A DNA stretch of 64,000 nt, from positions 224,001 to 288,000 of the forward strand of contig JAXGPF010000005.1 of the NCBI GenBank assembly GCA_040767085.1, read 5' to 3'. The stretch is from Kiritimatiellia bacterium. Lineage in GTDB: Bacteria; Verrucomicrobiota; Kiritimatiellia; JAAZAB01. Positions 1 through 64,000 of this stretch are shown here, one piece after another. Position numbers and translations under genes: made by a program. The notes beneath the pieces are model-generated. The model worked only from the letters and a program-made list of their open reading frames with translations, searched no databases and was not told the origin of the DNA. How positions within the stretch are numbered: the stretch's first letter is position 1; each line of letters opens with the position of its first letter.

Positions 1-1210
1 TGTTCAACGCGGCGGTGCCGGTGCGTTTGCCGACGCGGCATTGCAGCATGTAGAGCCGGCCATCCTGGATGGTGAACTCGATGTCCTGCATGTCGCGGTA
101 ATGCTTTTCCAGTTTCTTCTGGATGGCGTCCAGCTCGCGGTAAACCGCCGGCATGGCGGTTTCCAGCGATTCCAGCCCGGCGTTGTGTTCGCTCTTGGTG
201 GCTTCGTTCAGCGGATTGGGCGTCCGGATGCCGGCGACGACGTCCTCGCCCTGCGCGTTCACCAGCCATTCGCCGTAAAACTTGTGTTCGCCGGTGGCGG
301 GGTTGCGGCTGAAGGCCACGCCGGTGGCGGATGAGTCGCCCATGTTGCCGAACACCATCGCCTGCACATTGACGGCCGTGCCCCATTCATCCGGAATGCC
401 TTCAATCCGGCGGTAAGCGATGGCGCGCTTGCCGTTCCAGCTTTTGAACACCGCGGCAATGCCGCCCCAAAGCTGTTCCATCGGGTCATCCGGAAAATCC
501 TTGCCCAGCACCGCGCGCACGCGGGCCTTGAAGGCTTCGCAAAGCTGCTTGAGGTCTTCCGCGGTCAGGTCCGTGTCCTTGGCCACGCCCCGGCTGTGCT
601 TCATTTCCGTCATCATGCCGTCAAGCTGCAGGCGGATGCCCTGCCCTTCCGCCGCCTCCACGCCTTCGGCCTTCTCCATCACAACGTCGGAATACATCAT
701 GATCAGGCGCCGGTAGGCGTCATAGACAAACCGCTCGTTCTGCGTCTTGGCGATCAGGCCCGGAATGGTTTTGGGGCACAAGCCCACGTTCAAAACCGTT
801 TCCATCATGCCCGGCATGGATTTGCGCGCGCCGCTGCGGCAGGAGACCAGCAGGGGGTTTTGCGGGTCGCCGAACCGCATGCCCATCAATTTTTCCGTTT
901 TAGCCAGGGCGGCATCCACCTCTTTCTTCAAAGAGGACTGGAATTTCATGCGATTGCGGAAATAATCCACGCAACACTCGGTGGTGATGGTGAAACCGGC
1001 CGGCACCGGCAGACCCAGGCGGCACATTTCCGCCAGGTTGGCGCCCTTGCCTCCCAGCAGATTCTTCATTTCCGCACGGCCTTCCGTGGCGCCTTTGCCG
1101 GCGCCGAAAACGTAAACATATTTCACGGTTTTGGATGTCTTTTTGGCGGCGGCGGGTTTAGCGGCTTTCATTGCCTTGGTTTTAGGGGCGGTTTTTCCTT
1201 GCTTGGCCAT
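1..1210 (-). CDS. ppdK: Pyruvate, phosphate dikinase, N-terminal part (runs off the left edge of the window)
   Basis: Manual translation from ATG at 1210 gives MAKQGK...KYVYVFGAGKGATEGRAEMKNLLGGKGANLAEM...VPAGFTITTE...LVSCRSGARKSMPGMMETVLNVGL...GTAVNVQAMVFGNMG..SATGVAFSRNPATGE, the PPDK signature motifs. Confidence 0.96.
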   Translation of the reverse strand, partial: MAKQGKTAPKTKAMKAAKPAAAKKTSKTVKYVYVFGAGKGATEGRAEMKNLLGGKGANLAEMCRLGLPVPAGFTITTECCVDYFRNRMKFQSSLKKEVDAALAKTEKLMGMRFGDPQNPLLVSCRSGARKSMPGMMETVLNVGLCPKTIPGLIAKTQNERFVYDAYRRLIMMYSDVVMEKAEGVEAAEGQGIRLQLDGMMTEMKHSRGVAKDTDLTAEDLKQLCEAFKARVRAVLGKDFPDDPMEQLWGGIAAVFKSWNGKRAIAYRRIEGIPDEWGTAVNVQAMVFGNMGDSSATGVAFSRNPATGEHKFYGEWLVNAQGEDVVAGIRTPNPLNEATKSEHNAGLESLETAMPAVYRELDAIQKKLEKHYRDMQDIEFTIQDGRLYMLQCRVGKRTGTAALN

Positions 1211-1572
1211 TGTAAATATCCTTTTATTAATGGTTTATAAGCCTTCCCGCCGCGCCTGACGCGCGCCGGCCGGGGATGCTGAGAATCCTGCTGCGTTACC
1301 TTGCCTTGCCGCGCGGGCTTTCGCCAGTCCGGTATGCAGGCAAAGTTCTATAATTAATACCAGAATCAACGCCCGGGTCAATCAAAATCGGATGGTCCAA
1401 ATCGGATGGTCCAATCCCGTTGGTTGGCGGTTCGCCAACATGTTCAGCATTAAACTTGACAACCATTATCTGTTTGATTAATTATCGCACAAGTGTTTAC
1501 CGCCAATGCCGGCGGCTGAACATCCTTGTCACTGCAAACGATCCAATTCCGGCCATGCAAGAGGATTAATTT

Positions 1573-4500
1573 ATGCCGCGCACAAACCAACAGCAGATGG
1601 GGCTTGATTCCAAAGGCCAGACGACACGGCAATCCATGCGGATGATCAGCGCCGGCGCGATAGCCTTGCTCCTGGCCATGCCGGCGCATGCAGCGACATT
1701 GACCGTGGCGAATCTGAACGACAGCGGAGCCGGGTCTTTGCGGCAATGCCTCCAGGCAAGCGGCGCGGGCGATATTATCGAATTCGATGACAGTTTGTCG
1801 GGCACGCTGCTGCTGGCCGGCGGCTCGCTGAATATCACATCGGACGTGGCGATCATCGGCCCGGGCGCCGCTGTCATTGCCATCAGCGGGAATGATGCCA
1901 ACCGCATTTTCACAGCCACCAACGCGAGTCCTTTCATCAGCGGATTGGCCTTCACCGATGGATACGCGAGCGATGGGCGGAATGGCGGCGCCCTTTACCA
2001 GCAAGGCGGAGCAGCCATTTTCTCCAACTGTGTCTTCCGGAATAACCGCGCCATCGGCGTGAATGGACAGGCCGGCGGGTGCGGCGGCGCCATTTATGTT
2101 ACAAATGGCGAAATCGCGGCGCATGCATGTATTTTCAGCAATAACGCCGCCGTGGGGCCGGCCGGAACACCGCAGGATTCGGCTTATTATTCCGGCGGCG
2201 GCGGCGGCGGCGCGGGCCTGGGCGGAGCGTTATACGTTGCAAACGGCGCCGGCACGCTGACTGATTGCGTTTTAGTTTCAAACAGCATCACCGGCGGCGC
2301 CGGCGGCAATGGCGCATCGGGCGGGACGGAGGATGGCGGGCATGGCGGCGGGCCGGCCGGCGGCGCGGGCGGCATCCTCAGCCATCTGGACGGATACGAC
2401 GGCGGCGAATTCAGCGGCGGCGGCGGCGGCAAAAGCCCCAATGGCACTGCCACAAAAGGCGGCAACGGCGGGTTCGGCGGCGGCGGCGGCGGCGCGGGCT
2501 CATATAATCCTTCCGGTCCCGGCGGGACTGGCGGCGCTTATGCCGGCAACGGCGGGGCCTCCTATTCGTCCGGCGGCGGCGGCGGCGGCGGCGGCGCGGG
2601 GTTGGGCGGGGCGGTTTTTATTCAAGATGGCCAACTCACATGCCACAACGTTGTATTTGCCGACAACTCCGCCATGGGCGGCAGCGGCGGCACTTGCTAT
2701 GGTTCTCCCAGCGGCGGCAACGGCCAGGGCATGGGCGGGGCAATCCTGCTGCATCGCGCCACGGCGGACCTGCAATTGACCGTCTTCTCCAATAACTATC
2801 CCAACGCGGCCGACGAGTTAATCATCCTCGGCACGAATGGCGGGGCAATCCTGAACGGCGAACCGGCCAATGCTGAAAAAGGCACGGACTTCGGAACGCG
2901 CATCGCCGGATCCGTTGTAACGAATGTGCTGACACTTTCCAATGCCTGCGCCAATAGCCTTGCCATCGGCAATGTAACCACCAGCGGAACCGGCGCGGCT
3001 TTTTTCAGCGTGGCGGTTTTGCCGGCAAATTTGCCCGCCGGCGCCGCCAGCAATCTCATGGTTATTTACCAGCCGGCCGCCGCCGGCTACCACACCTGCT
3101 CCATCAGCATCTCCAACTCGTCCCTGCTTGGCTGCAATTTAATCAATCTGGCCGGCACCGTGGAGAAAGCCGAACAGGCGGCGCTGATATTCAATCCCGC
3201 GGCCACCCAGGTTTATAACACCTCCCAGGGCTTGCGCGTTACCGGCGGTTCCGGCGCGGGCGCGGTGAGTTTCACGGTGCTTTCCGGGCCCGGCCAGATC
3301 ACCGGCGGCACAAACCTTGTCGTTACCGCCGGCGCCGGCGCCGTGCTGGTGCGCGCGGCCAAAGCGGCCGACGCCCTGTATAATGCGCGCGCCGTGACGG
3401 CGCAAGTCGTTTGCGTGAAATCTTCGCAGACCATCGTTTTCCCGGCGATTTCAGACAAGATTCTGACAAACGTGGTTGCGCTTTCCGCCACGGCAAGTTC
3501 GGGGCTGCCCGTGAAATTCGCCGTAGTCCGCGGGCCGGGACAGATCGCCAATAACTCCACGCTGGCCTTTACCGGCACCGGGACGGTGGTGGTGACCGCG
3601 CGGCAACCCGGCAATGCGAACTGGAACGCATCGGCGACGGCGAGCAATACGGTGCGCGTGCTGCCGGTGCCGCTCGGATCCCTGCAAGTCGTGTTATTGC
3701 CGGCGGAAGCCGTGGCGATCGGCGCCATGTGGCGCGTGGATAGCGGCGCGTGGCGCACGAGCGGGACGGTGATTACCGGCCTGGCCGCGGGCGCACATAC
3801 GGTGAGTTTCAAAGCGGTGGCCGGGTATAACACCCCGGGCAATCAGGCAGTGAATATCCAGAACCATTTGCTGTCCGCGCTGGAAAAACAATACACGCTT
3901 ACCGCAGGCGATGCGCGCTATACGCCGGTGGCGGCCGATTATGATGGCGACGGCCTGGCCGATCCGGGGGTTTACCGGACCTCCGACGGCAGTTGGCGCT
4001 GGCGCATGTCCAACAACAATTATAACTGGTTCAGATATGACGGCGCCTTCGGCAGGCACAGTTGCACCCCGGTGGCCGCCGATTTCGACGGGGATGGTCT
4101 CGCGGACATGGGCTTGTACAATGCCACCAACGGAGAATGGCGCGCCTTGCTTTCTGCCACCGGCTACCGCGAAATCGTCATGCCCGGCGCATTTGGCGGC
4201 CCGGGGTGGGCGGCGCTGGCGGCTGACTTCGACGGCGACCTCAAGGCCGATCCGGCGGTGTATCATCCCGCAACAGGTGATTGGAAGATACGGCTTTCGA
4301 CCCAGGCGTACCAGCCATCCACCTACAGCAAATTACTGGGCGGTACCGGGTTCACGGCCGCGGCGGAGGATATTGACGGCGACGGCCTGGCTGATCCATG
4401 CGTCTGCAACATGGCAACCGGCCAATGCAAGGCGCTGCAGTCGAGCCGGAATTACGGCTTGTTGTATACGGGCGCGGGATATCTGGGCTCGCCGGGGTAT

Positions 4501-4638
4501 TTATTCATGCTGTCGGATTTTGACGGCGACGGATTCCCGGATCCGGCAATCTGCGACCCGGCAACCGGCACGGTGAAAGCGCGTTTGTCAAACTCCGGTT
4601 ATGAGATGCAGACCTTGGCCGGTTTTTTAAAACCGTAA
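1573..4638 (+). CDS. Secreted/surface protein: polymorphic beta-helix region with glycine-rich inserts, ASH/choice-of-anchor D-like Ig domain, MBG-like repeats, C-terminal FG-GAP-like (DxDGDG) repeats
   Basis: Signal peptide ending AHA|A (true start may be ~1636-1642), 'TVANLNDSGAGSLRQ' motif, poly-Gly runs, 'GTDFG' Ig domain, and five ADYDGDG/ADFDGD-type repeats. Confidence 0.75.
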   Translation: MPRTNQQQMGLDSKGQTTRQSMRMISAGAIALLLAMPAHAATLTVANLNDSGAGSLRQCLQASGAGDIIEFDDSLSGTLLLAGGSLNITSDVAIIGPGAAVIAISGNDANRIFTATNASPFISGLAFTDGYASDGRNGGALYQQGGAAIFSNCVFRNNRAIGVNGQAGGCGGAIYVTNGEIAAHACIFSNNAAVGPAGTPQDSAYYSGGGGGGAGLGGALYVANGAGTLTDCVLVSNSITGGAGGNGASGGTEDGGHGGGPAGGAGGILSHLDGYDGGEFSGGGGGKSPNGTATKGGNGGFGGGGGGAGSYNPSGPGGTGGAYAGNGGASYSSGGGGGGGGAGLGGAVFIQDGQLTCHNVVFADNSAMGGSGGTCYGSPSGGNGQGMGGAILLHRATADLQLTVFSNNYPNAADELIILGTNGGAILNGEPANAEKGTDFGTRIAGSVVTNVLTLSNACANSLAIGNVTTSGTGAAFFSVAVLPANLPAGAASNLMVIYQPAAAGYHTCSISISNSSLLGCNLINLAGTVEKAEQAALIFNPAATQVYNTSQGLRVTGGSGAGAVSFTVLSGPGQITGGTNLVVTAGAGAVLVRAAKAADALYNARAVTAQVVCVKSSQTIVFPAISDKILTNVVALSATASSGLPVKFAVVRGPGQIANNSTLAFTGTGTVVVTARQPGNANWNASATASNTVRVLPVPLGSLQVVLLPAEAVAIGAMWRVDSGAWRTSGTVITGLAAGAHTVSFKAVAGYNTPGNQAVNIQNHLLSALEKQYTLTAGDARYTPVAADYDGDGLADPGVYRTSDGSWRWRMSNNNYNWFRYDGAFGRHSCTPVAADFDGDGLADMGLYNATNGEWRALLSATGYREIVMPGAFGGPGWAALAADFDGDLKADPAVYHPATGDWKIRLSTQAYQPSTYSKLLGGTGFTAAAEDIDGDGLADPCVCNMATGQCKALQSSRNYGLLYTGAGYLGSPGYLFMLSDFDGDGFPDPAICDPATGTVKARLSNSGYEMQTLAGFLKP

Positions 4639-4671
4639 TGCGCGGCGTGCAATTTTCAGACGGCAGGTTGC

Positions 4672-5325
4672 TCATACCCCACGCCGGCGCGCCGGCCAGA
4701 GTATTTTATGCCATTGGAGATTAAGGCGCACCGGCAGGCCATCCCTTAAAATCCACCCCGCCAGTCGGGCTGGCGGCAGGCGGCCGGCCACGGGGCTGAA
4801 CAGCACCGCGGCGCACCGGCGTTCCAAACGGTGTTTGGCCACCAAGGCGCGCGCCCAATCGTAATCGGCGCGGCCGGCGAGCACGAATTTGACTTCATCG
4901 TGCGGGCGCAACCGTTTCAGATTTTCCCAGTCCATGGCGTGCGCCTGGCCGCTGGCCGGCGTTTTGATGTCCATGATCACCACGGCCTCCGCTGGAACCG
5001 CGCTGATATCGCAACTGCCGTTGGTCTCCAGCAGCACTCGGCCATGCCGGCCCAGCCGCCGCAACAACGCCGGCGCCGTCGGCTGCAGCAACGGCTCGCC
5101 GCCCGTCACCTCGGCCAGGCGCAGCCGGCTGGCGCGGAAAGACTGCGCCAGCGCCGCCACTGTAACACGCCGCCCGCGCGTCCGGCGGGCGTAAGCGGTA
5201 TCGCAATAGTTGCAATCCAGGTTGCAGCCGGCCAGGCGGATGAAGAAACAGGGCATTCCGGCCCGGGTGGATTCGCCCTGGATGGAAGCAAAAACCTCGC
5301 AGACATTGACAGCCGGCGTCATCAT
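4672..5325 (-). CDS. queE: 7-carboxy-7-deazaguanine synthase (radical SAM)
   Basis: EVFASIQGE, FIRLAGCNLDCNYCDT, TGGEPL, ETNGS, QWHK motifs; adjacent to queD. Confidence 0.93.
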   Translation of the reverse strand: MMTPAVNVCEVFASIQGESTRAGMPCFFIRLAGCNLDCNYCDTAYARRTRGRRVTVAALAQSFRASRLRLAEVTGGEPLLQPTAPALLRRLGRHGRVLLETNGSCDISAVPAEAVVIMDIKTPASGQAHAMDWENLKRLRPHDEVKFVLAGRADYDWARALVAKHRLERRCAAVLFSPVAGRLPPARLAGWILRDGLPVRLNLQWHKILWPARRRGV

Positions 5326-5693
5326 TCCTCCCAGTAAACCGCGGAGGTGCCGGGAGTCTCGCTGACGCGCACACGGTGGAGGCGGCAGAATGCGTCATTC
5401 AACTGGGCGGACAGACGCTGGTAAAGATGGCGGGCGATATGTTCCGCCGTCGGATTAACATCTTCAAACGCCGGCAAGTGATTCAGGTCCTGGTGGTCCA
5501 ACTCCGCCAGAATCTCCCGCAGGGCCCCGCGGATTTCCTTGAAATCAGCCAGCACGCCGACCTCGTCCGTCTGGCCCCCCCGCAGAAATACTTCGACTTC
5601 CCAGTTATGGCCGTGGGGATTGCAGCATTGCCCATCGTAACCCTCCAGGTGATGCGCGCCGCAAAAACTTTCTTTGACGCTGATTTCAAACAT
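5322..5693 (-). CDS. queD: 6-carboxy-5,6,7,8-tetrahydropterin synthase
   Basis: AHHL, C..PHGHNW, LDH, NPTAE, SETP motifs. Confidence 0.93.
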   Translation of the reverse strand: MFEISVKESFCGAHHLEGYDGQCCNPHGHNWEVEVFLRGGQTDEVGVLADFKEIRGALREILAELDHQDLNHLPAFEDVNPTAEHIARHLYQRLSAQLNDAFCRLHRVRVSETPGTSAVYWEE

Positions 5694-5768
5694 GGCTCGC
5701 TCCTGCGTTACCCCACGCGCGATAATCTTTCCGGATGCGGAAGGTTGAAGGTTTAAGATCCCGCAAGC

Positions 5769-5797
5769 ATATTAAGCCCAAACGCCAAACCTGTCAA
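5769..5797 (-). promoter_or_regulatory. Sigma70-like promoter for queD-queE
   Basis: Minus strand TTGACA (5797-5792), 17-nt spacer, TAATAT (5774-5769). Confidence 0.65.
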
Positions 5798-5824
5798 CGG
5801 CCAGCATCGCGGCGGACCCGGGGC

Positions 5825-6269
5825 GGGTGTAAGGCAAATTTGTTGATGATTTGTGTAAACTTTAATTTCACGGCGGATTTCAGTGTAATTTATGAGTCCG
5901 CTATAGATACAATCCTTCGAATTCCGATAATTTCGGCCAGGTACACCATCCTGGCCGAAATTGGGCCACCGTGTTGCGAATTTCGCTCCCCGAGCCTAGC
6001 GAGGGGTTCGAAAAGACAAGGCAAGTTTGGGGTGGATGCGTGGGCGCAGGGGGTGACGCTAACCCCACTGGAAAGCGGGGCAAGTCTCATGCTTGTCCCG
6101 CCGCAGGCGGGAATTGCGTCACCACTTGCAACCACGCCCGCAGGGTCCGCGCAGCGGACAGACACCCCGAAGAAAGCCTGTACGGCTCGCACTCGCCGCC
6201 GTCCTTTTCGAACGGAATTCGCTACGCATCCCTACCACCGCACTACCCCAACTAATTTGTCTTACACCC
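5825..6269 (+). ncRNA. Candidate large structured ncRNA or MITE bounded by a 21-bp inverted repeat
   Basis: GGGTGTAAGGCAAATTTGTTG (5825-5845) pairs with CAACTAATTTGTCTTACACCC (6249-6269); many nested helices with + strand G·U pairs; no credible CDS. Confidence 0.55.
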
Positions 6270-7575
6270 CCGGAGGCCGCCCGTAGACACAAGCGCCATG
6301 GGATTCTCTCACCTTCCAGGCCATGCGGCATGACCAGGCAGCTAGCACCAGGCAACCCGCCATGACCGTCAAATAGGCGGCGCGAGGATACACCACCACC
6401 GCCCCCGCCCTTTGTACGCCGCCAAACGCATCTAACACCAATCCCGCCAGGTGGCTGAGCAGGGCGATCGCCATGTAACACGCGCCGTTAACCAGGCCCA
6501 CCGACGCGCCGGCGGATTCCGGCGGATTGACCTCCTTGATTACGGCGCAAATGATGGGCGAGGCCGAACTGGCCAGCCCCAGCAGCAGCAGGCAAGCCGC
6601 CAGCCAGCGGGGCGAATAACCACGCCATAACGCCGCCGCCATCACTGCCAGCGCCAGCATGGTCAGCCCGGCGCAGCCGAAAATCACCGGCCGGCGGCGA
6701 TTCTGCAGCAAACGCGAGACAAAACCCGACAGCGAGGTGGCCAGCATGCAGACCAGCATCATCCAAAAAGAAACCGACGCCGCCCGGTCCGGAGTCAAAC
6801 CGCCGGCATCCGTCAGCATTTTTTTGCCGAGGACGGCCTGCCAGAGAAAATACACGCCGAAATTCACCATGCCGCATCCCATGACCGGCCAGGTGTCCGG
6901 ATTGCTTAAAATAATCTTCACCCGCTGCCATAACGTCGCCTGGCGGGCCGATGGCGCGGGGGCCCGGCGGCCGCGCAGCACGGCCAACGCCAACAACCAG
7001 GCCAGGCCGCTGAGCAGCCCGGCCCCGAACATGGCCGAACGCCAGCCCCAGCGGCCGGCCAGGCGTGCCAGCGGCAGCGTGCCGGCCAGGCCGCCGGCAT
7101 ATCCCACGAACAGGCAAAGGCACAGGATCATGGCAAAATGCCGGGCGGGAAACATGCCGTCCAGTTCCTTGACAAGACTGATGAAAATCAGGCTGGCGCC
7201 CAAGCCGGTCAAGGCGCGCACCGCATACAAACATGGCAGCGAATGCATCAACGGGAAGACCACCGAGGAAACCGCCAGCAGCGCCCCCCCGGTCAGCAGC
7301 ACGCGCGCACCGCCGTACCGATCGGCCAGCAATCCGGTGAAAAATTGCATCGCGCCGTAAATATACATGAAGACCGCGCCCAGTACCGTAATGGCCGTGG
7401 CGGTGGCCGCAAAATCCGTCTGCAATTCGTCGAACAGCGTGCCCGGCAGCGCCAGGCGCTGAAAATAGGAAAAAAAATACAGCAGGCACATGGCGGCCAG
7501 AGCTATTATTTTATGGCGCCGTAACATGCCGGCTTCCGCCGCTTTCAGAATTGATCCGTCAACATGTTTGTTCAT
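6262..7575 (-). CDS. MFS transporter
   Basis: About 12 hydrophobic segments and the MFS motif A 'GLLADRYGGARV'; start at 7575 or 7527. Confidence 0.88.
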   Translation of the reverse strand: MNKHVDGSILKAAEAGMLRRHKIIALAAMCLLYFFSYFQRLALPGTLFDELQTDFAATATAITVLGAVFMYIYGAMQFFTGLLADRYGGARVLLTGGALLAVSSVVFPLMHSLPCLYAVRALTGLGASLIFISLVKELDGMFPARHFAMILCLCLFVGYAGGLAGTLPLARLAGRWGWRSAMFGAGLLSGLAWLLALAVLRGRRAPAPSARQATLWQRVKIILSNPDTWPVMGCGMVNFGVYFLWQAVLGKKMLTDAGGLTPDRAASVSFWMMLVCMLATSLSGFVSRLLQNRRRPVIFGCAGLTMLALAVMAAALWRGYSPRWLAACLLLLGLASSASPIICAVIKEVNPPESAGASVGLVNGACYMAIALLSHLAGLVLDAFGGVQRAGAVVVYPRAAYLTVMAGCLVLAAWSCRMAWKVRESHGACVYGRPPGV

Positions 7576-8665
7576 CGCGGTAACAGCAGATTCCCCCGCC
7601 CTGCGGGCGGCGGATACGGAAAGCATTAGCCCCGGCGGCGGTAACGTAATCGGCGGAAGCCGGCACCTTGCCGCGCCCCCGTGGCAAATCCAGCACATAT
7701 TGCGGCGCCAGGTATCCCGGGAGGCTGCCCCAGAGTTCCCGCCACAGGCGCCGGCCGCGCGCCAGCGGCGGCCGCCAATGCCGGGTGCCGGGGGCGCGGT
7801 CGGGATGGTGCAGGTAATAGGGCTTGACGCCCGCCTCCGCCAGCCGCCAGCCGAGTTCCCGGAGCACGGCCGGGTCGTCATTCACCCCGCGCAGCAACAC
7901 GCTTTGATTCAAAAGCGGAACGGCCTGACGCAGCCGCTGCAGGTAATTCACGGCGGTGGGTGTAAGTTCGCGCGGATGGTTGAAATGCGCCACCACCCAC
8001 AACGGCTGCAAGGCAGCCAGGCCGCGCGCGAGCGCCTGGGTGATGCGGAACGGATTGTATGCCGGCATGCGGGTATGCACGCGTAACAGCCGCACATGCC
8101 GGATGCGCCGCAGCCGGCGCAGCAGCGCCAGCAGCGGCGCGTCCGGCAGCATCAGCGGATCGCCGCCGGTGAGAATTACCTCCCGGATTTCCGGATGGGC
8201 GGCAATATACGCCAGCGCCCGCGCCTGGGCCGCGGCGGTCCAGGCGCCGGCCGCTCCGCCCACCCGCCGCCGCCGGAAACAATAGCGGCAGTAGCCGCCG
8301 CATTGCATGGACGGAAAAATCAGAACCCGTTCCGGATGGCGATGGGTCAACCCGGGCGCCGGCCGGTGTTTGCCGCCATCCGCGATGGGGTCCGCCGACT
8401 CGCCGGGGCTGATCCGCAACTCGCGCGGATCGGGCAATACCATCCGCAGTAGCGGATCGGCGGGATCATCCGGACGCAGGAGGGCCAGATAATAAGGCGT
8501 GATTTTCACCGGCTGCCGGCGGGCGGCGGCTTCCATCCGCGCCGCCGCGGCCGGCGGCAAATGCAGCCGCTGGGCCAGGGCGCCGACGGAACGCGCGGCA
8601 TGGGCATCCTGCCAGCGCCAGTCAGCGCGGCCGGGACCGTGATGAACAATTTTTGAGCGTTGCAT
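7559..8665 (-). CDS. KamA-family radical SAM protein (lysine 2,3-aminomutase-like)
   Basis: ITPYYL, GLTHRHP, CGGYCRYCFRR, TGGDPL, HFNHPRE, NQSVLLRGVND, PYYLH, GRGK motifs. Confidence 0.9.
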   Translation of the reverse strand: MQRSKIVHHGPGRADWRWQDAHAARSVGALAQRLHLPPAAAARMEAAARRQPVKITPYYLALLRPDDPADPLLRMVLPDPRELRISPGESADPIADGGKHRPAPGLTHRHPERVLIFPSMQCGGYCRYCFRRRRVGGAAGAWTAAAQARALAYIAAHPEIREVILTGGDPLMLPDAPLLALLRRLRRIRHVRLLRVHTRMPAYNPFRITQALARGLAALQPLWVVAHFNHPRELTPTAVNYLQRLRQAVPLLNQSVLLRGVNDDPAVLRELGWRLAEAGVKPYYLHHPDRAPGTRHWRPPLARGRRLWRELWGSLPGYLAPQYVLDLPRGRGKVPASADYVTAAGANAFRIRRPQGGGICCYRDEQTC

Positions 8666-8713
8666 GTTGGCTGCCTGGAATTGCCAGTTGCGGGCATAAG
8701 CCCGCCGCGGGAG

Positions 8714-8797
8714 TGCCTGGGGAGGGAGTCGAACCCTCACGACCGTTAAGGTCATCGGATTTTAAGTCCGATGCGTCTGCCATTTCGCCACCCAGGC
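8714..8797 (-). tRNA. tRNA-Leu (anticodon TAA), CCA not encoded
   Basis: GCCTGGGTGGCGAAATGGCAGACGCATCGGACTTAAAATCCGA...GGGTTCGACTCCCTCCCCAGGCA; long variable arm. Confidence 0.96.
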
Positions 8798-8875
8798 CGA
8801 TGCCATTACGCGCCAGGCGCCGGCTGGCCACGGGGAATTCACGGCAAGTTACCAGCGCCCGGGCGAAAAAACAAG

Positions 8876-9021
8876 CCTGGAATGGACTCGGGTACGGGAA
8901 CGAGAGACAATCAGGCCAACCGGAGGGTCCAGACGACTCGCAATAGCTCGCGCCTGACCCTCGGCGTTATGCCTAAAACACAAGGATGACCTAACGAGGT
9001 CGGCTAACCGGCAAATTCAGG
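8876..9021. ncRNA. Candidate 6S-like rod-shaped RNA
   Basis: Closing stem CCTGGAAT/ATTCAGG, central unpaired bubble, inner stems AGGCCAAC/GTTATGCCT and GAGGGTC/GACCCTC. Confidence 0.45.
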
Positions 9022-9039
9022 ATACGGCGCAGGGATGCC

Positions 9040-10293
9040 CTACTTGATGGGCTGCGCTGCGCAGGCCGCTTCCCAGCGTTCCAGGAGGTCCGGATGATCT
9101 GACAGCAGCCGCGCCAGGCGGCTGGCCGGCCTCAAAGGTTCCAGGTTGGACAACGCCCCTTTCGCCAGAAATCCCGCGAAGGCGGCCGGCGTGCCGCAGA
9201 GTTCCAGGGCATGCCGGTCGGCCAGGCGTTCGTCCCAGCGCGAGATGGCATTGTCCAGCGGCGTCCACCCCAGGGTCACGATCCGCCAGGCCAGGAACGT
9301 CAAAACCACGCAGCGCGCGGGCGGCACGAGCGCCGCGCCGCCGGCGCGCCGCCGCCAGGCGGATGCCAGGGCAAAGACCGCCAGCAATTGCGCCAGCGCG
9401 CTGGTTTTGCGCAAGGCCATGAAAAAGAATTCATGCCGGTAATGGCCCAGTTCATGCCCCAGGGCCATGGCCGCTTCGTCCGGGGTAAAACGCTCGATCA
9501 GGGTATCTGTGAAAACCGCGTAGCGCTCCGCCGCCCGCCCGCTCAGGCAGGCATTCACGGCATTATCCCGGCGGCTGGCATCCGAGACCATCAGCGGCAT
9601 TCGCAGACCGTCGCACTGTAAAATTCGCTCGGCCGCTGCGCGATGCGGCCCGGCAGGCAATTGCTCGAGTTTTTCCACCGGGTCGCGCGGAGCGTAGGGA
9701 ATTAATTCCGGCAAGGCATGGAACAACATCCACATGGTTAGCGGCGCCGCCAGCCACCAGCGCCGGGGAAAAATATTCAGCAGGCAATAAATGACCAATC
9801 CCTGCGCGACCCACAAAACCAGCGCCAGCGCCAGCCGCAAAGTCCAGATACCCAGCAACGCCGCCGGGGCCAGGTTCGTCATACCAAAGGCCCGGGCATG
9901 CCGGTAAAGCGCCCAGAGGAATGGTTTATCCAGCAGAAAAACGCCGAGTCCGATAACCGCCAGCAGCCCCATGAACGCCGGCAGTTGGCGGATGCCGCCG
10001 GCAGCCGGCCGGGCGGCGCGGCGCGGACGCATGGCCGTGTAGGCCAGCGCCAGCCAGGCAATGATCGTCAGCAGGGCCGCCAGCCGGCCCGGCGCCGCCG
10101 GGCGGTCATACGCTTCCGCCCGCGCGGCGTCCTGGTCGCTCCACCAGGGACGCAGCGCGGGCGGCGGCGGAGTCGCCGGCGGCCCCCAGGCGCGCCCGGC
10201 CGGACCGGGGATGCCAAGGAACGGCGCCACCTGGCCGGCCATCCCCAGGACCAGCAATGCCAAAAGGATAAAAATCTGGCGGCGATGTTTCAT
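9040..10293 (-). CDS. M48-family membrane metalloprotease (Ste24/HtpX-like)
   Basis: Multiple TM segments, VNA, HELGH, ERLAD and HP motifs. Confidence 0.85.
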   Translation of the reverse strand: MKHRRQIFILLALLVLGMAGQVAPFLGIPGPAGRAWGPPATPPPPALRPWWSDQDAARAEAYDRPAAPGRLAALLTIIAWLALAYTAMRPRRAARPAAGGIRQLPAFMGLLAVIGLGVFLLDKPFLWALYRHARAFGMTNLAPAALLGIWTLRLALALVLWVAQGLVIYCLLNIFPRRWWLAAPLTMWMLFHALPELIPYAPRDPVEKLEQLPAGPHRAAAERILQCDGLRMPLMVSDASRRDNAVNACLSGRAAERYAVFTDTLIERFTPDEAAMALGHELGHYRHEFFFMALRKTSALAQLLAVFALASAWRRRAGGAALVPPARCVVLTFLAWRIVTLGWTPLDNAISRWDERLADRHALELCGTPAAFAGFLAKGALSNLEPLRPASRLARLLSDHPDLLERWEAACAAQPIK

Positions 10294-10380
10294 TGGCGCA
10301 AGTTTTGCCAGCGCCCGGCATGATAACATGGAGCGGGATTGCCGGCAAGAATACAGAAGGCACTACCGGGGATGTCAACA

Positions 10381-10531
10381 GGGCTGCGTCATGCTCAGCG
10401 GCTCGCCCGGAGGTCTTGCCCTACCTCCGGAACGGCTCGCCCGGAGGTCTCGCCCTACCCATGGCAAATGCTTATGAAATGGTAAGGCGAGGTCTCCGAC
10501 CGAGCCGTCTTTTCCGAGAATGACGCAGCCC
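10381..10531. mobile_element. MITE-like cassette: terminal inverted repeats enclosing REP-like palindromes
   Basis: GGCTGCGTCATGCTC...GAGAATGACGCAGCC enclosing two CGGCTCGCCCGGAGGTCT.GCCCTACC units and one inverted GGTAAGGCGAGGTCTCCGACCGAGCCG. Confidence 0.7.
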
Positions 10532-10674
10532 TGGGGATGCCAAACAGATTCCCGCCGCGCCGCCGGCCAGAAATTGCTTGTTTTCCGCCCGCCTGATTTT
10601 ATACTGACCGGCAGGATGCGGATTTTGCCGGTTGCCGGCACGAACTTAAATTCACAGTGGATGGAGGAGAGATC

Positions 10675-11169
10675 ATGCGTGATCGCAAGCAAACCATGTC
10701 AGTCCTGGCGGCAGCGCTGGCCGGATTGGCTTTCCTGGCCGCCGGCGCCGTCGACCGGACGGTGCAAGTGCGCGAGGCGCAATTGCGCGCCACGCCGTCA
10801 TTCCTTGGCAAATTGACGGGCGCCTGCGCCTACGGAACCAGGGTGACAGTGCTGGAAACGCAGGGCGATTGGGAAAAAGTGCAGGCGCCCGGCGGCCAGG
10901 CGGGCTGGCTGCATACCTCGGCCCTGACCGCCCGGCGGGTGGCCTTGCAGGCCGGCGCGCCGACGGCCGCCACCGCGGCGTCCAGCGACGAACTGGCGCT
11001 GGCCGGCAAGGGATTTAACTCCGATGTCGAGGCGGAATTCAAGCGCCGTAACCGCGAGATTGACTTTACCTGGGTTGACCGGATGGAAAAAATCCGCGTG
11101 GCGCCGGAGCAGATGCAGGCATTCCTCAAGGCCGGCGGCGTACAGCCCGCAGCGGGAGGCGTCCAATGA
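10675..11169 (+). CDS. Secreted SH3-domain protein
   Basis: Signal peptide, 'LRATPS...G.RVTVLE..GDWEKV....GWLH' SH3b pattern, 'LALAGKGF' tail. Confidence 0.8.
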   Translation: MRDRKQTMSVLAAALAGLAFLAAGAVDRTVQVREAQLRATPSFLGKLTGACAYGTRVTVLETQGDWEKVQAPGGQAGWLHTSALTARRVALQAGAPTAATAASSDELALAGKGFNSDVEAEFKRRNREIDFTWVDRMEKIRVAPEQMQAFLKAGGVQPAAGGVQ

Positions 11170-12092
11170 AATATTGCATCGGATTAATGGCCGGCGCGGC
11201 GGGCCTGGCGTTGGCGGTTGGCGCCGGCGGATGCAGCACCACCATGGACGCTCTTTCATCGGTAGGCACGGCGGTCGGCGAAGCCTCGGGCGCCATCACG
11301 CCGGCGCAGGGCGAATCCATCCGCAAATCCGCCGTCGCGGTCGGCAAGACTTTTGAGGACATTACGCCGGAGCAGGAATATTACATCGGCCGCACGGTGG
11401 CGGCCACGATTCTCAGTTCCTGCAAGCCCTGCCTCAATCCGACCGTAAACGATTACCCCAACCTGCTGGGCCAAACCCTGGCGCGCTTCTCCGACCTGCC
11501 GGAGACTTTTGGCGGCTATCATTTCCTGGTCATGGATACCGAGGAAGTCAATGCCTTCGCGGCGCCCGGCGGGCTGATCATGATCTCGCGGGGTATGCTG
11601 CGTTGCTGCAAAAGCGAGGATGCGCTGGCAGCCGTGCTGGCGCACGAAATCGGCCATGTGCAAAACCGGCACGGATTGCAGGCCATCAAGAAAGGGCGGC
11701 TGACAGCGGCCCTGACCACCCTGGCCGCGGAAGGCGCCAAATCATTCGGCGGCGAACAACTCGCGGAATTGACGCAGGCTTTTGAAAATTCCATCGCGGA
11801 CATCACCGCCACCCTGATGAACAGCGGGTACTCGCGCGCGTTTGAGCGCCAGGCCGACCAGGCGGCCGTGGCAATTTTAAAACGCAGCGGATACGATCCC
11901 CGGGCGCTGGTGGAGATGCTGGAGGAAATGAAACAACACCTCCAGCCGGGCGGCCGCGATTTCGCCCGGACCCATCCCGCGCCCGAATCCCGGATTGCCG
12001 ATATCCGCAAGCTGATCGGCAGCCACCGGGCGCCGCCGGCGCCGCCCGCGCGGCAGGCGCGGTTCGCGCGCTACCGGGAATCCCTCCCGTAG
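11166..12092 (+). CDS. M48-family metalloprotease lipoprotein (BepA/LoiP-like)
   Basis: Lipobox-like AGGC, VNAFAAPGG, HEIGH, YSR..E..AD, THP..R. Confidence 0.88.
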   Translation: MKYCIGLMAGAAGLALAVGAGGCSTTMDALSSVGTAVGEASGAITPAQGESIRKSAVAVGKTFEDITPEQEYYIGRTVAATILSSCKPCLNPTVNDYPNLLGQTLARFSDLPETFGGYHFLVMDTEEVNAFAAPGGLIMISRGMLRCCKSEDALAAVLAHEIGHVQNRHGLQAIKKGRLTAALTTLAAEGAKSFGGEQLAELTQAFENSIADITATLMNSGYSRAFERQADQAAVAILKRSGYDPRALVEMLEEMKQHLQPGGRDFARTHPAPESRIADIRKLIGSHRAPPAPPARQARFARYRESLP

Positions 12093-12116
12093 GACGCCCG
12101 GTCCGCGGCGCGGCGC

Positions 12117-12527
12117 CTACGCGCCTTCCGGATTCGGCAAAGCTTTGCCCTGCCGGCGCAAGCCGCGCCGGATGGCCGCCAACGCGGCTTGCGGCGACAT
12201 GGCGCCGAAATGAATGGGGATGATAAATCCGTCTTCCAAACGCAAGTTGAGCGTTTTCAGAATCAGCCACCGGCGGGTAACATCCGCCGATGCTATGCGT
12301 TGATAGGGCACGACAAAGGATGTTTCCGTCGGCTGGAAGGCCTGGATGCCGCGGCTGAGGGCGGCGCCGGCGCCGGCCGCCAGGGCCAGGCCGCCCTGGA
12401 AGCGGACATACAGGTTGGTCACGCAAAGCCGGCCGGTAACTTTCGCGCCCAGCGGGGTCGGTTCGCCTAAATACACAAACCACGAACCCGCGGCGATTTC
12501 ACCCCGGTCCAGATTCGGCGCACGCAT
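12117..12527 (-). CDS. Hypothetical protein, possible PH/GRAM-like fold
   Basis: 'VTGRLCVTNLYVRF' is a GRAM-like pattern; directly downstream of gdhA. Confidence 0.55.
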   Translation of the reverse strand: MRAPNLDRGEIAAGSWFVYLGEPTPLGAKVTGRLCVTNLYVRFQGGLALAAGAGAALSRGIQAFQPTETSFVVPYQRIASADVTRRWLILKTLNLRLEDGFIIPIHFGAMSPQAALAAIRRGLRRQGKALPNPEGA

Positions 12528-12538
12528 GAGCCCATCCG

Positions 12539-13783
12539 TTATTGCACGCCGCGGTCCACCATGGCCTGGACGATTTTCTCCAGGGCCAGGCAATAGGCGG
12601 CCTGCCGCAGCGTAATTTTGCGGCTGGCGGCAAATTCATGCACCCGGGCATAGACGGAACGCATGCGGGTGAAGAGCCGCTGGTTGACATCGGCCTCTTC
12701 CCAGTAGAAGCCTTCGCGGTTCTGCACCCACTCGAAGTAGGATACAATCACGCCGCCGGCATTGGCCAGGATGTCGGGCACCACGGTGATGCCTTTGCGG
12801 GCGAGGATTTCGTCGGCTTCGGGGGTCGTCGGTCCGTTGGCGCCCTCGGTGATCAGCTTGGCGCGGATATCCCCGGCGTTATCCGCGGTAATGGACATTT
12901 CCTTGGCGCAGGGCAGCAGGACATCGCAGTCGCAGGTGATCAGCTCGTGCATCTCGATCACCTTGCCGCCGGCGTAGCCCTTAATGCCGCCCGTGCGGTC
13001 GCGATGCTTGATCATTTCCGAGACATTCAAGCCCTCCGGATTGTATAGGGCGCCGGTGATATCGCTGATCCCCACCACCTTGATGCCGCGCTCAAACACG
13101 TCCAGGGCGGCATGGGAGCCGACATTGCCGAATCCCTGCACCGCCACGCGGTAATTCTTCAGTCCCATTTCGCGCACGGCTTCCAACATGGCGCATACCA
13201 CGCCGCGCCCGGTGGCTTCCTTGCGGCCGAGGGATCCGCCCAGCGCGATGGGTTTGCCGGTGACCACGCCGCGGGCCACATCGCGGTACTTGCGGTATTC
13301 ATCGTAAATCCAGGCCATTTCCCGCGCGCCGGTGCCCATATCCGGCGCCGGGATATCGATATTCGGGCCGATATCGTTCACCAGGCGCGAGGTGTACTTG
13401 CGCACCAGCCGCTCCAGTTCCGTGAGGGTCAGCGTCTTGGGGTCCACGGCGATGCCGCCCTTGGCGCCGCCGTAGGGGATGCCCGCCAGCGAGGTTTTCA
13501 AGCTCATCCACAAGGCGAGGGCTTTGACCTCGTCCAGGTCCACATCCGGATGAAAACGGATGCCGCCTTTGTAGCAGCCCAGGACATCGCTGTGTTGGAT
13601 GCGGTAGCAGTTGAACACGCGCATGCCGCCCTGGTCCAATTGCACGGTGGCCCGGAACATGATGACCTTGTCCGGAATGCGCAGGCGCTCCAGCAATTCC
13701 ATGCCGTGGAAGCGTTTTTCAAAATCAAGAAATGCGGCGGTGCGCTCCACCAGGCTCATTGCATTGTCCAACACGGATGCCAT
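12539..13783 (-). CDS. gdhA: Glu/Leu/Phe/Val dehydrogenase (glutamate dehydrogenase)
   Basis: KGGIRFHP, GGAKGG, DIPAPDMGT, VVTGKP..LGGSLGR.EATG, QGFGNVG, EGANGP, ANAGGV.VSYFEWVQN. Confidence 0.95.
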   Translation of the reverse strand: MASVLDNAMSLVERTAAFLDFEKRFHGMELLERLRIPDKVIMFRATVQLDQGGMRVFNCYRIQHSDVLGCYKGGIRFHPDVDLDEVKALALWMSLKTSLAGIPYGGAKGGIAVDPKTLTLTELERLVRKYTSRLVNDIGPNIDIPAPDMGTGAREMAWIYDEYRKYRDVARGVVTGKPIALGGSLGRKEATGRGVVCAMLEAVREMGLKNYRVAVQGFGNVGSHAALDVFERGIKVVGISDITGALYNPEGLNVSEMIKHRDRTGGIKGYAGGKVIEMHELITCDCDVLLPCAKEMSITADNAGDIRAKLITEGANGPTTPEADEILARKGITVVPDILANAGGVIVSYFEWVQNREGFYWEEADVNQRLFTRMRSVYARVHEFAASRKITLRQAAYCLALEKIVQAMVDRGVQ

Positions 13784-13968
13784 GTCATACCCTCCGGAAT
13801 GCAGAATATATTTAGTTGTTGTTTACTGACGGGCAATGCTTATCATATTGCGCGGGATTGGGCAAGGACAAACCGTCCGGATGTCGTAAACAAATGACTT
13901 GGCCGCATAATTAACAAATGATTTGTCCGCTTAAAGCTGTCAGGATGGTGCATTCAAAGGGGGGTTAT

Positions 13969-15153
13969 ATGGATGAATATCCGAAGGCAGCACTGGAGCG
14001 GGCAATGAAGGTACAGGAAGTGATCTTGCGTGCGATTGAAGGGCGGTTAATGTGGTGGGAGGCGGCGGAGATACTAGGTGTGAGCTACCGGACCATGCGG
14101 CGCTGGAAAGGGCGCTACGAGCGGTATGGTTACGACGGGCTGCTGGATCGTCGGCGGAAGATACCGGGGCCGCGGCGCGTGCCCCTTGCGACGGTGAAGC
14201 AGGTGCTGAGGTTGTACCGAGAAGAATACATGGATTTCAATGTGAGGCATTTTCACGAGAAGCTGCAGGCGGAGCATGGGATCGAGCTCAGTTATCAGTG
14301 GGTCAAGAGCGCCTTGCAGACGGCCGGGTTGGTGGCGAAGGCCCGGAAACGAGGGCCGCATCGGCAGCAGCGGGAACGGCGACCAATGGCGGGGATGATG
14401 TTGATGGTGGATGGCAGCACCCATGCCTGGTTGCCCCTGCTGGCGGGCCAGAAGCAGGATCTGATCCTGGTGATGGACGATGCCACCAGCGAAGTCTACA
14501 CGGCCTATCTTGTGCCCCAGGAAGGGACATTAACGGTGATGAAGGGGTTGAAAGAAGTCATTATTAAACATGGGGTTTTCTGCAGTCTGTACACGGATCG
14601 TGGCAGTCATTTCTTTTATACGCCCAAAGAAGGCGGGGCGGTGGACCGGCGTCAATTGACGCAAATTGGACGGGCGTTGCAACAGTTGGGGATCGAACAT
14701 ATTCCGAGCTATAGCCCCCAGGGACGTGGGCGAATAGAGCGGATGTTTAAGACCTGGCAAGGGCGCCTGCCGCAGGAATTAAGGCAGGCGGGAATCCGGA
14801 CGATGGCCGAGGCCAACGTCTATATTCAACAACAGTTTCTGCCTTCCTTCAATCGCAACATGAAGGTGAAGGCGCGGGAAACAGGAACGTGTTTCGTGCC
14901 TTGCGGTGAGCAGGATTTGGACAGCATTTTCTGTGTGCAGCATGCGCGAGAGGTTCAAAATGACAATACCGTGGCTGTCGGGAGTCGCCGCTTGCAGATT
15001 GGACCATCAAAATGGCGTTTCAGCTTCGCCAAGTGCCGGGTTAAAGTCTGCGAGCACCTCGATGGCACGGTGTCCATCCGTTATGGCCCGCATGTGGTTG
15101 GCCGCTACCAAGGACCGTTGAACATTTCGGCGTCGCTGGAGGACGTCGCATAA
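13969..15153 (+). CDS. DDE transposase (HTH + rve), ISNCY/IS1202 family
   Basis: DGSTHAW, MDDATS, LYTDRGS, SPQGRGRIER motifs; lower GC than the flanks; alternative start at 13918. Confidence 0.93.
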   Translation: MDEYPKAALERAMKVQEVILRAIEGRLMWWEAAEILGVSYRTMRRWKGRYERYGYDGLLDRRRKIPGPRRVPLATVKQVLRLYREEYMDFNVRHFHEKLQAEHGIELSYQWVKSALQTAGLVAKARKRGPHRQQRERRPMAGMMLMVDGSTHAWLPLLAGQKQDLILVMDDATSEVYTAYLVPQEGTLTVMKGLKEVIIKHGVFCSLYTDRGSHFFYTPKEGGAVDRRQLTQIGRALQQLGIEHIPSYSPQGRGRIERMFKTWQGRLPQELRQAGIRTMAEANVYIQQQFLPSFNRNMKVKARETGTCFVPCGEQDLDSIFCVQHAREVQNDNTVAVGSRRLQIGPSKWRFSFAKCRVKVCEHLDGTVSIRYGPHVVGRYQGPLNISASLEDVA

Positions 15154-15156
15154 ACT

Positions 15157-15182
15157 TTTTCCTCCCCCGCGGGGGAGGAAAA
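15157..15182. terminator. Perfect 26-bp palindrome after the transposase stop, terminator-like
   Basis: TTTTCCTCCCCCGCGGGGGAGGAAAA. Confidence 0.55.
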
Positions 15183-15343
15183 TCCTCACCCCAGGAGCAA
15201 CAACACACAATAACAAATCGGACAGATCACTTGTTACAAAAAGCGGACACTTGACTTGTTACGAACAGGACAAACCGTCCGGAGAAAACACCGGCTCAAC
15301 CTTCAACACCGCACACCGGCTCCCGGACAATGAAACACTGTTT

Positions 15344-18316
15344 ATGCCGCGCGACCATTTACAAGAACAACTCCAGCGATTGCGGCAGCCCGATGTGCGC
15401 CGGTTCCATGCCCTGATGGCGCGCCGCATCCGCACCATCCTGATGGTTTCCACGCAATACGAGGCTTTCAGCCTGGCATGGGACGGCAGTTTGACTGAAG
15501 ACATTTACGGCGCTTATTCGCTGCTGCACCTCCAGAATTTGCCGCAAATCACCACCGTGACTTCCGGGCGCGAAGCCCTGGAGATACTGGCGCGGGAAAA
15601 ATTCGACCTGGTGCTGGTGTCCTCCAACCTGGCGGATATGCCGATCGCCGAGTTCGGACAGGCGGTGAAAGCCGGGCACCCGGACCTGCCGGCGGTGATG
15701 CTGGTATTTGCGCTCGGCGACGCGCCGGAGGTCTGGCACAACTGCATCTGTCCCGGCATCGACTATGTATTTTGCTGGCAGGGCAACGCCAAGGTATTGT
15801 TTTCCATCATCAAGCTGGTGGAGGACTCGCTGAACGTGGAGCGGGACACCCGCATTGTGCCCATCGGTGTGCTGCTGGCGGTGGAAGATTCCATCCGGCA
15901 ATATTCCTTTTTCCTCCCGCATTTGTACACCCTGCTGATGAAACAGGCTTTTGCCCTGGTGCCCTACGGGGTGGATGAAAACGAGCGCCAGTTGCGCACC
16001 CGCACCCGGCCCAAGCTGTTGCTGGCGCGCAATTTTGAAGAAGCGGTGCGGCTGGCGGAACGTTACGGCGCGTTCCTGCATGGCGTCATTTCCGACATGG
16101 AAATCGGCGGCGGCGGGCGTTCCGGGCCGCGTGCCGCGCTGGAATTTCTGCGCGGCCTGCAAACCAAACAGCCCGGCCTGCCGCTGCTGCTGATGTCGGC
16201 GGACGACGCGGCGCCGGCGGCGGCGCGCGAACTGGGCATCCGGTTCGTCAGCAAACGTTCGCCGCGGTTTATCCGCGACTTGGAAGACTTTTTCTTCACC
16301 GACCTGGGCTTCGGGGATTTTGTTTTCCGGGATGCCGCCGGCCGGGAACTTGCCCGGGCGCGCACGCTGCGGGATTTTGAGCAGACCCTGCGGCGGATGC
16401 CGGAGGAATGCGTGGAGTTCCATTGCCGGCGCAATCATTTTTCGCATTGGCTCCTGGCGCAGGGGGAAGCCGGCCTGGCGGAAATCCTGCGGCCCCTGCA
16501 ATGCGCCGATTTCGCGTCCAGCGCCGCCATGCGCGATTTTCTATGCGAAGCCGTGGGGCATGCCCGGCGCGACAAACACCGCGGCATCGTCACGGATTTT
16601 CGCGCGGAGGATTTCGACCCGGAATACACCTTTTTGATGACCGGCCGGGGCAGCCTGGGCGGCAAGGCCCGCGGCCTGGCTTTCATGCTGAACGTTTTGT
16701 GCCGCTCCCGCGCCTCGCCCGAACTGGCCGGCGTGGAAATCCAGCTGCCGCGCACCTTGATCATCACCACGGACGCCTTTGACGAGTTCATGGCGCAGAA
16801 CGACCTGGAGTCCTTCGCGATGGATTGCGCGGACGACCGTGCGCTGCGCGCGCGGTTTTGCCAGGCCCGGCTGCCGGAAAGTCTCCGCGGCAAGCTGCAA
16901 GCTTACGCCGAACGCGTGCGCGTGCCCCTGGCCGTGCGTTCCTCCAGCCACCTGGAGGATTCCTGCAACCAGCCTTTCGCGGGGTTGTACGAGACGTACA
17001 TGCTGCCCAACAGCCATCCCGACGCGGCCGCCCGGCTGGAACAGCTTTGCCTGGCCGTCAAGCTGGTTTATGCTTCCGCCTTCACCGTCTCCATTAAAAA
17101 TTATTTCCAGACGCTCAAGCTCAACATGGAAGAGGAAAAAATGGCCGTAATCGTCCAGGAAATCGTAGGCCGGCGCCACGGGAACCTGTTCTATCCGACC
17201 GTTTCCGGCGTGGCGCAGTCGTTCAACTACTACCCGTTTGCCCGCATGACGCCGTCCGACGGCCTGGCCGCCGTGGCCCTGGGCTTCGGCAAAATCGTGG
17301 TCGAGGGCGGCGATGTCCTGCGTTTCAGCCCCCGCCATCCCAACTTGCTGCCCCAGTCCGGCGCCGTGTCGGAAATGCTGCGGAATTCCCAGAAAAGTTT
17401 CTACGCGCTGGACCTGGACGATACGGCGCCGGACTTATGCGCGGACCAGTCGTCCAATCTCAAGCTTTACGACCTGGCACGCGCCGAACGCGACGCGACC
17501 CTCCACCCGGTGGGCAGCGTTATTTCCGCCGAGGACGACCGCGTGGTGGACGACCTGGCGGCCGCCGGGCCGCGCATTGTAAGTTTTGCGCCCATCCTGA
17601 AACGGCGCTTGTTCCCCCTGTGCGATGTGCTCAATGCGCTGCTGGAGCTGGGCCGGGCCAGCCTGGGCAGCCACGTGGAAATCGAGTTTGCCGTCAACAT
17701 TGACTACCGGAAAAACAGCCGTCCGGAATTCTTTCTGCTGCAAATCCGGCCCATGTCCACCTCGCGCGAACGCCTGGAATTCAAGTTGGACTCGCTGCCG
17801 CCCGCGCGGACAGTCTGCCGCTGCCGCCGCGTAATGGGGAACGGCGTCCTGGAAAACATACACGATGTGATTTACTGCCATCCCGCCCGCTTCGATTTCA
17901 GCCGGTCCTGCCGCGCGGCGGAGACGATCGGCCGGCTAAACCAGGAATTGCTGCGGGAGCGCCGGCGGTATGTCCTGCTGGGCCCGGGCCGCTGGGGAAC
18001 GCGCGTGCCGGCCCTGGGCGTGCCGGTCAACTGGCAGCAAGTCGCCGGCGCGGCGGTGATCGTGGAGTTGCCCGCCGCCGGCCGGCGGCTGGATCCATCG
18101 CAGGGCGCGCATTTTTTCCATAACCTGGCCGCCACCGGCATCGGGTATTTTTCGCTGTCGGAGCAGGATGCGGATAATTTCATCAACTGGGATGCGTTTG
18201 AAAAACAAACGCCGGCATTCGACGACGGGCTGGTGCGCCACCTGCGGCTGGACACGCCGCTGGCGGTGTACATGGACGCTTTGAACCAGCGCGGCGCGAT
18301 CGCGCAAGGCAATTAA
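15344..18316 (+). CDS. Receiver-like domains fused to a PEP/pyruvate-binding (PPDK_N, ATP-grasp) domain
   Basis: REC-like 'SGREALEIL...FDLVL' and 'AVEDS...VISD'; GSLGGKARGL, LAVRSSSHLED...FAGLY, EIEFA, LLQIRPM, GPGRWG, SQGAHFFHN. Confidence 0.88.
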   Translation: MPRDHLQEQLQRLRQPDVRRFHALMARRIRTILMVSTQYEAFSLAWDGSLTEDIYGAYSLLHLQNLPQITTVTSGREALEILAREKFDLVLVSSNLADMPIAEFGQAVKAGHPDLPAVMLVFALGDAPEVWHNCICPGIDYVFCWQGNAKVLFSIIKLVEDSLNVERDTRIVPIGVLLAVEDSIRQYSFFLPHLYTLLMKQAFALVPYGVDENERQLRTRTRPKLLLARNFEEAVRLAERYGAFLHGVISDMEIGGGGRSGPRAALEFLRGLQTKQPGLPLLLMSADDAAPAAARELGIRFVSKRSPRFIRDLEDFFFTDLGFGDFVFRDAAGRELARARTLRDFEQTLRRMPEECVEFHCRRNHFSHWLLAQGEAGLAEILRPLQCADFASSAAMRDFLCEAVGHARRDKHRGIVTDFRAEDFDPEYTFLMTGRGSLGGKARGLAFMLNVLCRSRASPELAGVEIQLPRTLIITTDAFDEFMAQNDLESFAMDCADDRALRARFCQARLPESLRGKLQAYAERVRVPLAVRSSSHLEDSCNQPFAGLYETYMLPNSHPDAAARLEQLCLAVKLVYASAFTVSIKNYFQTLKLNMEEEKMAVIVQEIVGRRHGNLFYPTVSGVAQSFNYYPFARMTPSDGLAAVALGFGKIVVEGGDVLRFSPRHPNLLPQSGAVSEMLRNSQKSFYALDLDDTAPDLCADQSSNLKLYDLARAERDATLHPVGSVISAEDDRVVDDLAAAGPRIVSFAPILKRRLFPLCDVLNALLELGRASLGSHVEIEFAVNIDYRKNSRPEFFLLQIRPMSTSRERLEFKLDSLPPARTVCRCRRVMGNGVLENIHDVIYCHPARFDFSRSCRAAETIGRLNQELLRERRRYVLLGPGRWGTRVPALGVPVNWQQVAGAAVIVELPAAGRRLDPSQGAHFFHNLAATGIGYFSLSEQDADNFINWDAFEKQTPAFDDGLVRHLRLDTPLAVYMDALNQRGAIAQGN

Positions 18317-18427
18317 TGCGCCGCGGCCCGGTCCTGGGTAAAGCCCGGCCGGCCGCGCCAAGTCCAAGCTTGCGGTAAATCCCCCGGCTGCTAAAATGCT
18401 TTACCATGCCCTACGCATGGTTTTCAT

Positions 18428-19582
18428 ATGCCCGGAATTAACCAGCATCAACGATACTCGCGCCGCCGGTTTCTGGCCGGCTGCGGCGGCGCCCTGGGCG
18501 CCGCCGCGCTCTGGCCGGCCGGCGCGGCGCCGGAGCCGGCGCCGCCGAAAGGCCCCGGGGCCGGCATCCCGCCGGGTTTGCGCGCCGCGGAATTCTGGGA
18601 GCCCCTGGCGGACAACCGCGTCCGTTGCCGTTTGTGTCCCCGGGCCTGCACGATCGGCGACGGGCAACGCGGCTACTGCCGGACGCGCGAGAATCGCGGT
18701 GGAAAATATTACACACTGGTTTACGGCCAGGCTTGCGCGCGCAACGTTGATCCCATCGAAAAGAAACCGTTTTTCCATGTTTACCCCGGCAGCCGCGCCT
18801 ATTCCATCGCAACGGCGGGGTGCAATTTCGCCTGCCGGTTCTGCCAGAACTGGGACATCGCCCAGGCCGCGCCGGAAGATTTCCGGGTGGATTCCCACTC
18901 CCCCGCGGAAATTGCCCGGGCGGCGTCCGACGCCGGCTGCCGCACGCTGGCCTACACTTACAACGAGCCCACCGTGTTTTACGAATACCTCCGGGATTGC
19001 GCGCGCGCCGGCCGGGAAGGCGGCGTGGAGAGCGTGGTGGTCAGCAACGGCTACATCGAAGCAGCGCCCCTGGAAGCCCTGCTGCCGCTGCTGCGGGCGG
19101 TGAAAATTGACCTGAAGGCCTTCACCCAGAACTTTTACGGCCGCGTCTGCGACGGCGAACTGCGGCCGGTGCTGGAAACGCTGCGGCGTCTGCGCGGTGC
19201 GGGCATCTGGTTCGAAATCGTGGTGCTGATCATCCCGTCCCTGAACGATCAACCGGATGAAATCCGCCGGATGACCGAGTGGATTGTCCGGGAACTGGGG
19301 CCCGACGTGCCGGTGCATTTTTCCCGGTTTCACCCGACTTATAAAATGCGCAACATCCCGCCTACCCCGCCGGCGGTCTTGGAGGAATGCTGCAGGACGG
19401 CCCGCGAGCAAGGCTGCCGGTTCGTCTATATCGGCAATGTGCCCGGCGCGCCGGCCCAGGATACCGTCTGCCCCGGCTGCGGCAAAGTCCTGATCCGCCG
19501 CGCCGGTTACCACATTGCGGAAAACCATCTGGAGTCCGGCCGGTGCAGCGGCTGTCGCCGGCCAATCCCCGGAGTTTGGTAG
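18428..19582 (+). CDS. amrS: AmmeMemoRadiSam system radical SAM enzyme
   Basis: CRLCPRAC, DPIEKKP, GCNFACRFCQNW.I, YTYNEP, HFSRFHP, YIGNVPG, C-terminal Cys cluster; N-terminal SRRRFL. Confidence 0.9.
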   Translation: MPGINQHQRYSRRRFLAGCGGALGAAALWPAGAAPEPAPPKGPGAGIPPGLRAAEFWEPLADNRVRCRLCPRACTIGDGQRGYCRTRENRGGKYYTLVYGQACARNVDPIEKKPFFHVYPGSRAYSIATAGCNFACRFCQNWDIAQAAPEDFRVDSHSPAEIARAASDAGCRTLAYTYNEPTVFYEYLRDCARAGREGGVESVVVSNGYIEAAPLEALLPLLRAVKIDLKAFTQNFYGRVCDGELRPVLETLRRLRGAGIWFEIVVLIIPSLNDQPDEIRRMTEWIVRELGPDVPVHFSRFHPTYKMRNIPPTPPAVLEECCRTAREQGCRFVYIGNVPGAPAQDTVCPGCGKVLIRRAGYHIAENHLESGRCSGCRRPIPGVW

Positions 19583-19740
19583 TTGAAATCTGTTCCGACG
19601 TAAAACCTTAACACCCTAAAACCTTTAAAACCCGGGGGTTGGAATCTGTTCCGACGTAAAACCTTAACACCCTAAAACCTTTAAAACCCGGGGGTTGGAA
19701 TCTGTTCCGACTTAAAACCTTAACACCCTAAAACCTAAAA
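19582..19740. repeat. 56-bp tandem repeat, about 2.8 copies
   Basis: Unit GTTGGAATCTGTTCCGACGTAAAACCTTAACACCCTAAAACCTTTAAAACCCGGGG starting at 19582, 19638 and 19694. Confidence 0.95.
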
Positions 19741-19780
19741 CATTAAAAAAAACATTCGTTATGCAATCTGTTCCGGCAAC

Positions 19781-20989
19781 ATGAAAATCCTGATCATATC
19801 CAAACTGCTGCCTTCCACCACGGGTGTCAGCGGCGCCGCGATCGTTTATAACCGCATCCGCCACATTGCTTCCCTGGGATGGGAAGTGGATGTCCTGGCA
19901 TTTGCCCCGCCGGACGGCAGCGGCCAGGCGGAGGCGGCGCGCCTGCACGACCTGGTGCGCCGCCTGGAATTGCTGCCGGCGCCTGCCGGCGGATCGCTGG
20001 GTTGCGGCCGGCTGAATTACCTTTCGCGGGTGCCCTACCCCTTTTGCATGGCCAGTTCGCCGGCGATGGCGCTCCTGACCGGGGAGATGGTGCGCCGGGA
20101 GCGTTACCACGTGGTCCTCGCCGAATTCTCAGAAATGGGGCAATATCTTTTCGGCAATCCTCACCTCGGCGCCGTGCGCCGAATCGTTTCCTGCCACGAA
20201 TGCCGCACGGCCGCCTGGGCGCGCGCCATGCGCCTGCACCTCTGGCGCTACGACGGCGTGACGAAACGCCTGCATTTCAACCGGCTGCGGCGTTACGAAT
20301 TCGCCATGTACCGCAACATGGACCACGTACTGGCGCTGACTTCCCAGGAACGCCACGAGCTTTTGAAATACGCGCCCAACCTGCGGGTAGCCGTCGCGCC
20401 GCCGGGAATCAATCCTCCGCCGGCGCAGGACCGCCCGCTGCCGCCGGGCCGCTGCCTGCTGTTTATCGGGTGTTACGCCAACGAGGCGAATCGCGACGCC
20501 GTGCGCTGGTTTGCCCGCGCCGTCTGGCCGCTGCTCAAGACGCGCTATCCCGACCTGCTGTTTTACGTGGTCGGTTACGGCGCCACCCGCGATATCCGGG
20601 ATTTGGGCCGTCGGGACGCCTCCATCATCGTCACCGGCGCCGTGGACGACTGGCAACCATACCTGGCCAAGGCGCGGGTATTCGTCTGCCCATTCCGCAT
20701 GGGCGGCGGGTTCCACGTTAAAAACCTGGAAGCCATGGCGGCCGGCGTGCCGGTGGTCAGCACATCCATCGGCGCGGCCGGCATCCCGTCCTGGGACGGC
20801 GAAAGCATCCTGCTGGCCGATACCGCGCGCCAATTCGCCCGGTGCGTCAGCCTGCTGCTGGATGATCCGGGCGTTTGCCGCACCCTGGCGGCCAACGCGC
20901 GGAAACTGGTGGAGCACCGGTTTACCGGCGCCAATGAAAAAGCCGTGCTGGCGCAAGTTCTGGAGGAAGTCGCCGCCGGCTACGACTGA
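19781..20989 (+). CDS. Glycosyltransferase family 4
   Basis: MKILII, 'N.DAVRWF...VWP', 'KNLEAMAAGVPVVSTSIG'. Confidence 0.9.
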   Translation: MKILIISKLLPSTTGVSGAAIVYNRIRHIASLGWEVDVLAFAPPDGSGQAEAARLHDLVRRLELLPAPAGGSLGCGRLNYLSRVPYPFCMASSPAMALLTGEMVRRERYHVVLAEFSEMGQYLFGNPHLGAVRRIVSCHECRTAAWARAMRLHLWRYDGVTKRLHFNRLRRYEFAMYRNMDHVLALTSQERHELLKYAPNLRVAVAPPGINPPPAQDRPLPPGRCLLFIGCYANEANRDAVRWFARAVWPLLKTRYPDLLFYVVGYGATRDIRDLGRRDASIIVTGAVDDWQPYLAKARVFVCPFRMGGGFHVKNLEAMAAGVPVVSTSIGAAGIPSWDGESILLADTARQFARCVSLLLDDPGVCRTLAANARKLVEHRFTGANEKAVLAQVLEEVAAGYD

Positions 20990-22251
20990 CGCTGCCAGCG
21001 CGCGATAAACATGCCATTGCAGCTGCCTTCCCAGGGCCAAATCCAGATTCGTCCATCACATGCCTGGCCCGTCAGGGGGTGCGCTGCCGGTTGCAGATTG
21101 AAATCCGGCCGACGGCGCGCGAAAGCCGCGGCCGCGCCCGCGGTTTCAACGGCGGTCATGGTGCAAACGGCGTAAACCAGGCAGCCGCCCGGCCGCACTT
21201 TTTCCGCCGCCGCGGCCAGTAATCCAACCTGCCGGGCGGCCTGTTCCGTGACAGCGGACTCCGCCGCGCGCCAGCGGGCGTCGGGATTGCGATGCCATGT
21301 GCCCATCCCCGAACAAGGGGCATCCACCAGCACGCCGTCAAACAATCCTGGCGGCCGGCCGGCGGCCCCGCCTTGCCAGGGCCGGACATGGATAACGGCG
21401 GCCGCATGTTTCGCGCGCCGTCTCTGCAATTCCGCAAGCATGGCCGGCCGTGCATCGGTCGCCCAGATTTCTCCGGAGCCGGCCATCAAATCCGCCAGGT
21501 GCAACGTTTTGCCGCCGGCGCCTGCACAGGCATCCCACCAGCGTTCGCCTGGCCGCGGCGCGCAAACCAACCCCACCGCCTGGGAAGCCAGGTCCTGGAC
21601 TTCCCAATATCTGACATGGGCTGGATTAAAATCGGGCGGGCTGGCGGCGGGCAGGGCCGCGGCTTGCGCCAGCGCCGGGTGCGGCTGGGCCCCGGGCGGC
21701 CAGGCGGGCGGAGTTCCGTGGGCATGAACATCCCGGCGGACCCAGACTGCCGGCCGGGTCTGTAAAGCTTCCAAACAGGATTGCAGGTGGTTGTCCGCCG
21801 GCGTGGCCGCCGGATAATACAACTGCGGCACGGCCCATGGCGGAACCAGGGCCGGGAGCGCCGGCGTTTCAGCCAATTGCAGGTATGTCTGCAAACGCGC
21901 AGCGCGCTCCGCCAGCGGCAAGCCGGACAGCGGCTGGGGCGGCGGCAACCCCGCCCGTTCGGCCAGGCAATCCAATGCGGGATGCGGCGCCAGCCCATCC
22001 AGCATGCCGGCAGCCGCCAGGCCGGCGGCCGGCGGGATGGCCGCCGGCAACCAGCCGCGCCAGCGGTGCCAGGCGAAAATCATGCCGGTAAAAAAACGGC
22101 GGTCGCGTCCGCCGAACTCGCGATGTGCGCGGTAATGCCCGGCCAGGAACCGGTCGGCCGGCCGGCCGGCGGCCGTCTCGGCCAAAGCCAACTCCAGCAA
22201 CTGGGGCAGGTATTCCGCCTGGCGGCGCGCGGCATGTAGCGGGATTGGCAT
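20980..22251 (-). CDS. RsmB/NOP-family RNA m5C methyltransferase
   Basis: EVQDLASQ, DACAGAGGKT, VDAPCSG.G, LVYAVCT. Confidence 0.9.
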   Translation of the reverse strand: MPIPLHAARRQAEYLPQLLELALAETAAGRPADRFLAGHYRAHREFGGRDRRFFTGMIFAWHRWRGWLPAAIPPAAGLAAAGMLDGLAPHPALDCLAERAGLPPPQPLSGLPLAERAARLQTYLQLAETPALPALVPPWAVPQLYYPAATPADNHLQSCLEALQTRPAVWVRRDVHAHGTPPAWPPGAQPHPALAQAAALPAASPPDFNPAHVRYWEVQDLASQAVGLVCAPRPGERWWDACAGAGGKTLHLADLMAGSGEIWATDARPAMLAELQRRRAKHAAAVIHVRPWQGGAAGRPPGLFDGVLVDAPCSGMGTWHRNPDARWRAAESAVTEQAARQVGLLAAAAEKVRPGGCLVYAVCTMTAVETAGAAAAFARRRPDFNLQPAAHPLTGQACDGRIWIWPWEGSCNGMFIARWQRQS

Positions 22252-22259
22252 GGCATTGG

Positions 22260-25200
22260 CTAACGCCCGTAGCGGCGGCCATTCTGGGCCGGCCGGTCGC
22301 CGCGCAGGCAGGCCCGCTGCAAAACGCCGATGAACACGCTTTGCGGGCCCAGCAGGTCTTCCAGTTCCGCAATCAAACCGGCGGTGACGGAAACGCGATA
22401 GGCGCTGTCGGTATTCAGGAAGACCTCTTCGCCCTTGGGAAACTGCAGGCAAAAAACCGCCGGCGTATCGCCGGGATACCGCTGGAACAGGGTGCGGATC
22501 CGCTCCAGCATGTCATCCGACAAAACCGCGGCCGGCACATGCAGGCTGATGCGCTCGGTAAAAATCCGGGGCGCGCGTTCCAGCGGATAAACTTCGTATA
22601 TCTTCATTTTGACAGATTGTTCGCTGCGGGAAACCTCACCGCAAACCATCACCGCCGCCCCGGGCGTCAATTCCGCGCCGAATTCGGTCCAGGTATCCGG
22701 AAAGGCCACGGCTTCCAGCATGCCTTCGGTATCCTCAATCCGCGTCACGGCCATCTGGTCCTTGTTTTTCGTGATCTTTTTCTCCACCGCCGCCACCAGC
22801 CCGCCTACCCGCGTGACCATGCCGTTTTCCATTTCCGCCAATTCCGCGATCGTCGCCAGGCGGTAGCGTTTCAGCAGCGGTTCATACTGCGTGAGCGGAT
22901 GGCCGCTCATGTAGATTCCCAAAAGTTCCTTCTCCGCCGCCAGCAATTCGTTGTCCGGCCAGGGCGGGCAGTCCGGCAGGATATTCGCATCCTCCTCCGC
23001 GCTGTCATCCAGCATGGAAAACAGGGAAGCCTGCCCCATGCTCCGGTCCTTCAGGGTGGAGGCCGCCCGGCGCAGCGCCGGCTCGACCCCGGCAAACAGG
23101 CTGGCGCGATGACCGCCCAGGGAATCGAAGGCGCCGCAGCGCGCGAGGGTTTCCATCACCCGGCGGTTCAACACCCTGGGGTCCAGCCGCAGGCAGAAGT
23201 CCACCAGGTTTTTATAAACGCCGCCCTTTTCCCGTTCGGCGATGATGGCTTCTGACACGCCTTCGCCGACATTTTTCACGCCTGCCAGGCCGAAGCGGAT
23301 GTTTTTTTCGCCGGGCATGAAACGCACCTGGCTTTGATTGACGTCCGGCGGCAGAATCTCAAGCCCCATTTCGCGCGCTTCGTTGATGTACACCGGCAAC
23401 TTGTCGGCATTGCCGATTTCGCTGGAAATCAGGGCCGCCATGAACGCCTCCGGATAATGGGCTTTCAAGTAGGCAGTCTGATAGGCGATCACTCCGTAGC
23501 CGGCGCTGTGGGACTTGTTAAAGCCGTAGCCGGCGAACTTGGCGATGTTTTCGAAGATACGCTCGGCCTTTTTAGCCGGCATTTTACAGGTTTTCTGGCA
23601 GCCCTCGATGAAGCTCTGGCGCTGCTTCTCCATTTCCTCGGGCTTTTTCTTGCCCATCGCCCGGCGCAGGATGTCGCCCTGGCCGAGGGTATACCCCGCC
23701 AGTTTCTGGGCGGCCTGCTGTACCTGCTCCTGGTACAGCATGATGCCATAAGTTTCCGCCAGGATCGGTTCCAGCAGGGGATCGTCGTAAGCAATCTTCA
23801 CCTTGCCGGTTTTGCGGTCCACGTAATCGTCCAGCATGTTCATCGGACCGGGCCGGTAAAGGGCGATCATGGCGATCAAGTCCTCGATGCGGTCGAGGCT
23901 GATCCGGCGCACCAGGTCGCGCATGCCCTTGCTTTCCAGTTGGAACACGCCCACGGTGTCACCGCGTCGGAGCAGGGCATAGGTATCCGGATCGTCCATG
24001 GGGATGGCGTTGATATCCACATCTCCCCCGCCGGTCTTGCGGAGGAGCGCCAGGGTCTCCTCGATCACCGTCAGGGTTTTCAAGCCCAGGAAATCCGCCT
24101 TGAGCATGCCCAGGGCTTCCACGTGATCCTTGCTGTACTGCGTGACGACTTCCTTGCTCTCGTCCTTGTCCTTGCTCTTGCCCAGGGTCAGCGGCAGCAT
24201 GTCCACCAGCGGTTGTTCGGAAATCACCACGCCCGCGGCATGCACTCCGGCATTGCGGTAGAGGCCTTCCAGCACTCGGGCATACGGCAGAATCCGGCGC
24301 GCATGTTCATCGGATTCCGCCGCCTTGCGGAATTCCAGGCTGGTCTGCTCGGCCTTTTCCAGCGTCATTTCCAATTCTTCCGGCACCAGCTTGGCCAGGC
24401 GGTCGCAATCCGGCAGCGGCACCTGCAGCACGCGGCCGACATCGCGGATGACCGTTTTCGCGCCCAGCGAACCGAAGGTGATGATCTGCGCCACGTTATC
24501 GCGGCCGTATTTCTGCTTGACGTACTCGATTACCTCGCCCCGGCGGAACTGGCAGAAATCAATGTCAAAGTCCGGCGGGCTGATGCGTTCCGGATTGAGG
24601 AACCGCTCGAACACCAGGTTGTAACGCAGCGGATCGATCCCGGTAATACCCAGGATATAGGATACCAGGCTCCCGGCCCCGGAACCGCGGCCGGGGCCGA
24701 CGGGGATATTGCTTTCCCGGGCGAACCGGACAAAGTCCCACACCACCAGGAAGTAGCCCAAAAATCCGGTTTTTTCGATAACGCCGATCTCATAATCCAT
24801 GCGCTCGACGATTTGCCGTTCGCGGTCATCCCGCGGCTGGTCCGGGGTTGCCACCCCGTAACACCGGCGCAAGCCCTCGCGGCAAAGTTGCAGGAGGTAG
24901 GTTTTCTGGTCCAAGCCGTCCGGCGGACGGAAGACGGGGAAATGCAGGGATTTAAAATCCAACTCGACGTTACACCGATGGGCGATGTCCACGGTATTGG
25001 ACAGCGCTTCCGGTACTTCCCGGAACAACCTGGCCATGTCGGCGCCGGTTTTGAGGTAAAATTCCGGGGAAGCGTAACGCATGTGATTGGGGTCGGACAA
25101 TACCGCTCCCGTCTGAATGCACAGCAGGACTTCATGCGCCTCGGCATGCTCGCGCTTGAGATAATGCACGTCATTGGACGCCGCCAGGGGCAGGCCTGTG

Positions 25201-25796
25201 CGGCGCGCGATTTCCAGCAGCCCGGCGTTCACCTGCCGCTGTTCCGCGATGCCGTGATCCTGGAGTTCCAGGTAAAAATTATCCTTGCCGAAAATCTCGC
25301 TGTATTCTCCCGCCGTCCGCAAGCCTAATTCGACGCCGCCGCTGATGATATCCTCGGCAACCCGCCCTTTCAGGCAGGCGGACAGGGCGATCAGGCCCTT
25401 GGAATATTGCGCCAGGATTTCCCGATCAATGCGCGGCTTGTAGTAAAATCCTTCCAGGTGCGCCATTGTCACCAGGCGCATCAGGTTATGGTACCCGGTC
25501 TCGTCCGCCGCCAGCAGCACCAGGTGATAATTCGCCGACGAGGCGCCATCCTGCTTCCGGTCCAGCCGTCTGTTGGGCGCCTCGTAAACCTCGCAGCCGA
25601 TCAAGGGCTTGATTCCACGGGCGCGGGCTTCTTTGTAAAACTCTATCGCGCCGTACATTACACCGTGATCGGTTATCGCCACCGCCGGCTGGCCGGCCGC
25701 CTGCACGGCGTCCATCAACTGGTCAATCCGGCAGGCGCCATCCAGCAGGCTGTAGCTGGTATGCAGGTGCAAATGGACAAAATCATCGTGTTTCAT
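22260..25796 (-). CDS. dnaE: DNA polymerase III alpha subunit
   Basis: FVHLHLHTSYSLLDG (PHP), GPGRGSGAGS, FERFLNPER..PDFDIDF, FAGYGFNKSH, OB fold. Confidence 0.98.
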   Translation of the reverse strand: MKHDDFVHLHLHTSYSLLDGACRIDQLMDAVQAAGQPAVAITDHGVMYGAIEFYKEARARGIKPLIGCEVYEAPNRRLDRKQDGASSANYHLVLLAADETGYHNLMRLVTMAHLEGFYYKPRIDREILAQYSKGLIALSACLKGRVAEDIISGGVELGLRTAGEYSEIFGKDNFYLELQDHGIAEQRQVNAGLLEIARRTGLPLAASNDVHYLKREHAEAHEVLLCIQTGAVLSDPNHMRYASPEFYLKTGADMARLFREVPEALSNTVDIAHRCNVELDFKSLHFPVFRPPDGLDQKTYLLQLCREGLRRCYGVATPDQPRDDRERQIVERMDYEIGVIEKTGFLGYFLVVWDFVRFARESNIPVGPGRGSGAGSLVSYILGITGIDPLRYNLVFERFLNPERISPPDFDIDFCQFRRGEVIEYVKQKYGRDNVAQIITFGSLGAKTVIRDVGRVLQVPLPDCDRLAKLVPEELEMTLEKAEQTSLEFRKAAESDEHARRILPYARVLEGLYRNAGVHAAGVVISEQPLVDMLPLTLGKSKDKDESKEVVTQYSKDHVEALGMLKADFLGLKTLTVIEETLALLRKTGGGDVDINAIPMDDPDTYALLRRGDTVGVFQLESKGMRDLVRRISLDRIEDLIAMIALYRPGPMNMLDDYVDRKTGKVKIAYDDPLLEPILAETYGIMLYQEQVQQAAQKLAGYTLGQGDILRRAMGKKKPEEMEKQRQSFIEGCQKTCKMPAKKAERIFENIAKFAGYGFNKSHSAGYGVIAYQTAYLKAHYPEAFMAALISSEIGNADKLPVYINEAREMGLEILPPDVNQSQVRFMPGEKNIRFGLAGVKNVGEGVSEAIIAEREKGGVYKNLVDFCLRLDPRVLNRRVMETLARCGAFDSLGGHRASLFAGVEPALRRAASTLKDRSMGQASLFSMLDDSAEEDANILPDCPPWPDNELLAAEKELLGIYMSGHPLTQYEPLLKRYRLATIAELAEMENGMVTRVGGLVAAVEKKITKNKDQMAVTRIEDTEGMLEAVAFPDTWTEFGAELTPGAAVMVCGEVSRSEQSVKMKIYEVYPLERAPRIFTERISLHVPAAVLSDDMLERIRTLFQRYPGDTPAVFCLQFPKGEEVFLNTDSAYRVSVTAGLIAELEDLLGPQSVFIGVLQRACLRGDRPAQNGRRYGR

Positions 25797-25868
25797 AGGA
25801 GTTCCAAGATACGCAAAACAGGGGAAATGACAAGTCAATTCGCGCCGGCCCGGCCGCGGCGAGGGCGC

Positions 25869-26103
25869 CTGCGTCATTCTCAGAACAGACGGCTCGGTAC
25901 GGCTTGCCTTGGATAGCTTCAGCGAAGTCCGTCAAAGCCGGACGTAGCCCGCAGGGATATCTCGTCCAAGAAATGCGCCGAGGCGGTCAAGGGACTGACC
26001 GCCCTACCCATCCAATTACATCGGTAGGGCGGCCAGTCCCTTGGCGGCCTCCGATCCGGAACGGCGCGCAAGCCTCGGGATCGCGCCGCCGAGAATGACG
26101 CAG
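25869..26103. mobile_element. Second MITE-like cassette with the same terminal inverted repeat and a REP-like pair
   Basis: CTGCGTCATTCTC...GAGAATGACGCAG; inner GGGACTGACCGCCCTACC / GGTAGGGCGGCCAGTCCC. Confidence 0.7.
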
Positions 26104-26250
26104 CCGTGGCGCTGGTCGCATCTGCGATGCGTTACAGACAAGCCGGCGCCGGCAAGGCGAAGTGGAACTCAGAATTTTACCGCGAAGGTTTCGAAGGACG
26201 CGAAGGAAGAATGGTGATTTTTGCGGATTGTCAAATAATATTTTACGGCA

Positions 26251-27699
26251 TCACTCCACCGTCAGAGTGGTCCCTGAGAGCAGCAGTGTTCCATGAAGGT
26301 CCAGCACGCCGTCCTTCGGGTAATCCACGGCAAACCAGATGTTGTACACGCCCGGCGCCAGGACCAGGCCTTGTGCGATCGGCATCGGGGCGATATTAGC
26401 GAGCGGCCCCTGATGCACCGGCTGGATGTTCTGCAATTGCCCGTCGAACCCAACCCAGTTAAAGGTGCTGTTCAAATACAGCCAACTACCCGTATTCTGC
26501 GCCAGGGCCGCCACCCACCAATCAACGCCATATCCAACCCAGGCGTCCACATTCATCATCGCCAGGAAAATCGTCAACGGCACACCGTAAGCCGCCGCCG
26601 CGTTATCGCCCACCATGCCATTCACAATTACCAGCGGCCCGACCACGCCGGGGTACCCGGTGTCGTCCTCGCTGAATGCGCTCGATCCGGCGCTATTGAC
26701 GGCCTTGACCCAGTAGTAATAAGTCGTGTTCGGGGCAACGGCGCGATCATGGTAAATTAAAGACGGCAATTCCCCGCCGGACGATTCCCCGGCGGAATCC
26801 GATCCTGCCGCGGAGGCGCCCGGCGCGGCGGTCAAAGCCGGCCCGTCCGCATCAGCCGGCGCCGCCCGTAGTCCGGGCGCCGGGCAATCGGCCACCGCGC
26901 CCAGCAAAACCGCCGACGAGGCGTCATCAGCCGTGTTCCGCCAGACCTGGTATGATTCCGCGCCGGCGGACGCCTGCCATGACACTGAAACTTTATTGGT
27001 GTAGGCGCCGTCCGTGGCCGACACGCCCGCGGGCGCCGGCGGCGGGAGCGGCGGCGGCGCAAAAGCAAAATGCAAGGTGATGGTTCCCGTCACCCGGTCA
27101 TTGCGCTGCGATGTAACGGGCACCGAGGCGAATGAATTGCCCGTGATCGTAATCCGAAATGTTCGTTCACCCGCCTGGCCCGCAACCGGGTCATTCCGGG
27201 TTCCCGAGGGATTGGGCTGGTCCACCCACGAATCGAACAGGCCCGCCATGTAGGTGCTGCCGTTGTACAAATCGACATACGGCATCCCGAACATGTAACC
27301 GGAGCAGGCGGCGGACCATGTTGTGGTGAGCGTAAAAGCTTCCTCCGCGGCAACAGTGACATGCAAGGCATTGGTTGTGCCGGCCGGATTGAACACCGCC
27401 GAGGGCCGGGCGCCGGCGCCGATATTCCGCTGCTGGTCAAACGCCATCACCACCGTTTGCCCGTCGTTGCTGACAACCGACAGGGTCGAGACCACTTCTA
27501 CGGTACCCGTGCCGCTGGCAAAGGCCGTGGCCCCGGCGTAGGTGTCGCCGCTGTCGCCGGCATAATCCGCCGCGCCCGACTGGATTTCCTGCGCATGCAC
27601 GCCGGCGTGGACGCTCACCTTCACTACCGAGCCAGCTGTCGCTGCCGCCGCCAGCATGGCCAGCAATACCGCCCAGCTTACAGCAAGCATTGAACGCAT
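26251..27699 (-). CDS. Secreted protein with an Fn3-like domain and a C-terminal Ig-like domain
   Basis: Signal peptide, Pro linker, 'PAGVSATDG..KVSVSW...YQVWR...YYYWVKA'. Confidence 0.7.
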   Translation of the reverse strand: MRSMLAVSWAVLLAMLAAAATAGSVVKVSVHAGVHAQEIQSGAADYAGDSGDTYAGATAFASGTGTVEVVSTLSVVSNDGQTVVMAFDQQRNIGAGARPSAVFNPAGTTNALHVTVAAEEAFTLTTTWSAACSGYMFGMPYVDLYNGSTYMAGLFDSWVDQPNPSGTRNDPVAGQAGERTFRITITGNSFASVPVTSQRNDRVTGTITLHFAFAPPPLPPPAPAGVSATDGAYTNKVSVSWQASAGAESYQVWRNTADDASSAVLLGAVADCPAPGLRAAPADADGPALTAAPGASAAGSDSAGESSGGELPSLIYHDRAVAPNTTYYYWVKAVNSAGSSAFSEDDTGYPGVVGPLVIVNGMVGDNAAAAYGVPLTIFLAMMNVDAWVGYGVDWWVAALAQNTGSWLYLNSTFNWVGFDGQLQNIQPVHQGPLANIAPMPIAQGLVLAPGVYNIWFAVDYPKDGVLDLHGTLLLSGTTLTVE

Positions 27700-27933
27700 T
27701 TTACCGCCCTCCCGATTTACACAAGCAGTTAACCAAACGCATTCTTGCTACCCAAACGCCCTACAGGGCATAGCATAGCTGTTTTTCCCCGGCTGTCCAT
27801 TATAATTTTTCGAAATCGGCTGTGCGCTGATGCCGCGGATGTTTTATGATGGACTTGATCCAACGGCGGGCTTATATTTTACAGGCGAGTTGGATGACGT
27901 TCTACTGCCATCATTTTAGCACAGGAGCCGACC

Positions 27934-28716
27934 ATGCATTTTGGCGTATACGGAAAAGCGGCAATAGCCAAGGTTGCCGCGCGGGCAGGCTACGATTTCG
28001 CGGAAATGAGCGTGGCGGAACTGCTGAAACCGCTCGAGCCCGAACAGACATTCCTGACGTCGCTCGCAGCCTTGCATGACGCCGGGCTCCCCTGCCCCGC
28101 CGTCAACGGCTTCGTGCCGGCCAACCTGAAGATCACCGGACCGGATGTTGACATTCCAGCATTGCAGGCCTATGTCGCCACGGTGATGGGCCGGGCGGAA
28201 CGGGCCGGCGTCCAGATCGTTGTTTTCGGCTCGGGCGGCGCCCGGCGCATCCCGGACGGGTTTGACCGGCAAGCCGCGCATGCCCAACTGGCGGCGTTCT
28301 GCCGGATGGCGGCCCCGCTGGCGCGCGACCATGGCGTCACCATCGTGGTCGAGCCTTTAAATCGAGCGGAATGCAATGTCCTGACCACCCTGGCCGAGTG
28401 CGCCGCGCTGGTGGAGGCAGCGGAGCATCCGGCCATCCGGCTGATGGTGGATGCCTACCACCTGCTGCGCGACGGCGATGCCTTGGCGGATATCGTCACC
28501 TGCGGCAAACTGCTGGCGCACGCGCACATCGCCACCGTCCCGGGCCGCCTGGCGCCCGGCGCCGAGCCTTGCGATTTCTCCCGCTTCTTCCGCGCCCTGG
28601 CGGACGCGCATTACTCCGGCCGGATATCCATTGAAGGCAAACTCGCCGACCCGGCGGCGGAACTCCCCGCCGCCCTGGCGCTCATGCGCCGCCTGGCGAC
28701 CGCCCAACCGGCATGA
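27934..28716 (+). CDS. Sugar phosphate isomerase/epimerase (xylose isomerase-like TIM barrel)
   Basis: VFGSGGAR, EPLNR.E, DAYH, HAHIA, ISIE. Confidence 0.88.
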   Translation: MHFGVYGKAAIAKVAARAGYDFAEMSVAELLKPLEPEQTFLTSLAALHDAGLPCPAVNGFVPANLKITGPDVDIPALQAYVATVMGRAERAGVQIVVFGSGGARRIPDGFDRQAAHAQLAAFCRMAAPLARDHGVTIVVEPLNRAECNVLTTLAECAALVEAAEHPAIRLMVDAYHLLRDGDALADIVTCGKLLAHAHIATVPGRLAPGAEPCDFSRFFRALADAHYSGRISIEGKLADPAAELPAALALMRRLATAQPA

Positions 28717-28806
28717 ATTGACCACGGTCAGGCTGGCCGCATAAATGCCAGGCGACCTGCAAATTGACGAACTTATGAGCAGCTTGCGAAAGCCAGTCAT
28801 CAGCAG

Positions 28807-30270
28807 TCAGAATGACACAAGGTCCCAGGCGTATATTGCGGCGTCCTCCAGGACAATGCGCGCCACCAGCCGGTGATGCGGGACGGGCACGATCCGCGTG
28901 CCATCGCGCCAGGCGACCTTGGCCGCCGGGCAATCGCCATGCAGAGGGATGGCGTCATCCAAGCCGCTGCGTCCGCTGATCTCGATTTTATCGCCGCGCC
29001 CGGCGCGCGCGAACAACTGCACCCGCACGCAGCCCTGCCGGCCGGTTTCGCAGTTCAGGATCAACTCGCAGGGCCGGTCAAGCGCGCCCAGTTCCAGTTC
29101 CACCACGCCCGCCGGCGCGGCCTTGAACCCGAACATGCGCCAGCGGGGCCAACGGGCAAGGCCGATCACGCGCTGCTCGCCGGAGTCCTCGCGCCGGCGC
29201 TGCAAGTCCGGATCAACCTGCCAGTCCGGGGTACGATCCCAGGCATGGCTGTATTGGTCGGCGGTGACATACATCCAATGCTCGGCGCCGGCCGCAACCG
29301 GAGCGCTGGCCACGCCCAGCCAGCCGGCGGCCCACGCCGGACGATCGCCCCCGATAAACGCGGCGCGCCCCGGCGCATGCAGCCAGCGGTCGCGCGGGCC
29401 GTCCTGGTACGCCAGGGTAATGTCCGACATGCCGTAAATCGCGTAATGCTGCGGCGGGGTCTGCGACAAGGGCAGCCAATGCCGGAAATTCTCGATCAAG
29501 CCCACCAGCCCGGCGCCGGCCGGCAGCAGGCCCATCTTGTAATAATCCGTGGAATTAAATCCGCGCGCCCGGGCGATGACATCGTCGAATTCGTCCGGCG
29601 CCAGGGCGCAGGCCGCCTCGCCCCACCGGCCGCCGCTCAGTTCGGCGGTCCAGATGGCGCGGCGGTGCAGCCCGCCGGACAGCCGGACGAACTTCATGGC
29701 GGCGATGCCGCGGTTCCAGCCGGGATGCCAGGCGCTCGTGATCGTATCGCCGGACAGCCAGCGCGCCTGCCGCGCATCCAATTCCCAGCGCAGGCCGTCC
29801 GCCGAATGCGCCGTGAAAAATCCGCCGGACAATCCCCGCGGGTCATCCCCCGCGCCGAGCAGTTGCGGCGCGTAAACCGTGGCGCGGTAACGCGCCGCCG
29901 GCGGCGCGGTCGGATCAACGAAGACCCCGCCGACATTGAGATTGACGTAATTATTGCCCGCCGGCCCGTCGGACACCAACCCCAGCGCCGGCCGGCGCCA
30001 GGCCAGCCCGTCGTCCGATTCCGCGTAAGCCGTGCGGTACCGGCCGCGTTTCGGGCCTTGCCGGGCAAAATCCGGGTCGCACAGGTACCACATCCGTAAG
30101 ATGCCCCCGTCATGCAGAACGGTTTTCACCTGCACCATCCGGCCATCCAATTCCGGGTCCGGCAGAAACACCGGCACATCATCCAGGCGCGCCTGTCCCT
30201 GGATGAAATAAACCCGGCCCTCCACCAGGCTCAGCCGCCGCATGGTTTCAAAAAACACATTCATGTTCAC
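28807..30270 (-). CDS. Hypothetical glycoside-hydrolase-like beta-propeller protein
   Basis: 'RMWY...AYAESDDGLAWRRP.LG' and 'HSADGLRW' Asp-box-like motifs. Confidence 0.6.
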   Translation of the reverse strand: MNMNVFFETMRRLSLVEGRVYFIQGQARLDDVPVFLPDPELDGRMVQVKTVLHDGGILRMWYLCDPDFARQGPKRGRYRTAYAESDDGLAWRRPALGLVSDGPAGNNYVNLNVGGVFVDPTAPPAARYRATVYAPQLLGAGDDPRGLSGGFFTAHSADGLRWELDARQARWLSGDTITSAWHPGWNRGIAAMKFVRLSGGLHRRAIWTAELSGGRWGEAACALAPDEFDDVIARARGFNSTDYYKMGLLPAGAGLVGLIENFRHWLPLSQTPPQHYAIYGMSDITLAYQDGPRDRWLHAPGRAAFIGGDRPAWAAGWLGVASAPVAAGAEHWMYVTADQYSHAWDRTPDWQVDPDLQRRREDSGEQRVIGLARWPRWRMFGFKAAPAGVVELELGALDRPCELILNCETGRQGCVRVQLFARAGRGDKIEISGRSGLDDAIPLHGDCPAAKVAWRDGTRIVPVPHHRLVARIVLEDAAIYAWDLVSF

Positions 30271-31865
30271 CGCACATTAAAAAGCATGCCCTGCGCCACA
30301 TATTCATAGCAGCCCATGTCAACCAGCCGGCTGAAACGGTCCAGCCGGGGCCGGCCATCCAAATCCGTTGCTTGGCTCATCCACGCCTGGTTCGACCCGG
30401 AATTGATGCAGAACGAGCCATGGCCGAGCCTGAAATTCGCGCCGGCCGGAGACACAAATTGCGGTTCGGAATCAAAGCTTACGGCAACTTCCGTCAGGCC
30501 GTTGGTCGGCGCCATGCATGAATTAGTAAGCGTTATAACCCCGCCAGCCGACAAGAACCAGTTGGACGAACTCGTGCCGGCGGAATTGCCGTAAACAATC
30601 GAATTATTCAAATTCAGCGTGCCGGTATCGCTGATCCATACACCGCCGCCGACACCGCCGCCATCCGGCGCTGAATTGCCGGCAATCGTGGTATTCCAGC
30701 ATTGCGCCAGGACGGACGCGCCGACATGCAGTCCTCCGCCGCGCCGGTCCACACTATTGGCCGCCTGATTGCCGGCGATCAGGCAATTATATAAGACGGC
30801 GTTAGCATCAAGTTGTATGCCGCCGGCGTGACTAGAGCTGATGTTATTGGCAACCTGGCAATTGCTGAAACACACCCCGCCGGAACCCGATTGGACATCC
30901 AATCCGCCGCCGCCCACGGCTGTGTTTCCGTCAATCCGGCAATTGACAAACAGGGCATCCGCCGCAATATATACTCCCCCGCCGGTGTCGGCACTGCAGG
31001 CATTGGATACTATGTCGCAATTCCAATATTCGCCGGGGCTGGCGAGATATATTCCACTGCCGCGGCCGCTGCTTCGATTGCCGGCGATCAGGCAGTTGGT
31101 AAATACGGCCGTGCCGGAATGTTGCACGCCCCCGGCATATGAGGCATTGGTATTGCATAATATCCTGCAATCATTCACCAACCGGTTGGGCAGCGCGCTG
31201 GCAATGTAAAGGCCCTTGCCATTATTGCCGGATATGACGCAGCTTCGAATGGTTACATTTGACCGCGCAACAATCATACCGCCCACCGGGTTATTGATGA
31301 TCCCGGTGTTTTCAATGAAGACCGATAAATCCTCGCCGTTGAAAGCAAATGAGGCGCCAATACGCACTGCCGGATCGACATTATTGGATGTCACAATACA
31401 ATTTTTTATCCAGGCGCCTTCCCGTTCCACCCGGATGGCGGAACCATTTGCGGCATTGCCGCCGATGACCGTAAACCCGTCCAGCATGGCATTGGTTGAC
31501 GCGCCGGCGGTTTGATTCTGGAAGTAAACACATTGCACGGCGTTGCTGCCGTCAATGAAGGTCTCTTCCGGGCCCTTGACGCTTTGCAACACAATATTCT
31601 TATTAATAATCAACGCGGCCTTCAGGTAGTAATGTCCGTTGGTCACCAGCACCGTGTCGCCGTTGGCGGACTTGACGATGGCGTTGGAAATCGTGGCGAA
31701 AGCCTGGTCCCAACCGCTGGTCCCGTCATGGCCGCTATCCGCGCCGCCCGGGGCAACAAACCAGGTAGCCGCCGACAAAGGGGAAGCCAACAGACCAACC
31801 AGCAGAATCAGCCCTGTAATCGGCGATGAGCAGACACGTTTACAGACGTAATTTTGGTTTTGCAT
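30267..31865 (-). CDS. Secreted right-handed beta-helix protein with a choice-of-anchor Q-like end
   Basis: Signal peptide, repeated 'NC.I..N...GGG', 'DLDGRPR....VDMGCYE'. Confidence 0.8.
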   Translation of the reverse strand: MQNQNYVCKRVCSSPITGLILLVGLLASPLSAATWFVAPGGADSGHDGTSGWDQAFATISNAIVKSANGDTVLVTNGHYYLKAALIINKNIVLQSVKGPEETFIDGSNAVQCVYFQNQTAGASTNAMLDGFTVIGGNAANGSAIRVEREGAWIKNCIVTSNNVDPAVRIGASFAFNGEDLSVFIENTGIINNPVGGMIVARSNVTIRSCVISGNNGKGLYIASALPNRLVNDCRILCNTNASYAGGVQHSGTAVFTNCLIAGNRSSGRGSGIYLASPGEYWNCDIVSNACSADTGGGVYIAADALFVNCRIDGNTAVGGGGLDVQSGSGGVCFSNCQVANNISSSHAGGIQLDANAVLYNCLIAGNQAANSVDRRGGGLHVGASVLAQCWNTTIAGNSAPDGGGVGGGVWISDTGTLNLNNSIVYGNSAGTSSSNWFLSAGGVITLTNSCMAPTNGLTEVAVSFDSEPQFVSPAGANFRLGHGSFCINSGSNQAWMSQATDLDGRPRLDRFSRLVDMGCYEYVAQGMLFNVR

Positions 31866-32025
31866 GATAGTCCCCCTTCGCATCATTGATTGAACAATTG
31901 TAACATTCAGGCCATTGGCGTCAACGATTTCCGGCGGCGGAATACCGGACCAATCCTGCCAGCGGCCGGCATTCACAACAAAGCGCCGCTGCCGCGGCAT
32001 GCCGGCCGGTTGCATCCCGGAAAGA

Positions 32026-35000
32026 TCACGGTTCATATTCCGTCGGTGTCATGCCCCGCTCCATCTGCACGGCATCCACCCACATGTTATCGCCCGGATT
32101 GCCTATAATCCAGATATAAAACATGTTGCGATGATACAAGCCTGGCGGAATGATATCCGCCACATAATACCGCCGCCACTCGGTTGTTAATTCAAAAGTT
32201 TCGCCTTTCCAGGACGCGGAATTGATGCGAGCCTTGACCCCCGGCCGATTGGCGCGCATATACGCCGAAAAGACGTATGGTTCCGGCTGGGACACCTGGG
32301 GCGACACGGTGATGCTGAGCGCATCCCGATTGCCGATCCCGGGGATATCGTCTTCGCTGATTACCCGCAGGCATAGATTACCGTGAAAAGGATTGTCGTT
32401 GACCGCCGTGAAGAACGGCGCCGGACCGCCAAGCCGGTTTTTCGGTGAAAACTTGTGTTTGCGGTTGATGACCCAAACGTAATCGGGCCAGCCCGGCAAT
32501 GAACATTCCTCAAAGCTGGAATTCGGCAGAATATTTTTCCGGTCGGGACGCCCCCTGGTGGTAAAGCCCGGCGGCTCCGGCGCGAATTGTTCCGGGTGGC
32601 CGTCCGACCTGACCATGATTTCCGGCGGCGCGGAGCCGTCATACGTGTACGCGCAGGTGGCATAGCCGGCCAGGGAATCCTGCAAGGCGCCATTTTTGAC
32701 GGTGTATGACTTATCGTCAAACAAACCGGCAAGCGTCGCTCCATCTTGAACGCCCGCCAATTCAAAGGCCGCATCTACCGGATACGGCATGCTGTTGGCC
32801 GCAAGGAGCGTATATCCGCCCGCGGGATTGGCGAACAAGGCCGCCTGCACTTCCGGAAAAATATTATTGGATGGGTCCAACTGCCCCGGCGCGTAGGCGA
32901 TGGCGCACGACGGAGCCGGGGCCACGATCATCGGCCCCAACACCCGCATTTCAGCGCCCAACTCGGCCAGGATGTCAAAAGTGGCCTGGTGTCCCACCGG
33001 GTAATACCAGTAAACAATCCCCTTCGCGCCATGAATCAACGCCAGGTACGTCTGCACCCGCTGTTCGCGGGGTAAAAGCGCCCGTTTGTATGTTCCGCTG
33101 GTGCGTTCCGCCTGCGGCACAATCATGATCGGCTGGCGGAATCGCGCGGGCGCGGCCAGCAAATTGATTTCATGCGTCCTCCGGCTGACCCAGTTGGGCG
33201 AACCGATATGGGTCGGACGGCCCGGCGTCCAATAAGGATCGGTCATCAGCACGTCAAACCAATCGGTATATTTATCGCCGGCCGGGATAAACGAGGAATA
33301 ATTCACAAACGCAGGACGGTATCCGTCCGCCTGCCGGATGATTTCATACACGGCGCGCCCGGCAACGCTGACATCATACACCGTATATCTTGGTTCGTCC
33401 CAGGCAAAGTACCCCATGATATTAGGCAAATCACAAACCGACTCAACCCCCTTGACGATCAATGGCGCCTGGCTAACCATAATATCATCCAAAACCATTT
33501 GCGTGGCCCGCGCATGCCCGGCTTTTTTCAGCCGGGCATTCACGGCTTGCGCGGATTCTTTGGCCGGGCCAAAGAATTGCCGGGCATAGGGAATGAAATC
33601 CAGATTATGCCGGGCAGCCATTTCCGCAAATGATTGCACATCCCGGTAATCCCCGGAGCCGCGATTCCAATGGACGATACAATTGAACACCTGCCCCAAT
33701 TCCCGCCATTCCGCCGCGTCGTCAAGATTGATCAACGCGCAAATGCCAAATGGGAAATGCGGGCGGCCGTTTTTCATCAAGACCCGGTTGACATGGTCAA
33801 TCTTCCATTCCAAGCCCGGCCGCGAAGCTTTTTTATCCAGGAACACTTTCTGCCGGGCAACCAGGGCATCATCCGGCAAACAAAGCTCCACTTTGACAGC
33901 ATGCCGCCCTGCGACCAAGCCGGCCAGGGGAATTTCCAGAACGGTTGCATTCCCGGACACCGCCGCAGACGCCATCACGCCGCCCGACGAATCCCGCGCT
34001 TTCAGGCGCAAGTTCTTGTTCAGGGGATTTTTTACCGTCGTCAGACAAATAATTTCAGCGGCCTTTTCGTCCGTGTAGAACGACCGGCCGGCATAAGCCT
34101 TCAACAAGTCCATACCCGCCATTCGATCCGGCGCCAGCTCCGCCGATTGCAGCAAGGCGCCGCTCAGCGCATCCCGCACCGTCACCCGCAGCCGACTGGC
34201 GCCGGGATGCTTCACCGGCACGCGCAACGGCTCCAGGCGTTTTTCCCCTCCCTGGAAAGACAACGCCGTCCGCCACTCATGCGGCGCGGCCGCATCCGGT
34301 ATTTCGCAAATCGCCACCTCCGACGTGCCCGGCGTGTCGAAAGCGTTTGCCAACTCCAATTGCACCGTGCATTCCTTCCGCATGATATCGTAATCGCTGA
34401 CGGTAATATTGCCCAATATCGGAAAAAATGGAGCATTGACTGGAATGTCGCCTAGTCCTTGCATGGGGATGAAATGTTCCGGCTCGTGATAACTGCGGAC
34501 CAACGGCGCCCAACTGGCATGTTCCCGCTCGTGTCCCATGGAGACATCCTCCACCGTGCTGATTGGGATCATGCGATTGATGCAAAGGTTTATCCGGGCT
34601 TGCTTCAAATCGCCGCTGGATGACAGCAAAGCCAGGGGGATGGCGATTTCGGCATTCCATCCCTTGTCGGTCAATTTTGCGGCATAACGCCAGGGAATCG
34701 GCCGCTGAATCTTTGATGTTATATCGCTCCCGGCGGCGATATTCCTTCGCGCGCCGCCGTAGCCCGCGGCGTTCAATCCAAACTGGTAATATACTTGGCC
34801 TTCCGCGCCCGGATCGACAAATACTTCAACGGAATCATCCCGGATTACATCCAGACTCCTATCCAACACCCTGGTGATGATTTCCGACGGTTTGGGATGA
34901 ACGATTTCAAACCCGACAAACAGCCAGGTATTGTCCGCCATGAGCATGGCGCGCTGTTCAGTCATGACGTCATTGCCCCCCAGGCGGCGGAATCCTCGAA

Positions 35001-35202
35001 TTTCCGCCGCCTGGCGCCAGGCCGCATCCCCCAACTCACCATCCAGAGCCGGCATACCGACGGCCACCGGTATTTCGCATTCAGCAATGAGCGGGCCATC
35101 CGCCCGGGCCGCGGCCGGCCAGAGGCTGATAATATTCACCAGGCCCATTCCGAGGATTAACCTGACCGAACTTGTGATCTTTGTTTGGATTGGATTGAGC
35201 AT
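32026..35202 (-). CDS. Large secreted multidomain carbohydrate-active-like protein (CBM9/DOMON-like, TIM barrel, CBM4-like)
   Basis: 'PALDGELGDAAW', 'DSVEVFVDP', 'WNAEIAIPL', 'YFAWDEP', 'ALIHGAKGIVYW', 'NILPNSSFE'. Confidence 0.7.
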   Translation of the reverse strand: MLNPIQTKITSSVRLILGMGLVNIISLWPAAARADGPLIAECEIPVAVGMPALDGELGDAAWRQAAEIRGFRRLGGNDVMTEQRAMLMADNTWLFVGFEIVHPKPSEIITRVLDRSLDVIRDDSVEVFVDPGAEGQVYYQFGLNAAGYGGARRNIAAGSDITSKIQRPIPWRYAAKLTDKGWNAEIAIPLALLSSSGDLKQARINLCINRMIPISTVEDVSMGHEREHASWAPLVRSYHEPEHFIPMQGLGDIPVNAPFFPILGNITVSDYDIMRKECTVQLELANAFDTPGTSEVAICEIPDAAAPHEWRTALSFQGGEKRLEPLRVPVKHPGASRLRVTVRDALSGALLQSAELAPDRMAGMDLLKAYAGRSFYTDEKAAEIICLTTVKNPLNKNLRLKARDSSGGVMASAAVSGNATVLEIPLAGLVAGRHAVKVELCLPDDALVARQKVFLDKKASRPGLEWKIDHVNRVLMKNGRPHFPFGICALINLDDAAEWRELGQVFNCIVHWNRGSGDYRDVQSFAEMAARHNLDFIPYARQFFGPAKESAQAVNARLKKAGHARATQMVLDDIMVSQAPLIVKGVESVCDLPNIMGYFAWDEPRYTVYDVSVAGRAVYEIIRQADGYRPAFVNYSSFIPAGDKYTDWFDVLMTDPYWTPGRPTHIGSPNWVSRRTHEINLLAAPARFRQPIMIVPQAERTSGTYKRALLPREQRVQTYLALIHGAKGIVYWYYPVGHQATFDILAELGAEMRVLGPMIVAPAPSCAIAYAPGQLDPSNNIFPEVQAALFANPAGGYTLLAANSMPYPVDAAFELAGVQDGATLAGLFDDKSYTVKNGALQDSLAGYATCAYTYDGSAPPEIMVRSDGHPEQFAPEPPGFTTRGRPDRKNILPNSSFEECSLPGWPDYVWVINRKHKFSPKNRLGGPAPFFTAVNDNPFHGNLCLRVISEDDIPGIGNRDALSITVSPQVSQPEPYVFSAYMRANRPGVKARINSASWKGETFELTTEWRRYYVADIIPPGLYHRNMFYIWIIGNPGDNMWVDAVQMERGMTPTEYEP

Positions 35203-35222
35203 AATATCCCCTCTTTATCATG

Positions 35223-38200
35223 TTAAGGTAAATTTAACGATTGCCGGCCGCCCAAGACCCAGAAAATAACCCGGTTGGGTGGAATGGATAATCCGGCGCG
35301 GCCGTTAAAGTCCTTGACCACGCCGTGTGAAAAATCTGCCAGCAAGGGCGGAATGCGTTCATCATGCCAGCTCAGGTCAACATTGATTGCTGCGTCCGTC
35401 GGATTGTAAACGCCCAGGACATGCAAGCCGCCGTCGGACACCAGCAGGCTGGAATCCAGCGCATCCGCGCCTTCCCCGGTCAACTGGACCACGAAATCTC
35501 CGGCCAAATCATCAACCAGGGCGCGGAAAAATCCAGCCGGGCCGGAATCATCAAGGCGTTCGCTCAGCCAGACAGGCAAGTAAAGCAGGCGGCCCTTCCC
35601 CACATTGCGTTCGAACACCACCGGCCGGCCGGCGGTGGATGTCAGGCGCACCTTGGCGCCGTCCGGTTCCGCGGCCGTAATCTTGCCGCTGAAATTGAAG
35701 GCGCCAGCCCCGGCCACGCTCAGTTGAATTTCCTCCGGCGCGCCGGTCCGCCGGACTCCGGCCAGGCCCTGCATGATTGGATTATTCAACACTTCACCTT
35801 CGGCCAAGACGCAGCCGCCCTGTTGCAGATAGTCTTGAATGATTGCGGCCATGTCATCCGCGAGGGCGTCATACGACGCCAGGACCAGGACGGGGTATTC
35901 CTTCAGATTATCCATGGTGAAATATTTGGACATAACCAGGTCGCATTGAAAATTATGCAGATACACGATGCCCTGCAGCCGGATGTCATATTGCGTGCCG
36001 AAATAATCGCCGGCGGCTTTTACCCAGCGTCCCTGGCGGATATCCTCAATCATCCCGGCGCGGTCGCGCAGCAGGGCGGCGCGTTTCGCCGGACGGGCGC
36101 GGGCAATCAGGTCGCCCAGCCCGGTATATTCATAAAACTGAAGGTTGCGTTTGGCTTCGTCGTAATATTCCGCCCAGGTATCGGTCCGACAGGGCGGAAA
36201 CACAATCAACGACTGCAAGCCCCACATCATCTGGTGGTCATGCGCCGTGCCCAGGTCGCGGGTGAGTCCCATGGAAAGGAACCCGGTAGATCCGCGATTA
36301 TCGAACATGGCGCGCATCAGCTTGCGGAACCACTTGAAGCGGTTGCAGGGTGGTCCCCAGATATCCATGGACTGCATGTCGAAAAATTCCGCGTGGAGTT
36401 CCCAGTCATGAGGCCCGCCTTCAAGGCGGGCGATGGTGGAAGCGGCATCGCTGTCCCCGACAATGATCTCAGGATTGACAGCCTTGATAGCGCGGGTCAT
36501 ATCCCGCACCAGATCGGTATAGACATCCATCTCGAAGAAAACGGTGTTGTGATGGGCGGGATCGGCCAGTGATTCCACCCGCGCGGGAGCGGCCGGTTCC
36601 ATGCCGTATTTAGCCTGAAAGGCCTGCCGGCCGAATTCGCGCACATGCCCGGCGGGATCGTGCGGATTGGCAATCATGTATTTGGTTTCTTCAAACAACC
36701 AACACATGTCCAGATCGTAGGCGGCGATTTCCTCGGCGGCGCGGATGGCATATTCACGGAATCGCAGCAAATCCGCCTGCGACTCGACGAATCCCGGCGG
36801 CGCCTTATCTCCGAAAAAAATGCTGTTGCCGGAGGTCTTGCCAAGTTTCGACAACATGCCGGTGCCGCCCCACTGGACGCCCATGCCCCGCGCATGCGCC
36901 AATTCCAGCAGTTTGCCCAGGTATTCCGAACGCGGATCAGCGTTGTCCAACCAGCGGCTTTTCCAGAACGGCCCGGCGGCATAGACGCTCAGGTAATTGC
37001 CGCCGCGGCGTCGCACCCAGTCCAGCACATGCGGCAGATTTTCCCACGGGGTTGCGCCGCCGGTATACAGCGGCTGGGGGCGGCCCCGCGCCGCCAGGCC
37101 GTCGTGGTATCCGCGGATTAACTCCCGGTTTAGCCGCGGAACTCGGGCTGACGGCGGAACATCTTCCCTTTTTTGCACCGGCGCCGTCAACACCAGGGCG
37201 GGATTATTCAAGGCTCTGGCTTCACGCGGAAACGGCAGCCAGCCGCTGCCTTCCGGCAGGGGCAGCCAGGCGCCGCGCAAGGCGTTGGTCAGAGCGGCCC
37301 ATTCCGCCTCAACAGATAAATCCATATCCGATTGGACGGCGCGCAGAGACGGCGGAAAACATCCGTCAAATATTTCGCCGACGGTTTGCCCGGTTTGAGT
37401 ATCCTCCAAGGCATACCAATCCCCGTCAGCGGAAGCCGCGGCCTCGCGCTGCGCCAACACCCCGGCCCGGCTGCATGGAAATCGCTCCACGGCATCCGGT
37501 TTGGCCCAGCGCAGGATATCGGGGGGGGTGCCGGCGCCATGGCCGTAGCCGCCGCGGCCTGGCATCCAGTCGGTTGTGATTTTCAAGCCGCTGCCATGGG
37601 CCCGCCACTCGAGCGACCGGGCGCCGTTATAAAGCATGATGCTTATGATTGGCTGACCGTCATCTCCGGTATATTCAACCACCGCCCGCACCGGTCCGCG
37701 TTCCGCCACCCGGCATCCGGTTATCCGCGCGCCCCGCACATCTATCCGGCTGCCGGGATAACCGTTGCCGTCCGGCCATTGCCCGTGTGAATCGCTCAAT
37801 TGATTCCCCCCGGGATTAAACCGGGGCGCCAGATACGCCAGCCGGGGCTCGGCCCGGCGCAGCACGGCGCGCAACCGGCAATTAACGAGTTCGATCCGAT
37901 CATCATATTCCTGCACTATCAGGTCGGCCTTGCCGTCCGGGGGGGGCTCGCCCGCGCCGCCGCAATAAACAAAAAACAGGCGATGCTCATGCGCCAGGAA
38001 ATCGGCTGCAAAAACAACTTCAACCAGGTTGGTATTCGGGCTGGTTGGGCGCAATTGGAAAGGCACATCTTCGCCCCAGGGCGTCGCCACCCGCACAGAA
38101 TCGGACGCGGCGCCGCCTAAATCTATGGAAACCAACGCCGGCAAGGCAGCGCGGTCCATCCCCGAAGGCTCGAACACCAGCACCGGCACGCGCCGCGTCC

Positions 38201-39149
38201 AACGGGCATCCCGCCACGGGATGGATGGGGACGCGCGCAGATACAGCTGATTTATTTCAAGCATGCGGTCCGAGGGCGCATCCAGCGCCGGATAAGAAAA
38301 CAACCTTTGCATCGTTTCTTCCTGCGTGGATTCCGCGGGATTCATTTCCTGCGCCTGCAGCGTCAACCCGCCGAAAACCGCCGTCAACAGATTTTCCGTC
38401 CACCGCTCAATGATCAAACGCGGATGATTGTAAACCCGGGGACGCAGATTAAGCACCGGCATGGCGCCGAAGATCACCCGTCCGGCGCCCTCCACGCCGT
38501 CCTGCACAGCCATGGCGGCGCGCTCCGGGTAGTCGCGATCGCACATCAGCGTTTTGACTCCGGCGGCCCGATCGGCGGCCGTCAGCGTGAAATAAGCAAA
38601 ACCGGCCGATGGCGGCATGCGCTTGACGTCTTTGGCCATGATGGCGGCCAGATCGTTGGGGGTTTTCAACAACAAGTGATTTTCACCGGCAGCAAGCGTC
38701 ACGTGGTAGCGATCAGGCGGCACTGCCCGCGATGGCACGCGCACGCCCAATTTTTCCAGCGTCTTCGACGCCTGTCCGGCCAGCGGAAACGCCATATGAT
38801 GCAGATACAGCGTACCGCCGGCTTTGAAAAAAGACGCCAGCGCGGATTGGGTTTCCGGGCGCAAGAGGATATCGGAACGCGCCAGCATCCATAAAGGCGA
38901 TTGCATAGCCGCCTGTTCCCAGCCGGGGACAAGATCGTCAGGAGCGCAAGCGACAATTTGCAATCCGTACCGGGATGGAATCCATTCCGGGCTGCTCATA
39001 TGGTCGCCGGTCGTATCGGGATTGCCTTTTTGTCCGATGGCGGTTTGATAAACAAAAACGCTCTGCTTGAACTCATGCGCGTTTGTTCCGGCGCGGACCG
39101 ATCCCGCGGCCAGCAGTATTGCAAAATTTACGGCAAATGTTTTATTCAT
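35223..39149 (-). CDS. Large secreted glycoside-hydrolase-like protein with a C-terminal glutamine-amidotransferase-like/beta-galactosidase trimerisation-like domain
   Basis: 1308 aa, signal peptide, 'LKEYPVLVL...IQDYLQQGG.VLAEG...PVVFERNVGKGR'. Confidence 0.6.
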   Translation of the reverse strand: MNKTFAVNFAILLAAGSVRAGTNAHEFKQSVFVYQTAIGQKGNPDTTGDHMSSPEWIPSRYGLQIVACAPDDLVPGWEQAAMQSPLWMLARSDILLRPETQSALASFFKAGGTLYLHHMAFPLAGQASKTLEKLGVRVPSRAVPPDRYHVTLAAGENHLLLKTPNDLAAIMAKDVKRMPPSAGFAYFTLTAADRAAGVKTLMCDRDYPERAAMAVQDGVEGAGRVIFGAMPVLNLRPRVYNHPRLIIERWTENLLTAVFGGLTLQAQEMNPAESTQEETMQRLFSYPALDAPSDRMLEINQLYLRASPSIPWRDARWTRRVPVLVFEPSGMDRAALPALVSIDLGGAASDSVRVATPWGEDVPFQLRPTSPNTNLVEVVFAADFLAHEHRLFFVYCGGAGEPPPDGKADLIVQEYDDRIELVNCRLRAVLRRAEPRLAYLAPRFNPGGNQLSDSHGQWPDGNGYPGSRIDVRGARITGCRVAERGPVRAVVEYTGDDGQPIISIMLYNGARSLEWRAHGSGLKITTDWMPGRGGYGHGAGTPPDILRWAKPDAVERFPCSRAGVLAQREAAASADGDWYALEDTQTGQTVGEIFDGCFPPSLRAVQSDMDLSVEAEWAALTNALRGAWLPLPEGSGWLPFPREARALNNPALVLTAPVQKREDVPPSARVPRLNRELIRGYHDGLAARGRPQPLYTGGATPWENLPHVLDWVRRRGGNYLSVYAAGPFWKSRWLDNADPRSEYLGKLLELAHARGMGVQWGGTGMLSKLGKTSGNSIFFGDKAPPGFVESQADLLRFREYAIRAAEEIAAYDLDMCWLFEETKYMIANPHDPAGHVREFGRQAFQAKYGMEPAAPARVESLADPAHHNTVFFEMDVYTDLVRDMTRAIKAVNPEIIVGDSDAASTIARLEGGPHDWELHAEFFDMQSMDIWGPPCNRFKWFRKLMRAMFDNRGSTGFLSMGLTRDLGTAHDHQMMWGLQSLIVFPPCRTDTWAEYYDEAKRNLQFYEYTGLGDLIARARPAKRAALLRDRAGMIEDIRQGRWVKAAGDYFGTQYDIRLQGIVYLHNFQCDLVMSKYFTMDNLKEYPVLVLASYDALADDMAAIIQDYLQQGGCVLAEGEVLNNPIMQGLAGVRRTGAPEEIQLSVAGAGAFNFSGKITAAEPDGAKVRLTSTAGRPVVFERNVGKGRLLYLPVWLSERLDDSGPAGFFRALVDDLAGDFVVQLTGEGADALDSSLLVSDGGLHVLGVYNPTDAAINVDLSWHDERIPPLLADFSHGVVKDFNGRAGLSIPPNRVIFWVLGGRQSLNLP

Positions 39150-40251
39150 TGGCAACCTCCGTTTTAGCCGCCAGAATCGACAAAAACGTGTTAAAAAACT
39201 GCCGGCCGTGTTCCCGCATATCCGCCGGCAGCCGGGTGTACCACGGGAACTCAGTCAGGATCGGCACGGTGCTGAAACGCTCCAGGCATAACCGCGGCAG
39301 GTAGCCGGCGGGCGCGGGCACCTGGTTGACATTCCAGAATTTCTGATCGCGCGACCGGTCGGGCGCCCGCGCGCGAAATTCATCCGCCAGGTCCGCGTCG
39401 CCCGCCCTGAACGAATCCGCCAGATGCGGCCCGGTATTATTATGCATATCCAAATAATACGCCGGACGCAAGCCGCAAATGAAATCCGCCAGGGCCCGGG
39501 CGCCGGCATCCGCCCCTGGCCGCACGGCCAGTTCCCGGCCGAAATTCACGCCGGTGGGCGCCAGGCAGCAATGGCCATGCGCCACCGCGTCGGGATTGAT
39601 CATCGGGAAAAAATGAAGATTTAACTTTGCCAAAATTTCCGCCACGCGATCCGGCTCCGCCGCGGCATATTCCAACCAGCCGGCCATGCAATAGGCGCCG
39701 GCGGTCTCGTACCCATGCGCCCGCGTGGTGACCGCCACGCGCCGGCCGGCCGGATTGCCGCAGCGCAAGCATGCCAGCGGCCGGCCTTCCGCGCTGCGCC
39801 CGATGTCCATCCGCTCGAACGGCGGCGCGCCGGCAAAGCGCTCCAGCAAGGCCAGGTAATCCCCGACGTCGAACTTCGGGGTGCAGCATAACAGATGCCG
39901 GCCGGGCGGAAGCACCACCTTCAAGACCGTCATGGCATTCGAGGATGAAATTGACAGCATGCGCCATGCTTTGCCCGAATCGTAGCCGATATACATGTAA
40001 TCGCGGCAATAATCGAACTTTGGCTCGGTCCAGGCGATTTTCAGCGGGACCAGCGCCGCGCGCGCGCCGGAATTGACTAATCCCACGTGCAGGTGAAAGG
40101 AATAGCCGGCCGGCGCGTTGGCTTCAAGCTGCTGCCGGATTTCGCAAACGCCATCCTGGTCAAACCGCACCATGCCGGCTGTTGCCGGGTTGGCATTGTC
40201 GAATCCAACTTCAATTGAGATTTCCGGCTGTTTGGGACTGGCGATCAGCAT
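39142..40251 (-). CDS. M14-family zinc carboxypeptidase-like protein
   Basis: IGRSAEGRPL, RAHGYE, PMINPD, NFGR, LDMH. Confidence 0.8.
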   Translation of the reverse strand: MLIASPKQPEISIEVGFDNANPATAGMVRFDQDGVCEIRQQLEANAPAGYSFHLHVGLVNSGARAALVPLKIAWTEPKFDYCRDYMYIGYDSGKAWRMLSISSSNAMTVLKVVLPPGRHLLCCTPKFDVGDYLALLERFAGAPPFERMDIGRSAEGRPLACLRCGNPAGRRVAVTTRAHGYETAGAYCMAGWLEYAAAEPDRVAEILAKLNLHFFPMINPDAVAHGHCCLAPTGVNFGRELAVRPGADAGARALADFICGLRPAYYLDMHNNTGPHLADSFRAGDADLADEFRARAPDRSRDQKFWNVNQVPAPAGYLPRLCLERFSTVPILTEFPWYTRLPADMREHGRQFFNTFLSILAAKTEVANE

Positions 40252-40270
40252 GCAAGCCTCATTCTGGAGT

Positions 40271-42280
40271 TCAAGGTTTTAGGTTCACGGTTCCGGGTTC
40301 GGTATTCAGCAGCAGAGTTTCCCCGACGATGTCCATCCACCGCCCCAGCATCCCGCGGCGCAGGCGCTGCTGGTATTGAAACCACATGGCGGCGATCCAA
40401 AAGCCATCGCGATGGGCATCCACCCATTTCATCAAACGCGAACGGCATTCAACCGCTCGTTCAATCAATGCTTGTTCCCCGCAAGACTGCGCCCATGCAC
40501 GCAGCTCCGATCCATCATCCGCCAGCACCGGCGGCGCGCCACGCTCAACCAAACCCCAGGCCGCCGCACAGGCTTCGGCATACAAATCAAGAAAAGCCAG
40601 TCCCTCCCGCACGAAACCGATGCGGGCGGCGATGGCTGCATCATCCCCGGCGGCAATCCAGGCGGCTTCCAGCTCGGCCCGGCGCGCCCGGCGCCATGCT
40701 TCCGGATACAACGCGGCCACGGCCGCCTCATGCCGCAGGCCGGTCTGTTCGAAATTTTCCCAACGTTCCTGGAATGCCATCCAGTATTTTTGCATGGCGC
40801 CGGCGGCCGGACCGAATCCCGCCCGGCAGTAATCTTCCAGGATGCCCTCAAAATCAAGCTCCGGATTCCACAACATGCGGGCGGCGGCATAATAGACCAG
40901 TCCGTTCGATGCGAAATCCAGGCCGGCCTGCGCCGCGAAATACCGGCAGCCGGCATGATGGTAATCGCGTATGCTCCGGCACAGGATCCGGGCAAAGCCG
41001 CGCGGCAGGCTGCCGTTGGCGCCGTTGACGAAGTAATCGTAAATGCCGCGCCGTTCCGCCACATCACCGAGCTGCGCGAGCAGGCGCCGGTCTTCCGCGG
41101 CGATCTTGGCGTCCGCGTGCAGGAAACTCATGGCGCAGAACTGGGCCATGACATTCGGATGCAGGCGCACGCCGCGGGGCGGCCGGCGGTAAACGCTGTA
41201 AACCAGCATCACCAGCAATTTATCGGGATAAACCCGCGCCACCTGTTCCGCCACGGCATTGGCAAACCGGAATATCCGCGCCGTGATGGCGGCGGTCGTA
41301 TTGGATGCGGTATCCGCCCCGGCCGACTCGTCGGTCAGTTTTTCCATGGCGGCCGTTTTGTCAGCCGCCCCGGCAGTTTCATCCTGCGCCCGGCAGGCCG
41401 GGCACTCGCAAAAGCCCGCGCCGTCGTTCAGGCTGATGCTGAAGGCATCCAGTTCCGGACGCGCGCGGAACTGCGCCATGACATATTCCGCCGTCAGGCG
41501 CACCACTGCCGGATTGCTGGTGCAGGGCTGGTTGCCATGCTTGCCGTCCCGGCGCGCCGTATCGCGCGCGCCGTTGATCAGGGCAAAATATTCCGGATGC
41601 GCGCGCCCGTGCGCCTCCGGCGGGCAGATCTGGCACCAGCGGTGCCCATCCGCTATGTTTAAGCCGCCCAGCCGGTTGCGCTGCTGCCAGAGTTCCAGCG
41701 CCGACAAGGCCGCCGGGCTTACCCCGCCAAATTTCATTTCCGCCAGCCACGGATCGCAGGCGCCGTAAAACGCCCCGCCCAGCCATAGCCGGCGCCAGGC
41801 CCAGGCCGGCCGATGCCGCGTTATGCCCGGCGGCCAGGCTACGTTGATTGCCGGCGGACACACGGTCCCGCAATCCCCGCCGGCGCGTCCGACACGGCCC
41901 GCACCGACCGCACTGCCGGAACGGCTCGTTCCCGGCCAGAGCCAGCGTACACCGAACGCCTGCTCCAGGAAATAATGCACGGCATGTCCCATGGCGGCGG
42001 CGGTGGAAGCGGCCAGGGAAACGCCATCGGCCTGCGCCGATATTTCAAACTCCTCGCGTTCCAGGACGCGTTCCGGGCAAAAACGCAACTCCAGGCGCAC
42101 CGGCATGGCCCGGCCGCCGTTCGACCAGGCAACCGGCTGCCCGAGGCATTTTTCGCAATGCAAAACCAGATCCGCGATGGCGGCGCGGATGGGTTCCGCA
42201 TCCTGCGGCGGCTGGACATCCAGCGCAAACCGGGCTTGTCCGTTTTGCACCAGCCAGATTGCTTGATCGGGATGACTCAT
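40271..42280 (-). CDS. DUF4838-like domain protein with a GH20/GH67-like N-terminal domain
   Basis: 'FLEQAFGVRWLWPG', 'HPEYFALING.R', 'QPCTSNPAV', 'SISLND..FCEC..C', 'ARMLWNP', 'FGPAA'. Confidence 0.8.
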   Translation of the reverse strand: MSHPDQAIWLVQNGQARFALDVQPPQDAEPIRAAIADLVLHCEKCLGQPVAWSNGGRAMPVRLELRFCPERVLEREEFEISAQADGVSLAASTAAAMGHAVHYFLEQAFGVRWLWPGTSRSGSAVGAGRVGRAGGDCGTVCPPAINVAWPPGITRHRPAWAWRRLWLGGAFYGACDPWLAEMKFGGVSPAALSALELWQQRNRLGGLNIADGHRWCQICPPEAHGRAHPEYFALINGARDTARRDGKHGNQPCTSNPAVVRLTAEYVMAQFRARPELDAFSISLNDGAGFCECPACRAQDETAGAADKTAAMEKLTDESAGADTASNTTAAITARIFRFANAVAEQVARVYPDKLLVMLVYSVYRRPPRGVRLHPNVMAQFCAMSFLHADAKIAAEDRRLLAQLGDVAERRGIYDYFVNGANGSLPRGFARILCRSIRDYHHAGCRYFAAQAGLDFASNGLVYYAAARMLWNPELDFEGILEDYCRAGFGPAAGAMQKYWMAFQERWENFEQTGLRHEAAVAALYPEAWRRARRAELEAAWIAAGDDAAIAARIGFVREGLAFLDLYAEACAAAWGLVERGAPPVLADDGSELRAWAQSCGEQALIERAVECRSRLMKWVDAHRDGFWIAAMWFQYQQRLRRGMLGRWMDIVGETLLLNTEPGTVNLKP

Positions 42281-42289
42281 AGGTTTGCA

Positions 42290-42317
42290 TTGCATTATAA
42301 TTAGGGCAAGTTATAAT
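42290..42317 (+). promoter_or_regulatory. Sigma70-like promoter for the AraC gene
   Basis: TTGCAT (42290-42295), 16-nt spacer, TATAAT (42312-42317). Confidence 0.5.
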
Positions 42318-42351
42318 CCAACCTGTTTATGGTTTATCCGATTGGATTCTG

Positions 42352-43164
42352 GTGATGCCGCTGGAAACGCTTCAATACCTGCATCGCACCACGCCGGGGC
42401 CGGTCAGCCGCCTGCCATTCAGCGTCCTCTGCGCCGGCCATTACCGCGTTACACCCCCTTTTACATGCTCCATCCGGATCAAGCCGATCGTGCAGTTGTT
42501 CTGGAGCTTGCGGGGGTCGGGCTGGATCGCACTGCAGAAGCACCGCCTGCCGCTGCGGCCGGGCGACCTGGCGGTTTACCTGCCGGGCATGCGCCATGAG
42601 TGGGGCGCCGGGCGCGGGCCGTGGGAGTTTTTATGGATGAGCCTGGATGGCCCGCTGGCCGAATCCACGGCCGCGGCCTTCGGCTTGTATGCCGAGCGGC
42701 ATCCGGCCGGGCCGGCGCCGCGCGGATTATTCATGGAATTGCTCAAGTGCCTGCGCAGCCCGGCGCGGGGCAGCGAATCGCGCGCGGCGGCGGCGGCCTT
42801 CCAGATCATGGCGCGGGCGGCGCACCGGCCGGCCGATACATCCGACATCCTGGCGGCCGGCGCGGTGGAATTGATGCTCCAGCACTGGCGCGAGCCGACC
42901 TTCAACGTCAAGTCCCTGGCGGCCGAGCTGCGGGTCAACCGCTCATCGCTCAGCCGCCGGTTCCACGGCGCCCTGGGGGTCAGCCCCACCGATTACATCC
43001 AAAGGCTGCGGCTGCAGCATGCGCTGGCGCTGCTGCGCAACACGAAACTTACGGCGTCGGAGATTGCCCGGCAATGCGGCTTCCGCGAGGCGGCGTATTT
43101 CTGCCGCTGGGTACGGCGCGCCACGGGCCAGACGCCGTCCGCCTGGCGCCGCGCCGGCGGGTAA
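42352..43164 (+). CDS. AraC-family transcriptional regulator
   Basis: N-terminal cupin; 'LSRRF...GVSP..Y...RL..A..LL...IA..CGF...YF'. Confidence 0.93.
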   Translation: MMPLETLQYLHRTTPGPVSRLPFSVLCAGHYRVTPPFTCSIRIKPIVQLFWSLRGSGWIALQKHRLPLRPGDLAVYLPGMRHEWGAGRGPWEFLWMSLDGPLAESTAAAFGLYAERHPAGPAPRGLFMELLKCLRSPARGSESRAAAAAFQIMARAAHRPADTSDILAAGAVELMLQHWREPTFNVKSLAAELRVNRSSLSRRFHGALGVSPTDYIQRLRLQHALALLRNTKLTASEIARQCGFREAAYFCRWVRRATGQTPSAWRRAGG

Positions 43165-43175
43165 GCAACCGGGCG

Positions 43176-44996
43176 TCAGGGCAATTCCACCAGCTTGAAA
43201 TTATCCAGCAGCAATTGCGCGTCGCCTTCGGGCATTTTGAAGATCAGGTAGAAATTTAATTCATCCGAAGATCCCTTGCGCACCTTGGGGTCCTTGGGGG
43301 TCTTGCCGACGCCGGGGCAGGTGAATTTCAGGACATTTTTCTGCCAGCTCCGGGAAGTCCGGATGTTGCCGGTGAAATCGTAACGCTCCCAACGGGTCGG
43401 GATGGTGCCGGAGCCGGGGAAAGTCTCCCAAGCCGACATCAGCCAGACCGCCTGCTTGGACGGCATCACGGAAGAGAATGAAAATTCGTACTTGTGCCCG
43501 ATCTTCATTTTCAAGGCCGCTTTGTTCAAGCCGAACCAGCGGCCGCCCTGGACGTTGATATTATGCGGCGCCGTTTCGGAACGGGTCCAACCCAGGTATT
43601 GATTGACATAACGGAAATAAACAAACCTTTCCCCGTGCTCGGCGGCGACCGCCGGCACGCCCGGCTGGAGCACGACGGATTTTTCGGCGCTCAGGAGCAC
43701 CCCGGCGTTGCAGATCATGCCCAGCCAGTCCCAATGGCCGAAAATCCAGCGGCTGATGCTGTGTTCGCGGCCGATCCCCGGCCACCAGCCCTTAGGCGCG
43801 AGCAAATCCTTTTCGGTATTGATGCCCTTAATGGCCTCCACGGCGGGGAAACTGGGTTCGGTCTTGGACCCCTTGTTTAAAGACAAGTAAATGCGGCCAT
43901 CCGTATTGCCCAGCACCAGGTCGAACAACCCATCCTCGTTCCAATCGCAGGGGAAGGCATTGGACATCTTGGAGAATAGATTCTTGCCGCCGACGGCCAG
44001 GAAACCGTCGAATTCCATGGCCGCGGGCGCGAGCGTGCTGCGGATGGCGGCCACCATATTCCGGCCCTCCACAGCCTCCTGGGTGCCCTTATACTTGCGG
44101 ATTTCGCCGGTGCGCGTGCCGACGATCAAATCGTCAATGCCGTCGCCGTTGTAGTCCACCACCGCCGGCGTCAAGTGTTCAAACCCTTCGCCGAAGGCCA
44201 AGAAAAATACCTGTTCGGGGATGAAATTCGGGCGGGAGCGCGAGCCGGTATTATACAGGATGCGAACGCTGTTGGCCGAGTAAGTTCCCTCGCCCAGCAG
44301 CAGATCCAGGGAGCCTTTTTTACGCCAATCCGCGGCCCACGGACTCATGTAATTGCCGAACAAGAGCGGGCCCTTCCCCAGCATGAGCGGCGGCAGGCGG
44401 TCGCCCGAGCGGTCCACCTCGTAGAGCGGCATCACGTAGCGCGGCACGCCCATACTGCGGGTGAAGCGCGGCGCGCGAACGGTGCCGAAATTTTCCAGGA
44501 CCGCGACATCGCCGTAGAAAGTCCCCACCAGCACATCCAGGTCGCGGTCGCCGTCCCAATCCACCACGTGAATTTTCGAGCCCCAGCCCAGGTAGGTCGG
44601 CACGAACTGGCCCTGCGTGAATTTGGGCGCGCCTTTTTCGCCGGAATTGAGGTAAATCCAGAGGAAACCGTAAGTGTCCGCCACCAGCAGGTCGGGCAGG
44701 CCGTCATCGTTGATATCGGCTACATTAGGGAAGGACGCCTGCGGGGTGTTGACCATCCGCCCGACATCGTTCAGCACCGGCGAACTCGCGACGTGGACGC
44801 GCAGATAATTCTGATCGTCCACGCCGTCCCAGTAATTCCCCAGCGGCGTTGTCGCGTCGCCCTGCGCCTCGGCGGGGAACAGGTTGGCCTGCTGGGCACG
44901 GGCGGCGCCGGCGCAGCCCAGCGCCAGCCACAACACCATGCCCAGCCACCGATTGCCATAAGTTTTCATCGTCATGCCATTCATCGTCGTTTTCAT
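43176..44996 (-). CDS. Secreted FG-GAP/VCBS repeat beta-propeller protein
   Basis: Signal peptide; DINDDGLPDL, DWDGDRDLDV, DYNGDGIDDL, DWNEDGLFDL. Confidence 0.82.
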   Translation of the reverse strand: MKTTMNGMTMKTYGNRWLGMVLWLALGCAGAARAQQANLFPAEAQGDATTPLGNYWDGVDDQNYLRVHVASSPVLNDVGRMVNTPQASFPNVADINDDGLPDLLVADTYGFLWIYLNSGEKGAPKFTQGQFVPTYLGWGSKIHVVDWDGDRDLDVLVGTFYGDVAVLENFGTVRAPRFTRSMGVPRYVMPLYEVDRSGDRLPPLMLGKGPLLFGNYMSPWAADWRKKGSLDLLLGEGTYSANSVRILYNTGSRSRPNFIPEQVFFLAFGEGFEHLTPAVVDYNGDGIDDLIVGTRTGEIRKYKGTQEAVEGRNMVAAIRSTLAPAAMEFDGFLAVGGKNLFSKMSNAFPCDWNEDGLFDLVLGNTDGRIYLSLNKGSKTEPSFPAVEAIKGINTEKDLLAPKGWWPGIGREHSISRWIFGHWDWLGMICNAGVLLSAEKSVVLQPGVPAVAAEHGERFVYFRYVNQYLGWTRSETAPHNINVQGGRWFGLNKAALKMKIGHKYEFSFSSVMPSKQAVWLMSAWETFPGSGTIPTRWERYDFTGNIRTSRSWQKNVLKFTCPGVGKTPKDPKVRKGSSDELNFYLIFKMPEGDAQLLLDNFKLVELP

Positions 44997-46366
44997 TGCC
45001 GTGCCCCTGTGGGCGGCCGGCCGGGCGCAGCCGGCGCCGCGGATGCCGGGGGGGCGGACGCGCCGGCAGCGGCTGGCTGCTTGAGGCGCGGGTTATTGGC
45101 CGGCAAGCCCTTGGGCAGCAGCCGGAAATGCTTCTGGTAGCGGGTCAGCAGGTGAACCACCACGTTGATGCCGAAACGGAAGGAGTTGTTAACCGTCTCG
45201 TCGTTGATGTTGCGGTAGATGATCCCGTTTTCCTCGCGCGGCGACGCCAGGTGGGGCCCGTAAACATGCCGCCAGCTCGGGGCTTCCATGGTGCCGACGT
45301 TCACCAAGCCCCACTCGATCTTGTTCTGGCTGTTCAGCCGGGCTTCCCATAAATGGCCGTAACCGTTGAGCGTGTACAGCACGGCCATCTCGGAGCCGAT
45401 GTTGATCAACTCCACCGGTTCCTGGTAAAAATTCATGCCGGCCGGCAGGCCGATATTCTGGAAAAAAGTCTTGAACAGTTCATGGTCCGTGCCCGGCACC
45501 ACTTCGAATTCGCGGTCGGGCATGACGCGCTTCATCTCGCGCCGGAACGCCACGTCAAAGCGCGACCGCCGGCCGGCGAGCGAACTATCGGCCCAGACCG
45601 CGCCGCCCAGGGTCAGGTAATCCCGGAGGTTCTTCACCTCCGACTCCAACAGCGTGAAATCCTTGTGCCCGGTGAGATACACAAACGGCGGGCGCAGGAC
45701 GAAAAGCTGGTCGGTGCCCACATCCAGCGTTTCCGGATACAGGTTGGCATCCAGGCGGTCGCGGGACCAGGCGCGAATCTGCAGCATCAGATTTTGCAGG
45801 GAGGAAGGATTGCAATTCCAGTCGCCGCCGCGGTACTTGGCCTGAAAGATGGTGAATTTCGCGCGTGTCGCCCGGCCCTGGTTCTGCACATCCCAGACTT
45901 TCTGAAAATCGCGCACATTGGCGAAGCGCTGCTGGCGCGCCTGCTCGATTTTACGGCTCATGTCCGTCTCGATCTTGATTTCCGCAACCTTGACCACAGG
46001 CGCCACCGGCGGCGTTTCCGTGCGCACGAAAGTGGAAGGCGCATCCACGGTGATCCGCACCACCGGGGTCTTGGTGGCGGTAACCTTGACTTCCTTGTTT
46101 TCAACCTTTTCCGGCGGCGGGCGCGGCGGGGGCGGCGTGGGCGGCGGCAGCACCAGCAACTGCTCCACGCCTTCGAAAGCGCCGCGGGTGGCCAGGTAGG
46201 TGGTAATTTTATAACCGCCGAAGATCAGTAAAACCGAAAGGTACAAGATCAGCGAAATCAGGAAATAGCGCGAGCGCAGCAGGGCCAGCACTATCACCCA
46301 GACGCCCCGGCGGGCGGCAACTCGCTCTTCCAGTCTCTCGATATTCTGTTCGATCTCGATCGCCAT
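44993..46366 (-). CDS. Membrane-anchored Pro-rich protein with a C-terminal DUF4159-like domain
   Basis: N-terminal TM, PPPTPPPPRPPPEK linker, 'GGDW...L..L', 'PFVYLTGH..F', 'LRDYL..GG', 'RFGINVV'. Confidence 0.8.
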   Translation of the reverse strand: MAIEIEQNIERLEERVAARRGVWVIVLALLRSRYFLISLILYLSVLLIFGGYKITTYLATRGAFEGVEQLLVLPPPTPPPPRPPPEKVENKEVKVTATKTPVVRITVDAPSTFVRTETPPVAPVVKVAEIKIETDMSRKIEQARQQRFANVRDFQKVWDVQNQGRATRAKFTIFQAKYRGGDWNCNPSSLQNLMLQIRAWSRDRLDANLYPETLDVGTDQLFVLRPPFVYLTGHKDFTLLESEVKNLRDYLTLGGAVWADSSLAGRRSRFDVAFRREMKRVMPDREFEVVPGTDHELFKTFFQNIGLPAGMNFYQEPVELINIGSEMAVLYTLNGYGHLWEARLNSQNKIEWGLVNVGTMEAPSWRHVYGPHLASPREENGIIYRNINDETVNNSFRFGINVVVHLLTRYQKHFRLLPKGLPANNPRLKQPAAAGASAPPASAAPAAPGRPPTGARQ

Positions 46367-46381
46367 AACGTATTCCGCCCG

Positions 46382-46810
46382 CTATTCGTACTGGTTGGCA
46401 AAGAAAGAAAGGTTTTTCACACCGGTCGCCGCACAGGCGTTGAGGACGTCCACGATGCGCTGCTGGCGCACTTTGGGCTGCGGGTGGATGACCACCGGCT
46501 GCTTGTCGCCGAAGAGCTGCAGGCATTGCTCGAGCTTGGCGCGCACGGTCGGCAAATCGCGGTCGCCCGGGGTGTCCATGGGAATGTCGTTGCAGAACAC
46601 CTGGTTGTTTTCCGCGATGGCGAGCGTCAATTCCACCGGCAGGGCCTGCGGCGTCTGGCTGACGCCGCCCGGCACCATCAATCCCAGGTATTTTTCCTCG
46701 ATTTTCACCTGGGCGGCCGAGATGAAATACAACAGCAGCAGGAACACGCAGTCAATCATCGGTCCCATCTGCAATTCGGCTTCTTCGTCTTTTTCTTCCT
46801 TGAAACGCAT
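46382..46810 (-). CDS. exbD: ExbD/TolR-family biopolymer transport protein
   Basis: 'MGPMIDCVFLLLLYF' TM carrying the conserved Asp. Confidence 0.88.
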   Translation of the reverse strand: MRFKEEKDEEAELQMGPMIDCVFLLLLYFISAAQVKIEEKYLGLMVPGGVSQTPQALPVELTLAIAENNQVFCNDIPMDTPGDRDLPTVRAKLEQCLQLFGDKQPVVIHPQPKVRQQRIVDVLNACAATGVKNLSFFANQYE

Positions 46811-46826
46811 ATACCCGTCCCCGCCT

Positions 46827-47291
46827 TTACAGGTCCACCGGCAATTCCTTGTCCAGCGTCGAAAACATCATGTTGGGGATGTTGGCCTGCGCCACCGCCG
46901 CCATGACCTGCTGGGTGTATTCGTACGGCACGCGCCAATCGGCGCGGATTACCACCCGGAAATTCTTGCTGGCGTTCTGCAACGAGCTGGCCTTGATTAA
47001 CGGCACCAGGTCGCGCGCGTCCCAGAGCTCATGCGGGCCGGCCTTGTAAATGGCCTGCTGCTGATTGTCGTCCCACTCGACATCCACGATGAACCGGCCG
47101 GACTCGTCCTTCTCCAGGATGCCGGATTTCGCCCGGGGCAGCACGACATCCTTGCTGATGCGCTCGGCGTCCAGCGTGCTGACGCTCACGAAATACATCA
47201 GCAGCAGGAAGGTGCAGTCAATCATCGGCCCCATGGCGATGGAGCAAGGCGGATCGTCTTCCGTCGACCATTTTGGTTCTTTTCTGGCCAT
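46827..47291 (-). CDS. exbD: ExbD/TolR-family biopolymer transport protein
   Basis: 'MGPMIDCTFLLLMYF', 'VVIRAD..VPY'. Confidence 0.88.
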   Translation of the reverse strand: MARKEPKWSTEDDPPCSIAMGPMIDCTFLLLMYFVSVSTLDAERISKDVVLPRAKSGILEKDESGRFIVDVEWDDNQQQAIYKAGPHELWDARDLVPLIKASSLQNASKNFRVVIRADWRVPYEYTQQVMAAVAQANIPNMMFSTLDKELPVDL

Positions 47292-47316
47292 GGATTCCCC
47301 CCCTCCCGCTAGTCCG

Positions 47317-48198
47317 TCATTCCCAATCCATTTCCGTCTTGCAGTACGGGCAGGCTTTCACGCCGACCTTGATTTCCTTTTTGCAATTGGGGCAGGGCAC
47401 CTTATCCCCCGCCGGCGCCGACGCCGGCGCCGCGTCCGCCGCCGGAGCGTCGGTCACGATTGTCAGATCTTCCGGCAAACTGGCGAAATCCACCGACTCC
47501 AGCACTTCGATAAAAGCGTCCTGAACGGAGGCCATGACTTTTTTCAAGCGCGCCAGCAGGATGAAATAGGCCATCATACAGGGAATGGCGATGACCAGTC
47601 CGCCGTAGGTGGTGATCAAGGCCTCGCCGATATCGCCGGCGAGCTTGGTGGGATCGCCCACGGCGCCGCCGAAGGCCATCGCGTTAAACGCGCCGATCAT
47701 ACCGGAAATCGTGCCGAACAAACCCATCATCGGCGCCACCCCGGCATTCAAGGAGAGGTAAGAGAGCTTGATCTTGAAATCGGCGCTGATGTTGGCGGCC
47801 GCTTCGATGGCGGTTTCTTCCACCGCGTCCCGCCCTTTGGGCAATTTTGACAGCGCCGCCGCCAGCATGCGTCCCAGCGGGCTGGGACTGTCGGCGGCCG
47901 CGCGCCAGGCCTTCTGGTAATCGCTGACGGAGAGGGCTTCGCGCACCTGGCGCAGAACGCTATCCGGGCAAAACACCTTTTTGCGCATGCGCACCAGCAC
48001 TTCAATCAAAACGGCCAGGGCCCAGATCGCCAGCAGCGAGAGAGGGATCATGGTGATGCCGCCCTGCTTGAAATAGTCCATGAAAGTTGTCGGCCGCCCG
48101 TCCGCCACCTCCTGCGCCCAAGCCGCCCATGGGCACGCCAGGCAGGCCAAACCCAGCAGTCCGAACAGCATCCAAGACCGTGCATAACGTTTCTGCAT
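47317..48198 (-). CDS. exbB: MotA/TolQ/ExbB proton channel protein with a C-terminal zinc ribbon
   Basis: APMMGLFGTISGMI, IGEALITT..GLVIAIP; tail CPNC...CPYC. Confidence 0.9.
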   Translation of the reverse strand: MQKRYARSWMLFGLLGLACLACPWAAWAQEVADGRPTTFMDYFKQGGITMIPLSLLAIWALAVLIEVLVRMRKKVFCPDSVLRQVREALSVSDYQKAWRAAADSPSPLGRMLAAALSKLPKGRDAVEETAIEAAANISADFKIKLSYLSLNAGVAPMMGLFGTISGMIGAFNAMAFGGAVGDPTKLAGDIGEALITTYGGLVIAIPCMMAYFILLARLKKVMASVQDAFIEVLESVDFASLPEDLTIVTDAPAADAAPASAPAGDKVPCPNCKKEIKVGVKACPYCKTEMDWE

Positions 48199-48228
48199 GA
48201 CGATATCTCCTTGCTTATTAATGGTAAA

Positions 48229-49122
48229 TCACGGCTGGTCCGCGGCGGCCGCTTCCCGGGCTCTGGCGCCGGCCGCCTGTCGGACCGGCTCCGCCTGCTT
48301 GGCGAGGGCATGGTCGGGATAATTGTCGTTCAACTCATTCAACAGCCGCTCCGCCTTTTCGAATTGTTCCAGCGAGTTGAACACCAAACCGGCGCGGTAA
48401 AGCGCTTCGGGGTACGCTTTCGGGTCCGGGTACAGGGCGATTACCCGCAGGTAGGCGTCCAATGCTTCCGGCAATTGCTGCTGCGCTTCCAAGGCCCGGC
48501 CGATGCCGAGGTATGCGCCGGCGGCGAAGACGACCTGTTCGACCGGCGGCTTCAGTTGCGCGTCAAACGGCGCCGCCAGTTCGCGCAAATCCGCCAGGGC
48601 TTTTTCGTAATTTTTGTTCAGCAGTTCGATCTCCGCCATCCCCAGCCGGGCGTCCACCGCCAGGTCGGACTCCGGATACGCCTTCAGAAAGGCCTCAAAC
48701 GCCCTGGCGGCGGCGGTCAAATCCTGCCCTTGCAGGCAGGTCCGGCCGAAATACAGCAGGCCTTTCATTGCCCAATCCACGTCCAACCCCTGGTATTGAA
48801 AGACCACCCGGTCCAGATTCTGCCGGGCCTCGCGAATATTGCCGTGCTCATAGGCGGCAATCCCGCGGGTGACGGCCGGCGGCGGCTCCACCCGCATCTG
48901 CGTTACCGCCGCGCGGGGAATGGTAATCACGCCCTTGCCCGGCAGTTCGAACTGGATGCCGTCGGCGGTCACCGCCTTGACGGTGCCCCGGTAGTTCTGC
49001 TGGCGGGTGGCTACGATGTCCTCCGCCCGCGCGCAGTTAATGCCGGCAGCCAACAGGCCGGCTGCCGCCAGGATGGCGGTGATACCCGCGTGTAAAAATC
49101 TGTCCCGGTTAACGAATCGCAT
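48229..49122 (-). CDS. Secreted TPR protein (CpoB/BamD-like repeats)
   Basis: Signal peptide; TPR ends such as 'F..FLKAYP.S' and 'YLRV..LYP'. Confidence 0.8.
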   Translation of the reverse strand: MRFVNRDRFLHAGITAILAAAGLLAAGINCARAEDIVATRQQNYRGTVKAVTADGIQFELPGKGVITIPRAAVTQMRVEPPPAVTRGIAAYEHGNIREARQNLDRVVFQYQGLDVDWAMKGLLYFGRTCLQGQDLTAAARAFEAFLKAYPESDLAVDARLGMAEIELLNKNYEKALADLRELAAPFDAQLKPPVEQVVFAAGAYLGIGRALEAQQQLPEALDAYLRVIALYPDPKAYPEALYRAGLVFNSLEQFEKAERLLNELNDNYPDHALAKQAEPVRQAAGARAREAAAADQP

Positions 49123-49332
49123 AGTCAGCCTTCTCCGGAAATTGAAAATTCCCGGTGCTTACCCTAATCCAGCCGCCGGTTTCTGTCAAACAGAAAAAAA
49201 ACATCCGAAAAAAATTCTCGCGCTGCGGCTGGAAATGTGTATAAATAAAGACGCCGTTCAGGCTGCCGGCAACGCTCATGCGCGCCCGACCGCCGGGCGG
49301 TCCCCGACAAACGCCAATTGAGGAGAGCATCC

Positions 49333-52300
49333 ATGCATTATTACAAGCAAACCGGCAAATGCCTTTGCGCAGCCATCGTGGCCGCCACGGCGCTGGCCGC
49401 CTACGGGCAGACTTTTGACGAACTGGCCGCCGCCGGCGAAGACGCGGCGAAAGCCGGCCGCTACCCCGAAGCCATCCGGCTCTACGAAAAAATCGTGGCC
49501 GAGGGCAAGACCTACGAAAACATCATGTTCATCAAGTTCGAACTGGGCTGGGCGTATTACCTGGTGGGAAGTTTTGATAAGGCTATCCCGCTCTTCCTGG
49601 ACCTTTCCGGCGTCCGCGCGCCGAGCGAGGGCATGAAACAGCAGTCCATCTTCCTGATGGCCGAGTGCCACGCCCGCCTGGCCGACAGCCAGCCGGAAGG
49701 ATCGGCCGAACGCAAAAAAAGCATCGAGGAATCGCTGAAACTGCATACCCAGTTTCAGAAGGATTATCCCAAAAGCCCCTTCATTCCCCAGTCGCTTTAC
49801 GGACGCGCCTTCGCCTACTACCTGGACGGACAGTTGGATAAGGCGGAAACCGACCTGAAAACCGTGATCACCGACCACCGCACCTCCTCCACGGCGATCG
49901 ACGCCTATTACCTGCTGGCCAGCGTCTTCAGTCAGCAGGGCCTGGCGCTGGTGAAAGCCGGCAAGCGGGATGCAGCCAAGCCGTTTCTCGACAAGGCCCG
50001 CGAACTGTTCAACCAACTGGCCAAGCAGCAAAACAACCTGGCCATGGCCAACGACAGCACCTTCGCGCTCGCGGAGACCTGGTTCTCCGCCGGGCTTTAC
50101 CTGGAAGCCATCCAATATTTCCGCGAAGTCCGTTCCAAGATGGAAGTGCAGCAGAGCCTGCGGAAATCGCTGGAGGAACTGCAAACCAAGCTCGCGGCGC
50201 AGATGGCCAAGCGGGAGGATACCACCCAGACCAAAACCGAGCAAAACCGGCTCGCGGCGCAATTGGCGGCCGTTAACGAAAGTCCCGACCGCATGATTTC
50301 CGCCTACCTGCGCATCAGCGAATCCTTTTACCGCATGCAGCATTATGACGAAGTCCGCATCATCTGCCGGCACCTGATGAACTTCACCGAGGATGTCCTG
50401 AAAAAGCAGGCCAACATGCTGCTGCTCAACACTTACATCGAGGAGCGCCAGGCGGCGGATGCCGCGCGTGAATTCACCGAATTCCAGCAATCCTTCGGAT
50501 TGGACCCCATGGCGGAAAGCGTCAGCCTGGCCATCGGGCAGCTTTTCCTGGCGCGGGACGAACTGGAACCCGCCCTGACGCATCTGACCCGCAGCGTGGA
50601 GGATTATCCCGAGGCCAAAACCTTCGAGGATGCCCTGTATTTGAAATTCACCGTCGAATACATGCTGACCCGCCATGCCGACGTCAAGGCCACCGCCGAC
50701 CAATACGCCGCCAAGTTCGCCAAGGGCAAGTACCTGCCGCTGGCGCTGTATTACAAGGGCATGAGCCAGGCGGCTCTGGGCGAATCCGAGGAAGGACTCG
50801 CCACGCTGACCGACGTGCTAACCCGTTTCTCGGAAAAAACCGAGGATTTCGACAACGTGGATGAAGTCGCCCTGCAAAAAGGCGTCCTGCTGATGCAGTT
50901 GCAGAAAACCGACGAAGCCATCAAGCATTTCCAGCAGTACATCGAGCAATACAAGGAGAGCGCCTACCGCCCCTACGCCCTGTATCAACTGGGCATGGCG
51001 CTGAACAACGCCGACCGGTTTGAAGAAGCGCAGACCTTCCTGCGCCAGGCGGCCAAGGAACATCCGGAACACGCCATCGCCCCCGCCGCCATGTTCCAGG
51101 TCGGGGTCATGCACTTCCAGAAGGAACAATTTGAAGAAATGGCCGCGGTCATGCGCGAAATCCTGCAGATGTTCCCCGACCGCCCGATCGCCACCGACGC
51201 TTATTTCTGGCTCGGATTCATCGCCAAAAAGGACGGCGCGTTTGACGATGCCGTCGCCAACTTCGCTAAAGCCGTGGAAAGCAACCCCAGCTCCGAGCGC
51301 GCCCCCGAATGCCTGCTTTTCGCCGGCCAGGCGCTCAACGAGAAAGCCGACAAGATGGGCGTGCCCGCGGTGCTGCCGGAAGAGCAGCGCCGGATATACC
51401 GCGAAACCCGCCTGGCGGCCGCGCGCAAGTTCGAGGACATGCTGGCGCAATACCCCGCCGCCGAGAAGACGCTGGAAGCCATCCCCGGCATTGCCGCCAG
51501 CATCTTCGAGCTGGTGCGCAGCAAGCAGATGCCCCCCGAGGAGGCGGTCGCCTGGTTCAAAGAAAGCCGCGCCCGGCACCCGGACAACGCCGAATTGCAG
51601 GCGCAGTTGCTTTTCAGCTACGGCAGCTACTTCATGAAAAACCGCGAACAGGCCCAGGCGCTCGCAGTCTTCAAGGAATCCATGGCGCTCCAGCCCAACG
51701 TGCGGCTTTCGCCGGAAATGCTCACCGATTACGCTGAAGCCTTGAAGGACGCTGGCAGCCTGGCCGACGCCGAGAAGATTTACAACAAGATTATCGCCGA
51801 CTTCGCCGATGCTCCGCTGGCCCTGGCGCCGGCCTGGTTCGGCCTGGCCGATATCAAGTATCTTGAGAAAAACTACGACACCGCCCGCGAATATTTCGAA
51901 AAAGTCCTGGGGGATTATCCCTGGTTCAAGCGCGGCAAGCAGGGCCGGGTCAAGCTGGCGGCCATCTACGAAATCAACGAGAATTACGAGGAAGCGGAAA
52001 AACGGTTCACGGAAGTCTTCAACGAGGAAACCGGCGAACCGCGCCTGGCCGCCTCCCTGGGCGTCGCGCGCTGCCAACTGGCCCGGGCGGAACGCCTGAA
52101 ACGCGCCGGAGACCAGTCCTGGCAGGGCATCGTCAAGGTGGCTTCCGAAAATCTGACCAAGGTCACCGTGCTCTTCGAGGCCTATCCCGAATACGTCTCC
52201 GACGCCTTCCTGCAACTCGGCCGCGCCTGCGAGATGGTGGGCGATGTCAACCAGGCCAAGGAAATGTACAAGCGCGTCGTGGACAATTACGCCAAGTACC

Positions 52301-52347
52301 CGGCCGCCAAACCCGCCGGCGAACAACTCCGGCGCCTGGGCGGGTGA
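49333..52347 (+). CDS. Large secreted TPR protein (~1000 aa)
   Basis: Signal peptide and many YfiO/TPR_6-like repeats; divergent from the exbB operon. Confidence 0.88.
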   Translation: MHYYKQTGKCLCAAIVAATALAAYGQTFDELAAAGEDAAKAGRYPEAIRLYEKIVAEGKTYENIMFIKFELGWAYYLVGSFDKAIPLFLDLSGVRAPSEGMKQQSIFLMAECHARLADSQPEGSAERKKSIEESLKLHTQFQKDYPKSPFIPQSLYGRAFAYYLDGQLDKAETDLKTVITDHRTSSTAIDAYYLLASVFSQQGLALVKAGKRDAAKPFLDKARELFNQLAKQQNNLAMANDSTFALAETWFSAGLYLEAIQYFREVRSKMEVQQSLRKSLEELQTKLAAQMAKREDTTQTKTEQNRLAAQLAAVNESPDRMISAYLRISESFYRMQHYDEVRIICRHLMNFTEDVLKKQANMLLLNTYIEERQAADAAREFTEFQQSFGLDPMAESVSLAIGQLFLARDELEPALTHLTRSVEDYPEAKTFEDALYLKFTVEYMLTRHADVKATADQYAAKFAKGKYLPLALYYKGMSQAALGESEEGLATLTDVLTRFSEKTEDFDNVDEVALQKGVLLMQLQKTDEAIKHFQQYIEQYKESAYRPYALYQLGMALNNADRFEEAQTFLRQAAKEHPEHAIAPAAMFQVGVMHFQKEQFEEMAAVMREILQMFPDRPIATDAYFWLGFIAKKDGAFDDAVANFAKAVESNPSSERAPECLLFAGQALNEKADKMGVPAVLPEEQRRIYRETRLAAARKFEDMLAQYPAAEKTLEAIPGIAASIFELVRSKQMPPEEAVAWFKESRARHPDNAELQAQLLFSYGSYFMKNREQAQALAVFKESMALQPNVRLSPEMLTDYAEALKDAGSLADAEKIYNKIIADFADAPLALAPAWFGLADIKYLEKNYDTAREYFEKVLGDYPWFKRGKQGRVKLAAIYEINENYEEAEKRFTEVFNEETGEPRLAASLGVARCQLARAERLKRAGDQSWQGIVKVASENLTKVTVLFEAYPEYVSDAFLQLGRACEMVGDVNQAKEMYKRVVDNYAKYPAAKPAGEQLRRLGG

Positions 52348-52370
52348 CAATTCGACGCCGCGCCGGCCGG

Positions 52371-52877
52371 TCAGCGCAATTCAATTGTCATGGCGACTTC
52401 CGGGCAGGTAAACGGGGAATCGTACTTGGTGCAATTGACGCACCCCATGTAAAGCTTGTGCATCAGCTTTTCCTTGGGCACCTCGCGGAAGCCGAACCGG
52501 CGGAAATATTCCGGCGAAAAGGTCAGCACCACGAGCTGCGCCGGGTGATAAGCCCGCACGTGGCGGATGATCGCCCGCACCAGGGCTTCCCCCACCCCGC
52601 GCCGCTGGAATTTTCGGGAAACGGCCACGGATTTAATCTCGATCGAAGGTTCCGTCACATGGCCGATTTCCGGCAGAATCTGCCAGGACGCCGTCCCGGC
52701 CAGCCGGCCGCCGACTTCCGCCACCAGGAACCGATCGATGTTCTGGACGATGTCGCTCACCGAACGCGCCAGCACCTCGCGCGGATGTTCCTTGATCAGC
52801 TGGTAGATTTCCGCCGCATCGCCGAATCCCGCCGGGCGGATTCGGACAGCGGCTGGTTTGTTTTTGCGCGCCGGCAT
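52371..52877 (-). CDS. GNAT acetyltransferase (short ArgA-like amino-acid N-acetyltransferase)
   Basis: 'EIKSVAV....QRRGVG', 'LTF.PEYF..FGF', 'HK....C..C.K...C.EVAM'. Confidence 0.8.
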   Translation of the reverse strand: MPARKNKPAAVRIRPAGFGDAAEIYQLIKEHPREVLARSVSDIVQNIDRFLVAEVGGRLAGTASWQILPEIGHVTEPSIEIKSVAVSRKFQRRGVGEALVRAIIRHVRAYHPAQLVVLTFSPEYFRRFGFREVPKEKLMHKLYMGCVNCTKYDSPFTCPEVAMTIELR

Positions 52878-53063
52878 ATTTCAGTCCTCCCGCATCCTGT
52901 TCCGTATCCCATCCCGCGCCGCCGGACCGCGGCGGCTCAATTCCACGGGTAACATAACAAGTCTGCCGGCGGATGCCAGTAAATTTTATCGCGGGACCGC
53001 AACCATCGGCCCAACCGGGGCGTGTTTAACTTGAACCTGAATCCGTGACGGAATTTTATGCTG

Positions 53064-53861
53064 TTACGCCTGGCCGCCGGCGGCCGCCGCCAAGCCGCGC
53101 AAGGTTTGCGCGTCTGCCAGGAACTGTTCGGGCGCGCCGCCGGCAACGAATTCCAGCAAGGCATAGCGCCGCGCCGGCGCCGCCGGCGCGGCGAGGGCCA
53201 GGTATTGACGCCAGGCTTCGGCGCCCTCCGCCAGCGGCCGCTGCCGGCGGGCCGCCGGATCGAAATAGTGCACATGCAGATGCGCCAGATGCCCTGCCAG
53301 CCGGCGCAAATCAGCGCAGCAGTCCGCGACGGCCCGTCCTACCGGCGGCTGCCAGTAAGTCCGCACCCCTGCCGGACCAACCTCTTCCAGCAATTGCATG
53401 GCCGAAGCGGCGGTATCAGTCAGGGTATTGACATGACATTCCAGGGCCACCATCAGACCCGCTCCGCCCGCCAGGGCGCCAATCCGGCGCAAATCGCCGG
53501 CAATCAGGGCGCGATATTCCGGCGTGGCCGATGCCGAACCCCGGACTCCGGCCCAGACCCGGATCACGGGCGCGCCCAGCGCCTGCGCCGTGGCCAGAAC
53601 GGTTGAAAACGACAGGCCTTCGGCCTCGCTTTTGCCAGCCCGGTAGTACGATCCGTACGACGCCACCGCCAGCCCGGCATCGGCGGCGAGGGCGCGCGCT
53701 TCCCGCGCGCCGGCGCGGTCGCCGTGCGGCACATGCACATCCCCGCCCCACTCGATCGCATCCAGCCCGGCCGCCGCGGCCAGATCCACGATTTGGCGCG
53801 GAGTCAACTGCCGGAAGGTCACCGATGCCAGCCCCGTCAGGAATATTTTTTCAGGTTGCAT
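53064..53861 (-). CDS. Sugar phosphate isomerase/epimerase (TIM barrel)
   Basis: GLASVTFR, IEWGGDVHVP, SYGSYY, IRVWAG, ECH.NTLTD, YWQP. Confidence 0.85.
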   Translation of the reverse strand: MQPEKIFLTGLASVTFRQLTPRQIVDLAAAAGLDAIEWGGDVHVPHGDRAGAREARALAADAGLAVASYGSYYRAGKSEAEGLSFSTVLATAQALGAPVIRVWAGVRGSASATPEYRALIAGDLRRIGALAGGAGLMVALECHVNTLTDTAASAMQLLEEVGPAGVRTYWQPPVGRAVADCCADLRRLAGHLAHLHVHYFDPAARRQRPLAEGAEAWRQYLALAAPAAPARRYALLEFVAGGAPEQFLADAQTLRGLAAAAGGQA

Positions 53862-54213
53862 TGTTTTAGAGTGAACCAGGGATACAGACGATTCCCGAAC
53901 GCAGCCGCAACGACACAACGAATGATTTCGATCTTACGGGAAATAGTCAAGGTTAAACGTGAAAACGCAGAAAACTATACAAGCCGTTTTGGCGCACGTA
54001 TCCGCCCGCCCCCGGCGAACTCGCCTCGCCGGCGCGCAAGGTTGAGTTCAGCAGCGGCATTCTTACGACCTCATTCACCGGCGGGACAAGCCCGCCGGGG
54101 TCTCCGGGCGGGATTTCCGACATCAATTAAAATTATGGCGTTGAAATCCTGCGCCGGAAGGTTACAATGCAATTTGTTTTACCCGGGAAGGCCGGGCATA
54201 CAGAGGGCAAGCT

Positions 54214-55332
54214 ATGTGTAAAAAATTCTTGCAAGGATTATCGTTTATGGGACTTAGCCTCGCGGTCGGCGCCGCGCCCGGCGGCGCGGCCGGCATCAAG
54301 CTCACGGAATCGGAGGAAGCCGGCGTAAAACTCTACCGCATGGAAAACGGTTATTACGACGCCGTCTTTGCCCCGGCGCAGGCCATGTTCCCGCTTTACT
54401 TCAAATACAAGCCGACCGGCAAAGACATCCTGGTGCGCAAGCCCGACGCGGCCGCCAGCTTCCGCAGCCGCGACGGCATTCAATTGTGCCTGCCCTGCGT
54501 AGGCGGTATTCCCGACCGCCTGACTTCCAAAGGTTACCTGAACACCGCCGTGTGGGAAACGACGGCGACCGTCCAGGACGGCCGGGGCGTCCTGGTCTCC
54601 CGCGCCGCCATTGGCTATAACGACCCGATTTCCGGCGCGCCGGCGCGCCTGGCGGTCACCGTGACCGTGATCGGCATGGCCCGCAGCAGCCGGCTGCAGA
54701 CGGATTTTGCGATCGAAAACACCGGCGGGCAGCCGGCGCGATTGATGTTCGTCGCGCACGCGCGCCTGGCGCCGGAAGGCGCCTACCAGGAAGGCGATTA
54801 CATCTGGGCGTCCGCCGATCGCTGCTGGATCAGCGACTTCCAATGGCCGGCGCTGGCGGCCGCCGGCGTCGTTCCCCACAGTTGGACCGCCTGGCCGGTG
54901 CCGGGCATGGACACTTTCGCCCCCAAGGCGCCGGCGGAAAAACGCGGCGATTTCGCCTATGCCTTCATCCCCGCCAACTGGCTGGTGGTGGGAAATGACC
55001 GCACGGAAAATTTTGTGGTTTTCCAATCCTCGGGGATCAAAATCGGCAAGCGTTTCCAGCCGTCGCCCTACTTCTGCGTACTGCGCCGGGATGGCGACTA
55101 CCTGGTGGAAGTCGGCGTTTCCCACGAATTGGACGCCAGGTATTGGGAGCATCCCGGCGCCGTGGCCACCCTGGCTCCGGGTGAAATCCTGGCCTACAGT
55201 TTGCACATGGCCGCCGGCCAGGGCTTGCCCCGCGCCCTGGCCCAGCGTATCCTCGCCGTCCGCCCCGACCGCATTGTCTGCCAGCCCGACCAGGGCGCGG
55301 CCCGATTCATCTATCTGGAAGAGCGGCACTGA
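54214..55332 (+). CDS. Secreted hypothetical protein, galactose-mutarotase-like beta-sandwich
   Basis: Signal peptide; 'MENG....F.P', 'IENTG..P....H', 'LAPGE' pattern. Confidence 0.6.
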   Translation: MCKKFLQGLSFMGLSLAVGAAPGGAAGIKLTESEEAGVKLYRMENGYYDAVFAPAQAMFPLYFKYKPTGKDILVRKPDAAASFRSRDGIQLCLPCVGGIPDRLTSKGYLNTAVWETTATVQDGRGVLVSRAAIGYNDPISGAPARLAVTVTVIGMARSSRLQTDFAIENTGGQPARLMFVAHARLAPEGAYQEGDYIWASADRCWISDFQWPALAAAGVVPHSWTAWPVPGMDTFAPKAPAEKRGDFAYAFIPANWLVVGNDRTENFVVFQSSGIKIGKRFQPSPYFCVLRRDGDYLVEVGVSHELDARYWEHPGAVATLAPGEILAYSLHMAAGQGLPRALAQRILAVRPDRIVCQPDQGAARFIYLEERH

Positions 55333-55411
55333 TGATGAAAGGGGCAAAGGATCAAAGGCGCAGAGGATCAAAGCGGCAGGGGAACGGTGTCTGCCCTTCA
55401 ACATTCCGCGG

Positions 55412-56443
55412 CTAAAAATTCAGCCGCGCCTTGCGGGAACCTTTTACAATCCGCCCGATCACTTTGGGCGTCGCGCCATGCGCGGCCAGTGCGCGGATGG
55501 CGGCCGGCTGGTCGGCGGCGCGGACCGCGATGACCATGCCGATGCCCATGTTGAACACGCGGTACATTTCCCCGGTCTCGATGCCGCCGCGTTCCTGGAG
55601 AAACCTGAAAATCGCCGGCACGCGCCAGGCGCGGCAGTCAATCACGGCATCGGTGTCCGCCGGCAGCATGCGCGGGACATTATCCACAAAACCGCCCCCG
55701 GTAATATGCGCCATGCCCAGCACCGGCACCTGGCGCAAAAGGGCCTGGACCGGCGTCAGGTAACTGCGATGCACGCTCAACAACACGTCCGCCACCCGCT
55801 GGTTGGCGCCCGGCAGCCGGTCCTGCAGGCGCAGGCCGGCGGTCTCGAAAATCACCCGCCGCGCCAGTGAAAATCCGTTGGTGTGCAGGCCGGAGGAAGG
55901 CAGGCCCAACAACACGTCGCCGGGGCGGATGCGGCGGCCGGTGATGAGCTTTTTCCGGTCCACCACGCCGACAATGGTGCCGACCAGGTCGTATTCCCCG
56001 GGCGGGTACAACCCCGGCATTTCCGCGGTTTCCCCGCCCAGGAGGGCGCAGCGATTCGCGCGGCAGGCGCGGCAGAGTCCGCGCACAACGGACTGGAAGA
56101 CCCGGCCGTCAAAGCCGGACACCCCGAAATAATCGAGGAAGAACAAGGGCGCCGCGCCATGCACGAGAATGTCGTTGACGCAATGATTGACCAGGTCCTG
56201 GCCCACGGTATCGTGCCGGCCGGCCATCACGGCAACCTTGAGCTTGGTGCCCACACCGTCGGTGCTGGCCATCAACACCTGGCCGCGTCCCGGCGCGGCG
56301 AACATGCCGCCGAAAGCGCCGATTTCGCTCAGCACGCCCGGGGTACGGGTGGCGCCGACAAGTTTTTTCACCGCGCGCAGCGCGCGCATCTTGTTTTCGA
56401 TATCCACGCCCGCCGCCCGGTAAGCCGAATGTCTGGCTGTCAT
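55412..56443 (-). CDS. purM: Phosphoribosylformylglycinamidine cyclo-ligase
   Basis: YRAAGVDI, TDGVGTK, GGETAEMPG, SSGLHTNG, AHITGGG, FNMGIG. Confidence 0.96.
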   Translation of the reverse strand: MTARHSAYRAAGVDIENKMRALRAVKKLVGATRTPGVLSEIGAFGGMFAAPGRGQVLMASTDGVGTKLKVAVMAGRHDTVGQDLVNHCVNDILVHGAAPLFFLDYFGVSGFDGRVFQSVVRGLCRACRANRCALLGGETAEMPGLYPPGEYDLVGTIVGVVDRKKLITGRRIRPGDVLLGLPSSGLHTNGFSLARRVIFETAGLRLQDRLPGANQRVADVLLSVHRSYLTPVQALLRQVPVLGMAHITGGGFVDNVPRMLPADTDAVIDCRAWRVPAIFRFLQERGGIETGEMYRVFNMGIGMVIAVRAADQPAAIRALAAHGATPKVIGRIVKGSRKARLNF

Positions 56444-57537
56444 GATTGCTTTGCTCCTCGATTGCGGATGATCCGCGCCACTTGCCGCAGCATACCCACG
56501 CGCATGCGCGGGTATACCACCGCGTGCTCGCGGACATCTTCCCCCCATAAGCCACGCCCGTTGGAAAACACCAGGCCGTCAAACGGCGCGATAAAGCTCC
56601 ACAAATTCTCAAAGGTTTCCAGCGAAAACACCCGCGCTGCCACCTGGCCCTTGCGCGCCCAGGCGCCGGGCGGAATTTCGCCGATCAGCAGTCCTTCGGC
56701 GTCGGTCACCATCACGGCATCCTTGCCGCCCTGCCGCAGTTCATACTGCACCGGCGGCAATTCCGGGCGGCCGGGCAGCATGCCATGAAACTTGAAGCTG
56801 TTGAGAATCCCGCGGCGGCCGGAAGCCGCGGACGCCGGATCGACAAAATTCTGCGGCGGCAATTCCGCGACGATCAGCGGGATACCGGCATGGAAAGCGC
56901 GCACAGAGCTCATGCCGGCGGCCGGGTCCGCCAGGCGCGGCGCCCGCAATTGATAACAGGGCAAGCCGAAACTGCGCAGGAACGCGGCATGCTGGCGCAT
57001 GCTCCAGGCCAGGGGCGCGAAGGCGGAGGTCCAGCCGTGCAGGTCGAGGCACCAGTCGGCATGCCGCAGCCAGGTTTGCCAGACCGCCTCGGCCGCCGCT
57101 GCGGCATACGTGGCGGCCGCGGGAGATTCACGCCAGCACCGGTCCATGTTGTAATTGAAATCGGGAGCGGTGTCCGCGCGCGGTGTCAGCATGTTCAAGC
57201 CCATGCGGCGATAGCGAAATTCCTCGACGGGAAAATCCTGGCGCCGCGACAGGACCGCCAGCGGATTCAAGACCGGCAGAAACACCGCCGTGCCCTTCAA
57301 CGCGTGCGGATCCAATTCGTGAAAAACCTTCTCGATGGCCGCCACGCCGTTTAATTCCCGGCCGTGCTGGCCGGCCATAATCACGGCCAGCGGGCCGGCG
57401 CGCGCGCCGGTGACTGTCAAGACCGGCAAACGCGCCTTGACGGACTGGACATAATGCGGCATCTCCAGGAACGAACGGTGTTTCCCCGGCCGGCGCCGCA
57501 AGGCAAGGCCGCCGCCGCTTCGAATGATTTTAGCCAT
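56440..57537 (-). CDS. Succinylglutamate desuccinylase/aspartoacylase family (M14) protein
   Basis: AGQHGRELNG, PVLNP, NMDR, LDLH; C-terminal 'APFDGLV'. Confidence 0.82.
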   Translation of the reverse strand: MAKIIRSGGGLALRRRPGKHRSFLEMPHYVQSVKARLPVLTVTGARAGPLAVIMAGQHGRELNGVAAIEKVFHELDPHALKGTAVFLPVLNPLAVLSRRQDFPVEEFRYRRMGLNMLTPRADTAPDFNYNMDRCWRESPAAATYAAAAAEAVWQTWLRHADWCLDLHGWTSAFAPLAWSMRQHAAFLRSFGLPCYQLRAPRLADPAAGMSSVRAFHAGIPLIVAELPPQNFVDPASAASGRRGILNSFKFHGMLPGRPELPPVQYELRQGGKDAVMVTDAEGLLIGEIPPGAWARKGQVAARVFSLETFENLWSFIAPFDGLVFSNGRGLWGEDVREHAVVYPRMRVGMLRQVARIIRNRGAKQS

Positions 57538-57617
57538 GTTTCCCCATCCTTCCCGACCCGCCGGCGCACCGGCGCACGATTTTGTCCCGGCGGTATCCGC
57601 CGGACGACCGCCCGGGG

Positions 57618-57797
57618 TTACGGATAATCCGCCGCCACCATGTCCAGGATCCGCGCGCCATATTCGCTGAAAACACGCAAAAACAACGTCAGCATGAACC
57701 ACACCGCCACCAGCATGCCGGCCACAATGGCGTATTCCGCCATGGCCTGGCCGCTCCGGCCCGGCCGGCGTTTAAATAAATTGACCCTGTTATCCAT
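57618..57797 (-). CDS. Small Flp/Tad-like prepilin
   Basis: Basic leader, G|QAMAEY class III signal motif, then a hydrophobic helix; 59 aa. Confidence 0.65.
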   Translation of the reverse strand: MDNRVNLFKRRPGRSGQAMAEYAIVAGMLVAVWFMLTLFLRVFSEYGARILDMVAADYP

Positions 57798-57809
57798 GGC
57801 GCTTATAAT
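57781..57809 (+). promoter_or_regulatory. Sigma70-like promoter for the Ser/Thr kinase
   Basis: TTGACC (57781-57786), 17-nt spacer, TATAAT (57804-57809). Confidence 0.65.
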
Positions 57810-57879
57810 GCAGCGCACACAATGAAACAAAAACACTCTGATCTGTCAAACACTTCCGCCACTCCGGCCGCAGCCAAGC

Positions 57880-60800
57880 ATGGACGATGCGCCTAAATTC
57901 AAAGGGTTTGAAATTCTTGAAACCCTGCCGCGCGGTGGCATGAGCACTGTTTACAAGGCCCGCCAGATATCGCTCGAGCGTATCGTGGCCCTGAAAACGC
58001 TTCCCCCCAACCTTGCGCGTCATCCCGGCGACATTGACAAGTTCATTTACGAAGCCCGGATCACGGCCAGCCTCAAGCATCCCAATATTGTCCAGGTGTA
58101 TGACTTCGGCAAAACCGAGGATGGCGTCTATTATTTTGTCATGGAATTCGTTTCCGGGTACAACGTGGCCCACTGGATCCGGCGCAAGCAGCGGATTTCT
58201 CAGGAAAACACCCTGCTCATCGCCCAAAGCGTGGCCGACGCCCTGAAGTACGCCTGGGAACACGACCGCATAATCCACTGCGATATCAAGCCTGACAACA
58301 TCATCATTGACAGCGACGGCTCGATTAAAGTTGCCGACCTGGGCCTGGCCCGGAGCATTCATTCCATGGCTGACAGCGGCGAAACGGGCGTGGTCTTCGG
58401 CACCCCGAACTATATCGCCCCCGAGCAGTCCCGCGGCGACGCCGCGCTGGACTGCCGTACCGATATTTACGCCCTGGGCGCCACCATATACCACTGCCTG
58501 ACCGGCCGGATGCCGTTTGCCGAACTGCCGCCCCAGGAAATCATGGATCGGCAAATCACGGACACCATACCGGATCCCCAGGAGATTCACCCGGCCATCG
58601 CCACTGGCAGCGCCTGCCTGATTGAAAAAATGATGCGCAAAAATCCCGCCGACCGCCAGCCGGACTGGGACGCGGTGATCCAGGACATCATCCAGGTGCG
58701 ATCCGAAAAATTACCGGCGGGCGATTTCCGTCAGTACCTGCCCAGCACGGCCCGGCGCTGCCAGTTGCGGGAACAGCACCTGCGGGACATCTACCGCCTG
58801 CTGGACCAGCAGATTACCCGGCGCACCGACGGCCTGCCGGAAGGGCGCTACCTGCGCGGATACTGGCTGGCGGAATCCCAGCATCCGCGCCCCCTGCCCC
58901 GCGCGACGCCCCGGCCGGCCGCCCGGCGGACGCTCCTGGAAAAAACCGCCGCCATCCTGCTGTTTACGGCCGTGCTGGTTTTTGCCGGCCTGATCCTGCG
59001 CCGCTGGCCGGCGCAGGGCCGCGCCCGCGGGACCCAGCCGCCGGCGGCGCCGGCGCCGCCGGCGGAGGCTTCCGCGCCGGCGCACGATTCGCCGGCGCCG
59101 GTCATGGACGATCAACGGGACCAGTTGGCGCGCGAGCTTTACGACACCACCCTGCAATGGCTGACGGAGCATCCGGGTCTGTTTAACGAAGCCATCCGCA
59201 AGTTCGAACAGGTTGCCGCCGACACGCGGGGCACCCATTACGCGGCCCTGGCGCTGGAGCAGGCGCAAAAGCTGCGCCAGGGCAAAAACCGCGCCATCAA
59301 CCGGCTGATGCAGACATTGCGGGACCAGGCCGAGCAATTGGGCGCCCGCCATAATTTCGAAGAGGCCGCCGCGGTATTCTCCGGATATAAAGGCGAATTT
59401 GCCGCCGAAACCGCCAAGCAGCGCCGGGCCCAGGCCGAAACATGGCAGGCGCGCGCCACGGCGCACCGGAAGGAAAAGCAAGTCCAGCAAGAGGCGGCTT
59501 CGCGCCAATGGCGCCAGGTGCTGACGGCGGTGGCGGACGCCGTGCTCACGGAAAACTTCGAATCCATCGGCGAACGTCTGCAAGCGGCTTTCGGCGACAG
59601 CAACCTGGCGGAACACCGCCTGGAACTGCGGGAGATGGAGTCCCTCTGCCAGGCGGCCGCGGAATTGGATCGGCGGCTGCTGGCGACCTTCCTGCCCCAG
59701 AAGGGCCTGACGCTCGATCTGCGCCTGAAACAGGGGGTGGATAAACTGACCATCCGCGAAGTGACGGACAAGTCCGTCCTGGCGGAAAAAATCAGTCCGG
59801 TCGGCGGCGGCTATGCCATTCAGCCGCAGGAGGTGCGCCTGGCGGATTTGACACTGGTGGAACTGCAGGAACGCCTGGGGTCTTCCACAGCGCCTGAAAC
59901 CTCGCTCCTGCGCGGCATGCTGGCCATGCGCGAGAAGAATTTCGATGCGGCGGCGCGCGCTTTCGAAAACCTCGGGGAACCGCTGGGTTCCGTGCTGGCC
60001 AAGGCCGTGACGCACCAGCGCAACCGGCAGCGCGAACAGGAAGCCTGGGCGGAGATGGCTCAAATCCTGGCACGCGTGCAAATCAAGCTGGAAGATCCAC
60101 CGGGGAACGGCCAACTTGCCGCCCTGCTCAAGCAGCGTAAATTCTCGGCCCTGGAAGCGCGCTTCATCAACCATGCCGCCGCCGTCTTCCAGGCGCGTTA
60201 CGCCGGCACCGATTGCGCGCGGCAGGCCGAACCGCTCTGGCAAATCGGCCGCGCCGCCGCCGCGGCCGCGGATGCCGGCGCGAACGGATCGGGAGCGGAC
60301 CCCGACGCCGGCCGCACCCCCCATGCCCTGCTGAAAACCAGCCTGGCCAATCACAATCCCGGCCTGCAGGAACATGAAATTATCTGCCAACTCGATCCGC
60401 AGGGCCAGCCGGACCGCCTGGAAATCGTTTCCCCAAAAATCAGAACCCTGCAACCACTGGAACAGATTCCGCGGCTGCGCGAACTGATTTGCGGCGGGCA
60501 ACGGCCGGCCAACCGCTCGGACACGATCATCCTGGCGCCCCTGGACGATTTGGAGCCGCTGCGCAACCTGCCCCTGCAGACCCTCTCCCTGGCTTATACC
60601 CGCGTTAGAAACCTGGCGCCCATCCAGGGCATGTTATCCCTGACGCGCCTGAGCCTGGCGCAGACTGACGTCGCCGATCTCGCCCCCCTGTCCAATCTCC
60701 GCCTGACGGCGTTGGATATCAGCCACACCAAGACCGGCGACCTGGCGCCGTTACAGGACATGCCGTTACGGGAATTGAACCTGAACCACACCGGCATCGC

Positions 60801-61293
60801 CGATATCGGCGTCCTGCGCGGCAAATTCCTCGCGGATTTGCGCGCCGCCCATACCCGCATCCGCGAATTGACCCCCCTGGCCGGCATGCCATTGAATACG
60901 CTGGACATCCGCGGCGCCGCCGTCAGCGATTTGAGCCCGCTGGCCGGCATGCCGCTGGAACGGCTGGACCTGGCCGGCACCCAGGTCAACGATCTGAACC
61001 ACCTGCACGGCATGCCGTTGAAATACCTGGATATCAGCGGCACGGAAATCAAAAACATCGCCGCCCTCCGCGGTATGCCGCTGCGCTTCCTGAATATTCA
61101 GCGCACCGCCATTAAAGACCTTTCCCCGCTGCAGTACGCCGGCATCGAAGAAATCTGGCTGGATTACCAGCCCTTCCGGAATCAGCGGGATACCGGCCGC
61201 GCCTTCACGGAAATTTTGCGCCAGATGCCCGCCCTCACTACGGTCAATGGCATGCCTTGGCGGCCGAATGGCGACCGCCGCAATCGGGAGTGA
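57880..61293 (+). CDS. Hanks-type Ser/Thr kinase with a TM segment and C-terminal leucine-rich repeats
   Basis: GGMSTVYKA, VALK, HCDIKPDN, DLGLA, GTPNYIAPE; TM at about aa 358-373; ~21-aa 'LSPLAGMPLERLDLAGT' repeats. Confidence 0.92.
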   Translation: MDDAPKFKGFEILETLPRGGMSTVYKARQISLERIVALKTLPPNLARHPGDIDKFIYEARITASLKHPNIVQVYDFGKTEDGVYYFVMEFVSGYNVAHWIRRKQRISQENTLLIAQSVADALKYAWEHDRIIHCDIKPDNIIIDSDGSIKVADLGLARSIHSMADSGETGVVFGTPNYIAPEQSRGDAALDCRTDIYALGATIYHCLTGRMPFAELPPQEIMDRQITDTIPDPQEIHPAIATGSACLIEKMMRKNPADRQPDWDAVIQDIIQVRSEKLPAGDFRQYLPSTARRCQLREQHLRDIYRLLDQQITRRTDGLPEGRYLRGYWLAESQHPRPLPRATPRPAARRTLLEKTAAILLFTAVLVFAGLILRRWPAQGRARGTQPPAAPAPPAEASAPAHDSPAPVMDDQRDQLARELYDTTLQWLTEHPGLFNEAIRKFEQVAADTRGTHYAALALEQAQKLRQGKNRAINRLMQTLRDQAEQLGARHNFEEAAAVFSGYKGEFAAETAKQRRAQAETWQARATAHRKEKQVQQEAASRQWRQVLTAVADAVLTENFESIGERLQAAFGDSNLAEHRLELREMESLCQAAAELDRRLLATFLPQKGLTLDLRLKQGVDKLTIREVTDKSVLAEKISPVGGGYAIQPQEVRLADLTLVELQERLGSSTAPETSLLRGMLAMREKNFDAAARAFENLGEPLGSVLAKAVTHQRNRQREQEAWAEMAQILARVQIKLEDPPGNGQLAALLKQRKFSALEARFINHAAAVFQARYAGTDCARQAEPLWQIGRAAAAAADAGANGSGADPDAGRTPHALLKTSLANHNPGLQEHEIICQLDPQGQPDRLEIVSPKIRTLQPLEQIPRLRELICGGQRPANRSDTIILAPLDDLEPLRNLPLQTLSLAYTRVRNLAPIQGMLSLTRLSLAQTDVADLAPLSNLRLTALDISHTKTGDLAPLQDMPLRELNLNHTGIADIGVLRGKFLADLRAAHTRIRELTPLAGMPLNTLDIRGAAVSDLSPLAGMPLERLDLAGTQVNDLNHLHGMPLKYLDISGTEIKNIAALRGMPLRFLNIQRTAIKDLSPLQYAGIEEIWLDYQPFRNQRDTGRAFTEILRQMPALTTVNGMPWRPNGDRRNRE

Positions 61294-61297
61294 CGTT

Positions 61298-62674
61298 ATG
61301 CGATATATCAGCACCCGCGGCGGCGACACCGCCGATTTTTCCGGCGCCGTGCTGGCCGGACTGGCGCGCGATGGCGGGTTGTTCATGCCCGCGGCCATCC
61401 CGGATGTCCGCGCCCGCCTGCCGGACTGGCGCGCGCGGCCCTACCCGGAACTGGCCTGGGAAATCATGCGCCTTTATGCCGGCCTCCCGCCGGAAGACCT
61501 GCGCCGGCTGATCCAGAACGCCTGCGCCGCGTTTGCGCACCCGGAAATCACGCCCCTGCGAAAGTTGGGCGGCTTGCGTCTGCTGGAACTGTTTCATGGC
61601 CCGACGCTGGCCTTTAAGGACCTGGCCCTGCAATTTCTCGGCGGCCTGTTCGAATATCTCCTGGAGCGCAACGGCGGGCAATTGAATATTCTGGCCGCCA
61701 CCAGCGGCGACACCGGCAGCGCGGCCATCCATGGCGTCAAGGGCCGCGCGCGCCTGCGCATTTTCGTGCTCTACCCGCACGGCCGGATCAGTCCCGCGCA
61801 GGAACTCCAGATGATCACCGTACCGGACGCCAATGTGCATACGCTGGCGCTGCAGGGCACCTTTGACGATTGCCAGCAGATCGTGAAAGACCTGCTCGGC
61901 GACCTCCCGTTCCGCGACCGCTGCCGCCTGGGCGCGGTCAACTCCATCAACTGGGCGCGCATCCTGGCGCAGGTCGTTTACTACTTTTACGCCGCTTTCC
62001 GCGCGATGGATGAAACCGGCTGCGCCGGCGTGCGTTTCGCCGTCCCCACCGGAAATTTCGGCGATATTTTCGCCGGCTACATCGCCTGGCGCATGGGGCT
62101 GCCCATCCGCCGCCTGGTGCTGGCCACCAACGAAAACGACATCCTGGCCCGATTTTTCCAGACCGGCGTCTACGAACGCGGGCCGGTGCGGGCGACCGTC
62201 AGCCCGTCCATGGATATCCAGGTGGCCAGTAATTTCGAACGCTACCTTTATTGCCGGCTGGAGGGCGATGTCCGGCAACTGCGGACCCTGATGCAAACTT
62301 TTGCGCAAACCGGCCGGCTGCAGTTGCCGGCCGGGCCGGCCGGCGTGATCGATCCGCTGTTCTGTTCCGGATCGGCGGACACCGCGGCTACCCTCGCGGT
62401 CATCCGCGACTGCCATGTCCGGCACGGCTACCTGCTCGATCCGCATACCGCCGCCGGGGTGCACGTCGCCCGGCAGTTCCTGCAGCCTGGCGAACCGATG
62501 ATCTGCCTGGCCACCGCCCACCCGGCCAAGTTCGGCGAGGCGGTCCGCCAGGCCGTCGGGAGCGATTTAGCACGCCACCCGGCGCTGGACCGCCTGGCCC
62601 GTCTGCCGGCGCGCCGCAATGTCTGCCCGGCGGAACCCGGCGCCGTGCGGGCATTCATTGAGCAGCGCCTATGA
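61298..62674 (+). CDS. thrC: Threonine synthase
   Basis: MRYISTRG, GLARDGGL, ELFHGPTLAFKD, ATSGDTG, NSINWAR, VPTGNFG, ATAHPAKF. Confidence 0.96.
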   Translation: MRYISTRGGDTADFSGAVLAGLARDGGLFMPAAIPDVRARLPDWRARPYPELAWEIMRLYAGLPPEDLRRLIQNACAAFAHPEITPLRKLGGLRLLELFHGPTLAFKDLALQFLGGLFEYLLERNGGQLNILAATSGDTGSAAIHGVKGRARLRIFVLYPHGRISPAQELQMITVPDANVHTLALQGTFDDCQQIVKDLLGDLPFRDRCRLGAVNSINWARILAQVVYYFYAAFRAMDETGCAGVRFAVPTGNFGDIFAGYIAWRMGLPIRRLVLATNENDILARFFQTGVYERGPVRATVSPSMDIQVASNFERYLYCRLEGDVRQLRTLMQTFAQTGRLQLPAGPAGVIDPLFCSGSADTAATLAVIRDCHVRHGYLLDPHTAAGVHVARQFLQPGEPMICLATAHPAKFGEAVRQAVGSDLARHPALDRLARLPARRNVCPAEPGAVRAFIEQRL

Positions 62675-63228
62675 AAATCATTACAATGTTAGCCCTGGCC
62701 CTGGCGCTCTCCATGGACGCCCTGGCCATTGCCATCGCAAGCGGTTATGCCATCAAGCGCCTGCACCTGCATTACGCCATGCGGATTGCCTTCAGCTTCG
62801 GCGCGTTCCAGTTCCTCATGCCCATTCTCGGCTGGCTGTGCGGGTGCAAAATCCAGGCCCTGATCGCAGCCTTCGACCACTGGGTGGCTTTCGGCGTGCT
62901 GTCCTTCATCGGCGGCAAGATGATTTATGAATCCTTCACCCTGTCAAAAATCGAACGGCCCGACACGCCCATGAGTATGCATACGCTTCTGGTCCTATCG
63001 CTGGCGACCAGCGTGGATGCGTTGTCGGTCGGTTTCAGCCTGTCCCTGCTGGAGGTGTCGATCATTACGCCGGCGCTGGTGATCGGCGCGGTAACCTTCG
63101 CGTTATCGCTGGCGGGCGTGTTCATCGGCGACCGGCTCGGCCATTGCTGCGAGGGTAAAATCGAAGTCGCCGGCGGGCTGATCCTGATCGGCATCGGCGT
63201 GCGGATTCTCTGGCAGCACCTGTGCTGA
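62671..63228 (+). CDS. mntP: Manganese efflux pump MntP family
   Basis: LSMDA, FQ.LMP..GW, ATSVDAL, GGLILI.IG. Confidence 0.9.
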   Translation: MKIITMLALALALSMDALAIAIASGYAIKRLHLHYAMRIAFSFGAFQFLMPILGWLCGCKIQALIAAFDHWVAFGVLSFIGGKMIYESFTLSKIERPDTPMSMHTLLVLSLATSVDALSVGFSLSLLEVSIITPALVIGAVTFALSLAGVFIGDRLGHCCEGKIEVAGGLILIGIGVRILWQHLC

Positions 63229-63247
63229 ACGTATGCATCCGGCGGAA

Positions 63248-64000
63248 TTAAAACGGCAGATCGTACTCCCGTATTTTGCGCTGGATGGTGCGCACCGCCA
63301 GGCCCAGTTCGGCGGCGGCCGGCGCGCGGCGGCCCTGGTGCCGGCGCAGGGACTGCAGCAGGGCCGCGCGCTCGACTTCCGCCATGGTCAGGCCGGGCGG
63401 TATGGACGCCGGCTCGCCGGCCGGCGGCGCGCCGCCGCCCAGTTGCAGGTCGGCGGCCGCCAGCCGCGGCCGCGCCGCCATCAGCACCGACGCTTCCACC
63501 GCGTGTTTCAATTCGCGGACATTGCCCGGCCAGGCATACTGCTCCAGGCGCGCGTAGTAGTCCGGCTCCGCCCCCTCGATATGCCGGCCATGCTCGGCGC
63601 ATGCCCTGGCAATGAAATGATCGGCCAGCGGCCGCACATCCGCCGGCCGCTCCCGCAGCGGCGGCACGGTTATGGCCACCACCTGCAAACGGTACAGCAG
63701 GTCCCGCCGGAATTGGCGCTCTGCCGCCAGGACATGCAAATCCTGGTTGGTGGCGGCGACGATCCGCACATCCAACCGCACGGATTGCCGACCGCCCAGG
63801 CGGGTGATTTCTTTTTCCTCCAGCACCCGCAGCAGACGCTCCTGCACCCGCGGCGGCGCAATGCCGATCTCATCCAGGAATAACGTGCCGCCCTGCGCGC
63901 GCTCGAACGCTCCCGGATGCCGTTCCGCCGCGCCGGTGAAGGCGCCCTTTTCATGCCCGAATAATTCCGACTCCAGCAGCGATTCCGCCAGCGCGCCGCA
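63248..64000 (-). CDS. Sigma-54-dependent transcriptional activator (AAA+ plus Fis HTH), C-terminal part only
   Basis: [41 protein letters not shown]. Confidence 0.95.

Follow-up and report, generated by a model that had tools for sequence, protein, structure and literature searches.

Is the ~445-nt non-coding element that lies between queD and an MFS transporter gene in this Kiritimatiellia genome a gene for a structured RNA, or is it a piece of mobile DNA? The element occupies positions 5825 to 6269 of the window, by which we mean the whole 64,000-nucleotide stretch of DNA that was analyzed. The original prediction took it for one multi-junction RNA and named a MITE or a retron-like RNA as alternatives. 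All of the pairings on which that prediction was built (21 bp between the ends, a 13-bp hairpin, nested helices, and small hairpins) are present in the sequence. What survives of the RNA idea concerns the inner ~260 nt (5971-6229), a multi-junction fold that is selected on one strand, matches no Rfam family, and covaries strongly across genera; the idea does not hold for the paired ends, which are the terminal inverted repeats (TIRs) of a transposon. The parts of the element and its flanks are as follows.

5797..5769, minus strand: queD promoter-like site TTGACA-17-TAATAT, from a consensus scan
5817..5824, no strand: left target-site duplication (CCCGGGGC); the right flank, 6270-6277, reads CCGGAGGC
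5825..5849, plus strand: left TIR (TIR-L), partner 6249-6269; both ends occur in 10 full copies
5850..5925, plus strand: left arm, specific to the MITE form and found in all MITE copies of its own genus, with a small hairpin at 5872-5901
5929..5962, plus strand: P0, a perfect 13-bp hairpin just 5' of the core (pairing 5929-5941/5950-5962)
5971..6229, plus strand: structured core, with consensus structure, covariation, strand asymmetry, and no Rfam family
5971-5986/6213-6229, plus strand: core helix P1
5988-6006, plus strand: core hairpin P2
6007-6015/6204-6212, plus strand: core helix P3
6016-6025, plus strand: conserved junction of the core
6026-6034/6163-6171, plus strand: core helix P4
6035-6062/6112-6144, plus strand: core helices P5 to P7
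6063..6111, plus strand: apical insertion with two extra hairpins, only in this copy and missing from the other 9 full copies
6145..6159, plus strand: genus-specific extra hairpin GTCCGC/GCGGAC, carried by the MITE cores and, in the corresponding position, by the TIR-less cores of this genome
6173..6193, plus strand: 21-nt insertion hairpin, common to the C5 and C4 copies only in the copy alignment
6230..6247, plus strand: short right arm, the least conserved part among the copies (77%)
6248..6269, plus strand: right TIR (TIR-R), carrying the stop codon of the MFS transporter gene (6262-6264, minus strand)
6270..6277, no strand: right target-site duplication (CCGGAGGC)

We found pairings at 5973-5988/6210-6225 (81%), 6006-6015/6204-6213 (perfect), and 6038-6066/6109-6137 (76%), and the minimum-free-energy fold also contains 6026-6034/6163-6171, 6075-6085/6091-6101, and the GTCCGC/GCGGAC hairpin. 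The plus-strand fold has an energy of -204.5 kcal/mol, compared with -146.0 ± 6.2 in shuffled sequences (z = -9.48; none of 100 dinucleotide shuffles was as good), and the minus-strand fold has an energy of -195.5 kcal/mol (z = -5.94; 100 dinucleotide shuffles). Thus, the element folds far beyond chance, and it does so more strongly on the plus strand.

The MITE alternative proved to be correct for the element as a whole. Its own genome contains 33 matches to it on 14 contigs, among them 10 that span the whole query and one split copy (~11 full-length copies), as well as 41 TIR-like sites at ≤5 mismatches. Element sizes range from 372 to 445 bp, with derivatives of 139 and 237 bp, and the copies are flanked by direct repeats of 7 to 9 bp, including a perfect 9-bp repeat at the C8 copy. 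In the window copy, the TIRs (5825-5845/6249-6269) are 21 nt long and 90% complementary, and ~25 nt are kept at both ends of the 10 full copies. At the orthologous position in the congener G004, the element is absent, a single copy of the octamer (GCGCGGGGC) is present, and the spacer measures 121 nt versus 584 nt here; the orthologous sites in G002 and G003 also carry no element. There is no conserved open reading frame (ORF) in the element, and the steps in core length are not multiples of 3. We concluded that the 445-nt element is a non-autonomous transposon (MITE) with ISKra4-family (Mutator-like) ends.

The family of the ends follows from related genomes. A parent-type IS in G236 (L193, 977-2741) is 1,765 bp long, encodes an ISKra4 transposase (243.6 bits; cutoff, 205), and terminates in the MITE TIR with 1 mismatch, and the same TIR follows the C termini of ISKra4 transposases in G024 (L197; 1 mismatch) and G206 (L198; 0 mismatches). 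Over 15 nt and beyond, TIR-L differs from the right ends of these three IS by 0 to 1 mismatch. The core is absent from the parent ISKra4-family IS, and the MITE interior is unrelated to it. Because the element has no ORF, and hence encodes no p-MULT 4 transposase, it is a derivative that uses ISKra4-family ends and not a member IS of p-MULT 4. In its own genome, we found no TIR pair 1 to 3 kb apart that would mark an autonomous partner, and the transposase occurs only as subthreshold remnants. Two other transposases were considered. In G038, a TIR has a remnant of IS1380 next to it, which was judged a coincidence, since the ends of IS1380 differ from the MITE TIRs, and the IS256-like transposase with which contig C5 ends has no matching TIR in its vicinity.

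The element has inserted close to promoters. The element end and the start of the -35 box of the queD promoter are 27 nt apart (18 nt when counted from the duplicated target), and this box is conserved in G002, G003, and G004. An outward promoter-like site with its -35 box 23 to 27 nt away was found at 5 of 26 ends of 13 elements, that is, at four copies besides the window copy, compared with 0.62% of 20,000 random windows scored for an outward promoter at 14 to 30 nt. No such fixed-distance promoter was found beside the free (TIR-less) copies described below. On the other side, TIR-R supplies the stop codon of the upstream MFS transporter gene (ORF 6262..7881, minus strand; MFS_1, E = 7.8e-29). 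The plus-strand promoter originally proposed for the element, TTGAAG-17-CATATT (5745-5773), failed a consensus scan and lies outside the element, in unique flanking DNA beyond the duplicated target. A candidate internal promoter, TAGATA-16-GATAAT (5904-5931, plus strand), is a weak consensus match only (9/12). MITE copies show no sense bias toward their neighbors (2 on the same strand, 7 opposite, and 1 mixed).

The interior of the MITE is conserved more than its ends. Identity across the 10 MITE copies is 96 to 99% in the core segments, 86 to 88% in the TIRs, and 77 to 87% in the arms; the apex stems are 79 to 84% identical, with the differences compensated. The left arm has a mean pairwise identity of 87% among the MITE copies and is missing from the TIR-less copies of other genera. 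At the position of P0, other genera carry a hairpin of varying sequence, and some copies have none. In the C5 and C4 copies, which share the 21-nt insertion hairpin, the core is 200 nt long. Contigs from DNA run X4 join position 6062 to 6113 via 7 other letters, which is the short form of the apex.

The core also exists outside the MITE, as a module of ~170 nt with seven helices and a three-way junction. With an IUPAC pattern and BLAST, a search that may miss distant relatives and so makes all copy counts lower bounds, we found the core pattern in 17 of 32 other genomes of the same Kiritimatiellia family and in none of 368 genomes of other families in the class; the reversed pattern, used as a control on the same genome sets, gave no matches. 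Across 185,579 species genomes there were 102 core stretches, and among 80 matches listed nearly all were in Kiritimatiellia-type MAGs; three outlier matches that were checked lack the 3' half of the core. The core pattern had no matches in viral contigs. The GTCCGC/GCGGAC hairpin is not found in the minimal cores of other genera. Of 104 collected cores, 85 have no TIR within 300 nt. The TIR-less form is spread across at least six genera, and the TIR-flanked form is found in essentially one. The core occurs in as many as ~40 copies per genome, with a maximum of 42 BLAST matches in a single genome. In the homologues of other genera, the first ~100 and the last ~40 nt of the element are missing.

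Free copies lie mostly in the sense orientation: at the 20 of 29 free loci that have a Pfam-supported neighbor, 16 are sense, 3 antisense, and 1 mixed. In one genus, the gyrB-gyrA spacer, which is itself repetitive, is filled by the element in 2 of 10 genomes. High copy number and such patchy presence in the gyrB-gyrA spacer are the behavior of a selfish repeat rather than of a fixed RNA gene, which speaks against regarding the module as the latter. Direct repeats of at least 10 nt surround 5 of 75 free copies, compared with 2.3% in mismatched controls; two free copies (L025 and L153) are flanked by 10-bp direct repeats, both of which share the word AAACCAT. No route of mobilization for the TIR-less copies was found. 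The locus is represented in 20 sequencing runs, 2 of which are RNA runs with small shares, and the assembled contigs of these two cover 5039-5280, 6847-7247, 6970-7146, and 7617-7861, all in flanking genes, and none on the element.

We examined covariation in 54 of the 104 cores, namely, those of the 146- to 160-nt length class, after dropping one own-genus deletion derivative. Paired cells amounted to 95.6%, versus 82.3 ± 0.4 in shuffles (none of 500 reached that value) and 29 to 44% when the partners were slid. Compensatory double changes were found at 35 of 48 pairs, and the covariation score was 0.453, versus 0.06 to 0.09 in controls, although much of this covariation separates two subtypes, so that independent events are fewer than the cell counts suggest. 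The core also contains invariant unpaired bases. The plus-strand G·U bias seen in the window copy extends to the wider family: paired columns hold 128 G·U versus 37 A·C cells (53 sequences, with the aberrant row L092 dropped), but this asymmetry alone cannot separate RNA from single-stranded DNA, which tolerates G·T pairs as well. A protein reading frame running through the core from a conserved ATG was ruled out, since the lengths of P2 and of the core vary out of frame.

The Rfam comparison, on which the claim of novelty depended, agreed with it, in that the element matched no RNA family. At the gathering score, the single match in the whole window was a tRNA at 8714-8797. In the element region, E ≤ 10 gave five matches far below threshold, at 11 to 19 bits against cutoffs of 35 to 70 (the best was 19 versus 35), and ten homologous loci gave no match in Rfam 15 at E ≤ 0.1.

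Several readings of the core have to be weighed against these results. The reading in which the ~445 nt form a single structured RNA gene, with paired ends and its own promoter at 5745-5773, agrees with the end-to-end fold (z = -9.5) and with the result in Rfam, but we give it next to no credence, because its paired ends are TIRs that are bounded by target duplications and surround variable interiors (as in the 139- and 237-bp derivatives), because the same ends close a protein-coding IS, and because the promoter lies in the unique flank and fails the scan; the truncated homologues of other genera also speak against it. The retron-like version fares no better, as the ORF list holds no reverse transcriptase in the window region and five reverse transcriptase loci of 4 related genomes carry no copy. 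It is somewhat less improbable, though still very unlikely, that each free copy of the core controls the gene downstream of it as a cis-regulatory leader, such as a riboswitch or a sensor of that kind, and that the MITE copies are by-products. Riboswitches for second messengers can number in the tens per genome. The module is rich in information, with its invariant unpaired bases; of the 16 free-copy loci that have a downstream Pfam-supported gene, 12 carry it on the same strand, inspection of ORFs places a same-strand start 25 to 185 nt downstream in ~21 copies, and the 3' tail hairpin of a few copies is followed directly by a ribosome-binding site and ATG. However, the downstream genes share no theme (gyrA and genes for a solute-binding protein, LpxI, an epimerase, an AraC-type regulator, DUF1015, a dehydrogenase, and glycosyltransferases), the gyrB-gyrA copy is present in only 2 of 10 congeners, no U-run terminator or conserved anti-SD platform was seen, and 3 free loci and 7 of 10 MITE copies are opposite to their neighbors.

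A more serious competitor, although we regard it as unlikely, is that the whole family, core included, is selfish DNA, its fold being a single-stranded DNA structure for moving TIR-less copies (by a REP/REPIN and RAYT Y1 route or one of the IS200/IS605 type), with the ISKra4 ends as a second, later vehicle. Single-strand transposition would likewise yield a strand-specific fold and an orientation bias, and the numbers of copies (up to 42 matches per genome), the partial filling of the gyrB-gyrA spacer, and the 10-bp repeats around two free copies are what such DNA might show. Genes with a Y1_Tnp domain are present in 28 of 33 family genomes, with 7 in this genome, and four good-quality genomes that lack Y1 (G004, G009, G012, and G019) also lack the module. 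Many other genomes (G005, G006, G014, G015, G018, and G024) have Y1 but not the module, Y1 genes are multicopy, and none of six Y1 loci is flanked by the element, the nearest thing being one degenerate 33-nt fragment. TnpB (PF07282) exceeded the cutoff in none of 5 genomes, including the one with the most copies, and the excess of direct repeats over controls is unconvincing. In known REP and IS200 systems, the ends require short hairpins rather than a 170-nt fold of seven helices with invariant unpaired bases. Nor does a DDE transposase acting on double-stranded TIRs give a reason for an interior that is conserved above those TIRs.

Taken together, these results make it probable, in our view, that the element is a MITE with ISKra4-family ends that captured a lineage-specific structured RNA module. 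An ISKra4 transposase acting in trans would cut and paste the MITE, making a target duplication of ~9 bp and inserting the MITE upstream of sigma-70-type promoters (in this case that of queD) at a constant distance; by now, this genome retains only a remnant of the transposase. The cargo would be a copy of the ~170-nt seven-helix module and not transposon sequence, with P1 as the closing stem, P2 as a side hairpin, then P3, the conserved junction, and P4 to P7, and with P0 preceding most copies; outside this genus, the module exists without transposon ends, mostly sense and intergenic. The distribution, rather than a rooted tree, suggests that it was the MITE of this genus that captured the module; the opposite direction, with a MITE interior spreading and then losing its ends, is a possible counterargument. 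The module is selected for its fold on one strand, for which action as an RNA from the plus strand is the best explanation, and we infer that the module is transcribed, either together with neighboring genes in free copies or from the weak internal promoter in the MITE. As to its role, we lean toward a cis-acting module for mRNA processing or stability or a protein-binding small RNA. A bolder proposal, which we hold to be doubtful, is that the core represents a new class of large structured RNA (a protein-binding scaffold or a catalytic RNA acting in cis on host messages) that was taken up whole by a promoter-targeting Mutator-like MITE in one genus; the element would then be a "Pack-MULE" of prokaryotes, one that carries a functional RNA gene to new promoters and whose cargo is under stronger selection than its transposon ends.

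The usual view of MITEs is that their interiors are decayed transposon sequence and that only the site of insertion gives them importance. Here, the interior is a complex fold conserved above the ends, and the same fold is preserved by compensatory changes in related genera without transposon ends. The new part is this interior core (5971-6229), which has no match in Rfam; the ends are those of a transposon family already known. If the fold acts as an RNA, it is a new lineage-specific RNA family in bacteria known only from digester, sludge, and landfill metagenomes, and a bacterial Mutator-like element can capture an RNA gene, amplify it, and deliver it beside promoters. If its role is instead in mobility, as single-stranded DNA, the TIR-less copies would be moved in a way not yet recognized. 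In either case, such elements matter for annotation, as they give upstream genes their stop codons (the MFS transporter gene) and adjoin promoters (queD). In the literature searched, supplementary lists of candidate RNAs aside, we found no published description of a structured or noncoding RNA in Kiritimatiellia, and the supplementary tables of PMC3942029 aside, none of an ISKra4-derived MITE with such cargo.

Among known systems, the element resembles at first sight, in organization rather than by sequence comparison, the repeats of the ERIC/BOX/RUP/Correia/REP class, being dispersed, non-coding, intergenic, folded, and present in tens of copies, as these are, and they are often co-transcribed. 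ERIC/IRU, pneumococcal BOX and RUP, Neisseria Correia/NEMIS, and REP/BIME/REPIN are structured intergenic repeats of bacteria, and the TIRs of RUP and Correia elements are used by an IS transposase in trans. Members of this class are simple or modular palindromes, in contrast to the present fold, which has seven helices, a three-way junction, and unpaired bases that are invariant, and, unlike in REPIN/RAYT systems, a link to RAYT was tested here and not found. The ORF-less copies of HEARO/IscB and TnpB omega-RNA scaffolds likewise combine a large covarying fold, many copies per genome, and a link to mobile DNA; here, however, Rfam gave no HEARO match, and no nuclease gene adjoins any of the 29 free loci examined. 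IS200/IS605 elements, to our knowledge, have neither TIRs nor target duplications, and the present element has both.

Two of the known systems are Mutator-like. The ISKra4 group (p-MULT 4) of prokaryotic Mutator-like DDE transposons inserts upstream of sigma-A promoters, according to the relevant passages of Guerillot et al. (2014; PMC3942029). The TIRs of the present element match the right end of an IS from the same bacterial family with 0 to 1 mismatch, with a target duplication of ~9 bp, and, as in the insertions treated in those passages of PMC3942029, the MITE sits upstream of -35 boxes at a short and constant distance, with either of its ends facing the promoter. Unlike such an IS, it carries no transposase, and its TIRs enclose a covarying structured module that is also found where the ends are absent. 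Pack-MULEs of plants are non-autonomous Mutator-like elements that carry captured fragments of host genes. Like them, our element is a non-autonomous member of the Mutator superfamily, and what lies between its TIRs is also present as ordinary host sequence; the preference of Pack-MULEs for the 5' regions of genes is a further likeness. Pack-MULEs are mentioned in the discussion section of PMC3942029. The present element differs from them in being prokaryotic and in that its cargo, which was presumably captured, is a complete non-coding structured module rather than a set of gene fragments.

The element (445 nt) lies among genes that are all carried on the - strand:

4672-5325, - strand, radical-SAM queE-like gene
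5322-5693, - strand, queD (PTPS family)
5825-6269, + strand, the element (the window copy)
6265-7881, - strand, MFS transporter, with its stop codon (6262-6264) within the element

A repeat search recovered every pairing listed in the original prediction: the terminal 21 nt are 90% complementary to each other, 5929-5941/5950-5962 form a perfect 13-bp hairpin, and the nested helices are present. Its reading of the whole as a single end-paired RNA did not survive, as copies, duplications and an empty site showed the ends to be the terminal inverted repeats (TIRs) of a MITE. The host genome (4.08 Mb, 28 contigs, with the window at C24:224001-288000) contains 33 matches to the element: 10 align over the full query (76-80% identity), one represents a copy interrupted by a nested insertion, and the others are fragments. 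Alignment with flanks showed that the full copies (372-445 bp, the window copy being the longest) are alike in their ~25-nt TIRs and are bounded by direct repeats of flanking DNA, a perfect 9 bp at the copy on contig C8 and 7-9 bp elsewhere. The window copy has a duplicated octamer (5817-5824 and 6270-6277) that is present once in the congener G004, where the queD-MFS spacer is 121 nt rather than 584 nt and no copy of the element occurs anywhere in the genome. The element is also missing at the queD-MFS site in two other genomes (G002 and G003), and the copies have no conserved reading frame. The MFS transporter takes its stop codon and its final few coding bases (6262-6269) from the right repeat of the MITE. 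At locus L011 (C4:12245-12905), a ~259-bp insertion (12305-12563) nested about 60 nt into a MITE copy splits it in two and contains a small TTGTGGCCGCAGGCCGCCTTG-type hairpin.

MITE ends in the host genome are paired only at distances of 118-640 bp, never at 1-3 kb, and the NCBIfam ISKra4 transposase model found only remnants there, at C24:199010-199461, that score 52.7 and 35.2 bits, below the cut-off of 205; G001-G003 gave no match. Across the bacterial family, 9 of 33 genomes match the model, 3 of them over the cut-off. In one (G236), a 1,765-bp insertion sequence (L193, 977-2741), made up of a small ORF and an ISKra4 transposase (243.6 bits), terminates in the MITE terminal repeat with one mismatch, and the MITE end also lies downstream of transposase C termini in G024 (one mismatch) and G206 (no mismatches). 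ISKra4 copies in a genome of another family (G038) agree in 11 of the outer 12 nt. Thus, repeated copies, inverted ends, target duplications and a cognate transposase with the same ends bear out the MITE that the original prediction had offered as an alternative. G038 also carries two ISKra4-type terminal repeats head to head with nothing between them (a 28-nt palindrome, C1:992448-992475); this may represent a minimal element, or else a footprint left by excision or at a circle junction. An intact gene for a 427-aa IS256-like (Mutator-type) transposase lies at an extreme contig end of the host genome (C5:191648-192931; L057, 1078-2361, - strand), with no ISKra4-type repeat nearby.

Passages in Guerillot et al. 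2014 (PMC3942029) describe members of the ISKra4 group as inserting upstream of sigma-A promoters, which may lie to either side of the element, and give a distance of 15-17 bp from the -35 box for TnGBS and its relatives. In the host genome we found an outward promoter-like site at 5 of 26 ends (13 elements), with the -35 box starting 23-27 nt away, which puts it 14-18 nt past a 9-bp duplication; among 20,000 random 80-nt windows, only 0.62% had such a site at 14-30 nt. The window copy, next to the promoter-like TTGACA-17-TAATAT of queD (5797..5769), is one of the five, and the left repeat points toward the promoter at four of them. The MITE reading, the ISKra4 parent family and the promoter-seeking habit are all borne out by the tests made here, and together they show a MITE moved in trans by an ISKra4-type transposase to promoter-upstream sites.

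The parent insertion sequence contains nothing resembling the MITE interior. Relatives outside the genus align only to the middle of the element, never to the first ~100 or last ~40 nt, and the unit in other genera consists of a variable-sequence hairpin (P0; 5929-5962 in the window copy) with a short linker in most copies, a core of ~150-160 nt (5971-6229 in the longer window copy) and, in many copies, a short tail hairpin, between flanks that are unrelated among copies of one genome. We searched 401 genomes of the class with a degenerate pattern representing the 5' half of the core. The host genome (17 sites) and 17 of the 32 other genomes of the family matched, at a maximum of 20 sites in one genome; none of the 368 genomes from other families did, and a reversed-pattern control gave 0. 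When 185,579 species were searched, each represented by one genome, 102 stretches matched, and among the 80 matches listed nearly all were MAGs labelled Kiritimatiellia, Kiritimatiellaeota, "Verrucomicrobiota" or "Lentisphaerae." Three outliers that we checked (two rhizobia and one Verrucomicrobiae MAG) were chance matches in which the 3' half was missing. The pattern had no match in 2.9 million viral contigs, and BLAST with one free unit gave as many as 42 matches in one genome. Both ISKra4-type ends were found within 300 nt of only 12 of 104 distinct cores, one end at 7 and none at 85; cores with such ends all came from the genus of the window, bar one copy in G017. The host genome has 6 TIR-less cores and 16 with at least one TIR.

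Many free copies have as their 3' tail a small hairpin that also occurs, in two related forms, at a dozen or more places in the host genome (e.g., C4:103189, C9:51577, C22:213712, C24:27122 and C24:232687, and also C2:162660, C3:122807, C22:475892, C22:552674, C22:558051 and C24:30063). This hairpin has a 6- to 7-bp GC stem with 5' TTGG and 3' CCTTG and could be a U-less type of terminator or a REP-like repeat in its own right.

Folded as RNA, the + strand of the window copy reached -204.5 kcal/mol, compared with -146.0 ± 6.2 in 100 dinucleotide shuffles, none of which matched it (z, -9.48), and the - strand reached -195.5 kcal/mol (z, -5.94). RNAalifold on 19 cores from six genera gave 51 pairs, 29 with double compensatory changes. 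In a larger alignment (54 of the 104 cores, the minimal length class, with one own-genus deletion derivative excluded), the consensus had seven helices (P1-P7) and 48 pairs, 35 with double changes and several showing four to six pair types. Standard pairs filled 95.6% of cells, compared with 82.3 ± 0.4% in 500 column shuffles (none reached the observed value) and 29-44% when the 3' partners were slid by one to three columns, and the covariation score was 0.453, compared with 0.219 and 0.06-0.09, respectively. Because much of this signal divides two subtypes, the independent events are fewer than the cell counts. The aligner did not keep P2 in register; matched strings show it visibly as a hairpin, with a stem sequence that varies freely between copies. 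The + strand G·U bias noted from the window copy alone held across copies (G·U 128 versus A·C 37 in paired columns of 53 sequences, one aberrant row having been dropped), which fits selection on the + strand. The core fold is real and strand specific.

The element had no match in Rfam 15 at gathering score, the sole such match in the whole window being a tRNA gene (8714-8797, - strand, 61.9 bits). At an E value of ≤10, the element region gave five matches of 11-19 bits against cut-offs of 35-70, and ten homologous loci gave none at ≤0.1. The core is an uncatalogued structured element.

Two insertions in the window copy, a 49-nt apical one peculiar to it (6063-6111) and a 21-nt hairpin common to it and two other copies (6173-6193), sit in loops and leave the helices intact. 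In a DNA run from a landfill metagenome (X4), two contigs (depth, 21) link 6062 to 6113 via seven other letters; this short apex form comes either from other copies or from strains without the apical insertion. As direct repeats, the inside portion of the left terminal repeat (5831-5855) and the junction-P4 segment of the core (6018-6042) are 72% identical, so that either could pair with the right end; this likeness may reflect alternative pairing or chance.

Mean pairwise identity among 10 full MITE copies of the host genome was highest in P3-junction-P4 (98.9%), a genus-specific hairpin (98.3%), the 3' strands of P3-P1 (96.6%) and P0 (95.5%), compared with 86-88% in the two TIRs, 77-87% in the arms and 79-84% in the apex stems, where the differences are compensated changes giving three stem variants. 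Since a DDE transposase requires the ends and not the interior, the better conservation of the interior argues that it is constrained for a reason other than transposition.

Among 29 free-copy loci in other genera, 20 had a Pfam-supported neighbor, on the strand of the element at 16, on the opposite strand at 3 and mixed at 1 (two-sided sign test, about 0.004, computed by hand). Usually gene, element and gene run in one direction (gyrB-gyrA, GH130-solute-binding protein, MFS-epimerase, SDR-dehydrogenase); the neighbors have no common function and include no transposase, nuclease or reverse transcriptase. MITE copies were not biased toward the sense direction (same strand, 2; opposite, 7; mixed, 1), as expected if promoter-targeted insertion sets orientation. 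Within its genus, the gyrB-gyrA copy occurs in 2 of 10 genomes, and in the host genome gyrB and gyrA abut; thus, free copies are also gained or lost. Might the fold then be a single-stranded DNA structure used for moving them? Genes with a Y1 transposase domain are indeed widespread (28 of the family's 33 genomes), but they are multicopy and not flanked by the element (a 33-nt fragment lies at one of six loci examined), many genomes without the module still carry them, and the five genomes checked for TnpB lack it; we consider this explanation the main rival, though an unlikely one. Y1 (IS200-like) domain genes lie at seven places in the host genome, among them C25:228356-228682, C26:85994-86320 and C22:154636-154968, and their open frames, at about 270-480 aa, far exceed IS200 TnpA in length. 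The only reverse transcriptase domain of the host genome (C22:218662-219366, 55 bits) lies in a 600-aa open frame with no similarity to the element nearby.

We infer instead that the cargo works as RNA, and we lean toward a cis-acting or processed RNA module affecting the fate of the messages that contain it, or a protein-binding module. The RNA data (assembled contigs only) cover the neighboring genes and not the element. The free form occurs in at least six genera and the TIR form essentially in one, and MITE and free cores of the host genome have an extra hairpin in common; on these comparisons of sequence, the cargo was probably captured within the genus. What the comparisons show of the cargo is that its fold belongs to the whole family, covaries and is strand specific.

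As a MITE, the element is a further member of an already known type. In the literature searched, we found no description of the combination seen here: a Mutator-like MITE of bacteria that carries as cargo a complex fold more tightly constrained than the element's own ends.
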